Positions 1-64,000 of a stretch of DNA of 64,000 nt are shown here, piece by piece (within the stretch, counting starts at the first letter, position 1; each line of letters begins with the position of its first letter). The translations under genes were made by a program, and so were the position numbers. Under the pieces are notes generated by a model. That model saw only the letters and a program-made list of their open reading frames with translations, ran no database searches and was not told the origin of the DNA. Location: positions 1,888,001 through 1,952,000 of the forward strand of contig OZ244937.1 in NCBI GenBank assembly GCA_965222075.1. Reading direction: 5' to 3'. The stretch comes from Candidatus Latescibacterota bacterium. GTDB taxonomy: Bacteria; Latescibacterota; UBA2968; GCA-2709665.

Positions 1-344
1 ACAAAACTGCCCGTAAACGTTATCTGACGACCATCTGGTGAGAATGCGCCAACATCGGAGCCGCCACTATCGGAAGTGAGCGAAATCGTGGTGGAAAATA
101 TCTGAAATGTGCCCGTATCCGACTGACGAATCCCAAAGGCTGGTACTGAGTACGTGACGGTGTACCGGTCCTCTGTTAGCGTCAGCACCCCCGTTACATC
201 CGGTGGGGTCCCCGAGTAGGCGATCTGAACACCCTGCAGACTTACACTTTGCAGGGCATATGTTCCTATAAGCGATGAAGGATTATCAGAGCCGCACGAA
301 ACCACCAGAAGAAGAATAAATACAACATTAAGAAACCGTTTCAC
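1..344 (-). CDS. Putative lipoprotein, lipocalin-like/beta-rich (runs off window start)
   Basis: Not in the ORF track. GTG at 344 with GGGAGG RBS gives MKRFLNVVFILLLVVSC-GSDNPSSLIGTYALQSV..., with a lipobox. Frame is open to position 1. Confidence 0.7.
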   Translation of the reverse strand, partial: MKRFLNVVFILLLVVSCGSDNPSSLIGTYALQSVSLQGVQIAYSGTPPDVTGVLTLTEDRYTVTYSVPAFGIRQSDTGTFQIFSTTISLTSDSGGSDVGAFSPDGRQITFTGSF

Positions 345-610
345 TTTTGGCCCCTCCCTTTTTTGCAGGAAAAATGGAATGCCGGGATAACCGCAGGTGG
401 GGGAACGTCCCCCCCCGGGGCGCATCCCACCTGCCCGGTATGTAAGCAGAACAGTCTTCAACATTAAAGATATAATCATTCTACTTGTGTTGTCAAACAG
501 AATCTAAAGATCGTGACCGCCCGACAGTCCGACCGCGACACCAACGGCCCGTTGACCTTCTCGATACAAGCCGCCGGTGGAAGGCCGCTTCGCCTCAGAC
601 CGTTTCGTCC

Positions 611-639
611 TTGACAATACCCCTGCGGCGGGTTATTTT
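611..639 (+). promoter_or_regulatory. Sigma-70-type promoter
   Basis: TTGACA(611-616)-17 nt-TATTTT(634-639). Supports a start at ATG 685 rather than 577. Confidence 0.55.
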
Positions 640-684
640 GTAGATTGCTCCGGTCCAGGGGATGGAAACCACGTAAAGGAACCC

Positions 685-1062
685 ATGGCGCTTACCATCA
701 ACAAAACCATCAGGCCCAACGCCATCTGGCAGGAAATGTACCTCCAGGTTCGCAAAGACCAGCGGATAGTTATCACCGCCGACGGACTCTGGTCTCCGGA
801 AATGCGCCCTGCCACCATTGTCTGGTGCGGTCCCGACGGCATCGAGGGGCACATCGCCACAGACGACTACCTGCTGCCCGGCACCAACGTGGGCGCACTT
901 GTCGCCAGAATCGGCAATGACAACGCTCCTATCGCCGTGGGGAACTACCACGACTTCCACGCCACCTGCGGTGGACCGCTCTTTATAGCGATGAACGAAC
1001 ACCCGGAATATCACAACCAGGCCGGCGCACTAAAGGCCCAGATCATCCTCTTCGACCTGTGA
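685..1062 (+). CDS. LecA/PA-IL-like beta-sandwich protein
   Basis: ATG 685 after AAGGA. Motifs 'IVITADGLWS', 'GPDG', 'LPGTNVGALVARIG', 'GPLFIAMNE', 'NQAG' resemble the PA-IL family. Confidence 0.6.
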   Translation: MALTINKTIRPNAIWQEMYLQVRKDQRIVITADGLWSPEMRPATIVWCGPDGIEGHIATDDYLLPGTNVGALVARIGNDNAPIAVGNYHDFHATCGGPLFIAMNEHPEYHNQAGALKAQIILFDL

Positions 1063-1847
1063 TTCTCCGACAGACACTGCGGTTTGCCATCCAGGAGTAT
1101 GCCCTCTCCCTTGTCTTTATCCTCGTCGTGGTGGGGGTCTGGGAGGGCCTCGTCCGAACCCTGAACGTTGCGGACTACATCCTTCCGCCCCCTTCCCGGG
1201 TCCTGGGTAAACTCGTTGAGGCCCGCCGAATCCTCCTGGGCCATACCCTGGTGACCCTGCAAGAGACAATATGGGGATTTGTGCTGGGCGCCGGAGCGGG
1301 GATGACATGCGCGATCGCCATGGCCCGGTCTCGCATTGTCGAGCGGATGCTCTATCCCCTGGTTATCTCCTCCCAGACCTTTCCCAAAGAGGCCCTGGCC
1401 CCCCTCTTTGTGGTCTGGTTCGGCGTGGGCATTCTTCCCAAAGTCGTCATCGCCGGTCTCATCTCGTTCTTCCCGGTCGTGGTCAACACCACGCGCGGGC
1501 TGCTCTCGGTTGACCCCCTCATCCTCGATTTGATGCGTGCCCTCTCTGCCGGCCAGCACCAGATCTCCCTGAAGGTCCGCCTGCCCAACGCGGTTCCCTA
1601 CCTCTTCGCCGCCCTTAAAATGTGCATCACCTTAAGCGTCATTGGCGCCGTGGTGGGAGAGTTTGTGGGCGCCAGCGCCGGATTGGGCCACCTCATCCAG
1701 CTGGCCAACGCCGAACTGGCTACCGATTTGATGTTCGCCGCCCTCACCGTGCTGGGGTGCATGGGCACCGCCCTTTTCCTGATCGTAGACGGCCTGGAAA
1801 AAACGCTTCTCCGCCGCTGGGGCGGGACCGTGGACGCAGCTTTATGA
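1059..1847 (+). CDS. ABC transporter permease, SsuC/TauC/NitT type
   Basis: 'ILPPPS', 'PKEALAPLFVVWFGVG', 'VIGAVVGEFVGASAGLG'; multiple TM helices; 4-bp overlap with the upstream gene. Confidence 0.92.
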   Translation: MILRQTLRFAIQEYALSLVFILVVVGVWEGLVRTLNVADYILPPPSRVLGKLVEARRILLGHTLVTLQETIWGFVLGAGAGMTCAIAMARSRIVERMLYPLVISSQTFPKEALAPLFVVWFGVGILPKVVIAGLISFFPVVVNTTRGLLSVDPLILDLMRALSAGQHQISLKVRLPNAVPYLFAALKMCITLSVIGAVVGEFVGASAGLGHLIQLANAELATDLMFAALTVLGCMGTALFLIVDGLEKTLLRRWGGTVDAAL

Positions 1848-2827
1848 ACCGAATCGCCCTGCCCATTGCCACACTTTTCCTTCTGCTCCTCTTCTCGTGT
1901 AGCTCCACCCCGCCTCCCTCCCACCACATCCAGCTCCTTTTGGACTGGAAGGCCCAGATGGAACACGCCGGCTTTTTTGTGGCCAGGCAGAAGGGCTATT
2001 ATCAAGCGGGTGGTCTCACCGTTGACATCCTCGACGGCAGCGGCGCCCCAACCACGGCCCGGTTGGTCGGCAATAGCACCTATCCCCTCGGCGTCTCCAG
2101 CGGCTCGGCCACGGTTCTGGCCCGGGACAAAAACATCCCTGTCATCTCCCTTGCCGTCATCAACCAGCACTCGCCCGTGGTCGTCTACTCGCTGAAAGAA
2201 ACCGGCATCCGGAAACCCGAAGACCTGGTGGGCAAACGCATCGGCGTGAACATCGGAGGCACCAAATACCGGGAATTCCAGGCCTTTCTCAAAAAGGTCG
2301 GCATCCCCGGAAGCCGCATCGAACTGATCGGAATGACCGAATCCAGCCCCGCCCCCCTCCTGGCCGGGCAGGTCGATGCGATGCTGGGCTACACCGAAGA
2401 CCAGCCCGTCACCCTGGAACTCCGGGGCCGGGCCGTCAACCGGATCGCCTTAGCCGAACACGGCATTGACCTCTACAGCACGAACATCATCGCGCACGAA
2501 GTCTATCTCAAAAAAAATCCGGATATCGTCCGGAAATTCGTTCGTGCCAGCCTGAAGGGATGGCAATACGCCGTGGACCACCCCGGTGAGGCCCTCGCCG
2601 CCTACATGGCCAAACGGCCCGAAAGCGACCCTGTGTTCAACAGGGCCAACTTTGCGAAGCTCATCCCCATCCTCCACAGCCCGGACGTCGAAAAGCTGGG
2701 GCTGGGCGCACAGACCCACGAACGCTGGACGCACACCCGGGATGTCCTCTTCGACCTGGAAATGATCGGTCGAAAAGTGGAGGTCACCGAACTCTTCACG
2801 AATGCATTCCTCCCCTCCCAACCGTAG
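1844..2827 (+). CDS. ABC substrate-binding lipoprotein, NMT1/THI5 family
   Basis: ATGA overlap at 1844; lipobox LFSC; 'LLDW...HAGFFVARQKGYY', 'DLVGKRIG', 'FVRASLKGW'. Confidence 0.9.
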   Translation: MNRIALPIATLFLLLLFSCSSTPPPSHHIQLLLDWKAQMEHAGFFVARQKGYYQAGGLTVDILDGSGAPTTARLVGNSTYPLGVSSGSATVLARDKNIPVISLAVINQHSPVVVYSLKETGIRKPEDLVGKRIGVNIGGTKYREFQAFLKKVGIPGSRIELIGMTESSPAPLLAGQVDAMLGYTEDQPVTLELRGRAVNRIALAEHGIDLYSTNIIAHEVYLKKNPDIVRKFVRASLKGWQYAVDHPGEALAAYMAKRPESDPVFNRANFAKLIPILHSPDVEKLGLGAQTHERWTHTRDVLFDLEMIGRKVEVTELFTNAFLPSQP

Positions 2828-3617
2828 AATCATCTTTCTCAGTACCGGCGCCCTCCAGCATCCGTCTCAGACGATCTTCCATCTGCACAAACTTCGGCTG
2901 GATGCGCAGACGCGCACCTCTTGGCCTGAGAAAATCGACCGTCAGGTCGTACACAATCCGGCCTGGCCGCGGCGACATCACCACCACCCGGTCCGAGAGC
3001 AGAATCGCCTCCGGGATGCTGTGGGTAATAAACAGCACCGCCGGCCTTGACTCCTCCCAGATCCGCAGCAGCTCCAGCTGCATCCGCTCCCGCGTAATCT
3101 CGTCCAGGGCCCCGAAGGGCTCGTCCATCAACAGCACGGCCGGCCGGTAGGTCAATGCCCGGGCAATCGCCGCCCGGGACTGCATCCCGCCCGAAAGTTC
3201 CCGCGGATAAGCCCGCTCAAACCCCTCCAGCCCCACAATACGGATCGTCTCCAGCACCCGGTCCAGCACCGTCTGATCGTTAAACACCTCGCCGGGCAGC
3301 GCCACATTTTCCTCTACTGTCCGCCAGTCCAGCAGCGCCGGACTTTGAAACACCACCCCCACTTCCCGCGCCCGTCGGGCCTGCGGCGGGGCCATCCCGA
3401 TCACGGTGCCCCGCCCCGATGTGGGCGTCTCTAAGTCCCCCACAATCCGCATCAGACTCGTCTTCCCGCACCCCGACGGCCCGATCACACTGACAAACTC
3501 TCCCTGCCTGATCTGAAGGTCCACCCCCTCCAGCGCCACAACCCGGTTTGACTCCGTTTCAAAAACCTTGCCCACGCCCCGCAGATCAATCGCCAACCCG
3601 CCATTCAACATATCCAC
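2796..3617 (-). CDS. ABC transporter ATP-binding protein, TauB/SsuB type
   Basis: Walker A GPSGCGKT, signature LSGGM, Walker B LLMDEPFGALD, H-loop ITHS. Confidence 0.95.
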   Translation of the reverse strand: MDMLNGGLAIDLRGVGKVFETESNRVVALEGVDLQIRQGEFVSVIGPSGCGKTSLMRIVGDLETPTSGRGTVIGMAPPQARRAREVGVVFQSPALLDWRTVEENVALPGEVFNDQTVLDRVLETIRIVGLEGFERAYPRELSGGMQSRAAIARALTYRPAVLLMDEPFGALDEITRERMQLELLRIWEESRPAVLFITHSIPEAILLSDRVVVMSPRPGRIVYDLTVDFLRPRGARLRIQPKFVQMEDRLRRMLEGAGTEKDDSTVGRGGMHS

Positions 3618-3634
3618 TCCCCTGCCTACCCCCA

Positions 3635-3661
3635 GCAGGACGCACGGCCGCGCGCCCCTAC
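3635..3661 (-). repeat. GTAG-type REP-like palindrome
   Basis: Minus strand GTAGGGGCGCGCGGCCGTGCGTCCTGC; related copy at 9561-9584. Confidence 0.55.
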
Positions 3662-3667
3662 ATTTCC

Positions 3668-3775
3668 CACAAGAACCACAGAGAACACAGAGAATGTTTT
3701 CTTGGTGTCTTCGTGGCTTAGTGTGAGGTCCTCAGAGTATGATTATACCGGACTCTGTGTTCATCCGTGTTCATC
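3668..3775. repeat. Short intergenic repeats of the CACAGAG/CTCTGTG type
   Basis: aaccacagagaacacagag ... ctctgtgttcatccgtgttcatc: 9-10 nt tandem units in inverted orientation. Confidence 0.45.
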
Positions 3776-3784
3776 GCACGTTCT

Positions 3785-5779
3785 TCAATACCCATGCACG
3801 TAATGCCTCACATCCCCCCCCGGAAACCAGATCAGATCCACTAAGAAACAACAGCCCACCGCGAACACATACCCTACGATAAGCCCGTAAAAGATCGGCT
3901 TGGTCCGCCGGTAGAGCGCCATCCCCCCCAGCCGAAGGATCAAAAGCTTGGCCAGCCAGACGATGAAAATATCCAGCACATAGAGCTGCACATACCCGCT
4001 GGACGCCATCATAATCCCCAGCGGGTGGAGCGGCCACCAGGGAAAACGGCTCTGAAACAAAACCGCCAGGACGGCGACCAGGCCGCCCAGAACCCAGACC
4101 GTCATCTTTCCGGGGTCGGGTATCGAACGGTCCGCTTCGGCCACCGCCTTGGCAATCCCCTCGTACATCCCCCGTGGCGCGCCCACCAGCGACCAGGTCC
4201 TGAACGTCGTGCCCCCCTCCTGGTACGTCAGCGAGACCGTATAGAGAATCGCCGCCAGCACACCCACCACCACGCCCACCACCACCAGCCAGCCCACCCG
4301 TCTCCCGGCCCCCATCAGCCGCTCCACATGGGGCAGCGTTGCGGGCAGGCGCCAGCCGGGCAGAAGCCGCCAGTTCACCAGCCGCATCGCAACCAGCGTG
4401 GACTCCGACAGCCTGCCCATCCCGACCCAGGTGTCCAGAATCGATACCCCGAAGCTGGGAAAGAGGTAGGCAAATCCGCTGGCTGCGAGGAACTTCATCA
4501 CCACTAAGATACTCGCCCAGAACAGCAACAGCCACAGCGCCCCCATCCCCAGGCTGTAGCCCGCCCGGTGCAGCCAGAAGACCATGTAAAGCCCCCCGCC
4601 GACCAGGGCGACCGCGGCCAGCCGGGGGGAGAGGATCGCCGTTTCGGCCTCCCCCGCTGCGGGTGGGTCCAAAATCTGCTGAAACACCCGCCTCAGGTGC
4701 CCCCTGGCCGCCCAGATCGTCCACAGGACCAGCCCCACGCTCACCCCGTGGGTAAACAGCCCCAGGATGGCCTGTGGCTTGGCCTCCTGCCCGGCCAGCC
4801 CCACCGTGAACCCAACCCGGCCCATCCCGTAAAGCGCGACCTGTCCCACCAGGAAGAGGGACCAGATGCTGAATAAGATGTTCAGATCGCACAAAAAGGT
4901 AAACCCGAACACCGTCGGCAGCAGTCGGTAGGAGAAGGGACGCAGATAACGCGAGATTTCCGACCCTCTGGGTCCGCTGGGACCATAGTAGGCGTCCCAA
5001 ATCGTAATCCTGGGAAACCCTGGCATCCAGTAATCGATCGTATTCCACAGCAGGGGGAGCCCGGCAATCGCAAACCCCGCCCAGAAGAGCCAGCTACGCA
5101 CAAACGGCGGCCACCCGGGCCGCCGGTCAAACCCCTCCGTCAGATCCAGCGGCACCTGCGCTAAGGGGTAGGTCAGCCGCTCGTGACTGACCCACTGCTT
5201 CTGAAAAATCGCCGTTACCCCCAGCCCGATCACCGTCATCGCCAATCCGGCCGAGGCCGCCCAGAAGATCGGACCCACCCACGCCCCCCACGGCAGTACC
5301 GCTCCTTCCTCCAACCCCAGGTAGAACCCTTCCACCACGCCGGGGAAGTTCGACGGATACATCCACCAGGGAATATAATCGAAGATCAGCTCCTGCCAGC
5401 GGTTCTCGGGGGAGGCGTAATAACGGGGCGCGGTCATCGCCCCCACCCACTGCGTAATCCAGTTGTATCCGGCAAACGACCCGCCCACCCACAGCATACA
5501 CAGCAGCATCCGCAGTTCGGCCGACGTGAGGGAGAGCCGGGGCGCGAAACGTTTAAGCAGGGTACTGCCCAGCAGCCAGAACACGAAAGGCAGCAGAACC
5601 ACCAGCGGCAGGTTGGCCATGGCCATATGGGCCGATCGCGTCCTGAACTCCAAAAAGGTGGCCGCCATGCAGGCGAAAATCAGGGTTGCAGCCGCCAGCA
5701 GCACAACCGTCTTACGCACACCTGCGTCGGGGGTCGGCTGCTGGAGAGGGGCCCGCAAAGACCGTTCGGGTTGGCTCAT
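3785..5779 (-). CDS. Polytopic membrane protein, DUF6785/DUF6784 (OPT-like putative peptide transporter)
   Basis: 664 aa with many TM helices; 'YYASPENRW', 'QWVSHERLTYPL', 'WWPLHPLG'. Paralogue at 37312-39315. Confidence 0.8.
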   Translation of the reverse strand: MSQPERSLRAPLQQPTPDAGVRKTVVLLAAATLIFACMAATFLEFRTRSAHMAMANLPLVVLLPFVFWLLGSTLLKRFAPRLSLTSAELRMLLCMLWVGGSFAGYNWITQWVGAMTAPRYYASPENRWQELIFDYIPWWMYPSNFPGVVEGFYLGLEEGAVLPWGAWVGPIFWAASAGLAMTVIGLGVTAIFQKQWVSHERLTYPLAQVPLDLTEGFDRRPGWPPFVRSWLFWAGFAIAGLPLLWNTIDYWMPGFPRITIWDAYYGPSGPRGSEISRYLRPFSYRLLPTVFGFTFLCDLNILFSIWSLFLVGQVALYGMGRVGFTVGLAGQEAKPQAILGLFTHGVSVGLVLWTIWAARGHLRRVFQQILDPPAAGEAETAILSPRLAAVALVGGGLYMVFWLHRAGYSLGMGALWLLLFWASILVVMKFLAASGFAYLFPSFGVSILDTWVGMGRLSESTLVAMRLVNWRLLPGWRLPATLPHVERLMGAGRRVGWLVVVGVVVGVLAAILYTVSLTYQEGGTTFRTWSLVGAPRGMYEGIAKAVAEADRSIPDPGKMTVWVLGGLVAVLAVLFQSRFPWWPLHPLGIMMASSGYVQLYVLDIFIVWLAKLLILRLGGMALYRRTKPIFYGLIVGYVFAVGCCFLVDLIWFPGGDVRHYVHGY

Positions 5780-5824
5780 AGGCGATTAAAAGGGTTAGGA
5801 AACGGAGCAGACGCAACGGCGATC

Positions 5825-6901
5825 TTACGGCCTGTAGAGGATTGCCTGCTCCAGCAGTTTGAAATCCTGGTCTGCTCCCCCTGCAATCAGCACCCTGCCG
5901 TCTGAAAGCAGCGTTGCGGTATGCCCACTGCGCACCCGCTCCAGACCGCCTCCCACAAAGTGGAAGACCCCCGTCTGGGGGTCGTAGACCTCTGCCTGGG
6001 CGTCTGCTCCGCCCACAATAAGAACCTTTCCATCCGGCAAAGGGATCGCTACATGGCCAAAGCGTACGGCTCCCATAAAGCCCGTAGCGGTAAACGCCCG
6101 ACTCACCGGATCGTAAATTTCAGCGCCAGGGGTCGGCGTAAAAGGCCCGCCGGTAACCGGCCTGCTGCCCCCGGCAATCAGGATCTTGCCGTCCTGCAGC
6201 TGCGTGGCCGTATGACCGAACCGAATCTGGGTCAAATCGCCAGCGGCAGAAAAGGATCCTGTCGCCAGATTGAAAAACCCTGCGGTTCTGACCCCTCCGC
6301 CTATAAACAGGAAGATGCCTTCTGCCAAGGGCGTGGTCGTATGGCCAATCCGCGTAGCCCCAACCCGTCCTGTGCGCGTAAACCCCCCGATAGCAGGGTC
6401 GTATATTTCCCCAATAGGGATGCCATCCCCGGTTAGGAAAACCCGTCCATCCGGCAGCAGCGTCGCCGTACGCACCGTCTGGACCGCCGTGAGGTCCCCC
6501 GTAGGCGTAAAGCCTCCCGAAGTGGGATCGTAAAGCTCTGCGGTCTGCTCCCCCCCTCCAACAACCAGCACCCTGCCATCTTGCAGCAGCACCGTTTTAT
6601 GTTCCTTACGCGGGTGAACCATGTTCCCGGTAGAACCGAATCTCCCGGTAGCGGGATCATAGACTTCTGCGCTTACCAGGCGGCGTCCCTCCGTCAGCCC
6701 CGCAACAGCCTGCGAGCCCCCCGCAATCAGGACCTTCCCATCCGACAGCAGCGTGGCCGAATGGTAGAGGCGCATCTGAACCATCTGGGCGGTTGTGCCA
6801 GGAGACTCGGAAGGTCCCGAAGTCGATGGCGAGGTCCCACAGGCGCCAACCACCAGCAACGCAGCAACAGCCACGCACCGATTCAGAAATCGGCGGACCA
6901 T
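5825..6901 (-). CDS. Kelch-repeat beta-propeller lipoprotein
   Basis: ATG 6901 with RBS; lipobox VGAC; repeated '[16 protein letters not shown]...AEVYDP'. Confidence 0.9.
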
Positions 6902-7115
6902 ACCCACCTCTCCGTGTTGAACCATCCCCGCCGACACTGGCACCCTCCAATCCCGATCGCTTACGTCAATCGATATATATGCATCCTCGATAAAATGTCC
7001 ATTTATCGTGCCACGCAAGAATTTTCTCTGTTCATACAAGTAATATCGCAAGACACAGCCCCTTTTGTCAATACATTCCTATCCAAGAATTCTCGCAGCC
7101 GGACGGTCCGGGCAT

Positions 7116-7157
7116 AAAAAAAGACCGGAAGTCCACCCGCAGGTCTGACCTCCGGTC
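7116..7157 (-). terminator. Rho-independent terminator after the VIT/vWA gene
   Basis: Minus strand GACCGGAGGTC...GACTTCCGGTC stem followed by T7. Confidence 0.7.
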
Positions 7158-7223
7158 CAGGGAGATGCCGTCCAGCCGGGGAAAAACGGCATCCAGCCCT
7201 CGTTCACAGCCCCCGCTTTGCGC

Positions 7224-9482
7224 TCACTCCGTCCTTCCGTAGCTCGCCGCAAACACCTGGAAATCTGAAAACCCCACCCTGCCGTCCCCGCTCAGATCGT
7301 AAACCGCCTCATACCCGGCCTCGCCTGCGGCCGTTCCAAAATGCCTTGCAAAAGCGGAGAAATCCGTAAAATCGACCCGGCCGTCTCCGTTGAAATCCCC
7401 CAGCCCCCTTTCGGTCTCCTCAACGTCAACCCCGATCCGATAAGTGACGCCTCCATGCCGCACAATCAGTTCCTTGCCCAACGCCAGGTAGGGCCCCAGA
7501 TGGGGCTGTTGGGCCACAAGGTCAAAATAACGCGCACTCCCAAACCGGTAGGTGACCGCCGCCTCGCCCTCCACAACCTCCACATCCTTCCAGACCCCGT
7601 CTCTCAGATAAAAGGTCTTCCGGCCCACCACCTGTACCCCCCCTTCTTGATTCACAACCGTCGTCTGTGGGGCAGCCGTCGCCCCGGCCAGGCTCCGGGT
7701 GGCCTCTGAAGCGGCCACCGCGTCCGCCCCCGATTCCTCCGCAAACCCTTCTCCAAAGGAGATGGGCACAGTCGGCTCATCCTCTACAATCAAAAACGAC
7801 GTATAGGGGGTGATAATCCCGTAGGTCCGGCTCAAGGAGACAATCTCATCCACCAGTTCCTTGTCCTCCCCGTTCAGCCGGATCTGGTCCAGCAGGAACC
7901 CGACCTTGCGGGTCGCCCAGAGCCGGGGCAGAAAATCATTCTCCGGCGCCTCTGCTGGAAACCAGACCTGTCGGGAAAAGGACATCGGCTCCCCATTGGC
8001 CGTTCCAGAAAGGGTCACCATCTCCTCTCCGGATGCGCTGTACCGGCCGAACTGAACGATCTGAGACCCCTTGAACAGGTCCGGCAGCGCGGCCGGATAG
8101 AGGTCGCCCACCGAAATCCTCCCAAAATCGAGCGTAACCTCCGACAGCACCGGATGGCTGACCTGCGTGTAAAACGCCGAAACCTCCGCCTCAATATCCT
8201 CTCCAGGCGCTACATAGGCCGACGTCCCGTGGTTTTCAGTGCCCAGCCGGTCCAGCAGATGGGTATTCACATCGTACCCCACGCCAAACGCAAAAACCCG
8301 GGCGCCCAACCGGTTCTTCTCGTGCACATCCTTCAGGATCTCACTGTTCTGCGTCACCCCCACCGTGGCCAGCCCATCCGTCATAAAAAGGATCATATTC
8401 ACATACCCATCGTCCCGAAGCTGATCCAGCGCAGCCAGCAGCGACCCGTGGATATTGGTCCCTCCACTTGCCTCTAACTTATCCACGTAATCGATTGCAG
8501 CAGAAATGGTTTTGGAAGTGACACCGGCCATTTCTGAAGCAAACAAAGAAACCAGCGTACTGTAATCAAAAATGTTGAACTCATCCTGGGCATTCAGGTT
8601 GCGCAGCACGAATTTAAGCGCCTCCCGGGCCTGAAACATCTTCTCGCCCGACATACTCCCCGACCGGTCCAGCACCAGCGCCACCCGTTTCCGGGCCGCC
8701 TCCCCCTCCTCCACTTCTACCTCAGGCGCAGCTAAGAGCATGTAGAACCCGTCCTGGCCCGGTTCCCGGTAGGTCAGCAGATTCATCCCCACCTCGTCTC
8801 GCGACACGCTGTAATAGAGCACAAAATCCGTTTCCGGCATCGTCTTCTCTTCCGCATATATCACCGTCACACGGTGGTCATCCGACCGCACAACCTCGAT
8901 CTTGTGAGAGGGCGAATACACGCTCTTGATTGGGTCCGATGACTCGATCTCGACCCGCACCATCACCAGGTCGAGGGGCCGCGCCGAAAACTTCTCCGTA
9001 TTCAGCGGATACACATATTTTCGGACCTCGTCCCGCTGGGGCACCACCTCGCTGTAGGTCAACTGCACCCGCTTCTCCTGCCCGGCCACAATCGGGAAGA
9101 TTCGCGCCCGGTAGGCCCCCCGCCCGGCGTACTCTAAGAGCGCCGGATCAATCCGCCTCCGCACGATATCGGTGTAGATCTTGCGCGCCTCATCCGCTCT
9201 GAGCAACTCTGCGGTCAGCTGCTCGCCGTCTACAAACATCGAAAATGCCGAAATCGCCGCCCCCTCCGGAATCGGGAACATGTAGGTCCCCTCCACCTCT
9301 CCGAACCGTGACAGGTTCAAAAATGTCTGGTCGATCTCAGTTACGGCCGCCTGGTCCCGGATTGACACATTCACGACATGCCGCACAATCGCCAACTCCA
9401 CCCAGGGCTCTGGAAGAATAATCCCATCGGCCCCGACGGAGACCGGCAGAAGGAGCAGACACACCAGCAGCATTCGTTTCAT
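7224..9482 (-). CDS. Exported VIT + vWA domain protein (inter-alpha-trypsin-inhibitor-like) with C-terminal dockerin/EF-hand pair
   Basis: Signal peptide MKRMLLVCLLLLPVSVGA; VIT domain 'EGTYMFPIP...DPALLEY'; MIDAS DRSGSM and MTDG; 'RLWA', 'ITPYTSFL'; C-terminal DFNGDGRVDFTDF and DLSGDGRVGFSDF. Confidence 0.9.
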   Translation of the reverse strand: MKRMLLVCLLLLPVSVGADGIILPEPWVELAIVRHVVNVSIRDQAAVTEIDQTFLNLSRFGEVEGTYMFPIPEGAAISAFSMFVDGEQLTAELLRADEARKIYTDIVRRRIDPALLEYAGRGAYRARIFPIVAGQEKRVQLTYSEVVPQRDEVRKYVYPLNTEKFSARPLDLVMVRVEIESSDPIKSVYSPSHKIEVVRSDDHRVTVIYAEEKTMPETDFVLYYSVSRDEVGMNLLTYREPGQDGFYMLLAAPEVEVEEGEAARKRVALVLDRSGSMSGEKMFQAREALKFVLRNLNAQDEFNIFDYSTLVSLFASEMAGVTSKTISAAIDYVDKLEASGGTNIHGSLLAALDQLRDDGYVNMILFMTDGLATVGVTQNSEILKDVHEKNRLGARVFAFGVGYDVNTHLLDRLGTENHGTSAYVAPGEDIEAEVSAFYTQVSHPVLSEVTLDFGRISVGDLYPAALPDLFKGSQIVQFGRYSASGEEMVTLSGTANGEPMSFSRQVWFPAEAPENDFLPRLWATRKVGFLLDQIRLNGEDKELVDEIVSLSRTYGIITPYTSFLIVEDEPTVPISFGEGFAEESGADAVAASEATRSLAGATAAPQTTVVNQEGGVQVVGRKTFYLRDGVWKDVEVVEGEAAVTYRFGSARYFDLVAQQPHLGPYLALGKELIVRHGGVTYRIGVDVEETERGLGDFNGDGRVDFTDFSAFARHFGTAAGEAGYEAVYDLSGDGRVGFSDFQVFAASYGRTE

Positions 9483-9524
9483 TATTCGGCCCTCCTCTGG
9501 TCTTGGGTTCGGGAGGTTCACAAC

Positions 9525-9540
9525 TGCAAGATATGTGCCA
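9525..9540 (-). promoter_or_regulatory. Sigma-54 (-24/-12) promoter
   Basis: Minus strand TGGCAC-ATATC-TTGCA, an exact match to TGGCAC-N5-TTGCW, ~40 nt upstream of ATG 9482. Confidence 0.8.
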
Positions 9541-9560
9541 AAACCGCAGGGCGCATAAAA

Positions 9561-9584
9561 GTAGGGGCGACCGGCCGGTCGCCC
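9561..9584 (+). repeat. GTAG-type REP-like palindrome
   Basis: GTAGGGGCGACCGGCCGGTCGCCC. Confidence 0.6.
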
Positions 9585-9605
9585 ACATTCCAGGGACAAT
9601 TTCTT

Positions 9606-9639
9606 TCAGAAATCTGAGATATTCTCAGATTTCTGAGAA
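9606..9639. promoter_or_regulatory. Tandem palindromic sites, candidate upstream activator sequence
   Basis: TCAGAAATCTGAGA-TAT-TCTCAGATTTCTGA is a perfect 14-bp inverted repeat whose arms are themselves near-palindromic (TTCTCAGA-TT-TCTGAGAA at 9622-9639). Lies 65-100 bp upstream of the -24 box. Confidence 0.6.
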
Positions 9640-9651
9640 TTTTAAGGTCTA

Positions 9652-10722
9652 CTAAAGCGAGGTGTCCATCGAAAGGGTATAGACGTGTTTCCGGTAAAAT
9701 CCACCGCTTTGGCGGGCGCCGTTGCGGAAAAACCCGTATTGGAGCGAAATACCGAAACGATCGGTCACCTGACGCGACAGCTTCAGCACCCCCATGGTCT
9801 GTTCGTACTCATCGACCTCCGATCCGCCCCCGGGCAGGGGAATCAGAGAATCGTCATACCTGCGGAACTGCACGTTCACATACGCCTGGCCGTCCACCCC
9901 ACCCACAAGGTGCCGGATCACCAGCGCCTGCACCCGGTGCGCGCTAAAGCCGTACCCAAAACTGTTGGATCGATTGTCTAAGAATCCATACGTCAGGTGA
10001 ACCAGCATCCCCCAGTAGACCTGGACGCCTGCGGAGCCCCCCCTCACCAGGTCCGATTGCCCGAATCCCAGGGGGACCACTCCCCCGCCAGGATCCCATT
10101 CCAGTGCGGGCCGGTCGTAGTCCAGCCACCGCCAGGTGACCCCCACACGCCCCCGCAACTGGCGGGATCTGCCATAACACCCTTCAATGCCCACTTCGTG
10201 CAGCGAAACCTCAGGCAGGAGCGCATCCCGTGAATCGTCTCCTCCCCGGCGGTAGTACAGGGTTCCGGAAGCCCCTTTGCTCAGGCGTGCCACAGCCCTG
10301 CCCTCCACCGACCCGCGCAGGTAGCCCTCCTCCCCTGGAACCCGGCTGACCTGCTTCACTTTCAGCACGCTGCTGTTGGACAGCACAACCCGCTTGGCCA
10401 CCCGGATCTGACCGGCCACCTCCAACCGGTTGACCACCACATCCCCGGCCCTGCCGTCCGCCTGCCGCTCCGCCTGCCAGAACCGCTTGATCCCTCCTTG
10501 ATGCTGGACGGACACGTATCCCCTGGACCGGCGCAGAAGGTATCCCGAAGCGAACACGTAAAGCCGGTTGACCCATCCCCCCTGCGGATCAACCTGCGCC
10601 TCAAAGAGGTTGCTGTCGTGCGCCATCCCCGCAACGGCGTGCACCTCCGCCGCCTGCCCCCCCTGTATGTCCCCCATCACCCCCAAAAGGACCACACCCA
10701 GCAGCACCCCCCGCCCCCTCAC
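9652..10722 (-). CDS. Putative outer-membrane beta-barrel protein
   Basis: Signal peptide; 'GMAHDSN' start motif; alternating amphipathic strands rich in G/Y/R; 'DNRSNSFGY'; overlaps the upstream stop. Confidence 0.7.
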   Translation of the reverse strand: MRGRGVLLGVVLLGVMGDIQGGQAAEVHAVAGMAHDSNLFEAQVDPQGGWVNRLYVFASGYLLRRSRGYVSVQHQGGIKRFWQAERQADGRAGDVVVNRLEVAGQIRVAKRVVLSNSSVLKVKQVSRVPGEEGYLRGSVEGRAVARLSKGASGTLYYRRGGDDSRDALLPEVSLHEVGIEGCYGRSRQLRGRVGVTWRWLDYDRPALEWDPGGGVVPLGFGQSDLVRGGSAGVQVYWGMLVHLTYGFLDNRSNSFGYGFSAHRVQALVIRHLVGGVDGQAYVNVQFRRYDDSLIPLPGGGSEVDEYEQTMGVLKLSRQVTDRFGISLQYGFFRNGARQSGGFYRKHVYTLSMDTSL

Positions 10723-11750
10723 TTCCGCTCCTCCAACATCTGCTGGATTCTCTTCCGAAAGACCGCAACCTGTTCCCTGAGCGCCCGGTCGCGTGCCCGA
10801 AGCACCGCCCGGTGCGCCTTCAATTTCTCGATCTCCACCGCGAGATCCCCCGCGCCCAGATCCGCCGGGAGGCCCTGTGCGCTGCCCGGGGACACCTCTC
10901 TGCCGGCCACCACATCTTCTGGGACAGACTCCCCCGACAAGGATTCCGTATCGGCGGCCACGTCCCCCCGGGCCGCAGCCTCAGGGGCACCCTCACCGGC
11001 CCCTTCGCCTCCAGAGGGAACCGCCGTCTGCTTTTCTCCGGCCGCAATCGCCCTCCCTTCGGGCAGATTCTCATCGAACAGCGTTGTCTCACGGGCAAAT
11101 GCCACGAACCGGGCACGCAGGCGCCGCTCTTCCCCTAATCGGCGCAAACGGCGTTCCGTCACCTGTACCTCCGCACGCAGCCGGGCCGCCATATCCTCCA
11201 TCAAATCGGCCTTCTGGCGGATCTCATCGAGCCCGTCATCCTCCCGAATCACCAGCAGATTGGCCTCGGGCTTGCCCGATCCGGCGGCAGTCTCCTGCGC
11301 CAGGGCCTCGCGCGCCTCCTGAAGGGCCGTCAACTGCCGGATCAACGCCCGGTCCGGGGCCTCACCTAACCGCCCGATCAACGCCCCGATCTCCCGGTCG
11401 TACGCCTCCCCGAACTGCTCCCGCAGCACCTTCAGCACCCTGCACACCCCTTCCAACTCACGGTCGACGGCCTCCACACGCCCCACCAGCCCTACGGACC
11501 TGCGCAGGGCCTCCTCCAGTGCGCCGCCCGCCCTTGTCCCTTCCCTCTCCGCCTTGAGGCTGTCGATTTGGGCCGAAAGACGCTCCAGTTCAGCCGTAAG
11601 CCGAGATCGATGGAACAGCAGGGAATCCTGCACGGCCTGCAACCGGTTCCACTCGGCCTGCTGAGCCTCAATCCCTTCGGGACCGGCCCTCACACTCCCT
11701 GTAAAGAGTGTCAAAGATAGTATACTGATTATAAAAAACTTAGATGTCAT
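10719..11750 (-). CDS. Exported long coiled-coil protein of unknown function
   Basis: Signal peptide; E/R/L/A heptad-rich; 'DDGLDEIRQKADLMED...ETTLFDE'. Confidence 0.75.
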   Translation of the reverse strand: MTSKFFIISILSLTLFTGSVRAGPEGIEAQQAEWNRLQAVQDSLLFHRSRLTAELERLSAQIDSLKAEREGTRAGGALEEALRRSVGLVGRVEAVDRELEGVCRVLKVLREQFGEAYDREIGALIGRLGEAPDRALIRQLTALQEAREALAQETAAGSGKPEANLLVIREDDGLDEIRQKADLMEDMAARLRAEVQVTERRLRRLGEERRLRARFVAFARETTLFDENLPEGRAIAAGEKQTAVPSGGEGAGEGAPEAAARGDVAADTESLSGESVPEDVVAGREVSPGSAQGLPADLGAGDLAVEIEKLKAHRAVLRARDRALREQVAVFRKRIQQMLEERK

Positions 11751-11796
11751 TCTGCAGGTCTCCTGACCACCACCTCCTGCTTACTGCCTTCTGCGT

Positions 11797-13176
11797 TCAC
11801 TCCAACCCGTACTTATCCAGTTTGTAATAAAGCGCGCTCGTTTTAATCCCCAAAATCTCGGCCGCCCGGGTCTTCACCCCCCTGGCCTGCGCCAGCGCCT
11901 GTTCGATAAGCTGCCGCTCCAACTCCTCCAGTTTTCGGGTCAGGGGAACCCGGCCCTCTGGAAGCGCTATCCCCTCTTCTCCTTGCGCCTGCTCAAACGT
12001 CAGCGGCAGATCGTTCGCATTGACCTCCTCCCCATCGGAAAGGACAACCGTGCGCTCGATTACATTTTCCAGTTCGCGCACATTTCCCGGCCAGCTGTAA
12101 TTCACCAGCGCCTCCAGAGCCCGGTCCGCCAGCCGCACGATCGGCCGGTTCATCTCCCTGCATTTCTTCTGCAAAAAGTGTTCCACCAGGTCAGGGATAT
12201 CCCCTTTTCGCGCCCTCAAGGGCGGCAGGTGGATCGGGATCACCTCCAGCCGGTAGAAGAGATCTTCCCGGAAACTCCTCTTGGCCACCATCTCCTTCAA
12301 GGAACGGTGCGTTGCCGCAACCACGCGCACATCCGCCTTGAGCGTCTCCTCTCCCCCAACCCGGTCAAACTCATTCTCCTGGAGCACCCGCAGCAGGTGG
12401 ACCTGGACCTCTAAGGGGATATCGCCGATCTCATCTAAGAAGATCGTCCCCCTCTCCCCCAACTCGAACTTCCCCTTTTTCCGCCGAACCGCTCCCGTAA
12501 ACGCCCCCTTTTCATGCCCGAAAAGCTCACTCTCCACCAGTTCTCTGGGCAGAGATCCGCAGTTGACCTTTACAAATGGCCCCTCCTTGCGGGCGCTCTC
12601 CCGGTGGATTGCCCTGGCCACCAACTCCTTCCCCGTACCGCTCTCTCCGTAGACCAGAACCACCGAATCGCTCGCTGCAACCTTCTGCACCGTCGCAAAA
12701 ACCTCCTGCATCCGGCTGCTCTCGCCCACCATCTCGCCGAAATTGTAGCGGCCGCCAATCTCCTCTCGGAGATAGCGATTCTCCTCATCCAGCCGCTCCC
12801 GCGCCTTCTGGGTCTCACGGTGCTCCAAGACCTTCTCCACCTTCAGCCGCAGGGCATCAGGCGGGAAGGGCTTGGCAATAAAATCGACCGCGCCCATCTT
12901 CATCGCCTCCACCGCAATCTCAATCGTCCCGTAGGCCGTAATCAAAACCACATCCGTATCCGGCCGTTCCTGCCGAACCGTCTGCAGCACCTCAAGCCCG
13001 TCCATCTCCTCCATCTTGTAGTCCGTAATCACCAGGTCAAACGCCTGCTCCTGCAACCGGCCCAGCCCCTCCGGGCCGCTGGCCGCCTCCACCGCTTCGT
13101 GTCCCATCCGTTCCATCACCAGCGCCACACCGCCTCGCATCGTCTCGTTGTCCTCAATGACCAGAACCCGGCTCAC
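11797..13176 (-). CDS. Sigma-54-dependent NtrC/AtoC-family response regulator
   Basis: Receiver domain (IEDN, TDYKM, FIAKPF), AAA+ GESGTGKE, GAFTGA, FLDEIG, 'WPGNVRELEN', Fis HTH. Start is GTG 13176 or TTG 13191. Confidence 0.96.
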   Translation of the reverse strand: MSRVLVIEDNETMRGGVALVMERMGHEAVEAASGPEGLGRLQEQAFDLVITDYKMEEMDGLEVLQTVRQERPDTDVVLITAYGTIEIAVEAMKMGAVDFIAKPFPPDALRLKVEKVLEHRETQKARERLDEENRYLREEIGGRYNFGEMVGESSRMQEVFATVQKVAASDSVVLVYGESGTGKELVARAIHRESARKEGPFVKVNCGSLPRELVESELFGHEKGAFTGAVRRKKGKFELGERGTIFLDEIGDIPLEVQVHLLRVLQENEFDRVGGEETLKADVRVVAATHRSLKEMVAKRSFREDLFYRLEVIPIHLPPLRARKGDIPDLVEHFLQKKCREMNRPIVRLADRALEALVNYSWPGNVRELENVIERTVVLSDGEEVNANDLPLTFEQAQGEEGIALPEGRVPLTRKLEELERQLIEQALAQARGVKTRAAEILGIKTSALYYKLDKYGLE

Positions 13177-13218
13177 AGGAGACCCTTTCAATTGAATATT
13201 GAAAAACCTTCACAATCT

Positions 13219-14685
13219 TCAACCTTTACTTCCCTCATACTCGGGCACCACCACCCGAAACACCGTCCCCACCCCCGGCTCGTTCTCTACCTCCACCCGT
13301 CCCCCGTTCTCTTCCACGACCTTCTGCACAATGGCCAGCCCCAACCCTGCGCCCTTTTCTCGAGTGGTAAAAAAGGGCTCAAACAGCCGTCCCATCACCT
13401 CCGCAGACATCCCCGATCCCGTATCGGCAACCGCAATTTCAACACCAGGTCTTGCCCGGCATGCCCGCATGGTCAGGGTCCCGCCCTCCGGCATGGCCTG
13501 CACCCCATTCACCATCAGGTTGATCAACACCCGCTTGAACTGGTCCACATCGACGTAAGCCTGGAGATCCTCTGGAATCTCCCGAACACAGCGAACCTCT
13601 GTGCCTTCCATCTCCGGAGCCAGAAGGAAGGCGACCTCTTCGGCCAGCTGCGCCACCCCAACCGGTGTGGGACTGGGGGGCGCAGGCCGGGCGAAATCCA
13701 TGAACTCCGAAATCACCCGCTTCAGGGTCTTCACCTCGCCAATCACCTTCTGGATGTGGACCTTGCGTGGATCGCCATCGGGCAGATCGCCCGCAATCAA
13801 CCCGGCATAGATCTCGATGCCTCCCAGGGGATTGCAGATCTCGTGCGCCACCCCCGCCAGCATCTGCCGGAGCTGCTCGTCCCGGGCCAGGATCTTGCGC
13901 CGCATCTCCTCCATCGTCTCCCCGAGATACCCCAGTTCATCCCGGGAAGACGGCGCCACCGGTTGGTCCAGGTTGCCGCGGCCGATCGCTTGCGCAGCCC
14001 GGACCAGGCGGTAGGTCGGCCTCGTCAGCGTCCGTGCCAGGCCCAGCCCGATCGCCACGGTCAGCACGGCGCTGATGCTCCCCAAAATCAGAACCGACTG
14101 CCCAAAGGCCCGGATCGCATCCAGAAACCCCGCTCCGATATCGACCCCCACGCCCCCCACCACCTCCTCCCCGGCATGGATCGGCGCATAACCCGACTTA
14201 TACTCAACCCCGTCTTCGCCCTGAAAGCGTAGCGAATGCGCCGGCTTTCCCACCCAGACCGAATCCAGTTCTGACCGGTCGATCCGGAGTCGAACGTACT
14301 CCCGCCCAATCGGGACATCCGGTTTCGTATCCAGAAGGCTCCGCCCCTGTCGGTCAAACACATAGATCCGGCGCGCATCCACCATATCCCGGGCCCGCCG
14401 GAGCCGGTTCGTCAGACGCTTGTAAAGCCGCCCCCCTTCATATCCGGGCTGCAGCCAGCTCACCGCATCCCCGTCGATCCCCTCTGCAACCAGTTGTGCC
14501 ACGGCCAAGAGCCGCTCGCTCATCTGGCGCTCCAGGCTGCGGCGCGTCAAACTGTAGAGCACCCAGCCGGTGCCCCCAACCACAACCATCACAAACGCAA
14601 CAAAGGTCAAAACCAGCCTGCGCCCAATCCGTCCCCGGAACGCCGGAGACGCGACTTTGCCCTGCTGGGGTCCTCTCACGTTCAC
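13219..14685 (-). CDS. Membrane sensor histidine kinase (periplasmic sensor, HAMP, HisKA, HATPase)
   Basis: Two TMs; HAMP 'DELGYLG'; H-box AHEICNPL; N-box NLMVNGVQAM; DTGSG, FEPFFTT, GAGLGL. Start approximate. Confidence 0.94.
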   Translation of the reverse strand: MNVRGPQQGKVASPAFRGRIGRRLVLTFVAFVMVVVGGTGWVLYSLTRRSLERQMSERLLAVAQLVAEGIDGDAVSWLQPGYEGGRLYKRLTNRLRRARDMVDARRIYVFDRQGRSLLDTKPDVPIGREYVRLRIDRSELDSVWVGKPAHSLRFQGEDGVEYKSGYAPIHAGEEVVGGVGVDIGAGFLDAIRAFGQSVLILGSISAVLTVAIGLGLARTLTRPTYRLVRAAQAIGRGNLDQPVAPSSRDELGYLGETMEEMRRKILARDEQLRQMLAGVAHEICNPLGGIEIYAGLIAGDLPDGDPRKVHIQKVIGEVKTLKRVISEFMDFARPAPPSPTPVGVAQLAEEVAFLLAPEMEGTEVRCVREIPEDLQAYVDVDQFKRVLINLMVNGVQAMPEGGTLTMRACRARPGVEIAVADTGSGMSAEVMGRLFEPFFTTREKGAGLGLAIVQKVVEENGGRVEVENEPGVGTVFRVVVPEYEGSKG

Positions 14686-14861
14686 CTCTGTTCGTTCCCC
14701 CCGGCAGAAGCCCCCGGGAATGAGCGATTCCAAACCGCTGACAGGTCCAAAAGGATTCCCAGTTCCACACTTTGGACGCCAAGACAAAAGCCGATTTGAA
14801 CACCCTCAGGCCCAAAACCGGGAGGATCCTTCAAATCGGCTCTCTCCTGGACAAGCTGCCC

Positions 14862-15488
14862 TTACTCGCGAAAGCGGAAGGTCTGGGTCACCTGTCGATA
14901 GACCTCTACATCGATAATAAAACCGATAGCTGTCGTCGATGTATCGGGGGCGCCCAGCGTATGGACCGCATACCCCAGTCCCTGCCGAGACAGATAGGTT
15001 TCATACATCACACGGTTTCCCTCCCCATGGACCAGCTCTTCGGCGGATTCGCCGTTAATCACCAGCGAGCGTCGGGAGCGCAGCTTCTCTCCCACCTGTC
15101 CGGTCCGGATATCGCCCAGGTCTTTCGGCGCCGCCGAAGGGTTTCGAAGGCGAAAAACATCCACAAAAAAAGGGGCAAGAACCGACGCCCGCTCGGTAGG
15201 GGGGACCACCACGGCCACCGGTTCAAAGACCGAAGTGTCCGGAGGCTGATACTGATGAGAAAACGTCAATTCCCTCTCGGGGATAATAAACCATCCTGCC
15301 TGAGCCAGCTCCTGGGGTACCGAAATCTCAAACCCAAACTCACGGCTGACAAACCGATTCGTGGCTTCAGGCACATTGGTGCCACATCCACCCAAGAGGA
15401 AGGCGAACAGCCCCCAAAGGACCAGCAGAAAAGCCCGGCAGGCCCTATCTCCTGTAAAAATCCCACTCCCCTGTCTTAAGTCTCGCAC
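14862..15488 (-). CDS. Putative lipoprotein (PsbP-like fold possible)
   Basis: Hydrophobic stretch ending LLGGC; 'FGFEISVP..W'; ends 'VTQTFRF'. Overlaps the DUF971 gene. Confidence 0.6.
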   Translation of the reverse strand: MRDLRQGSGIFTGDRACRAFLLVLWGLFAFLLGGCGTNVPEATNRFVSREFGFEISVPQELAQAGWFIIPERELTFSHQYQPPDTSVFEPVAVVVPPTERASVLAPFFVDVFRLRNPSAAPKDLGDIRTGQVGEKLRSRRSLVINGESAEELVHGEGNRVMYETYLSRQGLGYAVHTLGAPDTSTTAIGFIIDVEVYRQVTQTFRFRE

Positions 15489-15826
15489 AGTTCTTCTCCC
15501 AGTTCATCAATCAGTTTCCACAGGTAATCATAGGTATAAATACCCGTATCGTGTCCGTCGCTCCATTTGATCTGAACCGCATACCGGCCCACCGGAACCA
15601 CCGTTGAGACCTCATCGGTAGCCGTCATCTCGGCAGCGCTGAGCATGGGCAACCCATCCTCCTCTGCCTGCCTTCCCCGCCGGTCGACACACAGCGCACA
15701 CGGACAGCACCTGCGCAGGTAAGACAGCTTGATCCGGCGCCTTCCAACGCCCTTCCACTCAATCTCCATCTCCCCTGCTTCCCGCCGGACATTGATGCGC
15801 AAGGGAACATTCGATTTTGATGTCAC
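15476..15826 (-). CDS. DUF971 / GBBH-like N-terminal domain protein
   Basis: 'LRRCCPCALC' and 'VGRYAVQIKWSDGHDTGIYTYDYL'. Confidence 0.88.
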   Translation of the reverse strand: MTSKSNVPLRINVRREAGEMEIEWKGVGRRRIKLSYLRRCCPCALCVDRRGRQAEEDGLPMLSAAEMTATDEVSTVVPVGRYAVQIKWSDGHDTGIYTYDYLWKLIDELGEELCET

Positions 15827-15993
15827 AACACCCTATCCATCAAGCATCACGAGGCCTCTTTCAGCCTCAAATTTAAGCTTGACTTTTTCTCTTAGTGAAC
15901 TAAATTAATTTCATTGATAACTTGTCTGTTTAAAACCGTCATTCTGAAAGACGTTTTCGCCGTATTTCGATATTTTTCAGGCCGTTTTCAACG

Positions 15994-16033
15994 CCGGGCC
16001 GGGCTGAAGAAAGCCATCGGCCCGGAACTTTTT
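15994..16033 (+). terminator. Terminator-like hairpin in the leader of the TonB-like gene
   Basis: CCGGGCCG-GGCT-GAAGAA-AGCC-AT-CGGCCCGG followed by AACTTTTT. Confidence 0.45.
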
Positions 16034-16102
16034 GTATGTATCAGGGGTCTATGTGGGTGGTTAATTCACCTCAGGGTATCCCCATAAACAACGGCAATCG
16101 CA

Positions 16103-16864
16103 ATGGACTTTATCCACATCCGTTACGGAGGTAGCATCTTTGCCGCTCTGGCCCGGGTCCGGGAGCGGCACCAGCGCTTTCAGCGCCTCCTTGCGGACCG
16201 GCCAGGCATTCGAGTCGAAACACGTGTCAAAAACCCGCAAGTGGACCTCAAAGCGAGCTATAGGCGCCGGTTTGCCCAGTCGTCTCTGGCCTCTGTGTTG
16301 TTCTGCCTTGCCCTCCTCCTCTACCCCAAGCACGGTCCCACCCTCTCCTTGACCACCGTCCCCACGCCGGTGATCCGGATTCAGAACATCCCCGAAACCA
16401 CCCAGCGGATGCGTCCCCCTCCGCCGCCCCGTCCCAGCGTCCCCCTCGCTGTAGAGGGCGACGAAGTCCCCGAAGACGTCACCATCGAGTCCACGGAACT
16501 CGACCTGGACAGCGTCCTTCCGAACCTGCGCATCACAGGTCCGGTCACATTGGGTCCGCTTGCAGAGGAACCCCTGAATATTGATGAAATTGGAATAACA
16601 CCCAGACCCAGCAAGATTACCATGCCGAATGTAGAATTGGTAAAAAAATACAAACTAAAAAAAGAAACGAAAGTAACCCTTAGAGTGCTGGTCAACAAAA
16701 AAGGTAACGTTGTACACGTAGAGGTTCTCAGCGGTCCCGAGGTTCTCCACAAAGAGGCCATGAAGATTGCGTATCTGGGCCGCTACTTCCCCATAAAGTA
16801 TAAGGGAAGAAAGCGAAAGTTCTGGACAAAGGTAGACATCGATTTTAAACCGGATTCAAACTGA
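16103..16864 (+). CDS. Energy transducer TonB-family protein with divergent C-terminal domain
   Basis: 'KNPQVDLKASY', single TM, Pro-rich linker 'PPPPPRP...EDVTIESTELD', TonB_C-like 'LRVLVNKKGNV..VEVLSGP'. Confidence 0.75.
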   Translation: MDFIHIRYGGSIFAALARVRERHQRFQRLLADRPGIRVETRVKNPQVDLKASYRRRFAQSSLASVLFCLALLLYPKHGPTLSLTTVPTPVIRIQNIPETTQRMRPPPPPRPSVPLAVEGDEVPEDVTIESTELDLDSVLPNLRITGPVTLGPLAEEPLNIDEIGITPRPSKITMPNVELVKKYKLKKETKVTLRVLVNKKGNVVHVEVLSGPEVLHKEAMKIAYLGRYFPIKYKGRKRKFWTKVDIDFKPDSN

Positions 16865-16967
16865 CTCCGCCCTTCTCCCCGCTCTTCAATATCGGTAATC
16901 ATCCCGTCCCCGCAGCCGCCTGGAAAGCATCCGGACGATAGTGAGCACAACACGCCCTGAATCAGTA

Positions 16968-17660
16968 TCACCGGACCAATCGGTGTCGAAGCGCGAGTTC
17001 CTGGAGCAAAATCCCATACTGCTCCCGAAGTTCCGGACGCAACGCGAAAGCCCGACCGTATGCCACCGCGGCATTCTCAAAAAATCCCTGGGCCGTCAGC
17101 ACCCGCCCCATCAGCAAATAATTGGGCGCATAATCGGGCGCGCGTTCACTCGTCCTGGTCACCATATCCAGGGCCTGCTCAAGCCGCCGGCGCTGTAAGT
17201 AGGTCCACCCCAACCCCTGATAGGCCTGGATCATATTCGGATCTCGTTTCAGGGCCTGGCGATAGTACATTTCTGCAAGATCGAAGTCCCCCTGTATCTG
17301 GTATAAAAACCCAAGAGCCACCACCACCCCCACATCCGTTGAGTCCAGAACCGAAATCCGTCTACACATCCGGATGGCCTGAGCATAGGCGTCTAAATGG
17401 ATGGATGCGCTGGCCAGAAGGCGCAGTGCCTGGACGTGTGACGAGTCTCGACCGACAAGCTCATGGAGCTCCTCAGCCGCTGCCGCATAATCGCCCGCCT
17501 GCATGGCCTGAATGGGTCCGTACAGTTCCGGAGAAACCTCTACTGAAATCGAATCGCTCTGAAATCCGGGGGTGAGATCCCCTGCCTCCTCAGCAGCAGC
17601 CGGCACCGTGCAGACCGCGGCCCACAATCCTGCCACGGCAAGCACACCTCTCAAGCCCAT
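16968..17660 (-). CDS. Exported tetratricopeptide-repeat protein
   Basis: Signal peptide from ATG 17660; TPR patterns 'ALGFLY...AEMYYRQAL..DP', 'AYQGLG', 'YGRAFALRP'. Confidence 0.85.
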   Translation of the reverse strand: MGLRGVLAVAGLWAAVCTVPAAAEEAGDLTPGFQSDSISVEVSPELYGPIQAMQAGDYAAAAEELHELVGRDSSHVQALRLLASASIHLDAYAQAIRMCRRISVLDSTDVGVVVALGFLYQIQGDFDLAEMYYRQALKRDPNMIQAYQGLGWTYLQRRRLEQALDMVTRTSERAPDYAPNYLLMGRVLTAQGFFENAAVAYGRAFALRPELREQYGILLQELALRHRLVR

Positions 17661-17894
17661 CCTGTCCCCTTCTCTACGCACCAAATTGACAATCCTGCCC
17701 ATTTCTCCCTCGATCCCGGTTCTCTCCACGCCCCCTCACGCATCTCGCCTCCCGCGCCTCCGGTGCGGGGGGAAGGGGCTTTTCCGCGCAGATCCCTCCA
17801 GCACCACCGCCCAAAAACGCCCAAAAGGTCCGCAGGACAGGAACGCCTGCTTACACCACAGGGGCAGTTCGCGGGCAGCCCAAGCGTCTGAGCG

Positions 17895-17974
17895 GCCTGC
17901 CTGCAGCGCGGTGCGCCGCGCAGGCAGGCGCCCTTCTTTTTGGGCCTTTTTCTTGGGCGATCAAGAAAAAGGCC
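17895..17974. repeat. Palindromic intergenic element (REP/MITE-like)
   Basis: GCCTGCCTGC...GCAGGCAGGC (17895-17929) and a perfect 13-bp stem GGCCTTTTTCTTG-ggcgat-CAAGAAAAAGGCC (17943-17974). Confidence 0.55.
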
Positions 17975-18043
17975 TCGCCGAAGGCATGGGGTGTGGAGGG
18001 GTTGTGGATGACGGAGACCGCAAGGTTATTTTCCAGGCAACTT

Positions 18044-18220
18044 CTAAGACCGAAGCACCGCATGGATCCGTTCGATCAGGGGCACTTCTTCGGGTATTTC
18101 CACAATAACCTGAATAACAGGCCGGTTGCGCCAGAGCCTCAAAACGAGTTCCCAGTCCACATCCAGCCTCTGGCACGCCAGCCGCGCCATCAACAGTGTG
18201 CCTATCAGTATCTTGATCAT
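18044..18220 (-). CDS. Possible small protein (58 aa)
   Basis: ATG 18220 after GGGAG; MIKILIGTLLMARLAC...IQVIVEIPEEVPLIERIHAVLRS. No family recognised. Confidence 0.35.
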   Translation of the reverse strand: MIKILIGTLLMARLACQRLDVDWELVLRLWRNRPVIQVIVEIPEEVPLIERIHAVLRS

Positions 18221-18308
18221 AACTCCCAAATCATACAAAAAAAGGCCCCTTTGAGTCAAGCCTCTTGAGAAGCGGGCACCGGGAACACCACTCCCGGGTC
18301 CGCAATCC

Positions 18309-19391
18309 TCAATTGTTCTCCGCTCCCTGCTCAACCCAGAGCCGGAACCGCTGGATCTCAGCCGGAGAGAAATAGGGCCCTCCCTGAGGCATTCGGTCCC
18401 CTGTGATCCCGGTGCTGCCTTCCAGTTTACGGATCAGATAGCTTGTATTGGGATCTTTCGGTTTCACCCGCTTGAGCGTCCCCTGCTGCTGGCTTGGCCG
18501 ATCCACCAGATCTGCCCAGGCCTTGCCCTGCTCCAGGACCAGGCGCCCGCCGGGGGGAAACCGGTCGCTGGTTGCGTGGCAGCCCACAAACGCGCAGCTG
18601 GCGTCAAACAACGGCTGTATCTGTAAGGCAAATGAGATCGTGGGCGTAAACCGGAAGGTCGCCCGGTCCCCTTGCCCTTCAACAACCCCGTCTCCGGTCA
18701 GGTCCCTCACGCCGCGCACCACCAGGGTATAGGACACCCCCGGTTCCTGGGGCGATGTGGTCAGCCGCACCCGGTCGGGCGCCTCTAACCGGGCATCCAC
18801 GACCAGCAGCTCCCCACCGCCGGTAATTTGATAGTTCCCCACAGACGCGGCAGAGGCCCTGTCCATCTCTTCACTGAAAGTCACCTCCACGCCCACGCTG
18901 TCCAGCGAAACCGCAGCCAGCACCGACGGCGGTACAGGGGGCGCCAACGAGCGGATCGCCCCTTCCCGAATCCATGCCTTGATCGCCCCGATCTGCGCAG
19001 GGGAAAGCGGCGGCCGACCCAGAGGCATTGGATCGCCGAACACCGCCCGCCCGGTTGGATCTTTTCCTTCCAGTTTCCAGATAAGCAGGCTGTTCTGGGA
19101 GTTCCCCGGAATCACATGGGGGCCGTTCTTGCTCGCCGTCGGATCCAGAAGTTCAGCATAGGACACATCCGCCGTGAGCACCAGCCTCGACTGCCGCTCC
19201 CCGGTACCCCCCAATTCGTGGCACCCCCCCGTACAGGACCGGTCAAAAACCCGTTGAACATCCCGGTCGTAAAATGCCGTCGCGCCCGGAGGCGACTGCA
19301 CGGTGGGCGCCTCGGTAAACAATACCGGGTCCCGGGGAGAGCTGCACCCCAGCATAAGAACGCAGATGGCGCAACACAGGAACCGATACAT
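18309..19391 (-). CDS. Lipoprotein with two planctomycete-type cytochrome c domains flanking an Ig-like domain
   Basis: Lipobox MLGC; heme motifs CTGGCH and CAFVGCH, each followed by 'S.L..KLEG...MP' and 'I..W.xxGA'; central Big_5-like 'VTFSEEMD...NYQI...YTLVVRGVRDLTG'. Confidence 0.8.
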   Translation of the reverse strand: MYRFLCCAICVLMLGCSSPRDPVLFTEAPTVQSPPGATAFYDRDVQRVFDRSCTGGCHELGGTGERQSRLVLTADVSYAELLDPTASKNGPHVIPGNSQNSLLIWKLEGKDPTGRAVFGDPMPLGRPPLSPAQIGAIKAWIREGAIRSLAPPVPPSVLAAVSLDSVGVEVTFSEEMDRASAASVGNYQITGGGELLVVDARLEAPDRVRLTTSPQEPGVSYTLVVRGVRDLTGDGVVEGQGDRATFRFTPTISFALQIQPLFDASCAFVGCHATSDRFPPGGRLVLEQGKAWADLVDRPSQQQGTLKRVKPKDPNTSYLIRKLEGSTGITGDRMPQGGPYFSPAEIQRFRLWVEQGAENN

Positions 19392-19399
19392 CTTTTAAC

Positions 19400-20590
19400 C
19401 TACCGGTGACAGTAGCCACAGAAACCCGCGCCGCTCGTCTGCGTATTCACATGACAGGCATAACAGAGAGAATGGGGATTGGCGTGGAAATCCCCCGTTC
19501 CGATCTGATCGGCAAACCGCCTTGGGTGGGTCCTGGGGTCGGTGCCCGCCACGCCGTCAAAATCTACGTGACACTGCATACAACTCGGGTCTTCCCCCTC
19601 CACATCGTGACAGGCCACACACCGCTCAATATCTCGACGCGCCCACGCTGCGTGCCGTCCCCCACCCGATCCCATCCCGGCCACCACCCAGGGGGTAGGA
19701 TCGCCCGGCAGGGGTCCGTGCCAGACCGGTTTGAACCGCGCTTCGTCTCCTTCAATCCGGTGACAGTCAACGCAGAACGATGTTGCATGACAGGTGGCGC
19801 ACTGCCGTTCTTTCCCAACAGCGTCCAGCGAATGCGTAAACCGGTAATTCAGTTCATGCTGCCGCTGGAGGATCTGTCCCACCCGCCCCCGGTCCTGCGG
19901 TGCCCCGGAAGCCATCCGTTCCGCAGGCCCCTCCAGCGCCACCGTCAAAGCCCCGGCATGGCAGTCTTCGCACCAGGTATCCTGGTGGCACTTGGCGCAG
20001 GGCATGTCGGCTGCGCGAGAATGTTGCTTATGCTCGTGAATCCAGTCGGCCCGGTGGTTCTGGGGACGAATGATCTCCACTTTGGGGTGGCAGGTATCGC
20101 AATCGTAGGGGGCCTCCGCATCCTGATGGCAGGTCAGACACTCCTCCATCACCGGCCAGTTCACCCGGCTGGCATAGTCGGTCCCGGTCATATTCCGGTG
20201 GCAGTCCTGGCAGACCATCTCCAGCTTGTCTAAGTGAAACTGGTGCGGGAAATCGATCACCCGTTCCGGATTCTCAAACGCCACCGGGTGCGCCGGATCC
20301 TGGTGGCACTTCTCGCACTGCGCCGGGTCCTCCACCTCCTCCTTGTGGCAGTCGGCGCAGGTCTCCTCCACAGGCAGAATATTGTCCGAGGCCGCCTTGC
20401 TGGTGGGCGCCTTGACGTGGCAATCGGTGCAAAACAGCCCGATATCCAGCAGGTGGTAGCGGTGGGAAAATTTGATGATCGCGCTCCGGTTCTGTTCGGG
20501 AATCGTAATCGGAATCTCCGCTTCGCCGGCCCATCCCCACCCTGAAACCAGCGCAAAAGCCGCTCCCACCCCCCACAGCAGAGCCCTCAT
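19400..20590 (-). CDS. Periplasmic multiheme cytochrome c (14 CxxCH)
   Basis: Signal peptide from ATG 20590; CTDCH, CADCH, CEKCH, CQDCH, CLTCH, CDTCH, CAKCH, CEDCH, CATCH, CVDCH, CVACH, CMQCH, CYACH, CGYCH; c7/c3-like 'FSH..H'. Confidence 0.95.
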   Translation of the reverse strand: MRALLWGVGAAFALVSGWGWAGEAEIPITIPEQNRSAIIKFSHRYHLLDIGLFCTDCHVKAPTSKAASDNILPVEETCADCHKEEVEDPAQCEKCHQDPAHPVAFENPERVIDFPHQFHLDKLEMVCQDCHRNMTGTDYASRVNWPVMEECLTCHQDAEAPYDCDTCHPKVEIIRPQNHRADWIHEHKQHSRAADMPCAKCHQDTWCEDCHAGALTVALEGPAERMASGAPQDRGRVGQILQRQHELNYRFTHSLDAVGKERQCATCHATSFCVDCHRIEGDEARFKPVWHGPLPGDPTPWVVAGMGSGGGRHAAWARRDIERCVACHDVEGEDPSCMQCHVDFDGVAGTDPRTHPRRFADQIGTGDFHANPHSLCYACHVNTQTSGAGFCGYCHR

Positions 20591-21912
20591 GGCGCCCCCC
20601 TCCCCGGTCCTGGCCCGATGAAAAACCACGTGGTCGCCCGAAAGAAAAACCGGAGGTCGTGCGACATGCCAGGAAAGGGGTTTGCCCTGGTCGCCAGCTT
20701 CAGGTCCTGCATCAGATTCTGTCCCTGCAGGCTCAACGACAGGTGCCGGCCTGGCCGGTAGGTGACCCCCAGCGTAGAGGTCACCACCGTACTGCGCGCC
20801 CCCTCCCCCTCATAGAGCCGGAACCTGGACAGGTGGAAACCGCCGTCCAACCAGACCTTCCGGTTCACCCGATAGCGCAGGCTTGCCGTTAGCCCGTCGG
20901 CAACGCCCCCATATCCCCTCCGCCGGATGTAGCCGGCATAGCCGTTCAACACATTGGCGCCCAGGTTGACCCGGTAGCCGTCATCCCCCTCGTAATCTAC
21001 CTTTGAAACCTCCCCGAAAAGGCTTAAGAAACGGTTAAACCGGTAATTTCCCCGGAATGACGCCTCCCGGTTGCTGCTGTGGGTAAAAAGGCTGAAAATG
21101 CTGTTTCGATCCACATAGGGTTTCCTGTAGAGCACCTCCCCCGAAAGGGTGAACCCGTGATAATAGTACCGCAACACCCCTTCCACCCGGCGCGTCTGCA
21201 GCTGGCCGGGCGTGCTCAAATCCCACCGCAGATACAAGCTGAGCAGCCGCCCCAGCCTTCGCTGCAGGTCAAACCCCACCATCTGCTGCTCCACCTCCCC
21301 GGCCTTAATCTCCAGGCTGCCAAGCCCCGCAGCGATCCGGCTGCTGCTGAGGTAGGGCCTGGCCTGACGGCTGCGCCGGTAGAAACTGACCCCAAGGGTG
21401 GTCTCCAGCAGCCGGGACGACATCAGGTGGGCCCCAAACATATGGCCCTCGCCCCACCCGCTCACTCCCTCCCGATCCACCGGGACCAGCGTCCCGACAT
21501 AGGCATCCAGCCGGCCCAGTCCTCCCAGGTCCACATCGGCGCGAATCCCGTCGATCCTCCCCACCCCCACACCGGCCAGCACCAGTTGCCGTCCGCCGGT
21601 GAGCACAAACCGGTCCTCACCCTCTTCCCACCGGAAATATCCGTGATAAAACCGATACTGCGGGTCGTTCCCGGCCCTGTGGCGCAGATCCAGAGAAGCG
21701 CGCAGGTAGGCCTGGAACGACAGCTCCGAACGCCCCAGTCCCATCACCCGAAACCGGGCCGTCTGATAGACCCGGAGGTCCCCACGGCTCACCGTATCCG
21801 GATACGACCGCTCAAAGGTATAAACCGCTGTGGTAAACCGCCCCGTAACCCCGGTTCCGCCGGCGGATCCTGCAAAGAGAAACAGGGCGGTTATCCCGTA
21901 TACCCAGCGCAT
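20587..21912 (-). CDS. Putative outer-membrane beta-barrel (porin of a porin-cytochrome cluster)
   Basis: Strong RBS and signal peptide; amphipathic strands; 'GGRQLV..GVG..RIDG'; last strand FFFRATTWFF; ATGA coupling to the cytochrome gene. Confidence 0.78.
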   Translation of the reverse strand: MRWVYGITALFLFAGSAGGTGVTGRFTTAVYTFERSYPDTVSRGDLRVYQTARFRVMGLGRSELSFQAYLRASLDLRHRAGNDPQYRFYHGYFRWEEGEDRFVLTGGRQLVLAGVGVGRIDGIRADVDLGGLGRLDAYVGTLVPVDREGVSGWGEGHMFGAHLMSSRLLETTLGVSFYRRSRQARPYLSSSRIAAGLGSLEIKAGEVEQQMVGFDLQRRLGRLLSLYLRWDLSTPGQLQTRRVEGVLRYYYHGFTLSGEVLYRKPYVDRNSIFSLFTHSSNREASFRGNYRFNRFLSLFGEVSKVDYEGDDGYRVNLGANVLNGYAGYIRRRGYGGVADGLTASLRYRVNRKVWLDGGFHLSRFRLYEGEGARSTVVTSTLGVTYRPGRHLSLSLQGQNLMQDLKLATRANPFPGMSHDLRFFFRATTWFFIGPGPGRGAP

Positions 21913-22013
21913 CGCCCCCCTCCTCCCATCGGTGTTCCCCAATAAAAAAACGGCCTTTAAAACCGAAGACCGATTTGACCGGCTAAGATCGGCCAGGGCC
22001 ATCCAAAACAAAG

Positions 22014-22117
22014 GCCCGGCCTGCTCAACCGCCTGTTATAGACATCAACCCACCTGACGTCGTGGGAAGGTCGTCAAGTGGGGCCATAACGGAGGTGGGG
22101 GAACAAGCAGACCGGGC
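22014..22117 (-). ncRNA. Candidate structured RNA (rod with C-rich loops) in the porin-operon leader
   Basis: Nested pairings on the minus strand: GCCCGGTCTGCTT/GAGCAGGCCGGGC, GTTATGG/CTATAAC, CCCACTTGACG/CGTCAGGTGGG. Mismatches read as G-U only on this strand. Confidence 0.45.
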
Positions 22118-22145
22118 AACCTCCATCTTTCCAAATACTTATTTA

Positions 22146-22174
22146 AAAATAACAAACCGAAGAGAAAAGCGCAA
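22146..22174 (-). promoter_or_regulatory. Possible sigma-70 promoter for the leader/porin operon
   Basis: Minus strand TTGCGC-17 nt-TATTTT. Confidence 0.4.
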
Positions 22175-22256
22175 CCCTCACCTCCTCCGGAGCATCTCCC
22201 TCCTCCCGGTCTATGCTCCCAATTTCGGGCCAGCGCTTCTTCTCCGCCGGCCCGGG

Positions 22257-23007
22257 TCAGGCCGACTTTCCAAACTGCTGGGCAAAGTTCACAAAATCCG
22301 GAAAATCCACAGCCCCATTGCCGTTCAGATCGTACTTCGGATCAAACCCGGCATCTTCGCTGCCTTTTCCAAAGTTGGTCGCAAACGCGACAAAATCGGT
22401 AAAATCCACCTTCCCGTCCCCGTTAAAATCGCCGGTCAGGCCGGCGCTGACATCCTCCTCAACCCTCAGCATATTCACAACCGAAATCGGCAGTGGGCTC
22501 CCAGCGTTGACAACAGGGCGGCGTAGGTCCCCAGTGGAACCTCCTGAATCAGCCGCAGCGTATCCCCCTCCACGGAATACCCCAGCGTATCCCGGATGAC
22601 AATCATCGTATCCGGCGTATCCAGCTCCAGAATCAGGCTGGTCTCCTCCAGCCGGTAGGTCCCCTCGTTCTGATTCTTAACGACAAAAACGGTATCTATT
22701 TTTATGGGGGCCCCCAAACCGGTCACGGAGCCCTTGGCCTTTGAGGATATCGTGTAATCTGCATCAAACATCTCATCCTCATCCAGTTCCAGCGTTCCGG
22801 ACACCGACCCGCTGACCGACAGCGAGTCAAGCCAATCGGCATCAGCGCGGGGACCACGTAGATCTGCAGGGCAGTACTGTCCGCTTTCCAGGTCCCCACC
22901 GGATTTCCCCCTTTGGCCTCCGGTTTTGCATCCAGCATCTGTGCGCCGGCCCCGGTAGACCAGAAGGCCAGCAGCCCGCCCAGCAGCACCAAAGTGATCT
23001 TGTGCAT
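22257..23007 (-). pseudogene. Exported lipocalin-like + dockerin/EF-hand protein split by two frameshifts (pseudogene or sequencing error)
   Basis: Signal peptide MHKITLVLLGG... from ATG 23007, continuing into ORF 22475-22804 and then ORF 22257-22478 (GDFNGDGKVDFTDF). Adding one base at each junction restores a single ORF. Confidence 0.75.
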
Positions 23008-23182
23008 CGAAATTCCTTTCTCAACCCACCGATTTTGATATTGACAGCCTGTCAGGCTATAATATATAAAAATATGAACCATTAAGCAAAAAAATATAAT
23101 TCCCGAGGGGGGCACAGTCTGTCCAGGTCGGAAAACCGGACAGAAACACCGCGCACCCCTCCCAGGAATTTTAAAACAGCTT

Positions 23183-24241
23183 CTAAGAATCCGGCTCAGC
23201 CTGGCCCCGAAATTCAGGTTTCTCCAGGCCGTAGGCGTTGTTCCCGATAGACGTCTTTCCGTCCGATCGCACGGACATGCCGTCGGGCTTCTGATAGAAC
23301 CAGTTGTTGTGAATATCTGCCTTCTCCTCAGGAACACCGCGAATAACAACCGCGGCCCTGGGACACCGGAACGTATTGTGATGCACCACCATCCAGGTAC
23401 CCGCGATCGTCGTCCCGTCCCTCCGGTCGCGCCCCCCGTGCATATCAAAACAGTGGCTCACCGAATGCCCGATCTCGATATTGTGTCTGGCCTCGTACCC
23501 GCTGCCCGGACTTCCGGTGCCCGCAATCGAGTGCCGATTGTAATTGAACAGATTGTACTCGATCAGTGAAAAGGCCGTGTTGTGGCTCACCCCGTAGCCC
23601 AGACCGTTGTACTGGTTGTGGTGGATAAAGTTGTGGTGGATGTGATGCCCGTCTCCCGCATCCAGCCGGACCGCGGCGTGGCTCCACCCCCCCAGTTCGC
23701 AGTTGTCCACCTCCAGCTCCGGATGCTTCATACTGATCCCGTCGGACGTGGGAAACTTGTAGTAGTATTCATGTCCCCGTCCCTTCGCAAACGACCTCCG
23801 GTGGTGTTCGAAACACGGCTTCGGATTCGGCCCGCCGATGCGCAGCCCGGTGATGCGCACGTTGGGACCCATCACGCGAATCAACGGGCTTGTCTTGAAG
23901 GTATCGCTGAAGATCATCCCGCCTCTGGCCCCATCCTGACCCCGGTTGCTCGCCAGCGTAACCCCCTCGGGCACCTCCAGCACGAGCTGTTCGATATACA
24001 CCCGCTCGGTGCAATCAATCTCCGCCTTCCCGTCCACATAGACCACATCTCCGGCCCCTGCGCCTTCCAGCGCCCCCAGCAATTCGTCCAGGGTGGATAC
24101 GGATCCCGAAGTTGGTGCAACCGGATTCGCATACCCCTTCCCGCCACCGATCGCACCCTGTCCACCGGGCTGCGCCCCACAGGTCTCCCCACCGACCTCG
24201 ACCCAGGTCTGGCCCAGCGCAGGCATCCTGGCATTGAACAT
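23183..24241 (-). CDS. Right-handed parallel beta-helix (pectin-lyase-like fold) protein
   Basis: ATG 24241 after AAGGAGG; 'VRITGLRI.GP', 'EVDNCEL', 'HIHHNFIHHN', 'IEYNLF', 'VHHNTF' repeats. Confidence 0.82.
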   Translation of the reverse strand: MFNARMPALGQTWVEVGGETCGAQPGGQGAIGGGKGYANPVAPTSGSVSTLDELLGALEGAGAGDVVYVDGKAEIDCTERVYIEQLVLEVPEGVTLASNRGQDGARGGMIFSDTFKTSPLIRVMGPNVRITGLRIGGPNPKPCFEHHRRSFAKGRGHEYYYKFPTSDGISMKHPELEVDNCELGGWSHAAVRLDAGDGHHIHHNFIHHNQYNGLGYGVSHNTAFSLIEYNLFNYNRHSIAGTGSPGSGYEARHNIEIGHSVSHCFDMHGGRDRRDGTTIAGTWMVVHHNTFRCPRAAVVIRGVPEEKADIHNNWFYQKPDGMSVRSDGKTSIGNNAYGLEKPEFRGQAEPDS

Positions 24242-24285
24242 TTTCACATCCTCCTTATTTCGATGGTTTTTATTTTCCCCGTCCC

Positions 24286-25116
24286 TCACAGCCATCTCAT
24301 CTCAAACGCATCGTCCCCCTTTCCGTAGATCAGCTTGCCGTATGCTTCCCAGGCCTCAATTTGCTGCGCATCGGGCCTGCTGCCATCCTCCAGCATGCCC
24401 AGATTCTCCCTCAGATGCGCCATCGTCGCCGGAGCCGTCAGCGCTGCGTGAACGGCCGGATAGCGCAGCACATACCGATAACAATCCGCGGCTGTTGGAA
24501 CCCGACCCGTCCAGTCCCGATGCCCCTTCAGCAGAGACCCCCAGCGCGTGCACGTAAACGCCACCACCGGAACCCCTGCCGCTTCCGCCGCCGGAAGCAC
24601 CTTCTCCTCTGCTCCCCTGTGCGCCATGTTGTAGCGGTGCATCAGCACCTCCACCCGCCCGCTCTCGATCAACTCGACCGCCAGCGCCCGGTTGTGCGCC
24701 GTCGCCCCCACGTACCGAACCTTCCCCGCCTCCTTCCATCTCCAGATCTCGTCGATCGCCCCCCCCTTGCCCAGGACCTCGTCCATATTGTCCGACGGTG
24801 ACACATATTCCGCAAAAAACAGATCGATCACATCCACGCCCAGCCGGCTGCGCACCCGATCCAGATACGCCCGCATCCGGGCCGGATCGCGAGACTCGGT
24901 CCCCGTGGCCACCACCACCGTCTCCCGTTTCCCCCTCAGCAGCCGCTCCAGGCCCGCAAGCATCCCCGAAAAGGAAAAACTGTAAAAAAAATAACCATTC
25001 ACCCCTGCCCTGTACGCCGCCTCCACAAACCGGCTCTCCGTATCCGGATTTCCGGCCAGCCCCAGCGGCCCCACATCCTCTCCCTGCATCGTCTTCAGAC
25101 GAATGGGACGACCCAT
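24286..25116 (-). CDS. Aldo/keto reductase family protein
   Basis: 'RLGVDVIDLF', 'GKVRYVGATAH', 'MHRYN', 'HLRENL'. Confidence 0.88.
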   Translation of the reverse strand: MGRPIRLKTMQGEDVGPLGLAGNPDTESRFVEAAYRAGVNGYFFYSFSFSGMLAGLERLLRGKRETVVVATGTESRDPARMRAYLDRVRSRLGVDVIDLFFAEYVSPSDNMDEVLGKGGAIDEIWRWKEAGKVRYVGATAHNRALAVELIESGRVEVLMHRYNMAHRGAEEKVLPAAEAAGVPVVAFTCTRWGSLLKGHRDWTGRVPTAADCYRYVLRYPAVHAALTAPATMAHLRENLGMLEDGSRPDAQQIEAWEAYGKLIYGKGDDAFEMRWL

Positions 25117-25165
25117 AAGCCCCTCTCCTGTAAGCCGCCCCGCCTCACGCGACGCGCCTGTCCAC

Positions 25166-25507
25166 TCAGCTGGCCTCCAGATCGTAAACCTGCTCCATCA
25201 TCGCCCACCACTCGTCTTCGCCCGCCTCCGGGACCTTCTCCTGGTAGGTACGCATCAGATCGTCCCACGCTTTGCATCCGGGGTGCTGCTCCAGATATCG
25301 TGGAAAGTCCCGCCGGGCAACAAAATCGTCGTCCGATTCCATATACATAAACAGCCGTCTCCCCAGCAGGAAAATCTTCATCGTGGTGATCCCGACCTCC
25401 CGCAGCGCCGCTTCAACCTCGGGCCACACATTCCGGTGGTATTCCTTATAGCGCTCGATCACCTGGCGATCGTCTTTCAGGTTCAGGGTCAATCCGAATG
25501 CTTTCAT
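25166..25507 (-). CDS. rhaM: L-rhamnose mutarotase family protein
   Basis: 'ERYKEYHRNVWPEV..ALREVGI..MKIF...LFMYME', 'W..LM..YQ'. Confidence 0.85.
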   Translation of the reverse strand: MKAFGLTLNLKDDRQVIERYKEYHRNVWPEVEAALREVGITTMKIFLLGRRLFMYMESDDDFVARRDFPRYLEQHPGCKAWDDLMRTYQEKVPEAGEDEWWAMMEQVYDLEAS

Positions 25508-25512
25508 ATTGT

Positions 25513-27135
25513 TTACGCCTTTGATCTCCCGGGTAGATCCACCCGGTCCAGAATCCGTTGAAAATTTCCGGCAAGGATCTTCTTCCGCGTCTCCACCGAC
25601 AGGTCTGCCCAGAGCACCCACCCCAGCTGCTGCCGGGGATCCCGCATGGGCGCATCCGTCCCGAAAATCACATGATCCTCATCCGTGGCCTCCACAAGAT
25701 ATTCCACCACCCGGTTCGTCACGGCCGTGTACGTCAGTTCCGCGTACACGTTCGGGTGCTCCTGAATACAGGTCGCCACCTCCTCGGCATACGCCCAGCT
25801 CTTCCCCGAATGCGCAATCAGCCAGCTCACCTGCGGAAACCGCTCCGCCAGTCGCGCAACACACGCCACGCCGCCGGTGTAGGGCATCGTGTGGATCAGG
25901 GCGTAGAGCCAGTGTGCGTTCCCGAATTCCCACCAGGGTGTAAACACATCATCGTCGTAGTGCAGTCCCATCCGGTGGTAGGGCTTCATCCCCACAAACC
26001 CCTGCTCTACGTGCCGCAACCGGACCTCCGCCTCCATCTCTTCCCGTGTCATATGCGTCGGATCGATCGTGGCCAGCCCAAAGACCTCATCTCCAAACCG
26101 CTGCATTGCCCGCCAGACGATATCATTCCCATCCTGCGCGTCGGTGCAGACCGGCCCGTTCCAGCTCATCATCGCAATCCGGTCGATTCCGCACCAGTGA
26201 TTCACCTCCAGCATCCCCTCCGCATCCCCATCGTACATCAGACGCGCATCCTTGTTGCTGGCGGCAAACTGCCCCCCCTCGTGCAGCACGTGGGCGTGCG
26301 CATCGATCACCGGCACAGACAGTGGACGCCCCTCCCGCGCCCCGGTCACAATCGGGTCGCCCTCCCGCTGCGCCGCCGCCTCCGGCCCCTGCCCTCTCAA
26401 AAGCCGCTTCAGATTCTCTCCGGCGATCCTCCGCTTCGACACCTCCGGAATCTGCGCATAGTCGATGTACGCCCGGGCCGCGCCGGGAGACATCTCCGTC
26501 ATCCCGGTCCCGAACAACAGCCGCTCATCTCCAAAATCAGCCGTATATTTTTCCACCCCCCGGTTGACCTGATAGGCTGAGAACTCGATGTGGAGGTTCT
26601 CGTGAAGCTGCATCAACCGGTACACGTGCCGCTGGTGCGCCCAGGACAGCCCCGTGAGCAGTGCCGGCAGCCGGGGGTAGCGGGAGAGAAGCTCGTGAAA
26701 AACCGAAAAAAGATTCGCGCCTCCCCATCCTGCGGGCAGCAGGGTGAGCATATCATGGTCTTGCAACGCCTCGAACGTTTCCCCCATCACCTCCGGATGT
26801 AGTGAAAATCCCCCAGGTTCGATACGCGCCGCCCGGATATCCGCCTCCGCCATCGCACCGATCATCTCCTCCCCGGTCTTGAAGAACCCCGGCTCCCCGG
26901 TCGGCACAATGCACCAGACCCCGAAGAGCCGCTCCGGGGCCTTGCTCAGTTCCTGTCTCAACCTGTTGTTTCCGTAAATCACATCGTAGCTCACCGCCAC
27001 CCCGTGCACGGCCAGCGCCCCCGAAATTCCGGCCAGGTCCATATCCTCTAAAAGATGCTCCGTGGACCACCGCCCCCGGCGGTGCTTCATCGGCCGCTGA
27101 CCGAGTGTCGCATGACAGTCGAAGTAGAGCAACAA
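25513..27135 (-). CDS. Two-domain amidohydrolase-family protein (copy 1)
   Basis: N-domain DCH...LLFGT; C-domain IDAHAH, GMKPY, LIAHSG, IFGTDAP. Confidence 0.88.
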   Translation of the reverse strand: MLLYFDCHATLGQRPMKHRRGRWSTEHLLEDMDLAGISGALAVHGVAVSYDVIYGNNRLRQELSKAPERLFGVWCIVPTGEPGFFKTGEEMIGAMAEADIRAARIEPGGFSLHPEVMGETFEALQDHDMLTLLPAGWGGANLFSVFHELLSRYPRLPALLTGLSWAHQRHVYRLMQLHENLHIEFSAYQVNRGVEKYTADFGDERLLFGTGMTEMSPGAARAYIDYAQIPEVSKRRIAGENLKRLLRGQGPEAAAQREGDPIVTGAREGRPLSVPVIDAHAHVLHEGGQFAASNKDARLMYDGDAEGMLEVNHWCGIDRIAMMSWNGPVCTDAQDGNDIVWRAMQRFGDEVFGLATIDPTHMTREEMEAEVRLRHVEQGFVGMKPYHRMGLHYDDDVFTPWWEFGNAHWLYALIHTMPYTGGVACVARLAERFPQVSWLIAHSGKSWAYAEEVATCIQEHPNVYAELTYTAVTNRVVEYLVEATDEDHVIFGTDAPMRDPRQQLGWVLWADLSVETRKKILAGNFQRILDRVDLPGRSKA

Positions 27136-27147
27136 CCTGCCCCCCCT

Positions 27148-28776
27148 TCAATTTCCGCATTCCGCAATTTCCTTATCCACCCGGTCCAGAATCCGCTGAA
27201 AGTTCCCCGCCAATATCTTCTTCCGGGACTCGACCGGCAGGTCCGCCCAGAGCACCCATCCCAGTTGCTGTCTGGGGTCCCGCATCGGCGCGTCCGATCC
27301 GAAAATCACGTGTGCGTCGTCCGTCGCCTCCACCAAAAACTCCACCGACCGGTTCGTCACCGCCGTATAGGTAATCTCCGCATACACATTGGGATGCTCC
27401 TGGATACACGCCGCTACCTCCTCAGCAAACGGCCAGCTGCTACCCGCGTGCGGGATCAGCCAGCTCACCTCCGGGAACCGTTCCGCCAGGCGGCCCACGC
27501 CTGCCACCCCGCCCGTGTGTCCCGCCACGTGCATCAGCCCATAGAGCCGGTGCTCGTTCCCGAATTCCCACCAGGGCATAAATGCCTCGTCCTCGTAATT
27601 CATGTTCATCCGCACGTAGGGCTTCATCCCCACAAACCCCTGCTCTAAGTAGCGCAGCCGGATCTCGGCGTCCATCTCTTCCCGCGTCATATGCGTCGGA
27701 TCGATCACAGCCACCCCGATCACCTCATCTCCAAACCGCTGCATTGCCCGCCAGACGATATCATTCCCATCCTGCGCGTCGGTGCAGACCGGCCCGTTCC
27801 AGCTCATCATCGCAATCCGATCGATCCCACACCAGTGGTTCACCTCCAGCATCCCTTCGGCGTCGCCGTCGTACATAATGTAATTCACCCCGGCGTTCTG
27901 TCCTCTCTCGTGCAGCACATGCGCGTGTGCATCCAGCACCGGCACAGACAGTGCGCGCCCGTCTCTGGCCCTGGCCACAATAGGATCGTCCTCCCGCTGT
28001 CGGAGCGCCGCCGCCTCGGGGCCCTGCCCCTTTAACAGCCGCCTCAGGTTCTCCCCAGCCACCTTTCGCTTCGACGCCTCCGGAATCTGCGCATAATCGA
28101 TAAAGGTTCGGGCCGCGCCGGGCGACCGCTCCGTCATCTCCGTGCCAAACAGCAGCCGCTCGTCTCCAAAATCGGCTACGTACTGCTCAATGCCCCGGTT
28201 GATCTGATACGCCGAAAACTCTAAGTGGAGGTTGTCGTGCAGCACCATCAAACGGTGGATGTACCGCTGCTGTGACCATGTGTGGTGCGTCATCAACACC
28301 GGCAACTTGGGGTACCGGGAAAGCAGATCGTGGAAAAACGAAAAAAGATCGGCCCCGCCCCACCCCACCTCCAACAGCGTGAGAACCTCGTGGTGCTGTA
28401 GCACCTCAAACGTCTCTCCCATCACCTCCCGAGCAAGCGAAAATCCACCCGGCATCACCCGCACCGCCCGAATATCCGCACCCTCCATCGCCCGGACCAT
28501 CTCATCCCCGCTCTGAAAGAAACCCGGCTCCCCGATCGGCACAATACACCATACCCCAAACAGCCTCCCCGGCGCCTTCTCAAGCTCCGCCTTCAGCCGC
28601 TCGTTCCCATACTTCACATCGTAACTCCGGGCCACCCCGTGCACCGCCAGCGCCCCGGAAATCTCCGCCAGATCCATATCCTCCAGGAGATGTTCGGTGG
28701 ACCACCGGGCGCGGCGCGGCTTCATCGGCCGCTGTCCGATCACGGCATGGCAGTCAAAGTAGAGCAGATCCGACAT
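27148..28776 (-). CDS. Two-domain amidohydrolase-family protein (copy 2, tandem paralogue)
   Basis: ATG 28776 after GGAGG; same architecture; long peptide blocks identical to copy 1. Confidence 0.88.
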   Translation of the reverse strand: MSDLLYFDCHAVIGQRPMKPRRARWSTEHLLEDMDLAEISGALAVHGVARSYDVKYGNERLKAELEKAPGRLFGVWCIVPIGEPGFFQSGDEMVRAMEGADIRAVRVMPGGFSLAREVMGETFEVLQHHEVLTLLEVGWGGADLFSFFHDLLSRYPKLPVLMTHHTWSQQRYIHRLMVLHDNLHLEFSAYQINRGIEQYVADFGDERLLFGTEMTERSPGAARTFIDYAQIPEASKRKVAGENLRRLLKGQGPEAAALRQREDDPIVARARDGRALSVPVLDAHAHVLHERGQNAGVNYIMYDGDAEGMLEVNHWCGIDRIAMMSWNGPVCTDAQDGNDIVWRAMQRFGDEVIGVAVIDPTHMTREEMDAEIRLRYLEQGFVGMKPYVRMNMNYEDEAFMPWWEFGNEHRLYGLMHVAGHTGGVAGVGRLAERFPEVSWLIPHAGSSWPFAEEVAACIQEHPNVYAEITYTAVTNRSVEFLVEATDDAHVIFGSDAPMRDPRQQLGWVLWADLPVESRKKILAGNFQRILDRVDKEIAECGN

Positions 28777-28975
28777 CTTTCCTCCCTTCACGTTTTCTTC
28801 AACAGATAAGCGGTCACCCCTCTTCAGCGCCCGCCGACCGTCGTTGCATAGTAGCCTTAAACCTTCTCCGGCGCAGGCCTCTTTGCCGCGCCTTCGATCT
28901 GATAAAGTCCTCCGTAAACGCCCTCCTCCGTGCGCCTCTGCGATGAATCCCGGTTTTTTGTTTTCACCTCTTACC

Positions 28976-29794
28976 TCAAAGACAGTGCGACCCGAACTCC
29001 CGGTACTCACGCACCGGCTGGGCATGGTACTCCCGCACCATCTGTTCTAAGCGGTCCACCACCAGGTGAAACACCCGCTCCCCCTTCTCCTTGCTCGCCA
29101 CAAGGGCGTTGCCCATCGTCCCGGTGATATCCCGGGTATCCCGCCGCCGTTCGGAAAATCCGCAAAAATGCCGGAGCTCAGGGCCAAAGGGGTTCGGAAA
29201 CAGATCGTCGTTCATCAGCTCCTTCGCAATCAGATGCTCCCGCAGGTAGAGCTGCACCGACGTCTCCCACTCCCCGCCGTGTCCCACACTCCCGTTGTCG
29301 GCCTCGCTCCAGGCTTTCATCTCTTCCGCCACCGCCTGCCACCAGCTAAATGCCACAACGAAAATATTCTCTTCCGAAATTGTATCCCTCACCACGTGGT
29401 TGGGCGCGTTGTTGCCCCCATGCCCGTTAATGATCACAATCCGCTTGAACCCGTTGTCGTAGATGCTCCGGCAGACATCCCCCACCAGATTCAGATAAGT
29501 CTCGATCCGCAGGCTGATCGTGCCGGGGAACCCCTTGTTGTAGTGCGTAAACCCCGACCAGATCGGCGGCGCCACAATCACCGGGAAATCGTCCACCCGC
29601 TGCGCCGTGCGCACCGCCATATAAAAAGGCCCCACCACGTCCACGTCCATTGGACAGTGAGGCCCGTGCTGCTCCACAGACCCCGTGGGCAGAATCACCA
29701 CCGGATCGTGCTTGAGCGCCTCTTCAAACTCGTGCCGCCACATCTCCTGCCACAGGACCTTCCTGTTGCTCCCATCGTAGGAAACCTTGAACAT
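28976..29794 (-). CDS. Creatininase-family amidohydrolase
   Basis: 'LPTGSVEQHGPH.P.D.D', 'FPGTIS', 'NGHGGN', 'HGGEWETS'. Confidence 0.92.
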   Translation of the reverse strand: MFKVSYDGSNRKVLWQEMWRHEFEEALKHDPVVILPTGSVEQHGPHCPMDVDVVGPFYMAVRTAQRVDDFPVIVAPPIWSGFTHYNKGFPGTISLRIETYLNLVGDVCRSIYDNGFKRIVIINGHGGNNAPNHVVRDTISEENIFVVAFSWWQAVAEEMKAWSEADNGSVGHGGEWETSVQLYLREHLIAKELMNDDLFPNPFGPELRHFCGFSERRRDTRDITGTMGNALVASKEKGERVFHLVVDRLEQMVREYHAQPVREYREFGSHCL

Positions 29795-29863
29795 CGGCAC
29801 ACCCTCCCCATCGTGGGTTGTGACCCTTCTGCCGCACCTCACCGGGCGGACGGCCATCTGCCT

Positions 29864-30712
29864 CTACCATGAAATCCGTGCTTTTTCCCGACCCCTGTCA
29901 AACGGCCAGAGCTTCAGCACCGTCTTCCCCAGGATCCACGCCCGGTCCTCATCGCTCAAAAACGTAAACGCCTTCCGGACCAGGTCCAGCGCTCCGGTAT
30001 ATCCGCACTGCTGCTCGACCAGGGGCCAGTCCGTCCCCCACATCAACCGCTCCGGTCCGAATGCGTCGTAGATCTGCTTCACCGTTGCGTGCGTATCCCG
30101 GTAGGGATAGTCCTCCTTCGAAACCGCCCAGGTCCCCGAGATCTTCACATACACCTGCGGGTACCGGGACAGCCGGAGCAGCTTCTCCAATTCCTCCGGA
30201 CGGTCCACCGGCGGATAGGCCATGTGGTCGATGCGAACCTGAACGTCCTCGTATCTCTGAATCCACCGCTCCAGGTCCGGCAAGCGTTCCAGTTGCGTTA
30301 GAATACACATCGGTACCTTCAGATCCCGGGTCCGCCGCCAGAGCGGGTCCAGGTCCGGAGAGACAAACCAGTCCCCGCTCGAATCCACCGACGGACTCAG
30401 CCGCACCCCCCGGAACCCGTACTCCTCCGCCCAGCGGCTCAGATCGTCCGCCGCCGTCGGACTCTCCGGATTGACCCGGCAGACGCCCTCGAATTGATCG
30501 GGATACCGCTTCAAACAATCCGCCGCATACCGGTTGTCCCACCTGTAGTGCATCACCTGCACCAGAACCGTCTTCTCCGTCCCGTGCGCCGCCATCGCCG
30601 CCATCAGCTGCTCGACCGTTGCGTCCTCCGCCGGTGGGTTCTCGTTCTCCGACGGCCAGGGATATTTCGGATCGTTTATCCATACGTGCACATGGGGGTC
30701 GATAATCATCAT
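29864..30712 (-). CDS. Amidohydrolase_2 family (sugar lactonase-like)
   Basis: 'IIDPHVHVW', 'GFRGVR', 'IDH', 'VYVKISG', 'FGPERLMWGTDWP'. Confidence 0.9.
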   Translation of the reverse strand: MMIIDPHVHVWINDPKYPWPSENENPPAEDATVEQLMAAMAAHGTEKTVLVQVMHYRWDNRYAADCLKRYPDQFEGVCRVNPESPTAADDLSRWAEEYGFRGVRLSPSVDSSGDWFVSPDLDPLWRRTRDLKVPMCILTQLERLPDLERWIQRYEDVQVRIDHMAYPPVDRPEELEKLLRLSRYPQVYVKISGTWAVSKEDYPYRDTHATVKQIYDAFGPERLMWGTDWPLVEQQCGYTGALDLVRKAFTFLSDEDRAWILGKTVLKLWPFDRGREKARISW

Positions 30713-30727
30713 ATACCTTTACCTCTC

Positions 30728-31777
30728 CTATACAAGCCGTTTTGCCAGCGCACAGACCGCATCTCCCGCCTCATCCACATCGGCCTCCGTAATCCCCAGG
30801 TGGGGCACCGCCCGCATCGCCGTGGGCGATGGGGTGCTCACCCGCACCCCCCAATCCTCTAACAGCCGGTCTGCGAACTCCCGGGAGGTCGCCCCCGTCC
30901 CCCCTATATCGAACCGCACCATATTCGTCTCCACCTCCGCCGGATCGACCGCAATTCCCGGCGCTCCGGCAATCCGCTCCGCAAGCCGTTTTGCATTGCG
31001 GTGGTCTTCCACCAGCCGGTCCACCTGGTGCTTCAGCGCATAGATCCCTGCAGCGGCGATAATCCCCGCCTGCCGCATCGCCCCCCCGATCCGCTGCTTC
31101 CACTGCCACGCCTCCTGGATAAACGCCTCCGACCCGGCCAGCACCCCCCCCACAGGCGCCCCCAGCCCCTTGCTCAGATCGATCCAGACCGTATCGAACG
31201 TCTCGGCATAATCCTGCGTGGAAATCCCGGTTTCCACCACCGCGTTAAAAAGCCTCGCCCCGTCCATGTGCGTCAGCACACCACGCCCGTGCGCCACCTC
31301 GCAGACCGCCCGCATCTGCTCCAGCGGCCAGATATACCCGCCCGGTCTGTTCGTGGTCTGCTCGACGGAAATCAGCCGGAATCCCGGAAAGTACCGGGTG
31401 GACGACGTTATCTCCGCCGCGACCTGCTCCGCCGTAAACTGCCCCTTCTCTCCGTCGATCGGATACAGCGTGACCCTCGCCAGCACCGCCGCGCCCCCTG
31501 CCTCGGAATGCAGCGGGTGCGACGTCCGATCCAGCAGAACCAGATCCCCCGACCGGCAGTGCACGGCAAGGGCGATCTGATTGCACATCGTCCCTGAAGG
31601 CAGAAACAACGCCGCCTCTTTTCCCAGCATCCCAGCCACCATCTCCTGCAGCTGGTTGACTGACGGGTCCTCCCCCCGTTGCTCATCCCCCACCTCCGCC
31701 GCACACATAAACGCCCGCATCTCCTCTGTGGGCTTGGTTGCCGTATCGCTGTACAGATCGATTCGAACTTCAGACAT
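30728..31777 (-). CDS. ltaE: Low-specificity L-threonine aldolase family (PLP)
   Basis: 'IDLYSDT.T.P', 'PSGTMCN', 'HMDGARLFNA', PLP lysine in 'SKGLGAPVG', 'GGAMRQAG'. Confidence 0.9.
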   Translation of the reverse strand: MSEVRIDLYSDTATKPTEEMRAFMCAAEVGDEQRGEDPSVNQLQEMVAGMLGKEAALFLPSGTMCNQIALAVHCRSGDLVLLDRTSHPLHSEAGGAAVLARVTLYPIDGEKGQFTAEQVAAEITSSTRYFPGFRLISVEQTTNRPGGYIWPLEQMRAVCEVAHGRGVLTHMDGARLFNAVVETGISTQDYAETFDTVWIDLSKGLGAPVGGVLAGSEAFIQEAWQWKQRIGGAMRQAGIIAAAGIYALKHQVDRLVEDHRNAKRLAERIAGAPGIAVDPAEVETNMVRFDIGGTGATSREFADRLLEDWGVRVSTPSPTAMRAVPHLGITEADVDEAGDAVCALAKRLV

Positions 31778-31874
31778 AGAACTGATCTCCTTCAAGCGTT
31801 TTGGAATTTCCTGCTCCGACGAGCCAACCCTAAATTAGTGCCAAAACCAGAACCGGGCAAGGCCTTTTACAACC

Positions 31875-31985
31875 CCAGGTCCCGGGTTCCGAGTGAACAC
31901 CAGGGGGGTGGGGCAGTGGGGCACACGGGACCTGGAACTGCTTAAACGCCACAGGGCACATCCCGCCTCGGGGACATACCCTGTG
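31875..31985 (-). other. Twin intergenic hairpins
   Basis: Minus strand: 15-bp stem CACAGGGTATGTCCC/GGGATGTGCCCTGTG and 10-bp stem CCAGGTCCCG/CGGGACCTGG, each preceded by AAGCAGT. Confidence 0.5.
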
Positions 31986-32011
31986 AGACTGCTTGAAGCC
32001 TCCTGCGTTGC

Positions 32012-32971
32012 CTATACCCCGCCCTCCTGATCCTGACGGAACAGACCCAGGAAACGATCTTCATACAAGCTGTACAGGTTCCACCGATCCAGTTCCTTTT
32101 TGAGCTGGGCTGCCTTCTCTTTAGAACGTCCGTCCTCTACCTCCAGGAAGAGCCGTTCGATCTTTTCCATCACATACTGCGGTACCTTCTCCTCGTCGAC
32201 CTCTTCCAGCCCATCCTCTTCGGTCTCCTCCCATTCCATGCTCGAAAACGTCGTCCGGATCTTCTCCTCAATCTCGTCCATCGTCCCCTCCATCTGCTCA
32301 ACCGCGTCGTCTATCTCCGCCATATCGATCCGCACCCCGAGAAGACGCTCAAAGACCCGGACAATTTCCCGGGACGCCTTTGGATTGGGCATCATCTGTG
32401 CGTACAGGGGCATCGTGGCCATCAAACATGCGGCCTGGATCTTCCTTATCCCGGCAAATCCCAAAAGGAGCCCGTTCAAACCCGAAATCTGGCCCTCCCG
32501 CAGGATCTCAACCCCGTGAGGAACAAGGGCATCTCTCAGGGTCTCCCGGTTTGCCGCCCCCATAACCTGGACCGTTTCCCTGTGGCTGATCGACATCGCC
32601 TGCGCCGCAGCCGTATAGATGGTCTCGACCTTCAGGTGTTCTGCAAAGTCCAGAATCTGGCTCATCAAACGAATCCCGCCCGTCCCCCAAATCTGTGCCT
32701 CGCTCTCGAAGATCACCAGCCCGGGATCCTGCACGTAGTAGAACACATGGGAGGGCAGATCCGTGAAAGACCTGGCGATCCCATTTTCCACCACAACCGC
32801 TTCCGGCGTAAAATACTCGCTCATATCCACCTCGGCGAAGGGTACGCCTTCCAGCTTCCTGCGCAGGTAATCCAGCGCCCCAACCCCCACACTCCCCATC
32901 CCCGGCCACGCCGCCAGCAGAATCGGGGACTCGCTTTCACCTGTAATATCCCGATGGATCTTCAGATTCAT
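32012..32971 (-). CDS. PAC2 (proteasome assembly chaperone-like) family protein
   Basis: 'LAAWPGMGSVG', 'ESEAQ', 'ISGLNGLLLG', 'PNPKAS'; C-terminal 'ELDRWNLY..YEDRFL.LF'. Confidence 0.85.
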   Translation of the reverse strand: MNLKIHRDITGESESPILLAAWPGMGSVGVGALDYLRRKLEGVPFAEVDMSEYFTPEAVVVENGIARSFTDLPSHVFYYVQDPGLVIFESEAQIWGTGGIRLMSQILDFAEHLKVETIYTAAAQAMSISHRETVQVMGAANRETLRDALVPHGVEILREGQISGLNGLLLGFAGIRKIQAACLMATMPLYAQMMPNPKASREIVRVFERLLGVRIDMAEIDDAVEQMEGTMDEIEEKIRTTFSSMEWEETEEDGLEEVDEEKVPQYVMEKIERLFLEVEDGRSKEKAAQLKKELDRWNLYSLYEDRFLGLFRQDQEGGV

Positions 32972-33149
32972 TGGGATGCCTCCTCCCATCGTCAACCAGA
33001 AATTTTCAGATCATCAGTGTCCATAATCTTACGCTAAAATATATCACAAAAGGTCCAAAATCCAATATATATCAACACACCGGTTGCAAGTTGTGGGTTT
33101 TCCTCCTTCCCTCAATCCTTTCGGCTTCAACCCGGAACGCATACGCTTT

Positions 33150-33968
33150 CTACCTCAGTCCCAGTTCCCGCAGTGTTGTATCTATCATTCCAAAAGCGAT
33201 CCGGGCCTTCTCCATTCGCATGTGCGGAGAGGTCTCAACCGAAATATACCGGTCGTAGCCCACCTTGCCCAGCGCCTCTGCGAAGCAGCGAAAATCCAGC
33301 TGGTCACCCTCCTCTCCGGGAATCAAGAATTGGCTGTAGGGATACATACCCTGCACGCCCTTCACATGACAGTGTACGGTAAGCGGGCCCAGCTGCTCTG
33401 TTGTGGCAGCGATATCGGCACCCAGATGGTAGAAATTGGTAATATCGTTCAGCAGCTTCAAATGCACAGATCCCACGTGGTGAATCAACAGCGGCACCTT
33501 GTTGGGCGAATCGATAATATTCGATTCGTGATTGTGAATATTCATCGTCAGCCCCAGTTCACCGGCTCGCTTACAGAGTGGCTTTAAGACCTCAACCAGC
33601 ACCTTCCAGGCGTGGGGGTCTCCTTTTTTCGACCACCCGCTCAAAAAATTGACCCCGGCGGCCCCCAACTCCACGGCCACATCCTGCAGCAGGTTGTAGA
33701 ACCTGATCGCGCCGTCCATGTCCTCATCGGCCATCGCCATCAGATTGGGCACGGTAAATGGATTGATCACTGCAACCTTCAGCCCGTGCTCGGCCACCAT
33801 CGCCTTCACCTCCCGCAGCAGGCTGTCGGTCACCTCTCCGGAGGGGATGTGTGCGTCCGGGCCGCACATCATCTCGATCCCGTCGTAGCCCACCTCGCCC
33901 AGGATCTTCACCACATTCTCCAGGGGCTGGTCCTGCATCCCTCCCGCATGGTACGAAATTCCGATCAT
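33150..33968 (-). CDS. Sugar phosphate isomerase/epimerase (xylose isomerase-like TIM barrel)
   Basis: 'GYDGIE', 'HNHE', 'DITN', 'HCHVK', 'GYDRYISVE'. Confidence 0.88.
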   Translation of the reverse strand: MIGISYHAGGMQDQPLENVVKILGEVGYDGIEMMCGPDAHIPSGEVTDSLLREVKAMVAEHGLKVAVINPFTVPNLMAMADEDMDGAIRFYNLLQDVAVELGAAGVNFLSGWSKKGDPHAWKVLVEVLKPLCKRAGELGLTMNIHNHESNIIDSPNKVPLLIHHVGSVHLKLLNDITNFYHLGADIAATTEQLGPLTVHCHVKGVQGMYPYSQFLIPGEEGDQLDFRCFAEALGKVGYDRYISVETSPHMRMEKARIAFGMIDTTLRELGLR

Positions 33969-35068
33969 GCCTCCTCCTTCCCGGCCCGGAGTCGCTCCAG
34001 CGGATGCGACCGGTCCGCCGGCGGAAATGGCACCCGGGCGCCTGTAATTTGCGACTCGTAAGCTCCCAGGATCATCTCTAAGGCCGCCAACCCATCACGC
34101 CCGCTCGAAATCGGATCCCGGTCCTCCTCGATCGCCTCGATCAGGTCCAGAATGGCCAGCCGGTTGCCGTCTTCCAACTCGTCCATCTCCAGAGACAACA
34201 ACTCCCACTGCTGCGACCTGTCTTCCGGCGCCCAGAGACCGTAGGGATAGATGACAACCCTGGACGCAGCGCTTCGGAAGTACAGCCGGCCCTCCCGGCC
34301 CACAATCTCCGTCCCCATGGGTCCCGGCTCTCCTCCCGGGTGATTGGCCCTGGAACTGAAAAAACCGGACACGCCGCTGTGGAACGCAAAATAGCTATTG
34401 ATACAATCCCCCGCCACCAAGTAGCACGGCTCGTACCCTTCGTGCACATCCGCTGCCTCGATGTCTCGGCCCGCTGTGGTCACATGCGCAGACATCCAGG
34501 CCACATCGCCTGTAAAAAACCGCATCATATTGAACAGGTGCGTGCCCAGTACCATCATATCTTCCCCTCCACCCCGGTGATCCTGACTGCCCTGTGTATA
34601 CATCGCCTGCACCTCCCCGATCCGTCCCTCCTCCAGCAGGCGTTTAACTGCGTGAATCTGCGACAGATAGACCCCCTGGTGCGCCACCGCCAGCTTCACG
34701 CCCGCCCGATCCGCGGCAGCCACCATCCGGTCGCCGGCTTCCAAACTTGGAGCAAAGGGCTTCTCGCAATAAACGTGACACCCCGCCTCCACGCAGGCGG
34801 TCACCATCTCCTCGTGGCAGTCCACCCACCGGGGACAAACAATCGCGACATCAAGATCCTCTACCTTTAGCATCTCCCGGTAATCGGCGTAGGTCCGCTC
34901 CGCACCGGTCTCTTCCGCCGCCTGGCGTCTGCCTTCCTCGTCCGGATCGGCCACTGCAACCAGATCGGCTCGTTCCACCCCAATCGTGCTCTTGTGGAGC
35001 CTGTGGCCAAAGCCCCCTCCCCCGGTCCTGCCGATTGCCCCTACACGGTAGGTTCTCTCTTCTGACAT
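33965..35068 (-). CDS. Gfo/Idh/MocA family oxidoreductase (copy 1)
   Basis: 'VAVADPD', 'YADYREML', 'HVYCEKP', 'GGEDMMVLGTH'. Confidence 0.92.
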   Translation of the reverse strand: MSEERTYRVGAIGRTGGGGFGHRLHKSTIGVERADLVAVADPDEEGRRQAAEETGAERTYADYREMLKVEDLDVAIVCPRWVDCHEEMVTACVEAGCHVYCEKPFAPSLEAGDRMVAAADRAGVKLAVAHQGVYLSQIHAVKRLLEEGRIGEVQAMYTQGSQDHRGGGEDMMVLGTHLFNMMRFFTGDVAWMSAHVTTAGRDIEAADVHEGYEPCYLVAGDCINSYFAFHSGVSGFFSSRANHPGGEPGPMGTEIVGREGRLYFRSAASRVVIYPYGLWAPEDRSQQWELLSLEMDELEDGNRLAILDLIEAIEEDRDPISSGRDGLAALEMILGAYESQITGARVPFPPADRSHPLERLRAGKEEA

Positions 35069-35101
35069 AGCCTCTCCTCTGCTAATGATTTTCGGTTGGG
35101 C

Positions 35102-36190
35102 TCAAAAAAGCGTCTCCAGCGGATGTCTCCGGTCCGCAGCTGGAAAGGTCACCCTGGCACCGATGATCTGCGACGCGTAGGCCCCCAGAATCATCTCCAG
35201 GGCCGCCACCGCGCTCCGCCCGCTGGATAGGGGATCCCGGTCCTCCTCTATGGCGTCGATCAGGTCCAGAACGGCAAGCCGGTTTCCCTCCCCGAGTGCG
35301 GCCGTCTCCAGAGACAGCAACTCCCATTGCTGCGACCTGTCTTCCGGCGCCCAGAGGCCGTAGGGATAGACCAGCGCCTCCCCCGAACCGCCGCCTCTCA
35401 GCGCCATCCGTCCTTCCCGCCCCACAATCTCCATGCCGTAGGAACGGCCTTCTCCCGGCTGATTCACCCTCGAATCGAAAAACCCCGACACCCCGTTTTG
35501 AAACGCAAAATAGCTGTTGATGCAATCCCCCGCCACAGGCCCGATCGGTTCGCGTGCTTCCCGCACGTCATCCGGTCCGATCTCACGCCCCTCTGCGGTC
35601 ACGTGCGCAGACATCCAGGCCACGTCGCCCACGAAAAACCGCATCGTGTTGAACAGGTGCGTGCCCAGCACCATCATATCTTCTCCCCCACCCCGGCGGC
35701 TGTCCTGTTTGCCGTGGGCGTAAACCGCCTGCACCTCTCCGACCCGGCCCGCCTGCAGGAGACGCTTCACCTCCTGAACCTGTGGCAGATAGACCCCCTG
35801 GTGCGCCACCGCCAGCTTCACCCCCGCCCGGTCCGCTGCGGCCACCATCCGGTCCCCCGCCTCCAAGCTTGCCGCCATCGGCTTCTCGCAGTAAACATGG
35901 CACCCCGCCTCCACACAGGCGGTCACCATCTCCTCGTGGCAGTCCACCCACCGGGGGCCCACGGTGACAAGGTCCAGCCCCTCCTTTTCCAGCATCTCCC
36001 GATAATCGGCGTAGGTCCGTTCTGCACCGGTCACCTCCGCTACCTTCTGCCGCCCGGCCTCGTCCGGATCGGCCACCACCACAAAATCGACCTGCTCGGC
36101 TCCCAGAAAGCCCAGGTGGAGACCGTGGCCGTAATCGCCGCTTCCGGTCCGGCCAATGGCTCCCGCTCGGTACCGTTTCTGCTCTGACAT
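35102..36190 (-). CDS. Gfo/Idh/MocA family oxidoreductase (copy 2, tandem paralogue)
   Basis: Same motifs; highly similar to the neighbouring gene. Confidence 0.92.
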   Translation of the reverse strand: MSEQKRYRAGAIGRTGSGDYGHGLHLGFLGAEQVDFVVVADPDEAGRQKVAEVTGAERTYADYREMLEKEGLDLVTVGPRWVDCHEEMVTACVEAGCHVYCEKPMAASLEAGDRMVAAADRAGVKLAVAHQGVYLPQVQEVKRLLQAGRVGEVQAVYAHGKQDSRRGGGEDMMVLGTHLFNTMRFFVGDVAWMSAHVTAEGREIGPDDVREAREPIGPVAGDCINSYFAFQNGVSGFFDSRVNQPGEGRSYGMEIVGREGRMALRGGGSGEALVYPYGLWAPEDRSQQWELLSLETAALGEGNRLAVLDLIDAIEEDRDPLSSGRSAVAALEMILGAYASQIIGARVTFPAADRRHPLETLF

Positions 36191-36199
36191 AACGCCTCC

Positions 36200-37246
36200 T
36201 CACGAATTCAGGATCACGCCCAGCGCCTCGTTGGGACGCTGGATCAGATCTTCACAGGCATCGGGCGCCTCATCGATCGGCGCCCGGTGGGTGATCAGCG
36301 GCTCCACCACCAGCTCCCCGTCATCCATAAACCGCAGGCATTCCTCCAGATTGCGCGTCGTCGTCCAGGGCACAAAGACCGGGGGATAATCCGCTCCGTG
36401 TTCCCAGGCCTCGTCGTGGTACCCGGGCCCCGTCCGGGCCGCACTGCGCACATCTAAGTTGCCCAGCGCAGCGGCAAACATATGCTCGATCTTCGCCCCT
36501 CCCACAATCACGATCCGTCCCATCCTGTGCGTATCGGGCGCCTGCTTCATCATCTGCACGAGGGTCTTGAACGCCTCCGTCCCATCTCCTCCAAACGCGA
36601 TAATAGCGGCATCTACTCCGTAGCCCCGTGTAAACATCCTGGAGACCGCCACGGGGTCTTCTTCGTCTATGTTGATGGTCCGGTGGGGGCCTGTCTTCTG
36701 CGCCCGTTCCAGGCGCATCGGCAAACGGTCCAGCGCCATCACATGACACCCCGACAGCCGCGCCCACTGGCAGGCGAGCTGTCCCACGGGGCCCACGCCC
36801 ACCACAGCCACGTGCTCGCCCAGCTGCACCTCCGCCCTGCGGATCGCGTTGAGCGCCGTCGCCGCTAAGCAGCTGAACGCCGCGTGGTCGAACGACACCC
36901 CCTCAGGCACCGGAACCGCCATATTCCTGGGCACGCAGGCGTGGGTCGCATGCTGCGCATACCCCCCGCCCATGCACGCCATCCGCGTACCAATCGCGAT
37001 ATCCTCGCACCCCTCGCCCTGCCCGATCACCACCCCGGCATTCCCATAGCCGAAAGCCCGGGGCGGACCGTCCGAAGGATTTTTCCTCCGGCCCATCACC
37101 CCGCCCAGTTCGGTCCCCGGGCTGATCAGGCTCGCCTTCACCTCCACCTGCACCTGTCCCGGCTGCGGCTGCGGAATCGGCTCCTCTTCCACCGAAATCC
37201 TGCCTCCCCCGTCAATCGCAACCACCTTCCGCATTCCCTCTGCCAT
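36200..37246 (-). CDS. Medium-chain (zinc-binding-type) dehydrogenase
   Basis: 'SLISPGTE', 'GYGNAGVV', Rossmann 'VGVGPVG', 'PLITHR'. Confidence 0.88.
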   Translation of the reverse strand: MAEGMRKVVAIDGGGRISVEEEPIPQPQPGQVQVEVKASLISPGTELGGVMGRRKNPSDGPPRAFGYGNAGVVIGQGEGCEDIAIGTRMACMGGGYAQHATHACVPRNMAVPVPEGVSFDHAAFSCLAATALNAIRRAEVQLGEHVAVVGVGPVGQLACQWARLSGCHVMALDRLPMRLERAQKTGPHRTINIDEEDPVAVSRMFTRGYGVDAAIIAFGGDGTEAFKTLVQMMKQAPDTHRMGRIVIVGGAKIEHMFAAALGNLDVRSAARTGPGYHDEAWEHGADYPPVFVPWTTTRNLEECLRFMDDGELVVEPLITHRAPIDEAPDACEDLIQRPNEALGVILNS

Positions 37247-37311
37247 CTTCGCATCTCCTTATTTCTGCGTGTTGACCAATAGGCCTGTTCTCTCTCAGCC
37301 ATTCCGCAGCC

Positions 37312-39315
37312 TCAATACCACTTGTGCACCGTGTGGCCCTGCTTGCCGAACCAGACGGCGTCCACAACCAGGCCGGTCGCCGTAGCCAGGATGTAGGCGA
37401 CGAGCACACCGATGAAAAACGGCCTGGATTTTCGGTAAAAAGAGGCCCCCACGAGTTTGAGCAGAATAAACTTGGTCAGCCAGGCCAGAAAGAGCGTAAA
37501 ACTCGTCAACCGCGTCAGCCAGGCACCGGACAGGGCGAACCCCACCGGATGGAACGGCCACCAGGCAAAGCGGAAGCGCATGATGTTCAAAAACGTCATA
37601 AACACGGCACCGGCCAAGAAGAACCAGTAATCGGCCGCCTCCATCGCTTCGGGAGAGATGATATCGTTCACCGCCCGCTGGTACCCGCCCGCCCCTGCCC
37701 GGATAATCAGCCAGTTGGGCTGAAAATTGTACCCCCCGATCGTGTAACCCAGCCAGATCGTGAACAGCGTGGAGGCCACAATACCCAGCACGAAGGCCGC
37801 GTACACGCCGCCGAAAAACCGCCGCTTGCCGCCGGAAATAAAGTCGCCCAGGCGGTTGATATGCGTACCCACAGAAAACGCAAACCCCCGGAAATGGTTG
37901 ATGGCGACCGATGCCGGGTAAAGAATTGCGTGGGACGCGGCGGAGATCGCGCTTGCCCCCCCAAGCGCCGCCGACGCGAGATTCCACGCCGACGTGGGCG
38001 ACCCCACGTAGATGTGCCCCGAATCGGCCAGAATCTTGGCCACCCCGAAGTAGACCAGAAACATGGTCGGAAGCAGGACAAAGATCACGGTCACATCCAT
38101 CCCTGCCTGCCAGAGCCACGCAACAACGTAAAGACAGGAAACCCCCAGGCCCAGAAAAGCCGCCCGGTAGGAAAGCAGCTCCCCGCTGTCGTCAACAGGC
38201 GACTCCTTCGGACGGAGGGCCTTCATAAAGGCGTCTCGCAGGTGTCCCCGGGACACCAGCAACCACCAGATGGCCAGGGCCACAAACGCGCCGCCCGTCT
38301 GCCACCGGTAACGCCCGGCCATGTAATTGGGCGAAATCGCCTCCACGCCCAACCGGTTCAGAATACCCCCCTCAAAAATGAACAGCAAATCAAAGAACCA
38401 GAGGCTGAAAAGCACCTCCAGGCTGGCAAAATAGGAAAAGCAGATCACCACCACACTCAGAAAAATCCACTGCGGGGGAAACTGCCGGCCCAGCGAAATC
38501 CAGGTTCCCTGCGCTGTGGGAAAGGTCGGAAAGGTGGGATAAAACCAGGCGATGATATTCCACCCGAAAACAAAATAGGTAATCGCAAACCCAACCCAGA
38601 ACGCCTTCCCCTGCATAAATTCCGGCAGCGTGCGCTGTCCGCTGCCCGCATGGGAGGTCATCTCCACAATCGGCTCCATAGCTGGATAAACGATCTTCTC
38701 GTGCTCGGACCACTGCCGATGAATAATAATGGCCGCGCACAAGCAGGCCAGCGCCACGGCGCTTACAAACGTGAACCACCAGAAAAGCGGCATCGCCCAG
38801 GCCTCCCAGGGAATCGGCACCCCCGCGGGCAGGCCGTCGTAAAACCAGGTCATCGCCCCGTCTTTGTTTGTGGGGATAATCCAGTCGGGCAGATAGGGAT
38901 GCAGAAATTCCACCCACCGGTTCTCGGGCGTTGCGAAATAATAGGGCGTAACAATAACGCCCACCAGGTACCCGCTCACCCCGTAGGTCGGCCCGAGCGA
39001 GCTGATAAATCCCATCGCGAAAATGGTAATCCACTCGCTCGGAGAAAAAACAAACGCTTTCCCCACCCACCGGCCCAGCGCAGAACAGACGATAATGGAC
39101 AGCAGCGAAAGAATCAGGTTGCCCATGGGCATGTGGCTGTACGCCATAAACGAGGCGTGCAGAATATAGCGAACCGTATTGCCCAGCACGCTGATGGCAA
39201 CCACCAGGCAGAGCCCAAAAATGATCGACCGGTACGTCACCCCCCGGTCTTCCAGGGGTTGCTCGAACGCTTCAGGAAGATGCGCCTGCACAGCCTGTGG
39301 AGGCGATTGGCTCAA
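37312..39315 (-). CDS. Polytopic membrane protein, DUF6785/DUF6784 (second paralogue)
   Basis: 'PYYFATPENRW', 'RQWSEHEKIVYP', 'WWPFHPVG'; many TMs. Confidence 0.82.
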   Translation of the reverse strand: MSQSPPQAVQAHLPEAFEQPLEDRGVTYRSIIFGLCLVVAISVLGNTVRYILHASFMAYSHMPMGNLILSLLSIIVCSALGRWVGKAFVFSPSEWITIFAMGFISSLGPTYGVSGYLVGVIVTPYYFATPENRWVEFLHPYLPDWIIPTNKDGAMTWFYDGLPAGVPIPWEAWAMPLFWWFTFVSAVALACLCAAIIIHRQWSEHEKIVYPAMEPIVEMTSHAGSGQRTLPEFMQGKAFWVGFAITYFVFGWNIIAWFYPTFPTFPTAQGTWISLGRQFPPQWIFLSVVVICFSYFASLEVLFSLWFFDLLFIFEGGILNRLGVEAISPNYMAGRYRWQTGGAFVALAIWWLLVSRGHLRDAFMKALRPKESPVDDSGELLSYRAAFLGLGVSCLYVVAWLWQAGMDVTVIFVLLPTMFLVYFGVAKILADSGHIYVGSPTSAWNLASAALGGASAISAASHAILYPASVAINHFRGFAFSVGTHINRLGDFISGGKRRFFGGVYAAFVLGIVASTLFTIWLGYTIGGYNFQPNWLIIRAGAGGYQRAVNDIISPEAMEAADYWFFLAGAVFMTFLNIMRFRFAWWPFHPVGFALSGAWLTRLTSFTLFLAWLTKFILLKLVGASFYRKSRPFFIGVLVAYILATATGLVVDAVWFGKQGHTVHKWY

Positions 39316-39377
39316 TACGCTCCCTCTGCGGGAAATCCCGTCCCTTCCGTAGTTTTTCCGTGGATTCCGTGGCGCTT

Positions 39378-40169
39378 CTAAAGCGCCACAATCTGCTTCA
39401 TCCGCTTCGCCATCTCAACCTGCACCTCCCGGTCTCCGCCCACCTCGTGGATCACATAGGAATCGTACCCGATCCCCCGGAGTTCCGCCATCACGCCAGG
39501 CCAGTCCGTATCCCCTTCCAGGAGATGCACAAACCGATGCTCCTTCCGGAGGAAATCCTTGAAATGCACCCGCACGATCCGGCCCCCCAGCCCCCGGATC
39601 CAGTGCTCTGGAAAACCGTAGGCCATCATATTCGCCGTATCCAGATACGTCCCCACCCACGGGCTGCTCACCGCATCCACGAACGCCGCCATCTCCCGGG
39701 GGCTCAACAGGAATTTGTTCCACACATTTTCAATCCCGATGGCCACCCCCGCCTCCTCGGCCGCCGGCGCCATCTCCCGCATCACCCCCAGCATCCCGTC
39801 CCACGCCTGCTCGTAGGTCCCCTCAGCCGTCAACTGCCCCGGGTGCAGGAGCACCGCGTCCACCCCCAGTACATGAGCGATCTCCAGAGACCGCGCCAGA
39901 TTCCTCTGCCCCTTTTCCCGCTCGCCCGCATCCAGGCTCAGCAAACTGCCGCGCTCTGCGTACTGGCTGATGGAACTGCCGATCTCGACCCCCACCTCAT
40001 CGCACCGCGCCCGCACCCCCCGAATCTCATCGTCGCTCATATTCACATCCAGATCGCGACCCTCCCCAAAAACAAGCTCCAGCGCCTCGTATCCCGCACC
40101 CTGGCAGAGCTGGAGCGTCTCATCCAGGGAATAGTTCCCCAGAATAATCTGCGTCACACCGATCTTCAT
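39378..40169 (-). CDS. Sugar phosphate isomerase/epimerase (hexulose-6-P isomerase-like TIM barrel)
   Basis: ATG 40169 after AGGAGG; 'IENVWNKFLLSP.E', 'DTAN', 'VHFKDF', 'LLEGDTDW'. Confidence 0.9.
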   Translation of the reverse strand: MKIGVTQIILGNYSLDETLQLCQGAGYEALELVFGEGRDLDVNMSDDEIRGVRARCDEVGVEIGSSISQYAERGSLLSLDAGEREKGQRNLARSLEIAHVLGVDAVLLHPGQLTAEGTYEQAWDGMLGVMREMAPAAEEAGVAIGIENVWNKFLLSPREMAAFVDAVSSPWVGTYLDTANMMAYGFPEHWIRGLGGRIVRVHFKDFLRKEHRFVHLLEGDTDWPGVMAELRGIGYDSYVIHEVGGDREVQVEMAKRMKQIVAL

Positions 40170-40280
40170 ATTCCTCCTCCTTACCAGAATTTCCTCCAAA
40201 ACCTCCGGCACCAAACATAAGTGCTCCAGCCAAAAGATGCAAGCCATTCCGTCTTTTGTTGAAGACAGGGAAACCGGCGC

Positions 40281-40309
40281 TTGACATAGCATTGATGTTC
40301 AGATATATT
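40281..40309 (+). promoter_or_regulatory. Sigma-70 promoter followed by AGTATT repeats
   Basis: TTGACA-17 nt-TATATT, then GAGTATTACAATTAGTATTAATATT. Confidence 0.7.
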
Positions 40310-40363
40310 GAGAGTATTACAATTAGTATTAATATTTATCATACCAGGAAGGAGGAAAGACCC

Positions 40364-40462
40364 TTGGCTGTCCGCAAAATCGCCATCACCGTTCCCCCTG
40401 CAATCCTTCAGCGCATCGATGGATGGGCGGAAAAACTGAAGAAATCGCGGAGGCCCCGATGA
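40364..40462 (+). pseudogene. Truncated CopG/ribbon-helix-helix regulator (antitoxin-like) remnant
   Basis: AAGGAGG RBS, TTG start, MAVRKIAITVPPAILQRIDGWAEKLKKSRRPR*. Ribbon and first helix present; second helix missing. Confidence 0.6.
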
Positions 40463-41730
40463 TAGTCAAACAGATCGAACTCATCTACCTGGATGTCCCC
40501 TTTACGCCTCACACCGACAAACACATCCAGTACTGGCTCCCCGCCTGGCGGATCTTCCAGATCTGCAAGCTCAGCCTGGACAACGGCCAGGTCGGCTGGG
40601 GCGAAACCCTCCACAACTACACCTGGTCACAGGTGCCGGAGGACATCGAGAAACGCGCGGTGGGCCGTCCCGCCGCCGAACTGATGTGGGACGACAGCCT
40701 GGGGGCCGGCGTGCAGATGGCCCTCTTCGACGCGGTGGCCAGGGCCCAGGGGGTGCCGGTCTACCGGCTGCTGGGCGCTAAAGTCAGAGACTGGTGCCCC
40801 ATCTCCTGGTGGAACATCGACATGCCCGCTAAGGACTGGGCCGAGGAGTGCCGGCAGGCCGTGAAAGCCGGCTACACGAGCGCCAAACTCAAGGCCCGTC
40901 CCTGGTTCGACCTCCACGCCGGCATCCAGGCCATCCGCAGGGTCGTACCCGCAGGGTTTCACCTGGACTTAGACTACAACGGCACCCTGGGCAACTCCGC
41001 CAACGCGGTGCCCCACCTCAAAGAACTGGAGGCCTACGAGCAGGTCGCCATGATCGAATCCCCCATCCCCCAGAACGATGTGGCCGGAAACCGCCAGATC
41101 CGCACCCGCTTCAACCGCCCCTTAGCCATGCACTACGGCAATCCCCCGATTATGACAGCCCTGGCCGAAGACGTCACCGACGGCTTCGTGCTCGGCGTGG
41201 GCACCTCCCGCCTCCTGCGCCAGGCCGCGATTTGCGAAGAGGCCAACAAACCCTTCTGGCTGCAGCTCGTCGGCAGCGGCATCACCACCGCCTGGGCCGC
41301 CCACATGGGCGCGGTCCTGTCCCAGGCCAAGTGGCCTGCCATCACCTGCATGAACGTCTGGCAGCACCCGTTGATTACACCCGGGCACGAGATCCGCGGC
41401 GGCTTCTACCGCGTTCCCGAAACCCCGGGCCTGGGCGTAGAGATCGACCAGGCGGCCCTCAAGCGCTATCGCGTCGACTACGACACCGTCGAAACCCCTC
41501 CCCACCTCTACCGGTACGTCCGGGCCAGCGGAGAGGTGACGTACTACGCCTGCGACCGGCAGGAACTCCACCAGGTCTACCCCTCAGACGCCCAGCCGAT
41601 CTCGGAGAAAGGCTCAACCCTGGAGGTTGTCCCGGACGACGGAAGCAGCGCCTTTCAGAAGCTGTATCGTGAAACGGTGCAGGCTTCGGTACGACGGGTC
41701 GAAAGGCGGCGAAAAAAGAGAGAGGCGTAA
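40459..41730 (+). CDS. Mandelate racemase/muconate lactonizing enzyme (enolase superfamily)
   Basis: 'GWGET', 'MALFD..ARAQGVPVYRLLG', KxK 'AKLKAR', 'IESP', 'PGLGVEID'. Confidence 0.9.
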   Translation: MIVKQIELIYLDVPFTPHTDKHIQYWLPAWRIFQICKLSLDNGQVGWGETLHNYTWSQVPEDIEKRAVGRPAAELMWDDSLGAGVQMALFDAVARAQGVPVYRLLGAKVRDWCPISWWNIDMPAKDWAEECRQAVKAGYTSAKLKARPWFDLHAGIQAIRRVVPAGFHLDLDYNGTLGNSANAVPHLKELEAYEQVAMIESPIPQNDVAGNRQIRTRFNRPLAMHYGNPPIMTALAEDVTDGFVLGVGTSRLLRQAAICEEANKPFWLQLVGSGITTAWAAHMGAVLSQAKWPAITCMNVWQHPLITPGHEIRGGFYRVPETPGLGVEIDQAALKRYRVDYDTVETPPHLYRYVRASGEVTYYACDRQELHQVYPSDAQPISEKGSTLEVVPDDGSSAFQKLYRETVQASVRRVERRRKKREA

Positions 41731-41737
41731 GCGATAC

Positions 41738-41775
41738 AAAAACCCCCTGCCGCTTCACATTGCAGCAAGGGGTTT
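41738..41775 (-). terminator. Terminator between convergent genes
   Basis: Minus strand AAACCCCTTGCTGC-loop-GCGGCAGGGGGTTTTT. Confidence 0.6.
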
Positions 41776-41928
41776 ATGCGCATCGGAAGACTGTTTGCTT
41801 ACCCACGGACTGACTCATCCATACCGCACCCCCGTCGGAATCACGTCCTTCCCCTCCCGCATCGCCAGTGCCGTCTCCAGCGTGAAAGCCTCCCCAACGG
41901 CCTCCTCCCGTTCCAGAAAGCGAATCCG

Positions 41929-43236
41929 TTATTCAACAAACGCCCGGTAAATCGCCTGCACCGCCCGCTCGTAATCCTCCTCTTCCACCCCCACGATAAT
42001 ATTGATCTCCGAAGATCCCTGGTCAATCACACGAACGTTCACCCCCGCGTCGGCCAGGGCCACGAAAAGCCGTGCGGCAATCCCTACCCGATGCGACATT
42101 CCCTCGCCCACCGTGGCGATCAACGCCAGCCCGGGGATCAACTCGGTCCGGTCGGGTTCAAGAATCCGCCGGATATCGTTCAGGAGCGCCTCTCCCCTCC
42201 CATCGAGCTCTTCATCCTTTATAATGACCGAGACCGTATCGATACCGGTAGGGGTATGTTCATAACTGATATCGTGGGAAGCGACCACTTCTAAGATCCG
42301 CCGGCCAACCCCCTTCTCCTGGTTCATCAGGGCCTTCTCAATGTAGAGCATCGTAAAATGAGGACGCCCGGCAACGCCCACAATCAATTCATCCGTCAGC
42401 TCCCGCTCGGGCAGAATCAGCGTCCCCGGATCGTCGGGCCGGTTGGTATTCCGAATCTGAATCGGAATGCGGGCCTCACGAACCGGGAACATCGCCTCAT
42501 CGTGAAACACGTCCGCTCCCATATAGGACAGCTCCCGAATCTCCCGATAGGTGATCTCACGCACCGGCCTGGCATCCGGAACCAGGCGGGGATCGGCCAT
42601 CAACATCCCCGATACATCGGTCCAGTTCTCGTATACATCGGCGCCCACGGCCTGTGCCACGATCGCCCCCGTAACATCGGACCCCCCCCGTGAAAAGGTC
42701 TTCACCTGCCCTTCGGAATTGGCCCCGTAAAACCCCGGAATCACATACAACCCGTCCCCGCCCAGATGCTCCTTTAAAAGCGCATAGCTTACAGGATCGA
42801 ACTGGCCGTCGGGACGAAACCGTATGGCCTCTGCAGCATCCACAAACGCCGCCCCAAGCAGATCGGCCAGCACCTGCCCGCAGAGATACTCTCCCCGGGA
42901 TGCTACAAAGTCGCTGCTTGCTCCCTCCTGGATATCCTCGCGAAGCTGGTCCAACAGACCGTCAATATCCAGTCCCAGGCCCAACGCCTCCACCAGTTCC
43001 CGGTAGCGAGCCCGAATACGTCCGTAAGGCTCAGAAAAATCCAGCTTCTGCCGGGCCAGCTCGCAGCAGAGGTAAAGCAGATCGGTTATCTTGGTATCCT
43101 CCAGGTTGCGCTTACCCGGCGCGGAAGGTACCACAAACCGACGACGTACATCCGAACCGATAATCTGCTTCACCTTCCTGAACTGGCCTGCATTCGCCAG
43201 CGAAGTCCCCCCGAACTTGCAGACAATCGACGCCAC
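41929..43236 (-). CDS. lysC: Aspartate kinase
   Basis: GTG 43236; 'KFGGTSLA', 'VVPSAPGK', 'SRGE', 'TFSRGGSDVTG', 'WTDVSG..ADP'; two ACT domains. Confidence 0.95.
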   Translation of the reverse strand: MASIVCKFGGTSLANAGQFRKVKQIIGSDVRRRFVVPSAPGKRNLEDTKITDLLYLCCELARQKLDFSEPYGRIRARYRELVEALGLGLDIDGLLDQLREDIQEGASSDFVASRGEYLCGQVLADLLGAAFVDAAEAIRFRPDGQFDPVSYALLKEHLGGDGLYVIPGFYGANSEGQVKTFSRGGSDVTGAIVAQAVGADVYENWTDVSGMLMADPRLVPDARPVREITYREIRELSYMGADVFHDEAMFPVREARIPIQIRNTNRPDDPGTLILPERELTDELIVGVAGRPHFTMLYIEKALMNQEKGVGRRILEVVASHDISYEHTPTGIDTVSVIIKDEELDGRGEALLNDIRRILEPDRTELIPGLALIATVGEGMSHRVGIAARLFVALADAGVNVRVIDQGSSEINIIVGVEEEDYERAVQAIYRAFVE

Positions 43237-43299
43237 TTCCAAACCTCCGTCAAACGGCAAAAGGTGAGGAGGCATCCCACAGGAATTTTAAAACAGCTT

Positions 43300-44229
43300 C
43301 TAAGAAGCCGGTTTAGAAGCCAGCTTCTGGCGTTCTACACGAAGCGTTTTAAGCAGCTTCTTGACCTCCCGATTCGAGGGGGCGATCCTCACCGAACTGT
43401 TCAGGGCCTCAATCGCAGCATCCAGATCGGACAGCTCACGGGTTTTCTGATAAATATCTGTGTAGCCAAGCCCCAGCACATGATATGCACGTGCCTTGTC
43501 TTTGTCGGACAGGGATTCATAGGATAGGGCATCTCCCGCTAAGACAATGGCATCTTCGGAGTCCTGCGTACAGAACGAATAGTACGAAGCGAAGACACGG
43601 GCCCGGGCAATCACATCTTCACCCGCGCCATATTGAATCCCCCTGTTTACCACCTTTAACGCTTCGTCGAAACGCTTGAAGGTCTGCAACATGCGGGCGA
43701 TATCCACCGCCTGCCTGCACAGCCTGTCTCTCCATTTCCGATCCACAGGCAAATGTCGGAATGTATAACCCGACCAAATGCTGTCCTGCTCGGTCCACAT
43801 CCTCAGGACTCCGTCAGCCATTTTTTGGTTTTTCAGCTTTGAGGCCGTTCGGGACAGGTAGTAGGTATTGTCATAGTAGAGCTTTCCCAGCCTCCGAAGC
43901 ACCGGCAGATAGTCGGGAATAATAGCGTAGGCCTGTCTGTAGAGGACGATCACGGAATCGCCCATCACAGCATCAACACCAGCAAGCAGCGCTTGCGCCT
44001 CCAGGAGCTTCAGGCGTCGCTCGCGCGCCTGTTTACCGGCCGGCGTTTTTGGATACCGTTGGGCAATCTCACCATAACTGTCGATCGCCTTTGGAAGGGT
44101 CTCCAGCTCCTCTTCCAGGTCCCGGGACGTCACATAATACATCCGTTTGGCCTCTTCCGCCTGCCGATCTGTACAGGCCGAACCCACCAAAAGACCGATA
44201 CCCACCATCACCCGAAGGTACTTTCCCAT
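43300..44229 (-). CDS. TPR-like helical lipoprotein
   Basis: Lipobox GSAC; 'YP.TPAG'; TPR-like 'ARAYHVLGL.Y...AIEAL..SV.IAP'. Confidence 0.7.
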   Translation of the reverse strand: MGKYLRVMVGIGLLVGSACTDRQAEEAKRMYYVTSRDLEEELETLPKAIDSYGEIAQRYPKTPAGKQARERRLKLLEAQALLAGVDAVMGDSVIVLYRQAYAIIPDYLPVLRRLGKLYYDNTYYLSRTASKLKNQKMADGVLRMWTEQDSIWSGYTFRHLPVDRKWRDRLCRQAVDIARMLQTFKRFDEALKVVNRGIQYGAGEDVIARARVFASYYSFCTQDSEDAIVLAGDALSYESLSDKDKARAYHVLGLGYTDIYQKTRELSDLDAAIEALNSSVRIAPSNREVKKLLKTLRVERQKLASKPAS

Positions 44230-44280
44230 AGTCGCCATCTCCTTACCACACCTTTTAAACCTACTCCACATCTGCCCGCA

Positions 44281-45228
44281 TCAACACCCTGAGGGGATCT
44301 TTTTTTGCATACGCTCAACCAGCCGTCGATTGAACTCCTGGGCGGTGTGATAGCCCTGCATCTTAAGCTGGTAGTTGAGTGCAATCGCTTCGGCAATCAC
44401 CGTAATATACTTACCCGGATAGATCGGAATCGTAACCTGGGGAATCTCCACATCTAAAATCGAGACCCAGTCTTCATCCAGGCCGATCCGATCGTATCTC
44501 TCAGAATCGTCCCACTCCACCAGTTTTACAACCACCTCGATCCGTTTCTGAAACCGAACGGCCCGGACCCCGAACATATTCCGGACGTTTAGAACCCCCA
44601 GCCCCCGAATCTCCAAATGATCCCGAAGCGTATCCGCGCTTGTCCCCACCAGCATACCCTGCAACTTCCTGAATACGAACACGACGTCATCTGCAACCAG
44701 CGTGTGTCCCCGTTCCACAAGATCAAGGGCAATTTCACTCTTGCCAATACCGCTGCGTCCAATAAAGAGCAGGCCGATACCGTAAACATCCACCAACGAC
44801 CCATGCTGTGTCGTTCTGGGAGCAAAAACATCATCTAAGCAATCGGAGAGAAAATGGGAAAACTTCGTCGTGGAAAAGGAGGTCGTCAACAGGGGCACAC
44901 CCCGCTGATCGGACAGTTCCTTCATCACGGGCAGAACATCGTTATCGTCGGTAATCACAAGACAGGGAATATCAAACTGGTAAATGGTCTCCAGCACCAT
45001 CCGACACTTCTCCGAGGAAAGCCCCCCCAGGTAGAGCATCTCGGAATTGCCCATGACCTGCGCCCGGTCGTAGGTAAAAAGCCCGACAAAACCGGCCAGC
45101 ACCAGGCCAGGCCTGTGGACATCGCTGAATGCAAGCTTATTGTCCAGCCCCTTGTGACCGGCAACCAGCTCCAAAGACAGCTTTTCACCGTAGTCCTGAA
45201 TCACCTCACCTATGGAGATCGTCTGCAC
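44281..45228 (-). CDS. hprK: HPr(Ser) kinase/phosphorylase
   Basis: 'HRPGL.LAGF', 'HGSLVDVYG.G', Walker A GRSGIGKSE, 'LVADD', 'EIRGLG', 'YDRIG'. Confidence 0.96.
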   Translation of the reverse strand: MQTISIGEVIQDYGEKLSLELVAGHKGLDNKLAFSDVHRPGLVLAGFVGLFTYDRAQVMGNSEMLYLGGLSSEKCRMVLETIYQFDIPCLVITDDNDVLPVMKELSDQRGVPLLTTSFSTTKFSHFLSDCLDDVFAPRTTQHGSLVDVYGIGLLFIGRSGIGKSEIALDLVERGHTLVADDVVFVFRKLQGMLVGTSADTLRDHLEIRGLGVLNVRNMFGVRAVRFQKRIEVVVKLVEWDDSERYDRIGLDEDWVSILDVEIPQVTIPIYPGKYITVIAEAIALNYQLKMQGYHTAQEFNRRLVERMQKKIPSGC

Positions 45229-45342
45229 AGCCTATTCCTCGGTTTCCGAACGCACCGCGGGAGAAGCCTACACTGGCCCCAGCCTGCGACGTTTGTCGTG
45301 TAACTTCCAAAACCCCGACAAAAGCCCATTTTGCCCACGAGG

Positions 45343-45371
45343 AATATATGCCAAAAACCTCCACCTGTCAA
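45343..45371 (-). promoter_or_regulatory. Sigma-70 promoter for the hprK operon
   Basis: Minus strand TTGACA-17 nt-TATATT. Confidence 0.65.
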
Positions 45372-45404
45372 GCGTGTCCCCCCTTTTCAGAAAGGACTTC
45401 CCGC

Positions 45405-45433
45405 TTGACTTCCCCTCCTCAAAATACTATACT
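45405..45433 (+). promoter_or_regulatory. Divergent sigma-70 promoter
   Basis: TTGACT-17 nt-TATACT; supports the start at ATG 45482. Confidence 0.65.
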
Positions 45434-45481
45434 CTCAGCGCGGCAAATCGTCCTCTGTTCTCAAATTCCGGGTCCAATATT

Positions 45482-46699
45482 ATGGTATTCACGCTTAGTC
45501 TGTTCATTGCCTTTCTGATTTTCTTTTTCGGGAGTCGTTTTTTTGAGCGCCACAACATCCCGGCGCCCCTCGACAGCCTCCGCATGGGACAGTTGCACCA
45601 TCTGCTGCTGGGCATCTTTATCGGGCTGTTCTTTCCTTCAAATAACGCCCTGGTCCACCTCTTTGAAGGACTCAGATACAGCCTGGTAGGCATCGCTCTG
45701 GTCTGGTTCGGATTTCAAGCTGGCCTCAATTTTGACCTCCAAAGGTTTCGAACGCATCCACCCCGTCAGCTCCTTTCAGAGACAATACAGGCAGTCGGTA
45801 CGTTCCTGCTGGTATTTCTGGGCGTCATCGCCAGCAGGCCATTGCTGAACACCTACCTGGGAGTAGAAAAAGACATCACCCTGGTAGCCCTCCTGCTTGG
45901 GGCCTTTGCAACAACCCTCCGCACTCCGATCTTTCACTGGAGAAAAAAAACCTTATCCCCCTCCGTTTGCGCCAATCCGGTCGGCCTCATCCTCTTTGGC
46001 TTACTCTTCCCTCTGGTGGGGGAAAACACTGTCCTCCGCCCACTTATCCTGGTGGGTTACGCAAACACCCTCGCCATCCTTGCAGGGCTGGGACTTCTGT
46101 TGGGCATCACACTCGATTTCATTTTCCACGCCCACAAAGAGAGCCTCAGATGCATCTATCTATCAGTGGGGATTATCGCTGCCATAGGCGGTCCCTGTCT
46201 ACCACTCCAGACCCCCGGCATTTTCGTCGGATTTGTAGGAGGGGGGTGGCTGATTAACACAACCGTTCGGCGGCGGGAGGTTCTGGAACTGGCCGAACGC
46301 GCAGGGGCCGTTGCAGAACCGATCTTCTTTATGCTCCTGGGCAGTCTTATGGTTGGCGGTGAAGAATCCTTTTTCAAACCCTATCCCCTCGTTCTCTTCA
46401 CCGTCGGCCTCTTCCTGATGAGAGGCCTGATCAGGATGCTGGGCGTCGTTGCAGCCTGGCACATTTCGGACCGGAACCGGACCTGGCAGAATATCATAGA
46501 TGTGGGATGGTGCCCTTTGGGCACCCTCTCTGCTGCCCTCGTTGTTCAGGGCCTTTATCTGCCGCTCCGGCTTACCCACAACACTTTGATAGCAGGCGCG
46601 CTGTTCTCGGTGTTTTTGAGTCAGATATTTCTCACCTCACCCTCCAGAAAAAGCGTTGTCCATTCTCCTTCATCTCAGCCTGGTTCCTTGCAGGCATAG
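45482..46699 (+). CDS. Polytopic membrane protein, divergent cation:proton antiporter (CPA2)-like
   Basis: About 12 TMs; 'LLLGIFIG', 'WFGFQAGLNFD', 'EPIFFMLLG'. Confidence 0.6.
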   Translation: MVFTLSLFIAFLIFFFGSRFFERHNIPAPLDSLRMGQLHHLLLGIFIGLFFPSNNALVHLFEGLRYSLVGIALVWFGFQAGLNFDLQRFRTHPPRQLLSETIQAVGTFLLVFLGVIASRPLLNTYLGVEKDITLVALLLGAFATTLRTPIFHWRKKTLSPSVCANPVGLILFGLLFPLVGENTVLRPLILVGYANTLAILAGLGLLLGITLDFIFHAHKESLRCIYLSVGIIAAIGGPCLPLQTPGIFVGFVGGGWLINTTVRRREVLELAERAGAVAEPIFFMLLGSLMVGGEESFFKPYPLVLFTVGLFLMRGLIRMLGVVAAWHISDRNRTWQNIIDVGWCPLGTLSAALVVQGLYLPLRLTHNTLIAGALFSVFLSQIFLTSPSRKSVVHSPSSQPGSLQA

Positions 46700-46707
46700 C
46701 GCAGATT

Positions 46708-47907
46708 ATGCGAACGCTCTTTATCTGTTTTTTACTCGGCAGCCTGGTCTGGTTAATCCAGCAGGGGCCAGCACCCTTCTCAGAACCAACTGCCTACCTG
46801 GGGCTTCTGATCGTCCTTCCAGTCCTGGCATCGCAGGTGGCTGGAAAGGGCGGTCTCCCTCCTTACATCGGGGCCCTGATCGCCGGATTTCTGTTGGGGC
46901 CAACAGGCCTCTTCTCTAAGTCTGCGCTTGATGCAATCCAGCCCTTTTCAGAACTCGCAGCAGCCTGGGTTGGGCTTTATCTGGGCGCCTCCTTCTCCCC
47001 CTCGATAATCTCCAACAGGCGGTCTTTATATGCCGCATCCGCCGCCGTCATCGGGACGGTCCTGATCACCTTCACATTCCTGCTCCTCACCGTTGACTTC
47101 GTCCCCGCGCATGCCCTCCAAATGGGGATTCTGGCCGCTCTGGCCGCCCCCTTTTTCACCCATTTCTCCCCGCCCAGCCCACGCAGAGCCCTGTCCTTCT
47201 CTCTGCTTACTACCGGTCTGGGCCTTGTACTTTGGGGGATCTTCCTGGCCATCCACACGCCAGCCGTTCTAACCTTTTCTCAACCGCTTCCGGCGCTTGT
47301 GTTGTGGGGAATTGGAATTGAATTGGTCTATCGATGCGCACACAGGATTCGGACAGAGCCCGGTCGATACATCCTCTTTGGCGCCACAACCCTGCTCATC
47401 CTCATCGCATCCCGGAGCCTCCAGTTCTCATCCCTCTTTCTATCCTTACTCACCGGACTGGCCCTCTCTCTCCGCTGTGGTCAGAACCGTGAATCCTTCC
47501 GCACCCTGGAGGGCCTGTCGGGACTGCTTGTCTCCCTCGTCCTGGCCCACTTTGCAGCCCGGCTCAATCCAGTCGGGGCCTTACAACTTGCCCCCTCCCA
47601 CTGGCAGGTCCTCTTGATCTATGCCGCTTCTATGGCCGTTGGAAAAACGGTTGGAAGCGTTTTGGGAAGCCGTCTAACCGCCAGTCCTTTCCGGGACTGG
47701 TCACAGATTTTACCCCAGGGCCTTCTGGCCGGCGTCCTCATTCCCCAGGTACTCCCCCTCCAGAGCTTCACCGCCCTCTCCCCTCCGGCCGCAATAGAAA
47801 CCGGACTCATCCTCATCTGCGGCATCGCAATCCCAATCCTGCTCCGCCCGGTTTGGATGTTGGTCGAGAAAATAGAAATCAAGAGGAATTTTAAGACAGC
47901 TACTTAA
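46708..47907 (+). CDS. Second CPA2-like membrane protein
   Basis: 'GLPPYIGALIAGFLLGP', 'VGLYLG', 'GKTVG', 'LPQG'; starts just after its partner's stop. Confidence 0.65.
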   Translation: MRTLFICFLLGSLVWLIQQGPAPFSEPTAYLGLLIVLPVLASQVAGKGGLPPYIGALIAGFLLGPTGLFSKSALDAIQPFSELAAAWVGLYLGASFSPSIISNRRSLYAASAAVIGTVLITFTFLLLTVDFVPAHALQMGILAALAAPFFTHFSPPSPRRALSFSLLTTGLGLVLWGIFLAIHTPAVLTFSQPLPALVLWGIGIELVYRCAHRIRTEPGRYILFGATTLLILIASRSLQFSSLFLSLLTGLALSLRCGQNRESFRTLEGLSGLLVSLVLAHFAARLNPVGALQLAPSHWQVLLIYAASMAVGKTVGSVLGSRLTASPFRDWSQILPQGLLAGVLIPQVLPLQSFTALSPPAAIETGLILICGIAIPILLRPVWMLVEKIEIKRNFKTAT

Positions 47908-49229
47908 CGATCCAGTTCTCTGGACCAACTTGCCGGATCCGTTTCATCAATTCGTGAGTAAGTTTTCCAGTACCGAATTTCGTCCTGAAATCCAAATGGC
48001 TTGCAGGCCGCCGGATATTTATTGCAGAGAATCCCGTGCTTGAATACCAACCCTTTCATTCGCGCCGAGACGACCACTTTGGTGGTTGGCGGTGGCAGGA
48101 TTTTGAGAAGGCTAACAGACCTCTTAAGGTGGGGCACAATAATCAGGAACAGGCACACCCACGCCGCCATAAAAAGGTACGGATCATAATAAGGAAACCT
48201 CGGCACCCATCCCTTATTATTCAACCAGCCGTGCACCCGATCACCCACACGATCAAACAACGGCACCAGCAGATTCACCACCACAAGCATGAGGATTTTG
48301 TCATAATATGTGGGCTGGCCGATATACCGCAAAATAACATAGGTGGCCAGTATCCCGGCGCCGTAGACTAACCCATACAGCAACCTTCCCACATTTGTTC
48401 TTGGAGAAGTACGCGGATCGGTCGCCAGCAGGGTTATGCCAATAAACACGGCCGCATCGATGGGCGTGGGGATTAACGGCAAATTCAGAACGGATGTGAA
48501 AAAGAAGAAAAGCAAACTGAGAGCAAGTGCTGCCCCGGCAGTAATCAGCACAATCGGGAAGAAGAATTGGAGAACAATTCCCAACAGAAATAGAACCTCA
48601 TATAGATTCGGCGGGAGATAGAAGGCCACAATAAAATCCAGGCCCCCTGTCATATAAATAGAGCCGGTACTCATAAGAACGACACTCGTCGCGGCCAGTG
48701 CGAACCCCGACGGATTGAAAACATGTCTCAACTCGCCGTCCTGACGCCACTGAATGAATTCTTTGGCCAAAAATGCCACAAAGAGCATCACGAGCTGGAA
48801 GTAGAAATACTCCTCGTTGAACCAGATAAACAAATTGAGGCTCAATGTAACCGGAATGGGTAAGAACGCCAGGCGCCAGGGCTTTCGCCTCGACCAGGAC
48901 AGAAGCCCTTCAACCAAATAGGCGAATATGATCTGGACTATGATAAGCAGAACGCGGCTTCCAACCTCTTCCCAATAAAGTCCCCAGTAGACATAAAGGC
49001 AGGTCTGCGCGGGCACCAGGATGTAATGGTGTTTTCGGATCCTCTGTTGAATTTCAAAAGTCGTTCCCACACGACGGCCGTGCAAGAACAGGACAATTTG
49101 CCAGATCAACAGGCCAATGGCCGCCGCAAAGACCGAAACCGTCAGTGTGAGGTTATGGCGGAGAGACACCAACCACGAAACCCCGAACATAAGGGCATTG
49201 AGAATGACGATTACTTTTGCGACCTGCAC
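47904..49229 (-). CDS. RnfD/NqrB-like (UnbU-type) membrane protein
   Basis: 'HVFNPSGFAL', 'ATDPRTSP...GRLLYG'; many TMs; visibly more AT-rich. Confidence 0.65.
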   Translation of the reverse strand: MQVAKVIVILNALMFGVSWLVSLRHNLTLTVSVFAAAIGLLIWQIVLFLHGRRVGTTFEIQQRIRKHHYILVPAQTCLYVYWGLYWEEVGSRVLLIIVQIIFAYLVEGLLSWSRRKPWRLAFLPIPVTLSLNLFIWFNEEYFYFQLVMLFVAFLAKEFIQWRQDGELRHVFNPSGFALAATSVVLMSTGSIYMTGGLDFIVAFYLPPNLYEVLFLLGIVLQFFFPIVLITAGAALALSLLFFFFTSVLNLPLIPTPIDAAVFIGITLLATDPRTSPRTNVGRLLYGLVYGAGILATYVILRYIGQPTYYDKILMLVVVNLLVPLFDRVGDRVHGWLNNKGWVPRFPYYDPYLFMAAWVCLFLIIVPHLKRSVSLLKILPPPTTKVVVSARMKGLVFKHGILCNKYPAACKPFGFQDEIRYWKTYSRIDETDPASWSRELDR

Positions 49230-49276
49230 CGAAACCTCCTTTCAAAAATCCGGGCCACGAAAAAATAAGTGGGATC

Positions 49277-50518
49277 CTACGGCTTCAGCCACTTCTTCAG
49301 GAACGCGAGACTCTTCCCCATCACGATTTCGTGGCCTCCTTCATGCAGATCGATCTCAATCCGGTCCCCGATCCCCAGTTTCTCGTAGTGCGCCCTGGAA
49401 TCCTCGTACTCCTCCAGCATCATCGGCCACCAGCCGATCCCGTCGGCCTTCCCCTGCTCCACCAGCAGGGGAACGGGGCAAATCAGCGAAACCAGGTCGC
49501 TGTCGGTAAACTCGCGCAGCCACCCGGGAATCCAGATATGCTCTTCGTCCACCGACAGGAAACAGCTATAGCGCGGATCGTCCACGGCCATCTTATTCCG
49601 CCGGTGGTTGAACCACGCGCACACCACCGCAGCCTTGATTCGGGACTCCAGCGGGGTCGTGAACATCGTATAGGCCCCGCCCAGGCTGATCCCGTACATC
49701 CCCGTGCGCTCGACGTCGACCTCGGGACGCGTCTCCAGGTAATCCAGCAGGCGCTTCGTGCGGTAAATCTCCAGCCCCCAGATCGTCTTGCCCAGAAGCT
49801 TGCACAGGCGTTCCATGCGGGCCCGGGGGTGAGCGCCCGTGATATTCATGGGCACGATCACGGCAAATCCCTCCTCGGCCAGCGTCCGACCGTAACCCTT
49901 GTAGATGTCGGATGGGTCGTCCAGCCCGAACACGCGCTCCGGAGAGGAACCGATGCCGTGCTGGGCGATCACCAGCGGGGCCGGGCCTTTGCGCCCTTTG
50001 GGCAGCGCCAGGATGCCCCGCCCGCGGAGGTTTCCGACAAGGTCGATCGTAAGCCACCACGCCTGGATCTTGTCGTCTTCGTACCAGAGTTCGAGCACCG
50101 GGTTGAGCGGCTGCTCTTCGATCTCGAAATCGCCCAGTGTCTGGCGCCAGCGTGCCCGGTTGGGCGCCACCGACTTCTCGAACGCCTCGATCGACGAATA
50201 GTCCCGGTGCCAGTAAGCCTTTTGACGGGGTTCGTAGTCCAGAATCACGCTACGCAGATAGTCCTCGGTCTCGTTCCGGAGCAGGTGCTGCCGGTCGCTG
50301 ACCCATCGGCTGATGACCTCCGGACGCTGTTTGTAGGGGTTGGGAACATCCTGCATACCGGCCTCCTCCTTTGAGAGTACCCTGGCATCCTTACGCTTCC
50401 CGGAAGCCGCCTTGCTTCCGGGGTCTCCGTAAACGAGCGCCGTCCAAAACCCCGGAGCGACCCCCAGAACAACTGTTAAGATCCCTGCTGCAAGCGCCTT
50501 TCGTCCGACATTGGCCAT
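49277..50518 (-). CDS. Exported alpha/beta hydrolase (dienelactone hydrolase/acetylesterase-like)
   Basis: Signal peptide; 'IAQHG', nucleophile elbow GISLGG, 'EQGKAD', 'GGHE'. Confidence 0.85.
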   Translation of the reverse strand: MANVGRKALAAGILTVVLGVAPGFWTALVYGDPGSKAASGKRKDARVLSKEEAGMQDVPNPYKQRPEVISRWVSDRQHLLRNETEDYLRSVILDYEPRQKAYWHRDYSSIEAFEKSVAPNRARWRQTLGDFEIEEQPLNPVLELWYEDDKIQAWWLTIDLVGNLRGRGILALPKGRKGPAPLVIAQHGIGSSPERVFGLDDPSDIYKGYGRTLAEEGFAVIVPMNITGAHPRARMERLCKLLGKTIWGLEIYRTKRLLDYLETRPEVDVERTGMYGISLGGAYTMFTTPLESRIKAAVVCAWFNHRRNKMAVDDPRYSCFLSVDEEHIWIPGWLREFTDSDLVSLICPVPLLVEQGKADGIGWWPMMLEEYEDSRAHYEKLGIGDRIEIDLHEGGHEIVMGKSLAFLKKWLKP

Positions 50519-50633
50519 CTTCTCCCTCCTTTGCGTCGCGCGCCGCGCCCTCCGGGGTCAGGGGAGGGTCGCGAACTCGTGCGTATAAAAACGGAACCGG
50601 TTCCCCCCATCGGCCAGCCGGACCCGCCATCCC

Positions 50634-53600
50634 TCATTCTCGGACCTGCCATCCTCTAACCTCCCCCCGGTCTGTGGCCAGCACCACGCTCCCTTCCAAA
50701 CACTCGATACAGGTGGGCATACCCGTAATATGGTCCATCCGGACAACCTCCCCCTCGCCATCTATAAAAGCCACCGTGCCGTCCTCACATCCCACGGCGA
50801 TGCGTACTTCGCCCTTCGCACCAATGCACGCCAGAACGGTTGGCGGATTGGGAAGCCGCCGGGTCCAGACCTTCCGGCACCGATGGTCCAGGGCGATCAC
50901 CATCCCGTTGGAGGTCGCTGAAAGGATCTCCTTCTTGCCGTCACCGTCCAGATCGGCAAGATCCAGATCGCGCATATTCTGCGCTGGAATGTTCTGCCCC
51001 GGCCCGAAGTTGGCGTTGTACAGCGGCGTCCCGTCACTCGCCCACACGCTCACGCGGTTCCAGGCCCCGTTGACCTCGCTGACCACCTCTTTTTTTCCGT
51101 CGCCATCTATATCATCATAAAAAATGTGCTTGCGGCTCATACACGCCCACCCCCCGATATTCGTGTGTCCGGAAGGAACGTCGTTGAAACCGCGTGGCTT
51201 TGGATCCAGCGTACGGTTGTTCACCACCGCCAGGGCGTGCGAGTCTGTGGGCTGGCGTGCAATCAGGAGGTTGATGCTCCCCGCGGGGCCGTCAATAAGC
51301 GCGAATTTCGACCCCGGCCCCCAGAACACCGGCAGCCGCTTGACGAGTTCCCCGTTCTCGTCGATGATCTCCAGCGTGCACGCACCCCCCACAAAAGCCT
51401 GACTTTTTCCGTTGAGAAACACACCTGTGTGAAGCCCGTGCACCCCCTCGTGCCCCGGAGCCGACTTGAACCAGTAGGGTTTTGCAGCCCGGAACACAGC
51501 GGGGTCTTCCTGGCACACGAACACCCACTTCCGTTCGCCGGTAGCCAGGTCAAAGGCAATCACCTTTTCGTCCACGCAGCCCACCAGCAGCAGGCCGTGT
51601 TCCTCCCACCAGCGCAACAGGCGAACAGGACCCTCCGTACGGAGCGTTCGGACCTCCTCCCCGTCCTGTCCCAACACGTGAACCCTCTCCCCTTCAGCCG
51701 CACAGATCCGTATCCCACCATCGGAGGAAATGGTCACAAGATCTACAACTTCCCCGCCCACATCTGTAGTAAAAATCGTGGGCAGCGACGGTACATCCAG
51801 CCTGAGGAGCGGGCTTGCCGCTTCTACAAACCGCTCCCGCTCTCCCCGTCCCTGGACCAGGAGCGACTTGAGCCGACCGATCACCTTTTCAAGCGCCCCC
51901 GAATCCGGCACAGCGCCTGAAACGGTATGACGTCCCGCAGCAATCCGAAATGCCGAAAGACCGTCGGACCCTCTCTCTAAATCCAGTGCCTCCCCGTCCA
52001 TCCGCAACACCGGGGCGTTCTCAAGAGCCAGACGTATCTCCGTGTCACAGTCGGCAACCACCTCCAGGATACCCTTTTGAAAGTCCCAATCGACATGTAC
52101 GGGCACATCCGCAGTAAAGAGAGGCACATCAAGCGCAGCCCCTCTCAATCCCATCCCGTGGAGATGGTCCTGTGCCAGCACCACCAGCTCGCCCTGAAGT
52201 CCACCATACTCGCCCACAACGGCAACAGCCGGCTCCGGCAGCGCCAGAACCCCTGCGTTCTCCTCCAGCCGCGCACACACCAGAGGCGTGTCCGGTGTGC
52301 CTCTGTCTCCTGCGACGAGTGAAAAGAAGATCTTCCGCCCTCCATCCTGTGTCGAACCCAGCCACGCCATCCTTGCCTCGCCATCCTCAACGGTGGTCTC
52401 AACCGGGTCCGACATACGGATCTCAAAAGGCGTCTCCATTCCTTCGATGCGAACACTACCTCCATCCGGCATCGTCTCCCATGCCCCATTCCCCTGCCAG
52501 AGGATCTCCACCTCCATATCCTCGCTGTCGGCGCGAAAGGTCAGCCTGTCCACAATCAGGGCATACCGATCCACACGTTGAGCCAGGATCCTCCGCCAGC
52601 TGCAAAACGCCGCTTTGGGTGTCTCACCCACCGCCACGGCAGTCTGCCCCACCATATCCCGGTAGCGGAACGCGGCATCCATGGCTACCTCCGGCTCCAC
52701 CATGCCATCAGCCCTTGTCAGGACCTGGTTCAGGAAACCCTCAAGCACCGTCTGTCCGCCCAGCCGCAGTTCCAGAATTGGGAACGTGTGGTACGGATTG
52801 CGCGATGCGCCGTTCAAGCCTTTGATCAGGACGAAGTCCCCCAAAGCATCGGGCGCGCTCCGAAAGCTGCTGAACTGAAAGGACTCCTCCAGCGGCAGGC
52901 CGCTGGCGCGACTCTCCCACATCGGCCGGGCTACGGATAGCGTGCTCCACTTTCTCAGCAGATTAACCGGCAGTTCCGGCTTGAGGTGGGCTTCGGGCCA
53001 GTACGACTGGCCGATACGGGAGATCTCCAGGTCAATCCCGGTGCGACGCAGATATTCCAGATAACGGCCGTCTTGCATGACATAGGCTGCCTTGTGGAGA
53101 TATCCGATGGAAGCCGCATTGAGCACCGCGTCAGGCTCGCGACCGGAAATGAGGACCTCCTGTCCGAGAAGCAGCGTGGCAAGCACTCCGTTCTCGATCA
53201 GCTTCCGGTCGCCCGTAAACAGCATGTAAGTGAGTATAGGATCCATCCCGGTATTGTACCAGTTCAGGTTGTCGTCCTCACTTTGCACCCAGTGATGCCG
53301 GTGCAGCGGAGAGAAGTACCACCTGGCACCGTCAACACAGTGCTGCCACAGCGGATCGGGATAGTCCTTTTGAAAGTACCGACCCAGGCAGTAGAGGGCA
53401 ACCGCCGACCACTTCGCGTGTCGGGTGCCCACCTGGGGTGGCGGTTCGGCGTACGCATCTTCACCTTTCAGAAAATTTTCATGGATCTGCTTGCGCCAGC
53501 CCTGCTCCTGCGGATGGCTGAGCTGTTTGGACAAGGCATTGGCGACCCGCAGGCGTTCCTCATCGGTAAACACCGGGCTCTCTTCGATCAAATCCCAGTA

Positions 53601-54386
53601 CAGAACCATTATATGGGCGCCGTAGTGGTAAGGGCCACTCAATGGCTCGTCCTTGTTTTCAACCTGTTCGCCGTCGACCTCCGCGACCTCAGCCTTCGCC
53701 TGGTCATCCGGAAAAGCCAGACGGATGGCCTCCCGGGCGTGGAATTCATCCCCCGTCATATAGTACATTGCCATCCGCTTGCTGATGCTGTTCCATCCGA
53801 ATTTGCCGTCTTTCCCCATTCCAGCAGCAATATCCCAGGTCTCGACATCTCTCACGTCCTGCGGCACCTGAATTCCCTTCCCGAGCTGGACCTCCATCAG
53901 CCAGCCGACAGAGAGCGTTCCATCGCCGGCCTCTGCCTGTGCCAACTTCTCGATGAACACCTCGACCGCCTCGGCGATTCCGACCGCGTCGCTGCCGCCT
54001 GCAAAAATAACGTTGTGACCGCCCCCGAAGGGATTGTGCAAAGACCGCACCTCATGGCCTTCCGGGCCGGGATACCGCAAATCCAGCAACGTATAGTACC
54101 GGTTGTAGAGTTCCTCGATGGTCTTATTCGTCGACCGGTTGCCCAAAACGATCAGATTGCCTGTAATCGGCACGGCTCCTGCTGGGGAATCATCCGTTGC
54201 AATGGGGACTTTAACACCTGAAAGCTTTTCAATAACCTCCTGTATCTGAGAAGCCTCCTCACCGTAGATGCCGCTGCCGGCAGTCACAATGGTTGCGTTT
54301 GACCTGCCCTCTTTTACCAGATCCGTGGTCAGATGCAAATCCTTAAGCTCTGTATAAACTGGATGAATACCTTCAACAGTCTCCAT
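50634..54386 (-). CDS. Large multidomain protein with C-terminal FG-GAP/VCBS propeller (copy 1)
   Basis: N-terminal GH20/GH67-N-like alpha/beta domain ('NLIVLGN...YPGPEG..VRS..NPFG.G.NVI..GGSD..G'), helical core, beta-sandwich, then 'DIDGDGKKEV' and 'DLDGDGKKEI'. Confidence 0.75.
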   Translation of the reverse strand: METVEGIHPVYTELKDLHLTTDLVKEGRSNATIVTAGSGIYGEEASQIQEVIEKLSGVKVPIATDDSPAGAVPITGNLIVLGNRSTNKTIEELYNRYYTLLDLRYPGPEGHEVRSLHNPFGGGHNVIFAGGSDAVGIAEAVEVFIEKLAQAEAGDGTLSVGWLMEVQLGKGIQVPQDVRDVETWDIAAGMGKDGKFGWNSISKRMAMYYMTGDEFHAREAIRLAFPDDQAKAEVAEVDGEQVENKDEPLSGPYHYGAHIMVLYWDLIEESPVFTDEERLRVANALSKQLSHPQEQGWRKQIHENFLKGEDAYAEPPPQVGTRHAKWSAVALYCLGRYFQKDYPDPLWQHCVDGARWYFSPLHRHHWVQSEDDNLNWYNTGMDPILTYMLFTGDRKLIENGVLATLLLGQEVLISGREPDAVLNAASIGYLHKAAYVMQDGRYLEYLRRTGIDLEISRIGQSYWPEAHLKPELPVNLLRKWSTLSVARPMWESRASGLPLEESFQFSSFRSAPDALGDFVLIKGLNGASRNPYHTFPILELRLGGQTVLEGFLNQVLTRADGMVEPEVAMDAAFRYRDMVGQTAVAVGETPKAAFCSWRRILAQRVDRYALIVDRLTFRADSEDMEVEILWQGNGAWETMPDGGSVRIEGMETPFEIRMSDPVETTVEDGEARMAWLGSTQDGGRKIFFSLVAGDRGTPDTPLVCARLEENAGVLALPEPAVAVVGEYGGLQGELVVLAQDHLHGMGLRGAALDVPLFTADVPVHVDWDFQKGILEVVADCDTEIRLALENAPVLRMDGEALDLERGSDGLSAFRIAAGRHTVSGAVPDSGALEKVIGRLKSLLVQGRGERERFVEAASPLLRLDVPSLPTIFTTDVGGEVVDLVTISSDGGIRICAAEGERVHVLGQDGEEVRTLRTEGPVRLLRWWEEHGLLLVGCVDEKVIAFDLATGERKWVFVCQEDPAVFRAAKPYWFKSAPGHEGVHGLHTGVFLNGKSQAFVGGACTLEIIDENGELVKRLPVFWGPGSKFALIDGPAGSINLLIARQPTDSHALAVVNNRTLDPKPRGFNDVPSGHTNIGGWACMSRKHIFYDDIDGDGKKEVVSEVNGAWNRVSVWASDGTPLYNANFGPGQNIPAQNMRDLDLADLDGDGKKEILSATSNGMVIALDHRCRKVWTRRLPNPPTVLACIGAKGEVRIAVGCEDGTVAFIDGEGEVVRMDHITGMPTCIECLEGSVVLATDRGEVRGWQVRE

Positions 54387-54467
54387 CGGATTTCTCTCCC
54401 GTGACGGACGGCCCCTCCAAACAACCTGAATGTCCGGATACGAATACCGTCCGTATAACACCAGAAC

Positions 54468-57400
54468 CTAACGCTCCACTTTCCACCCCTTGACCTCGCC
54501 CTCCTCCGTTGCCAGCACCACACCTCCATTCAAACGCTCGATACAGGTCGGTCTGCCCGTAACCCCATCCATCCGAACGATCTCTCCTTCACCGTCCAGC
54601 ACCACCACCATACCGTCCTCGCAGCCTGCGACGATCCGCGGTGCGCCTTCCACATCAACACAGGTCAAGACAGTCGGCGGACTGGGAAGCCGTCTGGCCC
54701 AGATCTTATTGCACTGGTAGTCCAGGGCGATCACCATCCCGTTGGAGGTCGCTGCAAGGATCTCCTTCTTGCCGTCACCGTCCAGATCGGCAACATCCAG
54801 ATCGCGCACGTTTTCTGGAGGAGGGACAAGAACCGGCACCTCCTGTTTCGCCGGACCGAAGTTGACGTTGTACAGCGGCGTCCCATCGCTCGCCCACACC
54901 GTGATGTGGTTCCAGGTCCCGACGATCTCACTGATAACTTCCTTTTGCCCGTCGCCGTCCAGATCCTCATAAAAAATGTGGTTGCGGCTCGCGCATCCCC
55001 ATGCATCGACATACGTGTGGCCGGGAGGTACACCGTGGAAGCTGCGCGGCTTCGGGTCCAGCGTGCGATTGTTGATCACCGCCAGGGAGTGCGTGTCCGC
55101 GGGCCGTCGCCCAACAAGCAGATTGATGCTCCCCTCCGGACCGTCGATCAGTTCAAATACCGCGCCCGGCCCCCAGAACACAGCCACCCGCTTGACCAGT
55201 TCGCCGTTCTCGTCGATGATCTCCAGTGTACAGGCGCTTCCCACAAAGGCCTGGCTCTTCCCATCCAGAAACACACCGGCGTGAAGCCCGTGAATCCCCC
55301 CGTGCCCCGGCGCAGACTTGAACCAGTACGTCTTCGCCGCTCGGAACACATCCGGGTCCATCTCGGAAACAAAGACCCACTTGCGGTCGCCGGTAGACGG
55401 GTCAAAGGCAATCACCTTCTCGTCCGCACAGCCTGCCAGCAGCAGATTGTGCTCTTCCCACCAGCGTAGCACCCGAATAGGACCATCTGTCCAGAGCGTC
55501 CGGACCTCCGCTCCGTCCTTTGTCAACACATGTACCACTTCCCCCTCGGCCACGCAGATCCGCATCCCTCCGTCTGTGAGAATAGTGACGAGGTTCACAA
55601 CTTCGCCGCCTACACTTGTGGTAAAGACCGCGGGCAGTGTCGGAACATCGGGTCTGGGAAAGTGACCAGCAATCTCCACAAGCCGATTCCGCTCATTCCG
55701 GCCCTGGTTCAGGAGGCCATTGAGCCGACCTCTCACCTTCTCAAGCGCTTCCGGGTCCGGTCCGGCACCTGAGACGATATGCCGCCCAGCGGCAATCCGA
55801 AATGAAGTAAGACCGTCGGCCCTCCCCTCCAGACGCAACACTTCCCCATCTATCCGCAATTCGGAGACAACCCCAAGAGCCAGGCAAATCTCCGCGTCCC
55901 TATCGGATACCACCTCCAGGATACCCCTTTGAAAGTCCCAATCGACATGTACGGGCACATCCGCAGTAAAGAGAGGCGCATCAAGCGCAGCCCCCTTCAT
56001 TCCCACCCCGTGGAGATGGTCCTGAGCCAGCACAACCAGCTCGCCCTGAAGCCCACCGTACTCACCCACAACGGCAACTGCCGGCTCTGGCAGCGCCAGG
56101 GCCGCTGCGGTGTCTCCCAACCGCACACAACCCGGAGAGACATCCGAGGCGCCTTTACCACTGGCAATAAGAGAAAAGAAGATTTTCTGTTCTCCGTCCC
56201 GCACAGAATCGCGCCACACCATCCTCGCCTTTCCCAAAACCTTTTTCCGAGTTGGGCTCCCGCTCATAAAAACCATACCTCCCACTTCACCCTCGACCGT
56301 GGTCTTAAGCGGATCCGACATATGGATTCCAAGGGGTCTCTCCATTCCTTCGATGCGAACACTACCTCCATCCTGCATCGCCTCCCATGTCCCATTCCCC
56401 TGCCACTGGATTTCTACTTCCATATTCTCGCTGTCGGCGCGAAACGCCAGATTATCCACGATCAGGGCATACCGACCCACGCGTTGGGCCAGCGTCCTCC
56501 GCCAGGTGGAAAACGGCGCTTTGGGTGTCTCGCCCACCGCCACGGCGGTCTGACCGACCACATTCCGATGCCACAGCGCCGCGTCCATGGCCACCTGCGG
56601 CCCCACCATGCCGTCCGCCCTTGTCAGAACCCGGTTCAGAAAACCCTCCAGGACCGTCTGCCCGTCCAGCCGCAGTTCCAGAACCGCAAAGGTGTGATAC
56701 GGGTGGCGTCCCGCGCCGTTCCAGCCTTTGATCAGAATGAGATCCCCCGAAGCATCGGGCGCGCTTCGGAAGCTGCCAACCAGAAAGGAACCCTCAATTG
56801 GCAGCCCGCTGGAGCGCTCCTGCCACATCGGTTTAAGCATCGGTTGAATGGTCCACTTTCCCACCAGGTCCACCGGCAGTTCCGGCTTAAGGTGCGCTTC
56901 GGGCCAGAACGACTGGCCCAGGCGGAATACATCCAGGTCGATCCCCGTGCGGCGCAGATATTCCAGATAGCGGCCATCCTGCATCAGATAGGCGGCCTTA
57001 TGGAGAAATCCGATAGAAGCCGAGACGAGCACTTTGTCGGGCTCAGGACCGGAAATGAGGATCTCCTGTCCGCGAAGCAGTATGGCGAGCACCCCGTTCT
57101 CGACCGGCCCCCGATCCCCCGCAAACAGCATATAGGAGAGAGCAGGGGCGATACCGGTATTGTACCAGTAGAGATGTTCGTACGCCGCATTTACCCGATC
57201 GGGCTGATGCAGCGGGACAAAATATGCCTTGACCGCGTCAATACACTTCTGCCAGAATGGATCGGAATAGCCCCTCTGAAAATAGCGAGCGAGGCAGTAA
57301 AGGGACACGTACGACCACACCCCGTGGCGGTCACCGGCCGACCACACGCGGTCACCGGCCCTGGATTCATATATCTGCCTGCGCCAGCCCTGTTCCTGCG

Positions 57401-58298
57401 GGTGGCTGAACTGCTTGGAAAAGGCGTTGGTCACCCGCAGACGCTCCTCATCGGTAAACACCGGACTCTCTTCAATCAGATCCCAGTAGAGAATCATCAT
57501 GTGGGCGCCGTAGTGATAAGGGCCACTTAATGGCTCGTCCTTGTTCTCAATCCGTTCGTCGTCGGCCTCCGCAACCTCCTCCATCGCGCGGGCATCCGGA
57601 AAAGCCAGACGGATAAACTCCCGGGCGTGGAATTCGTCTCCGGTCATGTAATACATCGCCATCCGCTTGCTGATGCTGTTCCAGCCGAAGTAGCCCCTCG
57701 ATCCGGAACCGGCCGAGGCCTCCCAGATCTCGAACTCCCCCACATCCTCCGGCGCCTCTATCCCCTTGCCAAGCTGGATCTCCATCAACCAGCCCACAGA
57801 CAGCGTTCCATCGCCAGCCTCTGCCTGAGTCAGCTTTTCCCTGAGCACTTCCGTAGCAGAAGCCACACCGGCGCCATCGCTGCCACCTGCGAAAATAACG
57901 TTGTAACCCTCCCCGAAGGGATTGTGTAAAGACCGTACCTCATAGCCCTCCGGGCCGGGATACCGCAAATCCAGCAACGTATGGTACCGGTTGTAGAGTT
58001 CCTCGATGGTCTTATTCGTCGACCGATTGCCTAAAACGATCAGATTGCCTGTAATCGGTACGGCTCCTGCTGGGGAATCATCCGTTGCAATGGGAACTTT
58101 GACACCTGAAAGCTTTTCAATGACCTCCTGTATCTGAGAAGCCTCCTCATCGTAGATGCCGCTGCCGGCAGTCACAATGGTGGCGTTCGGCCCGCTCTGT
58201 TTCACAAGCTCGGTGGTCAGATACAGATCTTTGAGTTCCGTGTACACCGGCGGAATCTGCATGGATTGTCCTGAATCATACATAGTAGTTTTCCTCAT
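54468..58298 (-). CDS. Large multidomain protein with C-terminal FG-GAP/VCBS propeller (copy 2, tandem paralogue)
   Basis: Collinear with copy 1; ATGA-coupled to the upstream gene. Confidence 0.75.
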   Translation of the reverse strand: MRKTTMYDSGQSMQIPPVYTELKDLYLTTELVKQSGPNATIVTAGSGIYDEEASQIQEVIEKLSGVKVPIATDDSPAGAVPITGNLIVLGNRSTNKTIEELYNRYHTLLDLRYPGPEGYEVRSLHNPFGEGYNVIFAGGSDGAGVASATEVLREKLTQAEAGDGTLSVGWLMEIQLGKGIEAPEDVGEFEIWEASAGSGSRGYFGWNSISKRMAMYYMTGDEFHAREFIRLAFPDARAMEEVAEADDERIENKDEPLSGPYHYGAHMMILYWDLIEESPVFTDEERLRVTNAFSKQFSHPQEQGWRRQIYESRAGDRVWSAGDRHGVWSYVSLYCLARYFQRGYSDPFWQKCIDAVKAYFVPLHQPDRVNAAYEHLYWYNTGIAPALSYMLFAGDRGPVENGVLAILLRGQEILISGPEPDKVLVSASIGFLHKAAYLMQDGRYLEYLRRTGIDLDVFRLGQSFWPEAHLKPELPVDLVGKWTIQPMLKPMWQERSSGLPIEGSFLVGSFRSAPDASGDLILIKGWNGAGRHPYHTFAVLELRLDGQTVLEGFLNRVLTRADGMVGPQVAMDAALWHRNVVGQTAVAVGETPKAPFSTWRRTLAQRVGRYALIVDNLAFRADSENMEVEIQWQGNGTWEAMQDGGSVRIEGMERPLGIHMSDPLKTTVEGEVGGMVFMSGSPTRKKVLGKARMVWRDSVRDGEQKIFFSLIASGKGASDVSPGCVRLGDTAAALALPEPAVAVVGEYGGLQGELVVLAQDHLHGVGMKGAALDAPLFTADVPVHVDWDFQRGILEVVSDRDAEICLALGVVSELRIDGEVLRLEGRADGLTSFRIAAGRHIVSGAGPDPEALEKVRGRLNGLLNQGRNERNRLVEIAGHFPRPDVPTLPAVFTTSVGGEVVNLVTILTDGGMRICVAEGEVVHVLTKDGAEVRTLWTDGPIRVLRWWEEHNLLLAGCADEKVIAFDPSTGDRKWVFVSEMDPDVFRAAKTYWFKSAPGHGGIHGLHAGVFLDGKSQAFVGSACTLEIIDENGELVKRVAVFWGPGAVFELIDGPEGSINLLVGRRPADTHSLAVINNRTLDPKPRSFHGVPPGHTYVDAWGCASRNHIFYEDLDGDGQKEVISEIVGTWNHITVWASDGTPLYNVNFGPAKQEVPVLVPPPENVRDLDVADLDGDGKKEILAATSNGMVIALDYQCNKIWARRLPSPPTVLTCVDVEGAPRIVAGCEDGMVVVLDGEGEIVRMDGVTGRPTCIERLNGGVVLATEEGEVKGWKVER

Positions 58299-61114
58299 TC
58301 TGTCTCCAATCTTTGGCTCCGGCGTCCTGGCGACTCAGGATGGTAAAGCTCGAATTCAGAGGCACCAACTGACGCAAAGTCGAATTGCTGGTCTACCGCA
58401 CACAAATATCCGTCCGCGGTTACGACAAGCACCTCAGCAAGCCGGTCCCCGTCGACATCGGCGACTACAGGGGCGCTCAGAGACCGGTCCAGGTCCAGGG
58501 ACCACAACACCTTCCCTCCCTCGCTCTCTCCCTTAATCGCGTATATCCGGGAACCCGCACCAATAAACTCACTTACCCCATCCCCGTCGATGTCGGCTGT
58601 GACAATATCCCCTTTGATATCCACCTCCAGCGTCCATTTCACCCGTCCCGTCTTCGCATCGTAGCACCGCAGTTCGCCCGGGTGAGCAACCCCCAGCTCC
58701 ATCTCTCCGTCCCCATCGACATCGGCCAATCCTCCGTGGTACGTCGCCATCATCTCCGGACCGGGGTCGACCATCCAGAGGGGCTCCCGAGCCAGCGTCA
58801 TCGCACCCCATATCCCGTGGTTGGCAGAGGTCAACTGCTCTCTTTCCCCGTCTTTATTCAGGTCGGTAAGAACAATCGACCCGTAGGCCGTCCACATTCC
58901 ATCTTTGAAAATGGCAGGTGGTGACACCGGATCTTGAAGGAACGCCCCTGTGTTGCCGTTCAGCGTCACACAGAAATCCAGGCTCATCATCAGGATATCG
59001 TCGATGCCATCTCCATCCACGTCGTAAATACTCGGCAATCCGGTGGGACCCAGGCAGTGGTGGTGGTAGAACCCCGTATTCTTGCCGTCGTTGTGCCAGA
59101 GTACGCTCCCATCCCGCCCGTCCAGCGCCCAACTCTCGTTTGATGAGCCCGCTCCACCGAACGGGGTCCAGCGGGTGCAGACGTACACATCCAGCACCCC
59201 ATCCCCGTTAAAATTTCCCACCGTCCACCGGTGGACCGACCGGTACGCGGTCGCAGCAGCCATGCCGGGGACTTCCCATAACCAGCGCACGGTTCCGTCG
59301 CAATTTAACGCAGCCAGCGCGGCATTTCCTGAGCCTGTGCGTGTCCCAACCAGCACCTCCTTCCGACCGTCCCCGTCCAGGTCTGCGGCCAGGACGCCCT
59401 CGCCGCCGCTCCCCGACCAGGAGGTGCCCCAACCCCGGTAGCGCCACCTCCGCTCCAGCGGCTTTTGAGGGTCGCCCGTGGCCTTGAAGGCCTGGACCCA
59501 CCCGTCGCTGGTCTGAATAATGAGTTCGTTCTTCCCATCGCCGTCCAGGTCGGCAACCGTGGGCACCGCTGAGAATCCCCCCCCCGCCGCCCACCGACCT
59601 GAAACCGTGCCGTTTGAGTCGATCACCTGGATATACCCACGGTTATCACCCGCCAGGATCTCCGGCCGGCCGGCCCCATCCAGATCGTTCACTGCCAGGA
59701 CCTTCATCTCCATCTCGGGATCGACCTGCCACGAACGCTTCTCCCGCCAGAGGCCATCTGCGTCCGGACCAACGGCCAAAAAACGCTCCGGTGCGGCATC
59801 TCCGTCATCGTCGATCGCGACCAGCAAGTCCCCCCGGCCATCGCCGTCCCAGTCCGTTATGAAAGGCGCCTTGGGATCGTGCGAACGGGAGCCCATGCCA
59901 ATATCGTACTCCACCCGGGAATCCGCCTCCAGGCGGCACCGGGACCGTCGCCAGCGTTCCTTCCACTCCCCCTCCTCGCAGGAGATCACCACGAAATCCG
60001 AGTACTCCCGGCACGTCAAATGCCTCTGTTCCGAAAGGAGTAGCTCCATCCGCCCATCGCCGTCAACGTCGCACACCGACTCCAGGTAGCTGTTCCTCCG
60101 CTCGAACTTCAGTTCCCCCGTTGTCCCGTCGTAGAGGTGCAACCGCCAGTCCTCGTCGTAGACCGAAATGACAATCTCAATCCGCCCATCGCCGTCAACG
60201 TCGCACACCGACTTTGGAACGAAGTGCAGCAGGTGTCCTGTAAAGGGATACCACCACCCCCAGAACTTGCTCCAGAGCATACGCCCCTGTCCGTTTTCCG
60301 CTTTGATAACCACCAGCTGCAGGGCGATCAGGTCGTCCATCACCACGATTTCATTGAGCCCGTCCCCGTCTACATCCGCGATGCAACACTGCCCGTAGTT
60401 GCGCTGCTTCTGGCCTCCCGCCTCCCATTCAAAGCGAAGCTTCTCATCGCCGTTGCACACGTCCAGGGCCACCACGCCCCCCTGCACGGCCGCGCAGACC
60501 TCATACGCCCCATCGCCGTCTATGTCTCCCACCGTGGACGTAGCGTGAGCCCAGACCCCGCCTTTGTTAAACTCCTTTTCCCAGATAAGCCTTCCCTGCG
60601 CCGCACCGTCTTCAAACGTAAAAAAATGCGCGGAGTTGTACTCCTGGCACTCGGTCACTGCGGCAATCTGAAGCCCCCTGCGACCGGGATCGAGCTTCCC
60701 CACGTGTGTACGCCAGTTCGGGGCCCAGGCCGTGGGCGTGCGCCAGAGGATCGTACCGTCAACGCCGGAGACGACCACAGGCCCGTCCATCACAATCTCT
60801 TTCCGCCCATCCTCGTCCAGATCGACGATGGTTACGATCGTCCCCCCGGCCACGCTCACCCACTTCTCCTTCCCATCGACCGTCGTGGCAATCAACCGCC
60901 CTGCGCCCATACGCAGGACCTCCATTTCTCCATCTCCGTCCACATCCTCGACCACCACGTTCTCCATACGACCCCGGCCGAGATGATAACACCATTTCAC
61001 AACCGGCTGACGGATCTCGCCGGAGGCGGAAGAATGCCCCGAAAGCTGGACATCGTGGCGGGGCATCGGCCATTCACCCACCCTGTTCGGATCTGAAATA
61101 TTCGACGTTTCCAT
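58295..61114 (-). CDS. FG-GAP/VCBS repeat beta-propeller protein
   Basis: More than a dozen DxDGDGxxE motifs; N-terminal 'WPMPRHD.QLSG' typical of PQQ-like propellers. Confidence 0.85.
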   Translation of the reverse strand: METSNISDPNRVGEWPMPRHDVQLSGHSSASGEIRQPVVKWCYHLGRGRMENVVVEDVDGDGEMEVLRMGAGRLIATTVDGKEKWVSVAGGTIVTIVDLDEDGRKEIVMDGPVVVSGVDGTILWRTPTAWAPNWRTHVGKLDPGRRGLQIAAVTECQEYNSAHFFTFEDGAAQGRLIWEKEFNKGGVWAHATSTVGDIDGDGAYEVCAAVQGGVVALDVCNGDEKLRFEWEAGGQKQRNYGQCCIADVDGDGLNEIVVMDDLIALQLVVIKAENGQGRMLWSKFWGWWYPFTGHLLHFVPKSVCDVDGDGRIEIVISVYDEDWRLHLYDGTTGELKFERRNSYLESVCDVDGDGRMELLLSEQRHLTCREYSDFVVISCEEGEWKERWRRSRCRLEADSRVEYDIGMGSRSHDPKAPFITDWDGDGRGDLLVAIDDDGDAAPERFLAVGPDADGLWREKRSWQVDPEMEMKVLAVNDLDGAGRPEILAGDNRGYIQVIDSNGTVSGRWAAGGGFSAVPTVADLDGDGKNELIIQTSDGWVQAFKATGDPQKPLERRWRYRGWGTSWSGSGGEGVLAADLDGDGRKEVLVGTRTGSGNAALAALNCDGTVRWLWEVPGMAAATAYRSVHRWTVGNFNGDGVLDVYVCTRWTPFGGAGSSNESWALDGRDGSVLWHNDGKNTGFYHHHCLGPTGLPSIYDVDGDGIDDILMMSLDFCVTLNGNTGAFLQDPVSPPAIFKDGMWTAYGSIVLTDLNKDGEREQLTSANHGIWGAMTLAREPLWMVDPGPEMMATYHGGLADVDGDGEMELGVAHPGELRCYDAKTGRVKWTLEVDIKGDIVTADIDGDGVSEFIGAGSRIYAIKGESEGGKVLWSLDLDRSLSAPVVADVDGDRLAEVLVVTADGYLCAVDQQFDFASVGASEFELYHPESPGRRSQRLETE

Positions 61115-61168
61115 GCGTCAACTCCTCTTTCTTTTCAGAAATGCCCGAAAGTGATCAACATTCTCCCC

Positions 61169-64000
61169 TCACCTTTCAGACTTAAAAACACCACTTCTGG
61201 TGTAGCCATCTTTCATCTCCTGGGGCAGGGTGCGCCAGATCAGGAAGTGCTTGCGGATCGTGTTGAGGAACCCCCGGTTGATCCGCTGCCACGACGCCAT
61301 ATCTCCGGACAGCCGCTGGATATGGACCTCCACCCCGTAGATGCCGAACTGCCCTGTCGGCGCCGCCACCATGCGCACCCGCTGGCTGATGCCCAGGTCG
61401 TAAGGGGCCAGCCAGGTCATCATCTCGATGGCGTAGACCGGCTCTCCCTCCCGCTTCTGGGCAGCAAACCGCACCCCTTCGGTCATAAACGCTCCGGTGG
61501 ATCCCTCCCCGTAGGAGTCGAATACCTCCGCCAGATAGACGTAAGCCCCGGCCACCTCTGCCCCGGCCACCGTGAAGGGGAAATCGAACAGCCAGTGGTC
61601 TCCATCCGGAGGGGGGAAAACCCACTGCCGCGTGACGTCCGGCACAGCCATTGCCGCGGCCTTCCGGGAGGGGTAGAGCGCCGAGAGCATCACTGTGGCC
61701 ATGACAACCAGTGTGGACGTGACCGCCGACAGCGACGAATAGTTGAGCGTCAACCCCCCCAGCATTCCGGCCAACGACAGAATCATCACCACCACCTGTC
61801 CCACAAGGTAGCCCATCACCGCCCCCACCGTGGCGAACACCGTCGCCTCTGCCAGGAACAGCGCCGACACGTGGGACGGGGCCAGGCCCAGCGATGAGTA
61901 GATGCCGATCTCCGAAAACCGCTCATAGACCGACCCCATCATCGTGTTGAGCACGATCAGCGCTGCAATTGCGATCGGGATGAGGAGGTTGCTCACACCC
62001 TTCAGCGACGTGGCCCCGATGGAGGAATAGACCGCCACCTTCTCCGCCACGCCCACGAACGCCGTCAGCGCCACCCGCGCCATAAACGCCTCGACTTGCG
62101 GGATGAAGTCCTGCTGTTTGAATCGGCCCACGGCCACCGACTGCAGCGACCCTCCCAGGTCCATCGCCGTCCGATACGGCAGCACGGCCACATTCTCCGG
62201 GTCGAGGTGAACAAATGCCTTGATCGGCTCTTTCGCCAGCACCTCTGGGTCCGCCGACTGGACCTGAGCCATTTCGTCCCCCTCCTCCACAGTATCCACC
62301 GGCGTGAGATGCTCATCGTCCAGGTCCTTCAGCGCCCGCATCCGCTCCGAGTCCAGAACCCCCACCACCCGCAGCATCCTGCCGAACAGCCGCACCTGGG
62401 CCCGGCCGACGTCCTCCGATCCAACCCCGAGCAGCTCCGCCATCGTGTCGGGCAGGAGGCAGACCTCCCGCTCCCCCTCCCGGAACCAGCGTCCGGCGCT
62501 CAAACAGCGGTCCACGCCCATGATCTCCGGCTCCCGCCAGGTCAGACCGACCAGCCCGTTGGCGTAGGTCCGATGCCCCTCCCTCTCCACTTCGAAGTAT
62601 GCCTGCCCCTTTCGCACGCCAGGCAGACACCAGGCCCGGGACACAACCGTAGCCTGCTCGCTGAATGCGCTTGAGAGCACATCCAGCGCCGAAGCCTGCA
62701 GCCCCCGCCACCCCCGGTCGCGCACCAGCATCCCCTCATACCCGGGCCGGTTGTCTCTGGGCATCTTGTAGAACTTGAGCGACGTGACCACCGACGTGAA
62801 CGAAAGGACCGTGAACGTCAGCAGGATGAGTGTGACCGCTGTAAGACCCGTGCGCATCGGCCGGTTTCGCAAATTGGAAATGCCCAGCGACATGGCCGCT
62901 GCGACCGCACTCACCCGCCCCACGTCCGCCCGGGGGATCTCTTTGCCCCCGCTCCGCAGGCGGCGCAGCACCTCGCCGAACTTCCCCACCAGCAGGCCCA
63001 ACACCCCGCACGCCAGGGACAGAATGACGAACGCCAGAAAGATGATGTAGGGCGTTGAAGCCAGCTTGAACGCCGGATGCACCCACCTCAGGATTAAAAA
63101 GACCGCAACGAACACCGCAGCAGCACCCAGCAGCCGCTTCCGGATGTCTGCAAAACCCAGCAGCAGCCGCTCCGCAAAGAACGAAAACGGCAGCAGCAGC
63201 GCAAAGTAGAACACGATCCCATGCACCGTGTCGTTGGCCGTGGACTTCACGTCCGGGTAGGCCCGCGCCTCCAGCCCCCACGCCCGCCGCGTCTCCGAGA
63301 TGAACCGGTCGTAGTCCAGCCGCTCTAAGGCGCTCCGGGCGTTCAACAGGGCTCTGCGCGCCTCCCCATGCAGCCCCTCCACCCGCCGGTTCTCCACCCC
63401 GTACCGGGCAAGTTGTTTCAACCGCGCGTCGTTGAGCACCCACATATCCCGCGCTCCCCGATACGAGGGGAACGTGATGACGCCCTCCTCAGCCGGATAA
63501 CCAACCCCCTTTGACCGGGTCACGACATCGTCTGTCACCTTTACAACCGGGTGCAGCAACAGCTCGTCCGGGGCGTTCGTCAGCAGGTACTTGATCCCGA
63601 CAATTCCAGTACTCACAAACAGCTTTGAGCGCTGTCCCGGCGGCACGAACGCCACGGCTGCCAGCGAGACACGAGCTGGAGACCCCACCAGCACCGCTCC
63701 CCCCGACCAGTCGGCCATCGCCCGCCCACCAACGTGCGTCACACCGTAAGACCGCAGGGGCCCGTCGTCCGGGCCAAGGATGGTCATGGCATCCAGGGCG
63801 AACAGGGTCCGGGAGTCGAAGATCTCGAACAGCGTCAGCGCCCGGCACTCAAACAGGACCGCCATGGTCTCCATCTCTTCTGACGTCAGCCGCACCTGGA
63901 GCGGGTACGTCTTGTCCCCATCCTCCCCCAGGTCCGGGGCCATGGCTACCTCCCCATCTTCGCCCAGCCTGTAAGCCACCAGGGTCACCGTACGCGTCCA
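61169..64000 (-). CDS. Large FtsX/MacB-type ABC permease-domain protein (5' part outside window)
   Basis: 'SLGISNLRNRPMRTGLT', 'SVYERFSEIGIYSSLGLAPSH', 'LYPSRKAA', 'WLAPYDLGISQ'. Frame open to 64000. Confidence 0.85.
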   Translation of the reverse strand, partial: WTRTVTLVAYRLGEDGEVAMAPDLGEDGDKTYPLQVRLTSEEMETMAVLFECRALTLFEIFDSRTLFALDAMTILGPDDGPLRSYGVTHVGGRAMADWSGGAVLVGSPARVSLAAVAFVPPGQRSKLFVSTGIVGIKYLLTNAPDELLLHPVVKVTDDVVTRSKGVGYPAEEGVITFPSYRGARDMWVLNDARLKQLARYGVENRRVEGLHGEARRALLNARSALERLDYDRFISETRRAWGLEARAYPDVKSTANDTVHGIVFYFALLLPFSFFAERLLLGFADIRKRLLGAAAVFVAVFLILRWVHPAFKLASTPYIIFLAFVILSLACGVLGLLVGKFGEVLRRLRSGGKEIPRADVGRVSAVAAAMSLGISNLRNRPMRTGLTAVTLILLTFTVLSFTSVVTSLKFYKMPRDNRPGYEGMLVRDRGWRGLQASALDVLSSAFSEQATVVSRAWCLPGVRKGQAYFEVEREGHRTYANGLVGLTWREPEIMGVDRCLSAGRWFREGEREVCLLPDTMAELLGVGSEDVGRAQVRLFGRMLRVVGVLDSERMRALKDLDDEHLTPVDTVEEGDEMAQVQSADPEVLAKEPIKAFVHLDPENVAVLPYRTAMDLGGSLQSVAVGRFKQQDFIPQVEAFMARVALTAFVGVAEKVAVYSSIGATSLKGVSNLLIPIAIAALIVLNTMMGSVYERFSEIGIYSSLGLAPSHVSALFLAEATVFATVGAVMGYLVGQVVVMILSLAGMLGGLTLNYSSLSAVTSTLVVMATVMLSALYPSRKAAAMAVPDVTRQWVFPPPDGDHWLFDFPFTVAGAEVAGAYVYLAEVFDSYGEGSTGAFMTEGVRFAAQKREGEPVYAIEMMTWLAPYDLGISQRVRMVAAPTGQFGIYGVEVHIQRLSGDMASWQRINRGFLNTIRKHFLIWRTLPQEMKDGYTRSGVFKSER

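What the first reader, a model, noticed from the sequence alone, without database searches (positions are those of the whole stretch)
18309..21912. Candidate porin-cytochrome electron conduit: beta-barrel + 14-heme cytochrome + atypical diheme lipoprotein
Seen: three tightly linked minus-strand genes (ATGA overlap, then an 8-bp gap). They encode a ~440-aa exported amphipathic-strand protein, a 14x CxxCH cytochrome (two c7-like triheme units plus four diheme units) and a lipoprotein cytochrome. Established: a porin plus periplasmic multiheme plus outer lipoprotein cytochrome is the layout of MtrAB(C) and Geobacter Pcc conduits. Inference: this is a non-Mtr conduit. The cytochrome is not a decaheme MtrA and the barrel is much shorter than MtrB. 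It would imply extracellular electron transfer in an organism whose surrounding genes look like those of an organic-matter degrader.
Basis: partly seen in the sequence, partly recalled or inferred. Interest (0 to 1): 0.8.

Follow-up and report, generated by a model that had tools for sequence, protein, structure and literature searches.

The report
Latescibacterial porin-cytochrome conduit with dihaem lipoprotein
Three tightly linked genes in a sponge-associated Latescibacterota genome most likely build a haem "wire" through the outer membrane, of the kind first predicted in Geobacter and Ignavibacterium, but its usual outer multihaem cytochrome is replaced by a small two-haem lipoprotein.

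Summary
Three minus-strand genes encode a 441-aa exported protein, a 396-aa cytochrome with 14 CxxCH motifs and a 360-aa lipoprotein with one CX3CH and one CX4CH motif. The junctions are an ATGA overlap and an 8-bp gap.

- **Barrel:** it models as a plug-less 22-strand outer-membrane barrel (pLDDT 80.8). Its best structural matches are TonB-receptor barrels; MtrB also matches.
- **Barrel and cytochrome pair:** the two genes are adjacent in 33 of 35 related loci from at least six phyla. The other two loci are cut off.
- **Published counterpart:** by description, the pair matches the Ignavibacterium album Pcc cluster of Shi et al. 2014, whose periplasmic cytochrome has 14 haems and 400 aa.
- **Third gene:** it occurs only in one clade of Latescibacterota-type loci (12 of 12 informative). 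Everywhere else, including other Latescibacterota families, that position holds a multihaem lipoprotein.
- **Co-folding:** barrel plus cytochrome gave only weak support (0.51, controls 0.00).

No function is shown, and the direction of electron flow and the side the lipoprotein faces are open.

The genome has Ccm haem maturation, a Rieske/cytochrome b/8-haem/oxidase cluster and only five multihaem ORFs.

Verdict: a new variant of a known, untested kind. This scan noted analogous clusters on other DNA, but none with similar sequence.

The parts
20587..21912 (-). Outer-membrane barrel: 441 aa, signal peptide of about 19 residues, no Cys, no plug.
   Evidence: ORF; GGAGG box before the ATG. No Pfam or NCBIfam family. 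The AF2 model has pLDDT 80.8 and 22 strands. The best VIA match is the FyuA barrel (Z 19.5, rmsd 4.2, 375 aligned); MtrB 6r2q_B gives Z 15.4, rmsd 6.2, 345 aligned. A profile of the family finds 1201 cluster representatives at E<=1e-3.
19400..20590 (-). Exported 14-haem c-type cytochrome: 396 aa, two c7-like trihaem units plus four CxxCH pairs.
   Evidence: All 14 motifs are conserved in 80 homologues, together with 11 invariant extra His. There are 211 homologues at E<=1e-3, with source labels Ignavibacteria, KSB1, Gemmatimonadota and Bacteroidetes.
18309..19391 (-). Lipoprotein dihaem cytochrome. Layout: lipobox Cys16, a class-I/PSCyt1-like domain (CX3CH, Met122), a Big_5 Ig-like domain, then a second such cytochrome domain (CX4CH, Met334).
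   Evidence: The AF2 model has pLDDT 86.8, with helical, beta-sandwich (157-247) and helical parts. The sandwich matches S-layer Ig domains such as SbsC (1.1e-8). The nearest Atlas clusters carry Big_5 and PSCyt1. Distant homologues have canonical CxxCH in the same alignment columns.
21951..21972 (-). Terminator-like hairpin with a T-run upstream of the barrel start. It is the likely 5' boundary of the operon.
   Evidence: sequence read.
16968..17729 (-). Exported TPR protein (253 aa). It is a possible accessory that is co-inherited with the dihaem-type cluster.
   Evidence: Pfam TPR families. tblastn finds it downstream of the lipoprotein gene in 10 of 12 dihaem-type loci and in none of the 31 other loci searched. 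Linkage by shared ancestry alone is not excluded.

Best explanation
The barrel and the 14-haem cytochrome form a Pcc-type porin-cytochrome conduit. The 22-strand barrel sits in the outer membrane. The cytochrome is exported to the periplasm and given its haems by the Ccm system. It threads the barrel lumen so that a chain of closely spaced, mostly bis-His haems links periplasm and cell surface.

The lipoprotein is the third redox partner. It is translationally coupled and sits in the gene position that outer multihaem lipoprotein cytochromes hold in all relatives outside this clade. It most likely docks at the outer end of the wire as a short, probably higher-potential, His/Met dihaem terminal.

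On the inner side, the only quinol-oxidising candidate found in the genome is a Rieske/cytochrome b complex. It is encoded beside an 8-haem, 1026-aa cytochrome and an A-type haem-copper oxidase.

**Shown:** the genes, motifs, predicted folds, synteny and family relations.

**Inferred:** insertion of the cytochrome into the barrel, the face on which the lipoprotein sits, the direction of electron flow and the external substrate.
For: **Fold.** The barrel has 22 strands and no plug. It is closest to TonB-receptor barrels and also matches MtrB.

**Pair linkage.** The MHC gene follows the barrel gene on the same strand in 33 of 35 loci. The gap is under about 210 nt in 32 of them and about 1.6 kb in L013; the other two loci end at the barrel. 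The same holds in 9 of 9 further Latescibacterota regions.

**Relatives show the canonical layout.** In 16 loci of Kryptonia-, Ignavibacteriota-, KSB1- and Bacteroidota-labelled genomes, plus one truncated locus, the next gene is a lipoprotein-like cytochrome with 4-22 CxxCH motifs. All 5 of these proteins scanned carry the Geobacter CX4CH..CXXCH motif PF09698. Upstream lie a NapC-like 17-haem protein, a c554-like tetrahaem protein, an 11-haem protein, and Rieske and cytochrome b genes.

**Literature.** Shi 2014 (PMC4245776, passages) lists I. album IALB_1840-1837 as a pcc cluster, with a 400-aa, 14-motif periplasmic cytochrome and an outer cytochrome with atypical motifs. Arbour 2020 (PMC7399161, passages) calls Ignavibacteria clusters OmbB-like PCCs.

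**Co-fold.** ipSAE was 0.51 (runs 0.46, 0.58, 0.51) and the best of 3 controls was 0.00. The mark was reached by 58 of 80 solved complexes and 2 of 110 mismatched pairs. At 0.60 or under, only 7 of those 80 reached it, as did both mismatches, so this is weak support. The runs agree in at least 53% of their contacts, and the partner's pLDDT is at least 65.

**Third gene.** Cys16, both haem motifs and both Met-Pro pairs are invariant in 31 of 31 sequences. Its N-terminus aligns with that of a Kryptonia lipoprotein multihaem cytochrome (hhalign probability 82%, E 1e-5, 80 columns).

**Tree.** Barrels with the dihaem partner form one clade (SH-aLRT 100, one change of state).

**Supporting genes in the genome.** CcmE lies beside a CcmF-size ORF.

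**Possible expression.** Contigs from RNA libraries of two runs of one study, labelled sponge metagenome, cover parts of the lipoprotein and cytochrome genes with 0-1 differences. This is a weak hint, because DNA carry-over is not excluded.
Against: - No experiment exists for this family. Shi 2014 notes that I. album does not grow on Fe(III) or Mn(IV) oxides.
- The co-fold pass is weak and gave no interface.
- Homology to Geobacter OmbB/OmaB and identity with IALB_1838/1839 were not tested with sequences. No cluster member looked up carries an I. album label.
- The genome has only 5 ORFs with three or more CxxCH motifs. It has no relative of the NapC-like 17-haem protein of the Kryptonia loci. 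Both are unlike dedicated metal reducers.
- The cluster is patchy: 27 of 168 genomes of the phylum, 4 of 21 in the own family, and 0 of 15 in one genus of mostly near-complete genomes.
- Two His/Met haems separated by an Ig domain make a poor wire, and the side of the membrane the lipoprotein faces is unknown.
Confidence: 0.6

Rival explanations
1. The barrel and cytochrome form the same wire, but the lipoprotein faces the periplasm, tethered to a membrane. It would act as a high-potential shuttle between the inner end of the 14-haem wire and the bc/haem-copper oxidase chain. The conduit proper would then have two components, as in MtoAB/PioAB and the two-gene Pcc clusters. In this aerobe it may run inward, taking up electrons from an external reductant.
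For: - His/Met class-I-like haem domains are typical of carriers that feed oxidases (established knowledge). PF00034 matches at 21.9 bits against a cut-off of 21.3, and both Met-Pro pairs are invariant.
- The genome has two haem-copper oxidases and no bd oxidase, and a bc-type cluster joined to an oxidase.
- Shi 2014 (passages) argues that 12-14-haem Pcc cytochromes could span the membrane without an outer partner.
- Related loci carry record titles from oxic marine water and from ferromanganese-nodule sediment (record titles; the isolate label of L005 is named in PMC10367259, passages).
- From recall: mtoD, a class-I cytochrome gene, lies beside mtoAB in Sideroxydans.
Against: - The gene sits where outer lipoprotein cytochromes sit in every relative.
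- Its N-terminus aligns with that of one such outer cytochrome.
- The Big_5 domain is closest to cell-surface S-layer domains. However, periplasmic Ig domains such as L,D-transpeptidases and CopC also appear in that list.
Confidence: 0.25
2. This is not a trans-membrane wire. The cytochrome would be a periplasmic electron store or carrier, and the barrel an ordinary diffusion pore for a soluble substrate that is reduced or oxidised in the periplasm.
For: - The barrel has no family assignment, and its fold matches are generic.
- The co-fold support is weak.
- The genome is poor in multihaem cytochromes.
- c7/c3-type cytochromes are commonly periplasmic carriers (established knowledge).
Against: - The gene adjacency and translational coupling are kept across at least six phylum labels, down to barrel identities of about 23-30%.
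- Both co-fold controls with unrelated partners, and the control with an unrelated barrel-side protein, scored 0.00.
- A plug-less 22-strand pore would be an unusually wide open hole if left empty (inference).
- Relatives add lipoprotein cytochromes with the Geobacter outer-cytochrome motif.
Confidence: 0.12
3. The cluster is a decaying remnant of an ancestral conduit and has no present function.
For: The distribution within the phylum and family is patchy. A 255-bp multi-copy repeat is inserted just downstream.
Against: - All three frames are intact.
- All 14 + 2 haem motifs, their ligands and the lipobox Cys are conserved across 44-97% identity.
- The coupling signals are intact.
- RNA-library contigs match the genes.
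Confidence: 0.03

Closest known systems
Ignavibacterium album pcc cluster IALB_1840-1837 (Shi et al. 2014, Front Microbiol 5:657, PMC4245776; predicted, never tested)
   Same: The gene order is porin-like protein, then periplasmic cytochrome, then lipoprotein cytochrome. The periplasmic cytochrome has about 400 aa and 14 CX2CH motifs, and the third protein has atypical CX3-4CH motifs. Ignavibacteriota-labelled homologues of the pair were found here: the cytochrome at 35-41% identity and the barrel at 25-28%.
   Different: Here the third protein has only two haem sites, both atypical, in class-I/PSCyt1-like domains around an Ig-like domain. It is not a multihaem cytochrome, and no periplasmic cytochrome gene lies upstream. 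The IALB sequences themselves were not compared.
Geobacter sulfurreducens OmbB-OmaB-OmcB (Pcc) and the ExtABCD-type clusters
   Same: The gene order and logic are the same. Per Shi 2014 these barrels have 18-22 predicted strands, much smaller than MtrB. Relatives of this cluster carry the Geobacter CX4CH..CXXCH motif PF09698 in their third gene.
   Different: OmaB has 8 haems and OmcB has 12 (Shi 2014 abstract); here the counts are 14 and 2. Sequence homology to OmbB/OmaB was not tested here. Shi 2014 calls the Ignavibacterium proteins distantly related to all other Pcc groups.
Shewanella MtrCAB, and MtoAB/PioAB (PDB 6R2Q)
   Same: The principle is a haem wire sheathed by an outer-membrane barrel. 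The barrel model aligns to MtrB with Z 15.4.
   Different: This barrel has 22 strands and 441 aa, whereas the MtrB chain is 649 residues. There are 14 haems rather than 10. No MtrC-like decahaem protein is present. The gene order differs (from recall, Mtr is mtrC-mtrA-mtrB).
22-strand TonB-dependent transporter barrels (FyuA, BtuB, Cir)
   Same: These are the best structural matches to the barrel (Z 18-19.5, 350-375 residues aligned).
   Different: There is no plug domain, no TonB box and no Pfam TonB_dep_Rec match. The first strand starts at residue 21.

Membership tests
Pcc porin-cytochrome clusters (as defined in Shi 2014) | [quoted passage not shown] | tested here: met
   The AF2 model has 22 strands and pLDDT 80.8. 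Its fold matches are outer-membrane barrels.
Pcc porin-cytochrome clusters (as defined in Shi 2014) | Adjacent gene for an exported cytochrome with 5-14 CX2CH motifs | tested here: met
   There are 14 motifs, and the gene overlaps the barrel stop by ATGA. The two genes are adjacent in 33 of 35 loci.
Pcc porin-cytochrome clusters (as defined in Shi 2014) | Outer-membrane multihaem lipoprotein cytochrome. This feature is optional: the Anaeromyxobacter and Kuenenia clusters lack it. | tested here: not met
   The third gene has 0 CxxCH motifs, one CX3CH and one CX4CH, and no PF09698 match. Relatives outside the clade do have such a protein.
Pcc porin-cytochrome clusters (as defined in Shi 2014) | Sequence similarity to OmbB/OmaB (BLAST E<0.01), or to IALB_1839/1838 | not tested
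Links to Ignavibacteriota-labelled homologues are strong, but no member looked up carries an I. album label.
Pcc porin-cytochrome clusters (as defined in Shi 2014) | Physical barrel-cytochrome complex that passes electrons across the membrane | tested here: inconclusive
   The co-fold score was 0.51 and the best control 0.00, which the tool rates as weak support, and no interface was given. Electron transfer cannot be tested with these tools.
MtrCAB / MtoAB / PioAB | MtrB-type large barrel of about 650-700 aa (26 strands, from recall of 6R2Q) | tested here: not met
   This barrel has 441 aa and 22 strands. It aligns to 6r2q_B (649 residues) only at Z 15.4 and rmsd 6.2, below the TonB-receptor barrels.
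MtrCAB / MtoAB / PioAB | Decahaem MtrA-type cytochrome and decahaem MtrC-type lipoprotein | tested here: not met
   The counts are 14 motifs and 2 atypical motifs. PF22113 (MtrC/MtrF domain) scores only E 0.0062, 16.5 bits against a cut-off of 30.
TonB-dependent transporters | N-terminal plug domain with a TonB box inside a 22-strand barrel | tested here: not met
   The barrel fold matches, but strand 1 starts at residue 21, and no Plug or TonB_dep_Rec family is found.
Class I cytochrome c / PSCyt1 (PF07635), for the lipoprotein's two haem domains | Haem-binding Cys-X-Cys-His motif with a distal Met, and a profile match | tested here: inconclusive
   PF00034 scores 21.9 bits against a cut-off of 21.3. 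PF07635 is not reported for this protein at E<=1. It is on record for homologues P0160 and P0177 and in the nearest Atlas clusters. The motifs are CX3CH and CX4CH here, but CxxCH in 5 and 3 of 31 aligned relatives. Both Met-Pro pairs are invariant.

The most novel reading that the evidence does not exclude
In one clade of aerobic Latescibacterota, partly sponge-associated, an ancestral electron-exporting Pcc conduit was re-tooled. Its outer multihaem cytochrome was swapped for a high-potential His/Met dihaem lipoprotein with unusual CX3CH and CX4CH haem sites. The wire would then work at high potential. It could take electrons in from an external reductant such as Fe(II), Mn(II) or reduced organic matter and pass them to the bc/haem-copper oxidase chain. 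Or it could deliver electrons to a high-potential external acceptor. Either way, a polysaccharide-degrading heterotroph would gain an extracellular redox reaction that no marker-gene survey would recognise.
Probability: 0.15. Interest if true: 0.75.

Novelty: new variant of a known kind. Interest (0 to 1): 0.5.

Why it matters
Porin-cytochrome conduits are the main known route by which diderm bacteria exchange electrons with minerals, humic matter, electrodes and partner cells. Only the Mtr and Geobacter systems have been tested.

This work shows three things:
- The Ignavibacterium-type Pcc pair is a large family. Its barrel profile finds 1201 cluster representatives, with labels from several related phyla.
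- The family reaches into Latescibacterota, a phylum usually read as a degrader of organic polymers.
- One clade replaced the outer cytochrome in a single step with a quite different, probably high-potential, dihaem lipoprotein.

If the variant works, it widens the set of organisms and habitats where extracellular electron exchange should be looked for, including oxic sea water, nodule sediment and sponge tissue. It also offers a compact three-gene system for testing how the outer partner sets the potential and direction of such a wire.

My literature searches found no paper that describes it (passages read). Supplementary tables of those papers could not be seen and may list such genes.

Tried and rejected
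- **Family libraries:** Pfam and NCBIfam give no family for the barrel. A profile of 23 barrels against PDB sequences found only a chance hit (E 0.2).
- **Foldseek on the barrel:** only generic porin, usher and AlgE matches, with TM about 0.4-0.47.
- **Promoter scan:** no sigma-70-like site upstream of the barrel gene. The 3 sites found compare with 1.2 expected, and none is placed usefully. The consensus may not apply to this phylum.
- **Link to Geobacter through distant profile hits:** of 10 lower-ranked representatives, 4 carry a name. The two names that give a taxon are Cloacimonadota and Marinimicrobia; none is Geobacter. The Atlas lists a 445-aa 'Porin family protein' cluster, commonest in Thermodesulfobacteriota, at score 0.98. 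This is a lead only.
- **Link to I. album by name:** among the members of 10 cytochrome clusters, none is labelled I. album.
- **ResB/Ccs system:** no match in the genome. **bd oxidase:** no match.
- **Relatives of the Kryptonia loci's proteins:** the NapC-like 17-haem protein and the lipoprotein multihaem cytochrome have no tblastn hit in the genome at E 1e-3.
- **RNA-library contigs:** none of the listed pieces covers the barrel gene or the gene junctions. This shows nothing about transcription, because these are contigs of low depth.
- **Earlier notes of this scan:** none for this genome and none by sequence likeness. 57 findings share the words used in the word look-up and describe other, non-homologous porin-cytochrome clusters.
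- **Caldithrix paper (PMC5317091, passages):** its Rieske/cytochrome b genes belong to a Nap cluster, so it does not bear on this case.
- **Cyc2-type fused porin-cytochrome:** rejected, because the barrel has no Cys at all.

Full report
**1. The observation**

Three ORFs lie head to tail on the minus strand.

| Gene | Coordinates | Size | Junction |
|---|---|---|---|
| Barrel | 20587-21912 | 441 aa | GGAGG box directly before the ATG |
| Cytochrome | 19400-20590 | 396 aa | its ATG overlaps the barrel's TGA (ATGA) |
| Lipoprotein | 18309-19391 | 360 aa | starts 8 bp after the cytochrome's TAG |

A hairpin with a T-run at 21972-21951 lies upstream of the barrel ATG. The longer TTG frame to 22011 is therefore unlikely to be used.

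The cytochrome has 14 CxxCH motifs. The lipoprotein has none. Instead it has CTGGCH (CX3CH) and CAFVGCH (CX4CH).

A six-frame scan of the whole 5.36-Mb single-contig genome finds only 5 ORFs with three or more CxxCH motifs and 3 with two. The 14-motif ORF is therefore far from chance.

**2. The three proteins**

*Barrel*
- No Pfam or NCBIfam family matches, and the protein has no Cys.
- With an alignment of 23 homologues, AlphaFold2 gives pLDDT 80.8 and 22 strands. The first strand starts right after the signal peptide, so there is no plug.
- Foldseek finds only generic barrels.
- The Foldseek-independent search puts the barrel domains of 22-strand TonB-dependent receptors first: FyuA at Z 19.5, rmsd 4.2, 375 aligned. 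The 24-strand ushers follow, then MtrB of the Mtr complex (6r2q_B, Z 15.4, rmsd 6.2, 345 aligned).
- A TonB-receptor barrel normally holds a globular plug. A lumen of that class is therefore wide enough in principle for a haem-packed polypeptide. This is inference; the model coordinates could not be measured.

*Cytochrome*
- Residues 34-98 and 103-169 are c7-like trihaem units (PF14522, 6.5e-19; PDB 3ouq at 4.2e-12, 1ehj and PpcA).
- The remaining eight motifs form four close pairs.
- In 80 aligned homologues, 13 motifs are invariant and one is kept in at least 90%. Eleven further His are invariant and one nearly so, which fits mostly bis-His haems.

*Lipoprotein*
- Invariant in 31 of 31 aligned sequences: Cys16, C53/C57/H58, M122-P123, C266/C271/H272 and M334.
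- P335 is kept in at least 90% of the 31.
- Five distant members have plain CxxCH in the columns of the first motif, and three in the columns of the second. The expanded motifs are therefore derived haem sites.
- The AlphaFold2 model (pLDDT 86.8) shows a helical domain, a beta sandwich at 157-247, and a second helical domain.
- The sandwich is closest to S-layer Ig domains (SbsC, 1.1e-8). Periplasmic Ig domains appear lower in the same list.
- Pfam gives a marginal class-I cytochrome c match (21.9 bits against a cut-off of 21.3) and a weak Big_5 match.
- The nearest Atlas clusters carry Big_5 and PSCyt1.

**3. Relatives and synteny**

*Homologue counts*
- Barrel: 23 homologues in the word-indexed search, labelled Latescibacterota where a label exists.
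- Cytochrome: 211 homologues, with labels Ignavibacteria, KSB1, Gemmatimonadota and Bacteroidetes.
- Lipoprotein: 35 homologues.
- A profile of 42 barrels finds 1201 cluster representatives at E<=1e-3, of which 232 are at E<=1e-30. Labelled examples are Cloacimonadota and Marinimicrobia.

*The barrel and cytochrome pair*
- Scanning one genome per species gave 35 loci.
- In 33 of them a homologue of the 14-haem cytochrome follows the barrel on the same strand. The gap is under about 210 nt in 32 and about 1.6 kb in L013.
- The other two loci, L010 and L027, end at the barrel.

*The third gene*
- A homologue of the lipoprotein follows only in the 12 loci whose barrels are at least 46% identical to the window's (L002-L009 and L011-L014). 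That is all informative loci of that group.
- In the remaining 22 loci, 16 have a lipoprotein-like multihaem cytochrome with 4-22 CxxCH motifs as the next gene. One has its truncated start, and five loci are too short.
- All five of these proteins scanned carry the Geobacter CX4CH..CXXCH motif PF09698.

*Upstream genes in other phyla*
- Kryptonia-type loci also carry, upstream, a NapC/NirT-like 17-haem protein, a c554-like tetrahaem protein, Rieske and cytochrome b genes, and an 11-haem protein.
- Together these make up a full path from quinol to the cell surface.

*Distribution within the window's own phylum*
- The barrel occurs in 27 of 168 genomes. That is 4 of 21 in the own family and 0 of 15 in one genus of mostly near-complete genomes.
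- In nine regions fetched from other families, the pair is again adjacent in 9 of 9.
- In 8 of those 9 it is followed by a lipoprotein cytochrome with 6-33 CxxCH motifs. The ninth region is cut off.

*Tree*
- The barrel tree has 39 rows. Six loci were dropped for split or short matches. The search was the quick kind, with SH-aLRT support only.
- All 11 dihaem-type rows, plus the truncated L010, fall in one clade with support 100. One change of state suffices.
- The root is not inferred. The multihaem state surrounds the dihaem clade in several phyla, so replacement of a multihaem outer cytochrome by the dihaem protein is the simplest reading (inference).
- hhalign links the lipoprotein's N-terminus, with the lipobox and first haem site, to that of a Kryptonia lipoprotein multihaem cytochrome (probability 82%, E 1e-5, 80 columns).

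**4. What is already known**

- Shi et al. 2014 (PMC4245776, passages read) list a pcc cluster in Ignavibacterium album.
  - IALB_1840 is a periplasmic cytochrome.
  - IALB_1839 is porin-like.
  - IALB_1837 is an outer cytochrome with atypical motifs.
- The paper notes that these proteins are distantly related to other Pcc groups. It also notes that I. album does not grow on Fe(III) or Mn(IV) oxides.
- The paper gives 18-22 predicted strands for Pcc porins and 5-14 haems for the periplasmic partners.
- Arbour et al. 2020 (PMC7399161, passages) call Ignavibacteria clusters OmbB-like PCCs.
- The Ignavibacteriota loci found here have just this order and these sizes (for example L034). The window's pair is therefore, by description, the Latescibacterota branch of that family.
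- I could not compare the IALB or Geobacter sequences themselves. No cluster member I looked up bears an I. album label.
- Searches for Latescibacteria or Latescibacterota together with multihaem cytochromes, iron or sponges found no paper describing such a cluster (passages). Supplements were not available.

**5. Test of binding**

- Co-folding the mature barrel and cytochrome, each with its alignment, gave a median score of 0.51 (runs 0.46, 0.58, 0.51). The best of three controls was 0.00.
- The tool rates this as weak support. The mark was reached by 58 of 80 solved complexes and 2 of 110 mismatched pairs.
- At 0.60 or under, only 7 of those 80 solved complexes reached it, as did both mismatches.
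- The runs agree in at least 53% of contacts, and the partner's pLDDT is at least 65. No interface was given.

**6. Context in the genome**

- Haem attachment is covered. CcmE lies beside a 669-aa Cytochrom_C_asm ORF, and there are two further such hits. There is no ResB.
- About 625 kb away lies a cluster of Rieske, split cytochrome b, a 1026-aa 8-motif cytochrome with class-I and FixO-like parts, COX2 and COX1.
- A second haem-copper oxidase exists. No bd oxidase was found.
- The organism therefore looks aerobic. The bc-type complex is the only candidate link to the quinol pool that I found. The Kryptonia NapC-like protein has no relative here.
- The neighbouring genes are a TPR protein, TonB, a histidine kinase, a beta-helix protein, an aldo-keto reductase, an amidohydrolase and a dockerin-type ORF.
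- The exported TPR protein is found downstream in 10 of 12 dihaem-type loci and in none of the others. It may be an accessory, or simply inherited synteny.

**7. Occurrence and expression**

- The stretch, or part of it, is held by 20 listed runs from 11 studies.
- Of the four runs laid, a DNA run labelled sponge metagenome holds a 4.3-kb contig of a relative across all three genes, with 193 differing letters.
- A coded run holds a 3.7-kb contig with one difference.
- Two RNA-library runs of one study, labelled sponge metagenome, hold short contigs on the lipoprotein and cytochrome genes with 0-1 differences.
- The tool warns that DNA can be present in such libraries. This is a hint of expression, no more.

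**8. Mechanism and odds**

*Best reading (0.6).* This is a Pcc-type conduit. The cytochrome threads the barrel, and the dihaem lipoprotein is the clade-specific third partner in the position of the outer cytochrome.

*Main rival (0.25).* The wire is the same, but the lipoprotein is a periplasm-facing high-potential shuttle to the bc/oxidase chain, and the flow may be inward.

*Other rivals.* A non-conduit reading gets 0.12 and a relic reading 0.03.

*Against a major respiratory role.* The genome has few multihaem cytochromes, and the cluster's distribution is patchy.

**9. Novelty**

This is a known kind of system, although an untested one. It is a new variant in its phylum and in its third component. 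This scan has noted analogous but non-homologous clusters on other DNA.

Noticed in passing
window 17790-18044: A 255-bp multi-copy repeat lies in the spacer between the lipoprotein gene and the TPR gene. It has 107 blastn hits across the genome. Contig depth over it is very high, with many loose ends. A relative's contig skips exactly these 255 bases. It looks like a MITE- or REP-like insertion.
   Followed up: partly
window 22260-22804 (minus strand): A 109-aa ORF and a 71-aa dockerin/EF-hand ORF (PF00404, 2.3e-7) abut in different frames. In the 94%-identical locus L002 the two matches lie in one frame, so the gene may be split by a frameshift here. Homologues lie upstream of the barrel in several relatives.
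   Followed up: partly
G000:C1:2529000-2539000 (L037): This is a respiratory supercluster. It holds a HEAT-repeat protein, Rieske, cytochrome b N- and C-terminal parts as separate genes, a 1026-aa cytochrome with 8 CxxCH motifs (multihaem, FixO-like and class-I parts), a CarboxypepD_reg protein, COX2 and COX1.
   Followed up: partly
L020, L024, L025, L033 (Kryptonia-type loci), upstream of the barrel: A conserved run of genes lies directly before the barrel-cytochrome-lipoprotein trio. It comprises a NapC-like 17-haem membrane cytochrome, a c554-like tetrahaem protein, Rieske, cytochrome b and an 11-haem protein. Together they would form a complete predicted quinol-to-surface pathway.
   Followed up: partly
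G039 (contigs C18 and C70) and G043 (C50 and C62): One Latescibacterota genome carries both the dihaem-type and a multihaem-type barrel cluster (the latter fetched as L053). Another genome has barrel matches on two contigs.
   Followed up: no
G000:C1:1196680-1197951: A molybdopterin oxidoreductase frame of 921 aa contains one in-frame TGA. It may be a selenocysteine enzyme such as a formate dehydrogenase.
   Followed up: no
window 16103-16864 (+) and 15476-15826 (-): A TonB C-terminal-domain gene and a GBBH-like_N (PF06155) gene keep their place downstream of the cluster in 9 and 8 of the 12 dihaem-type loci respectively. No link to the plug-less 22-strand barrel is shown.
   Followed up: no
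window 1-64000: GC skew is negative in every 2-kb bin of the window, from -0.08 to -0.29.
   Followed up: no
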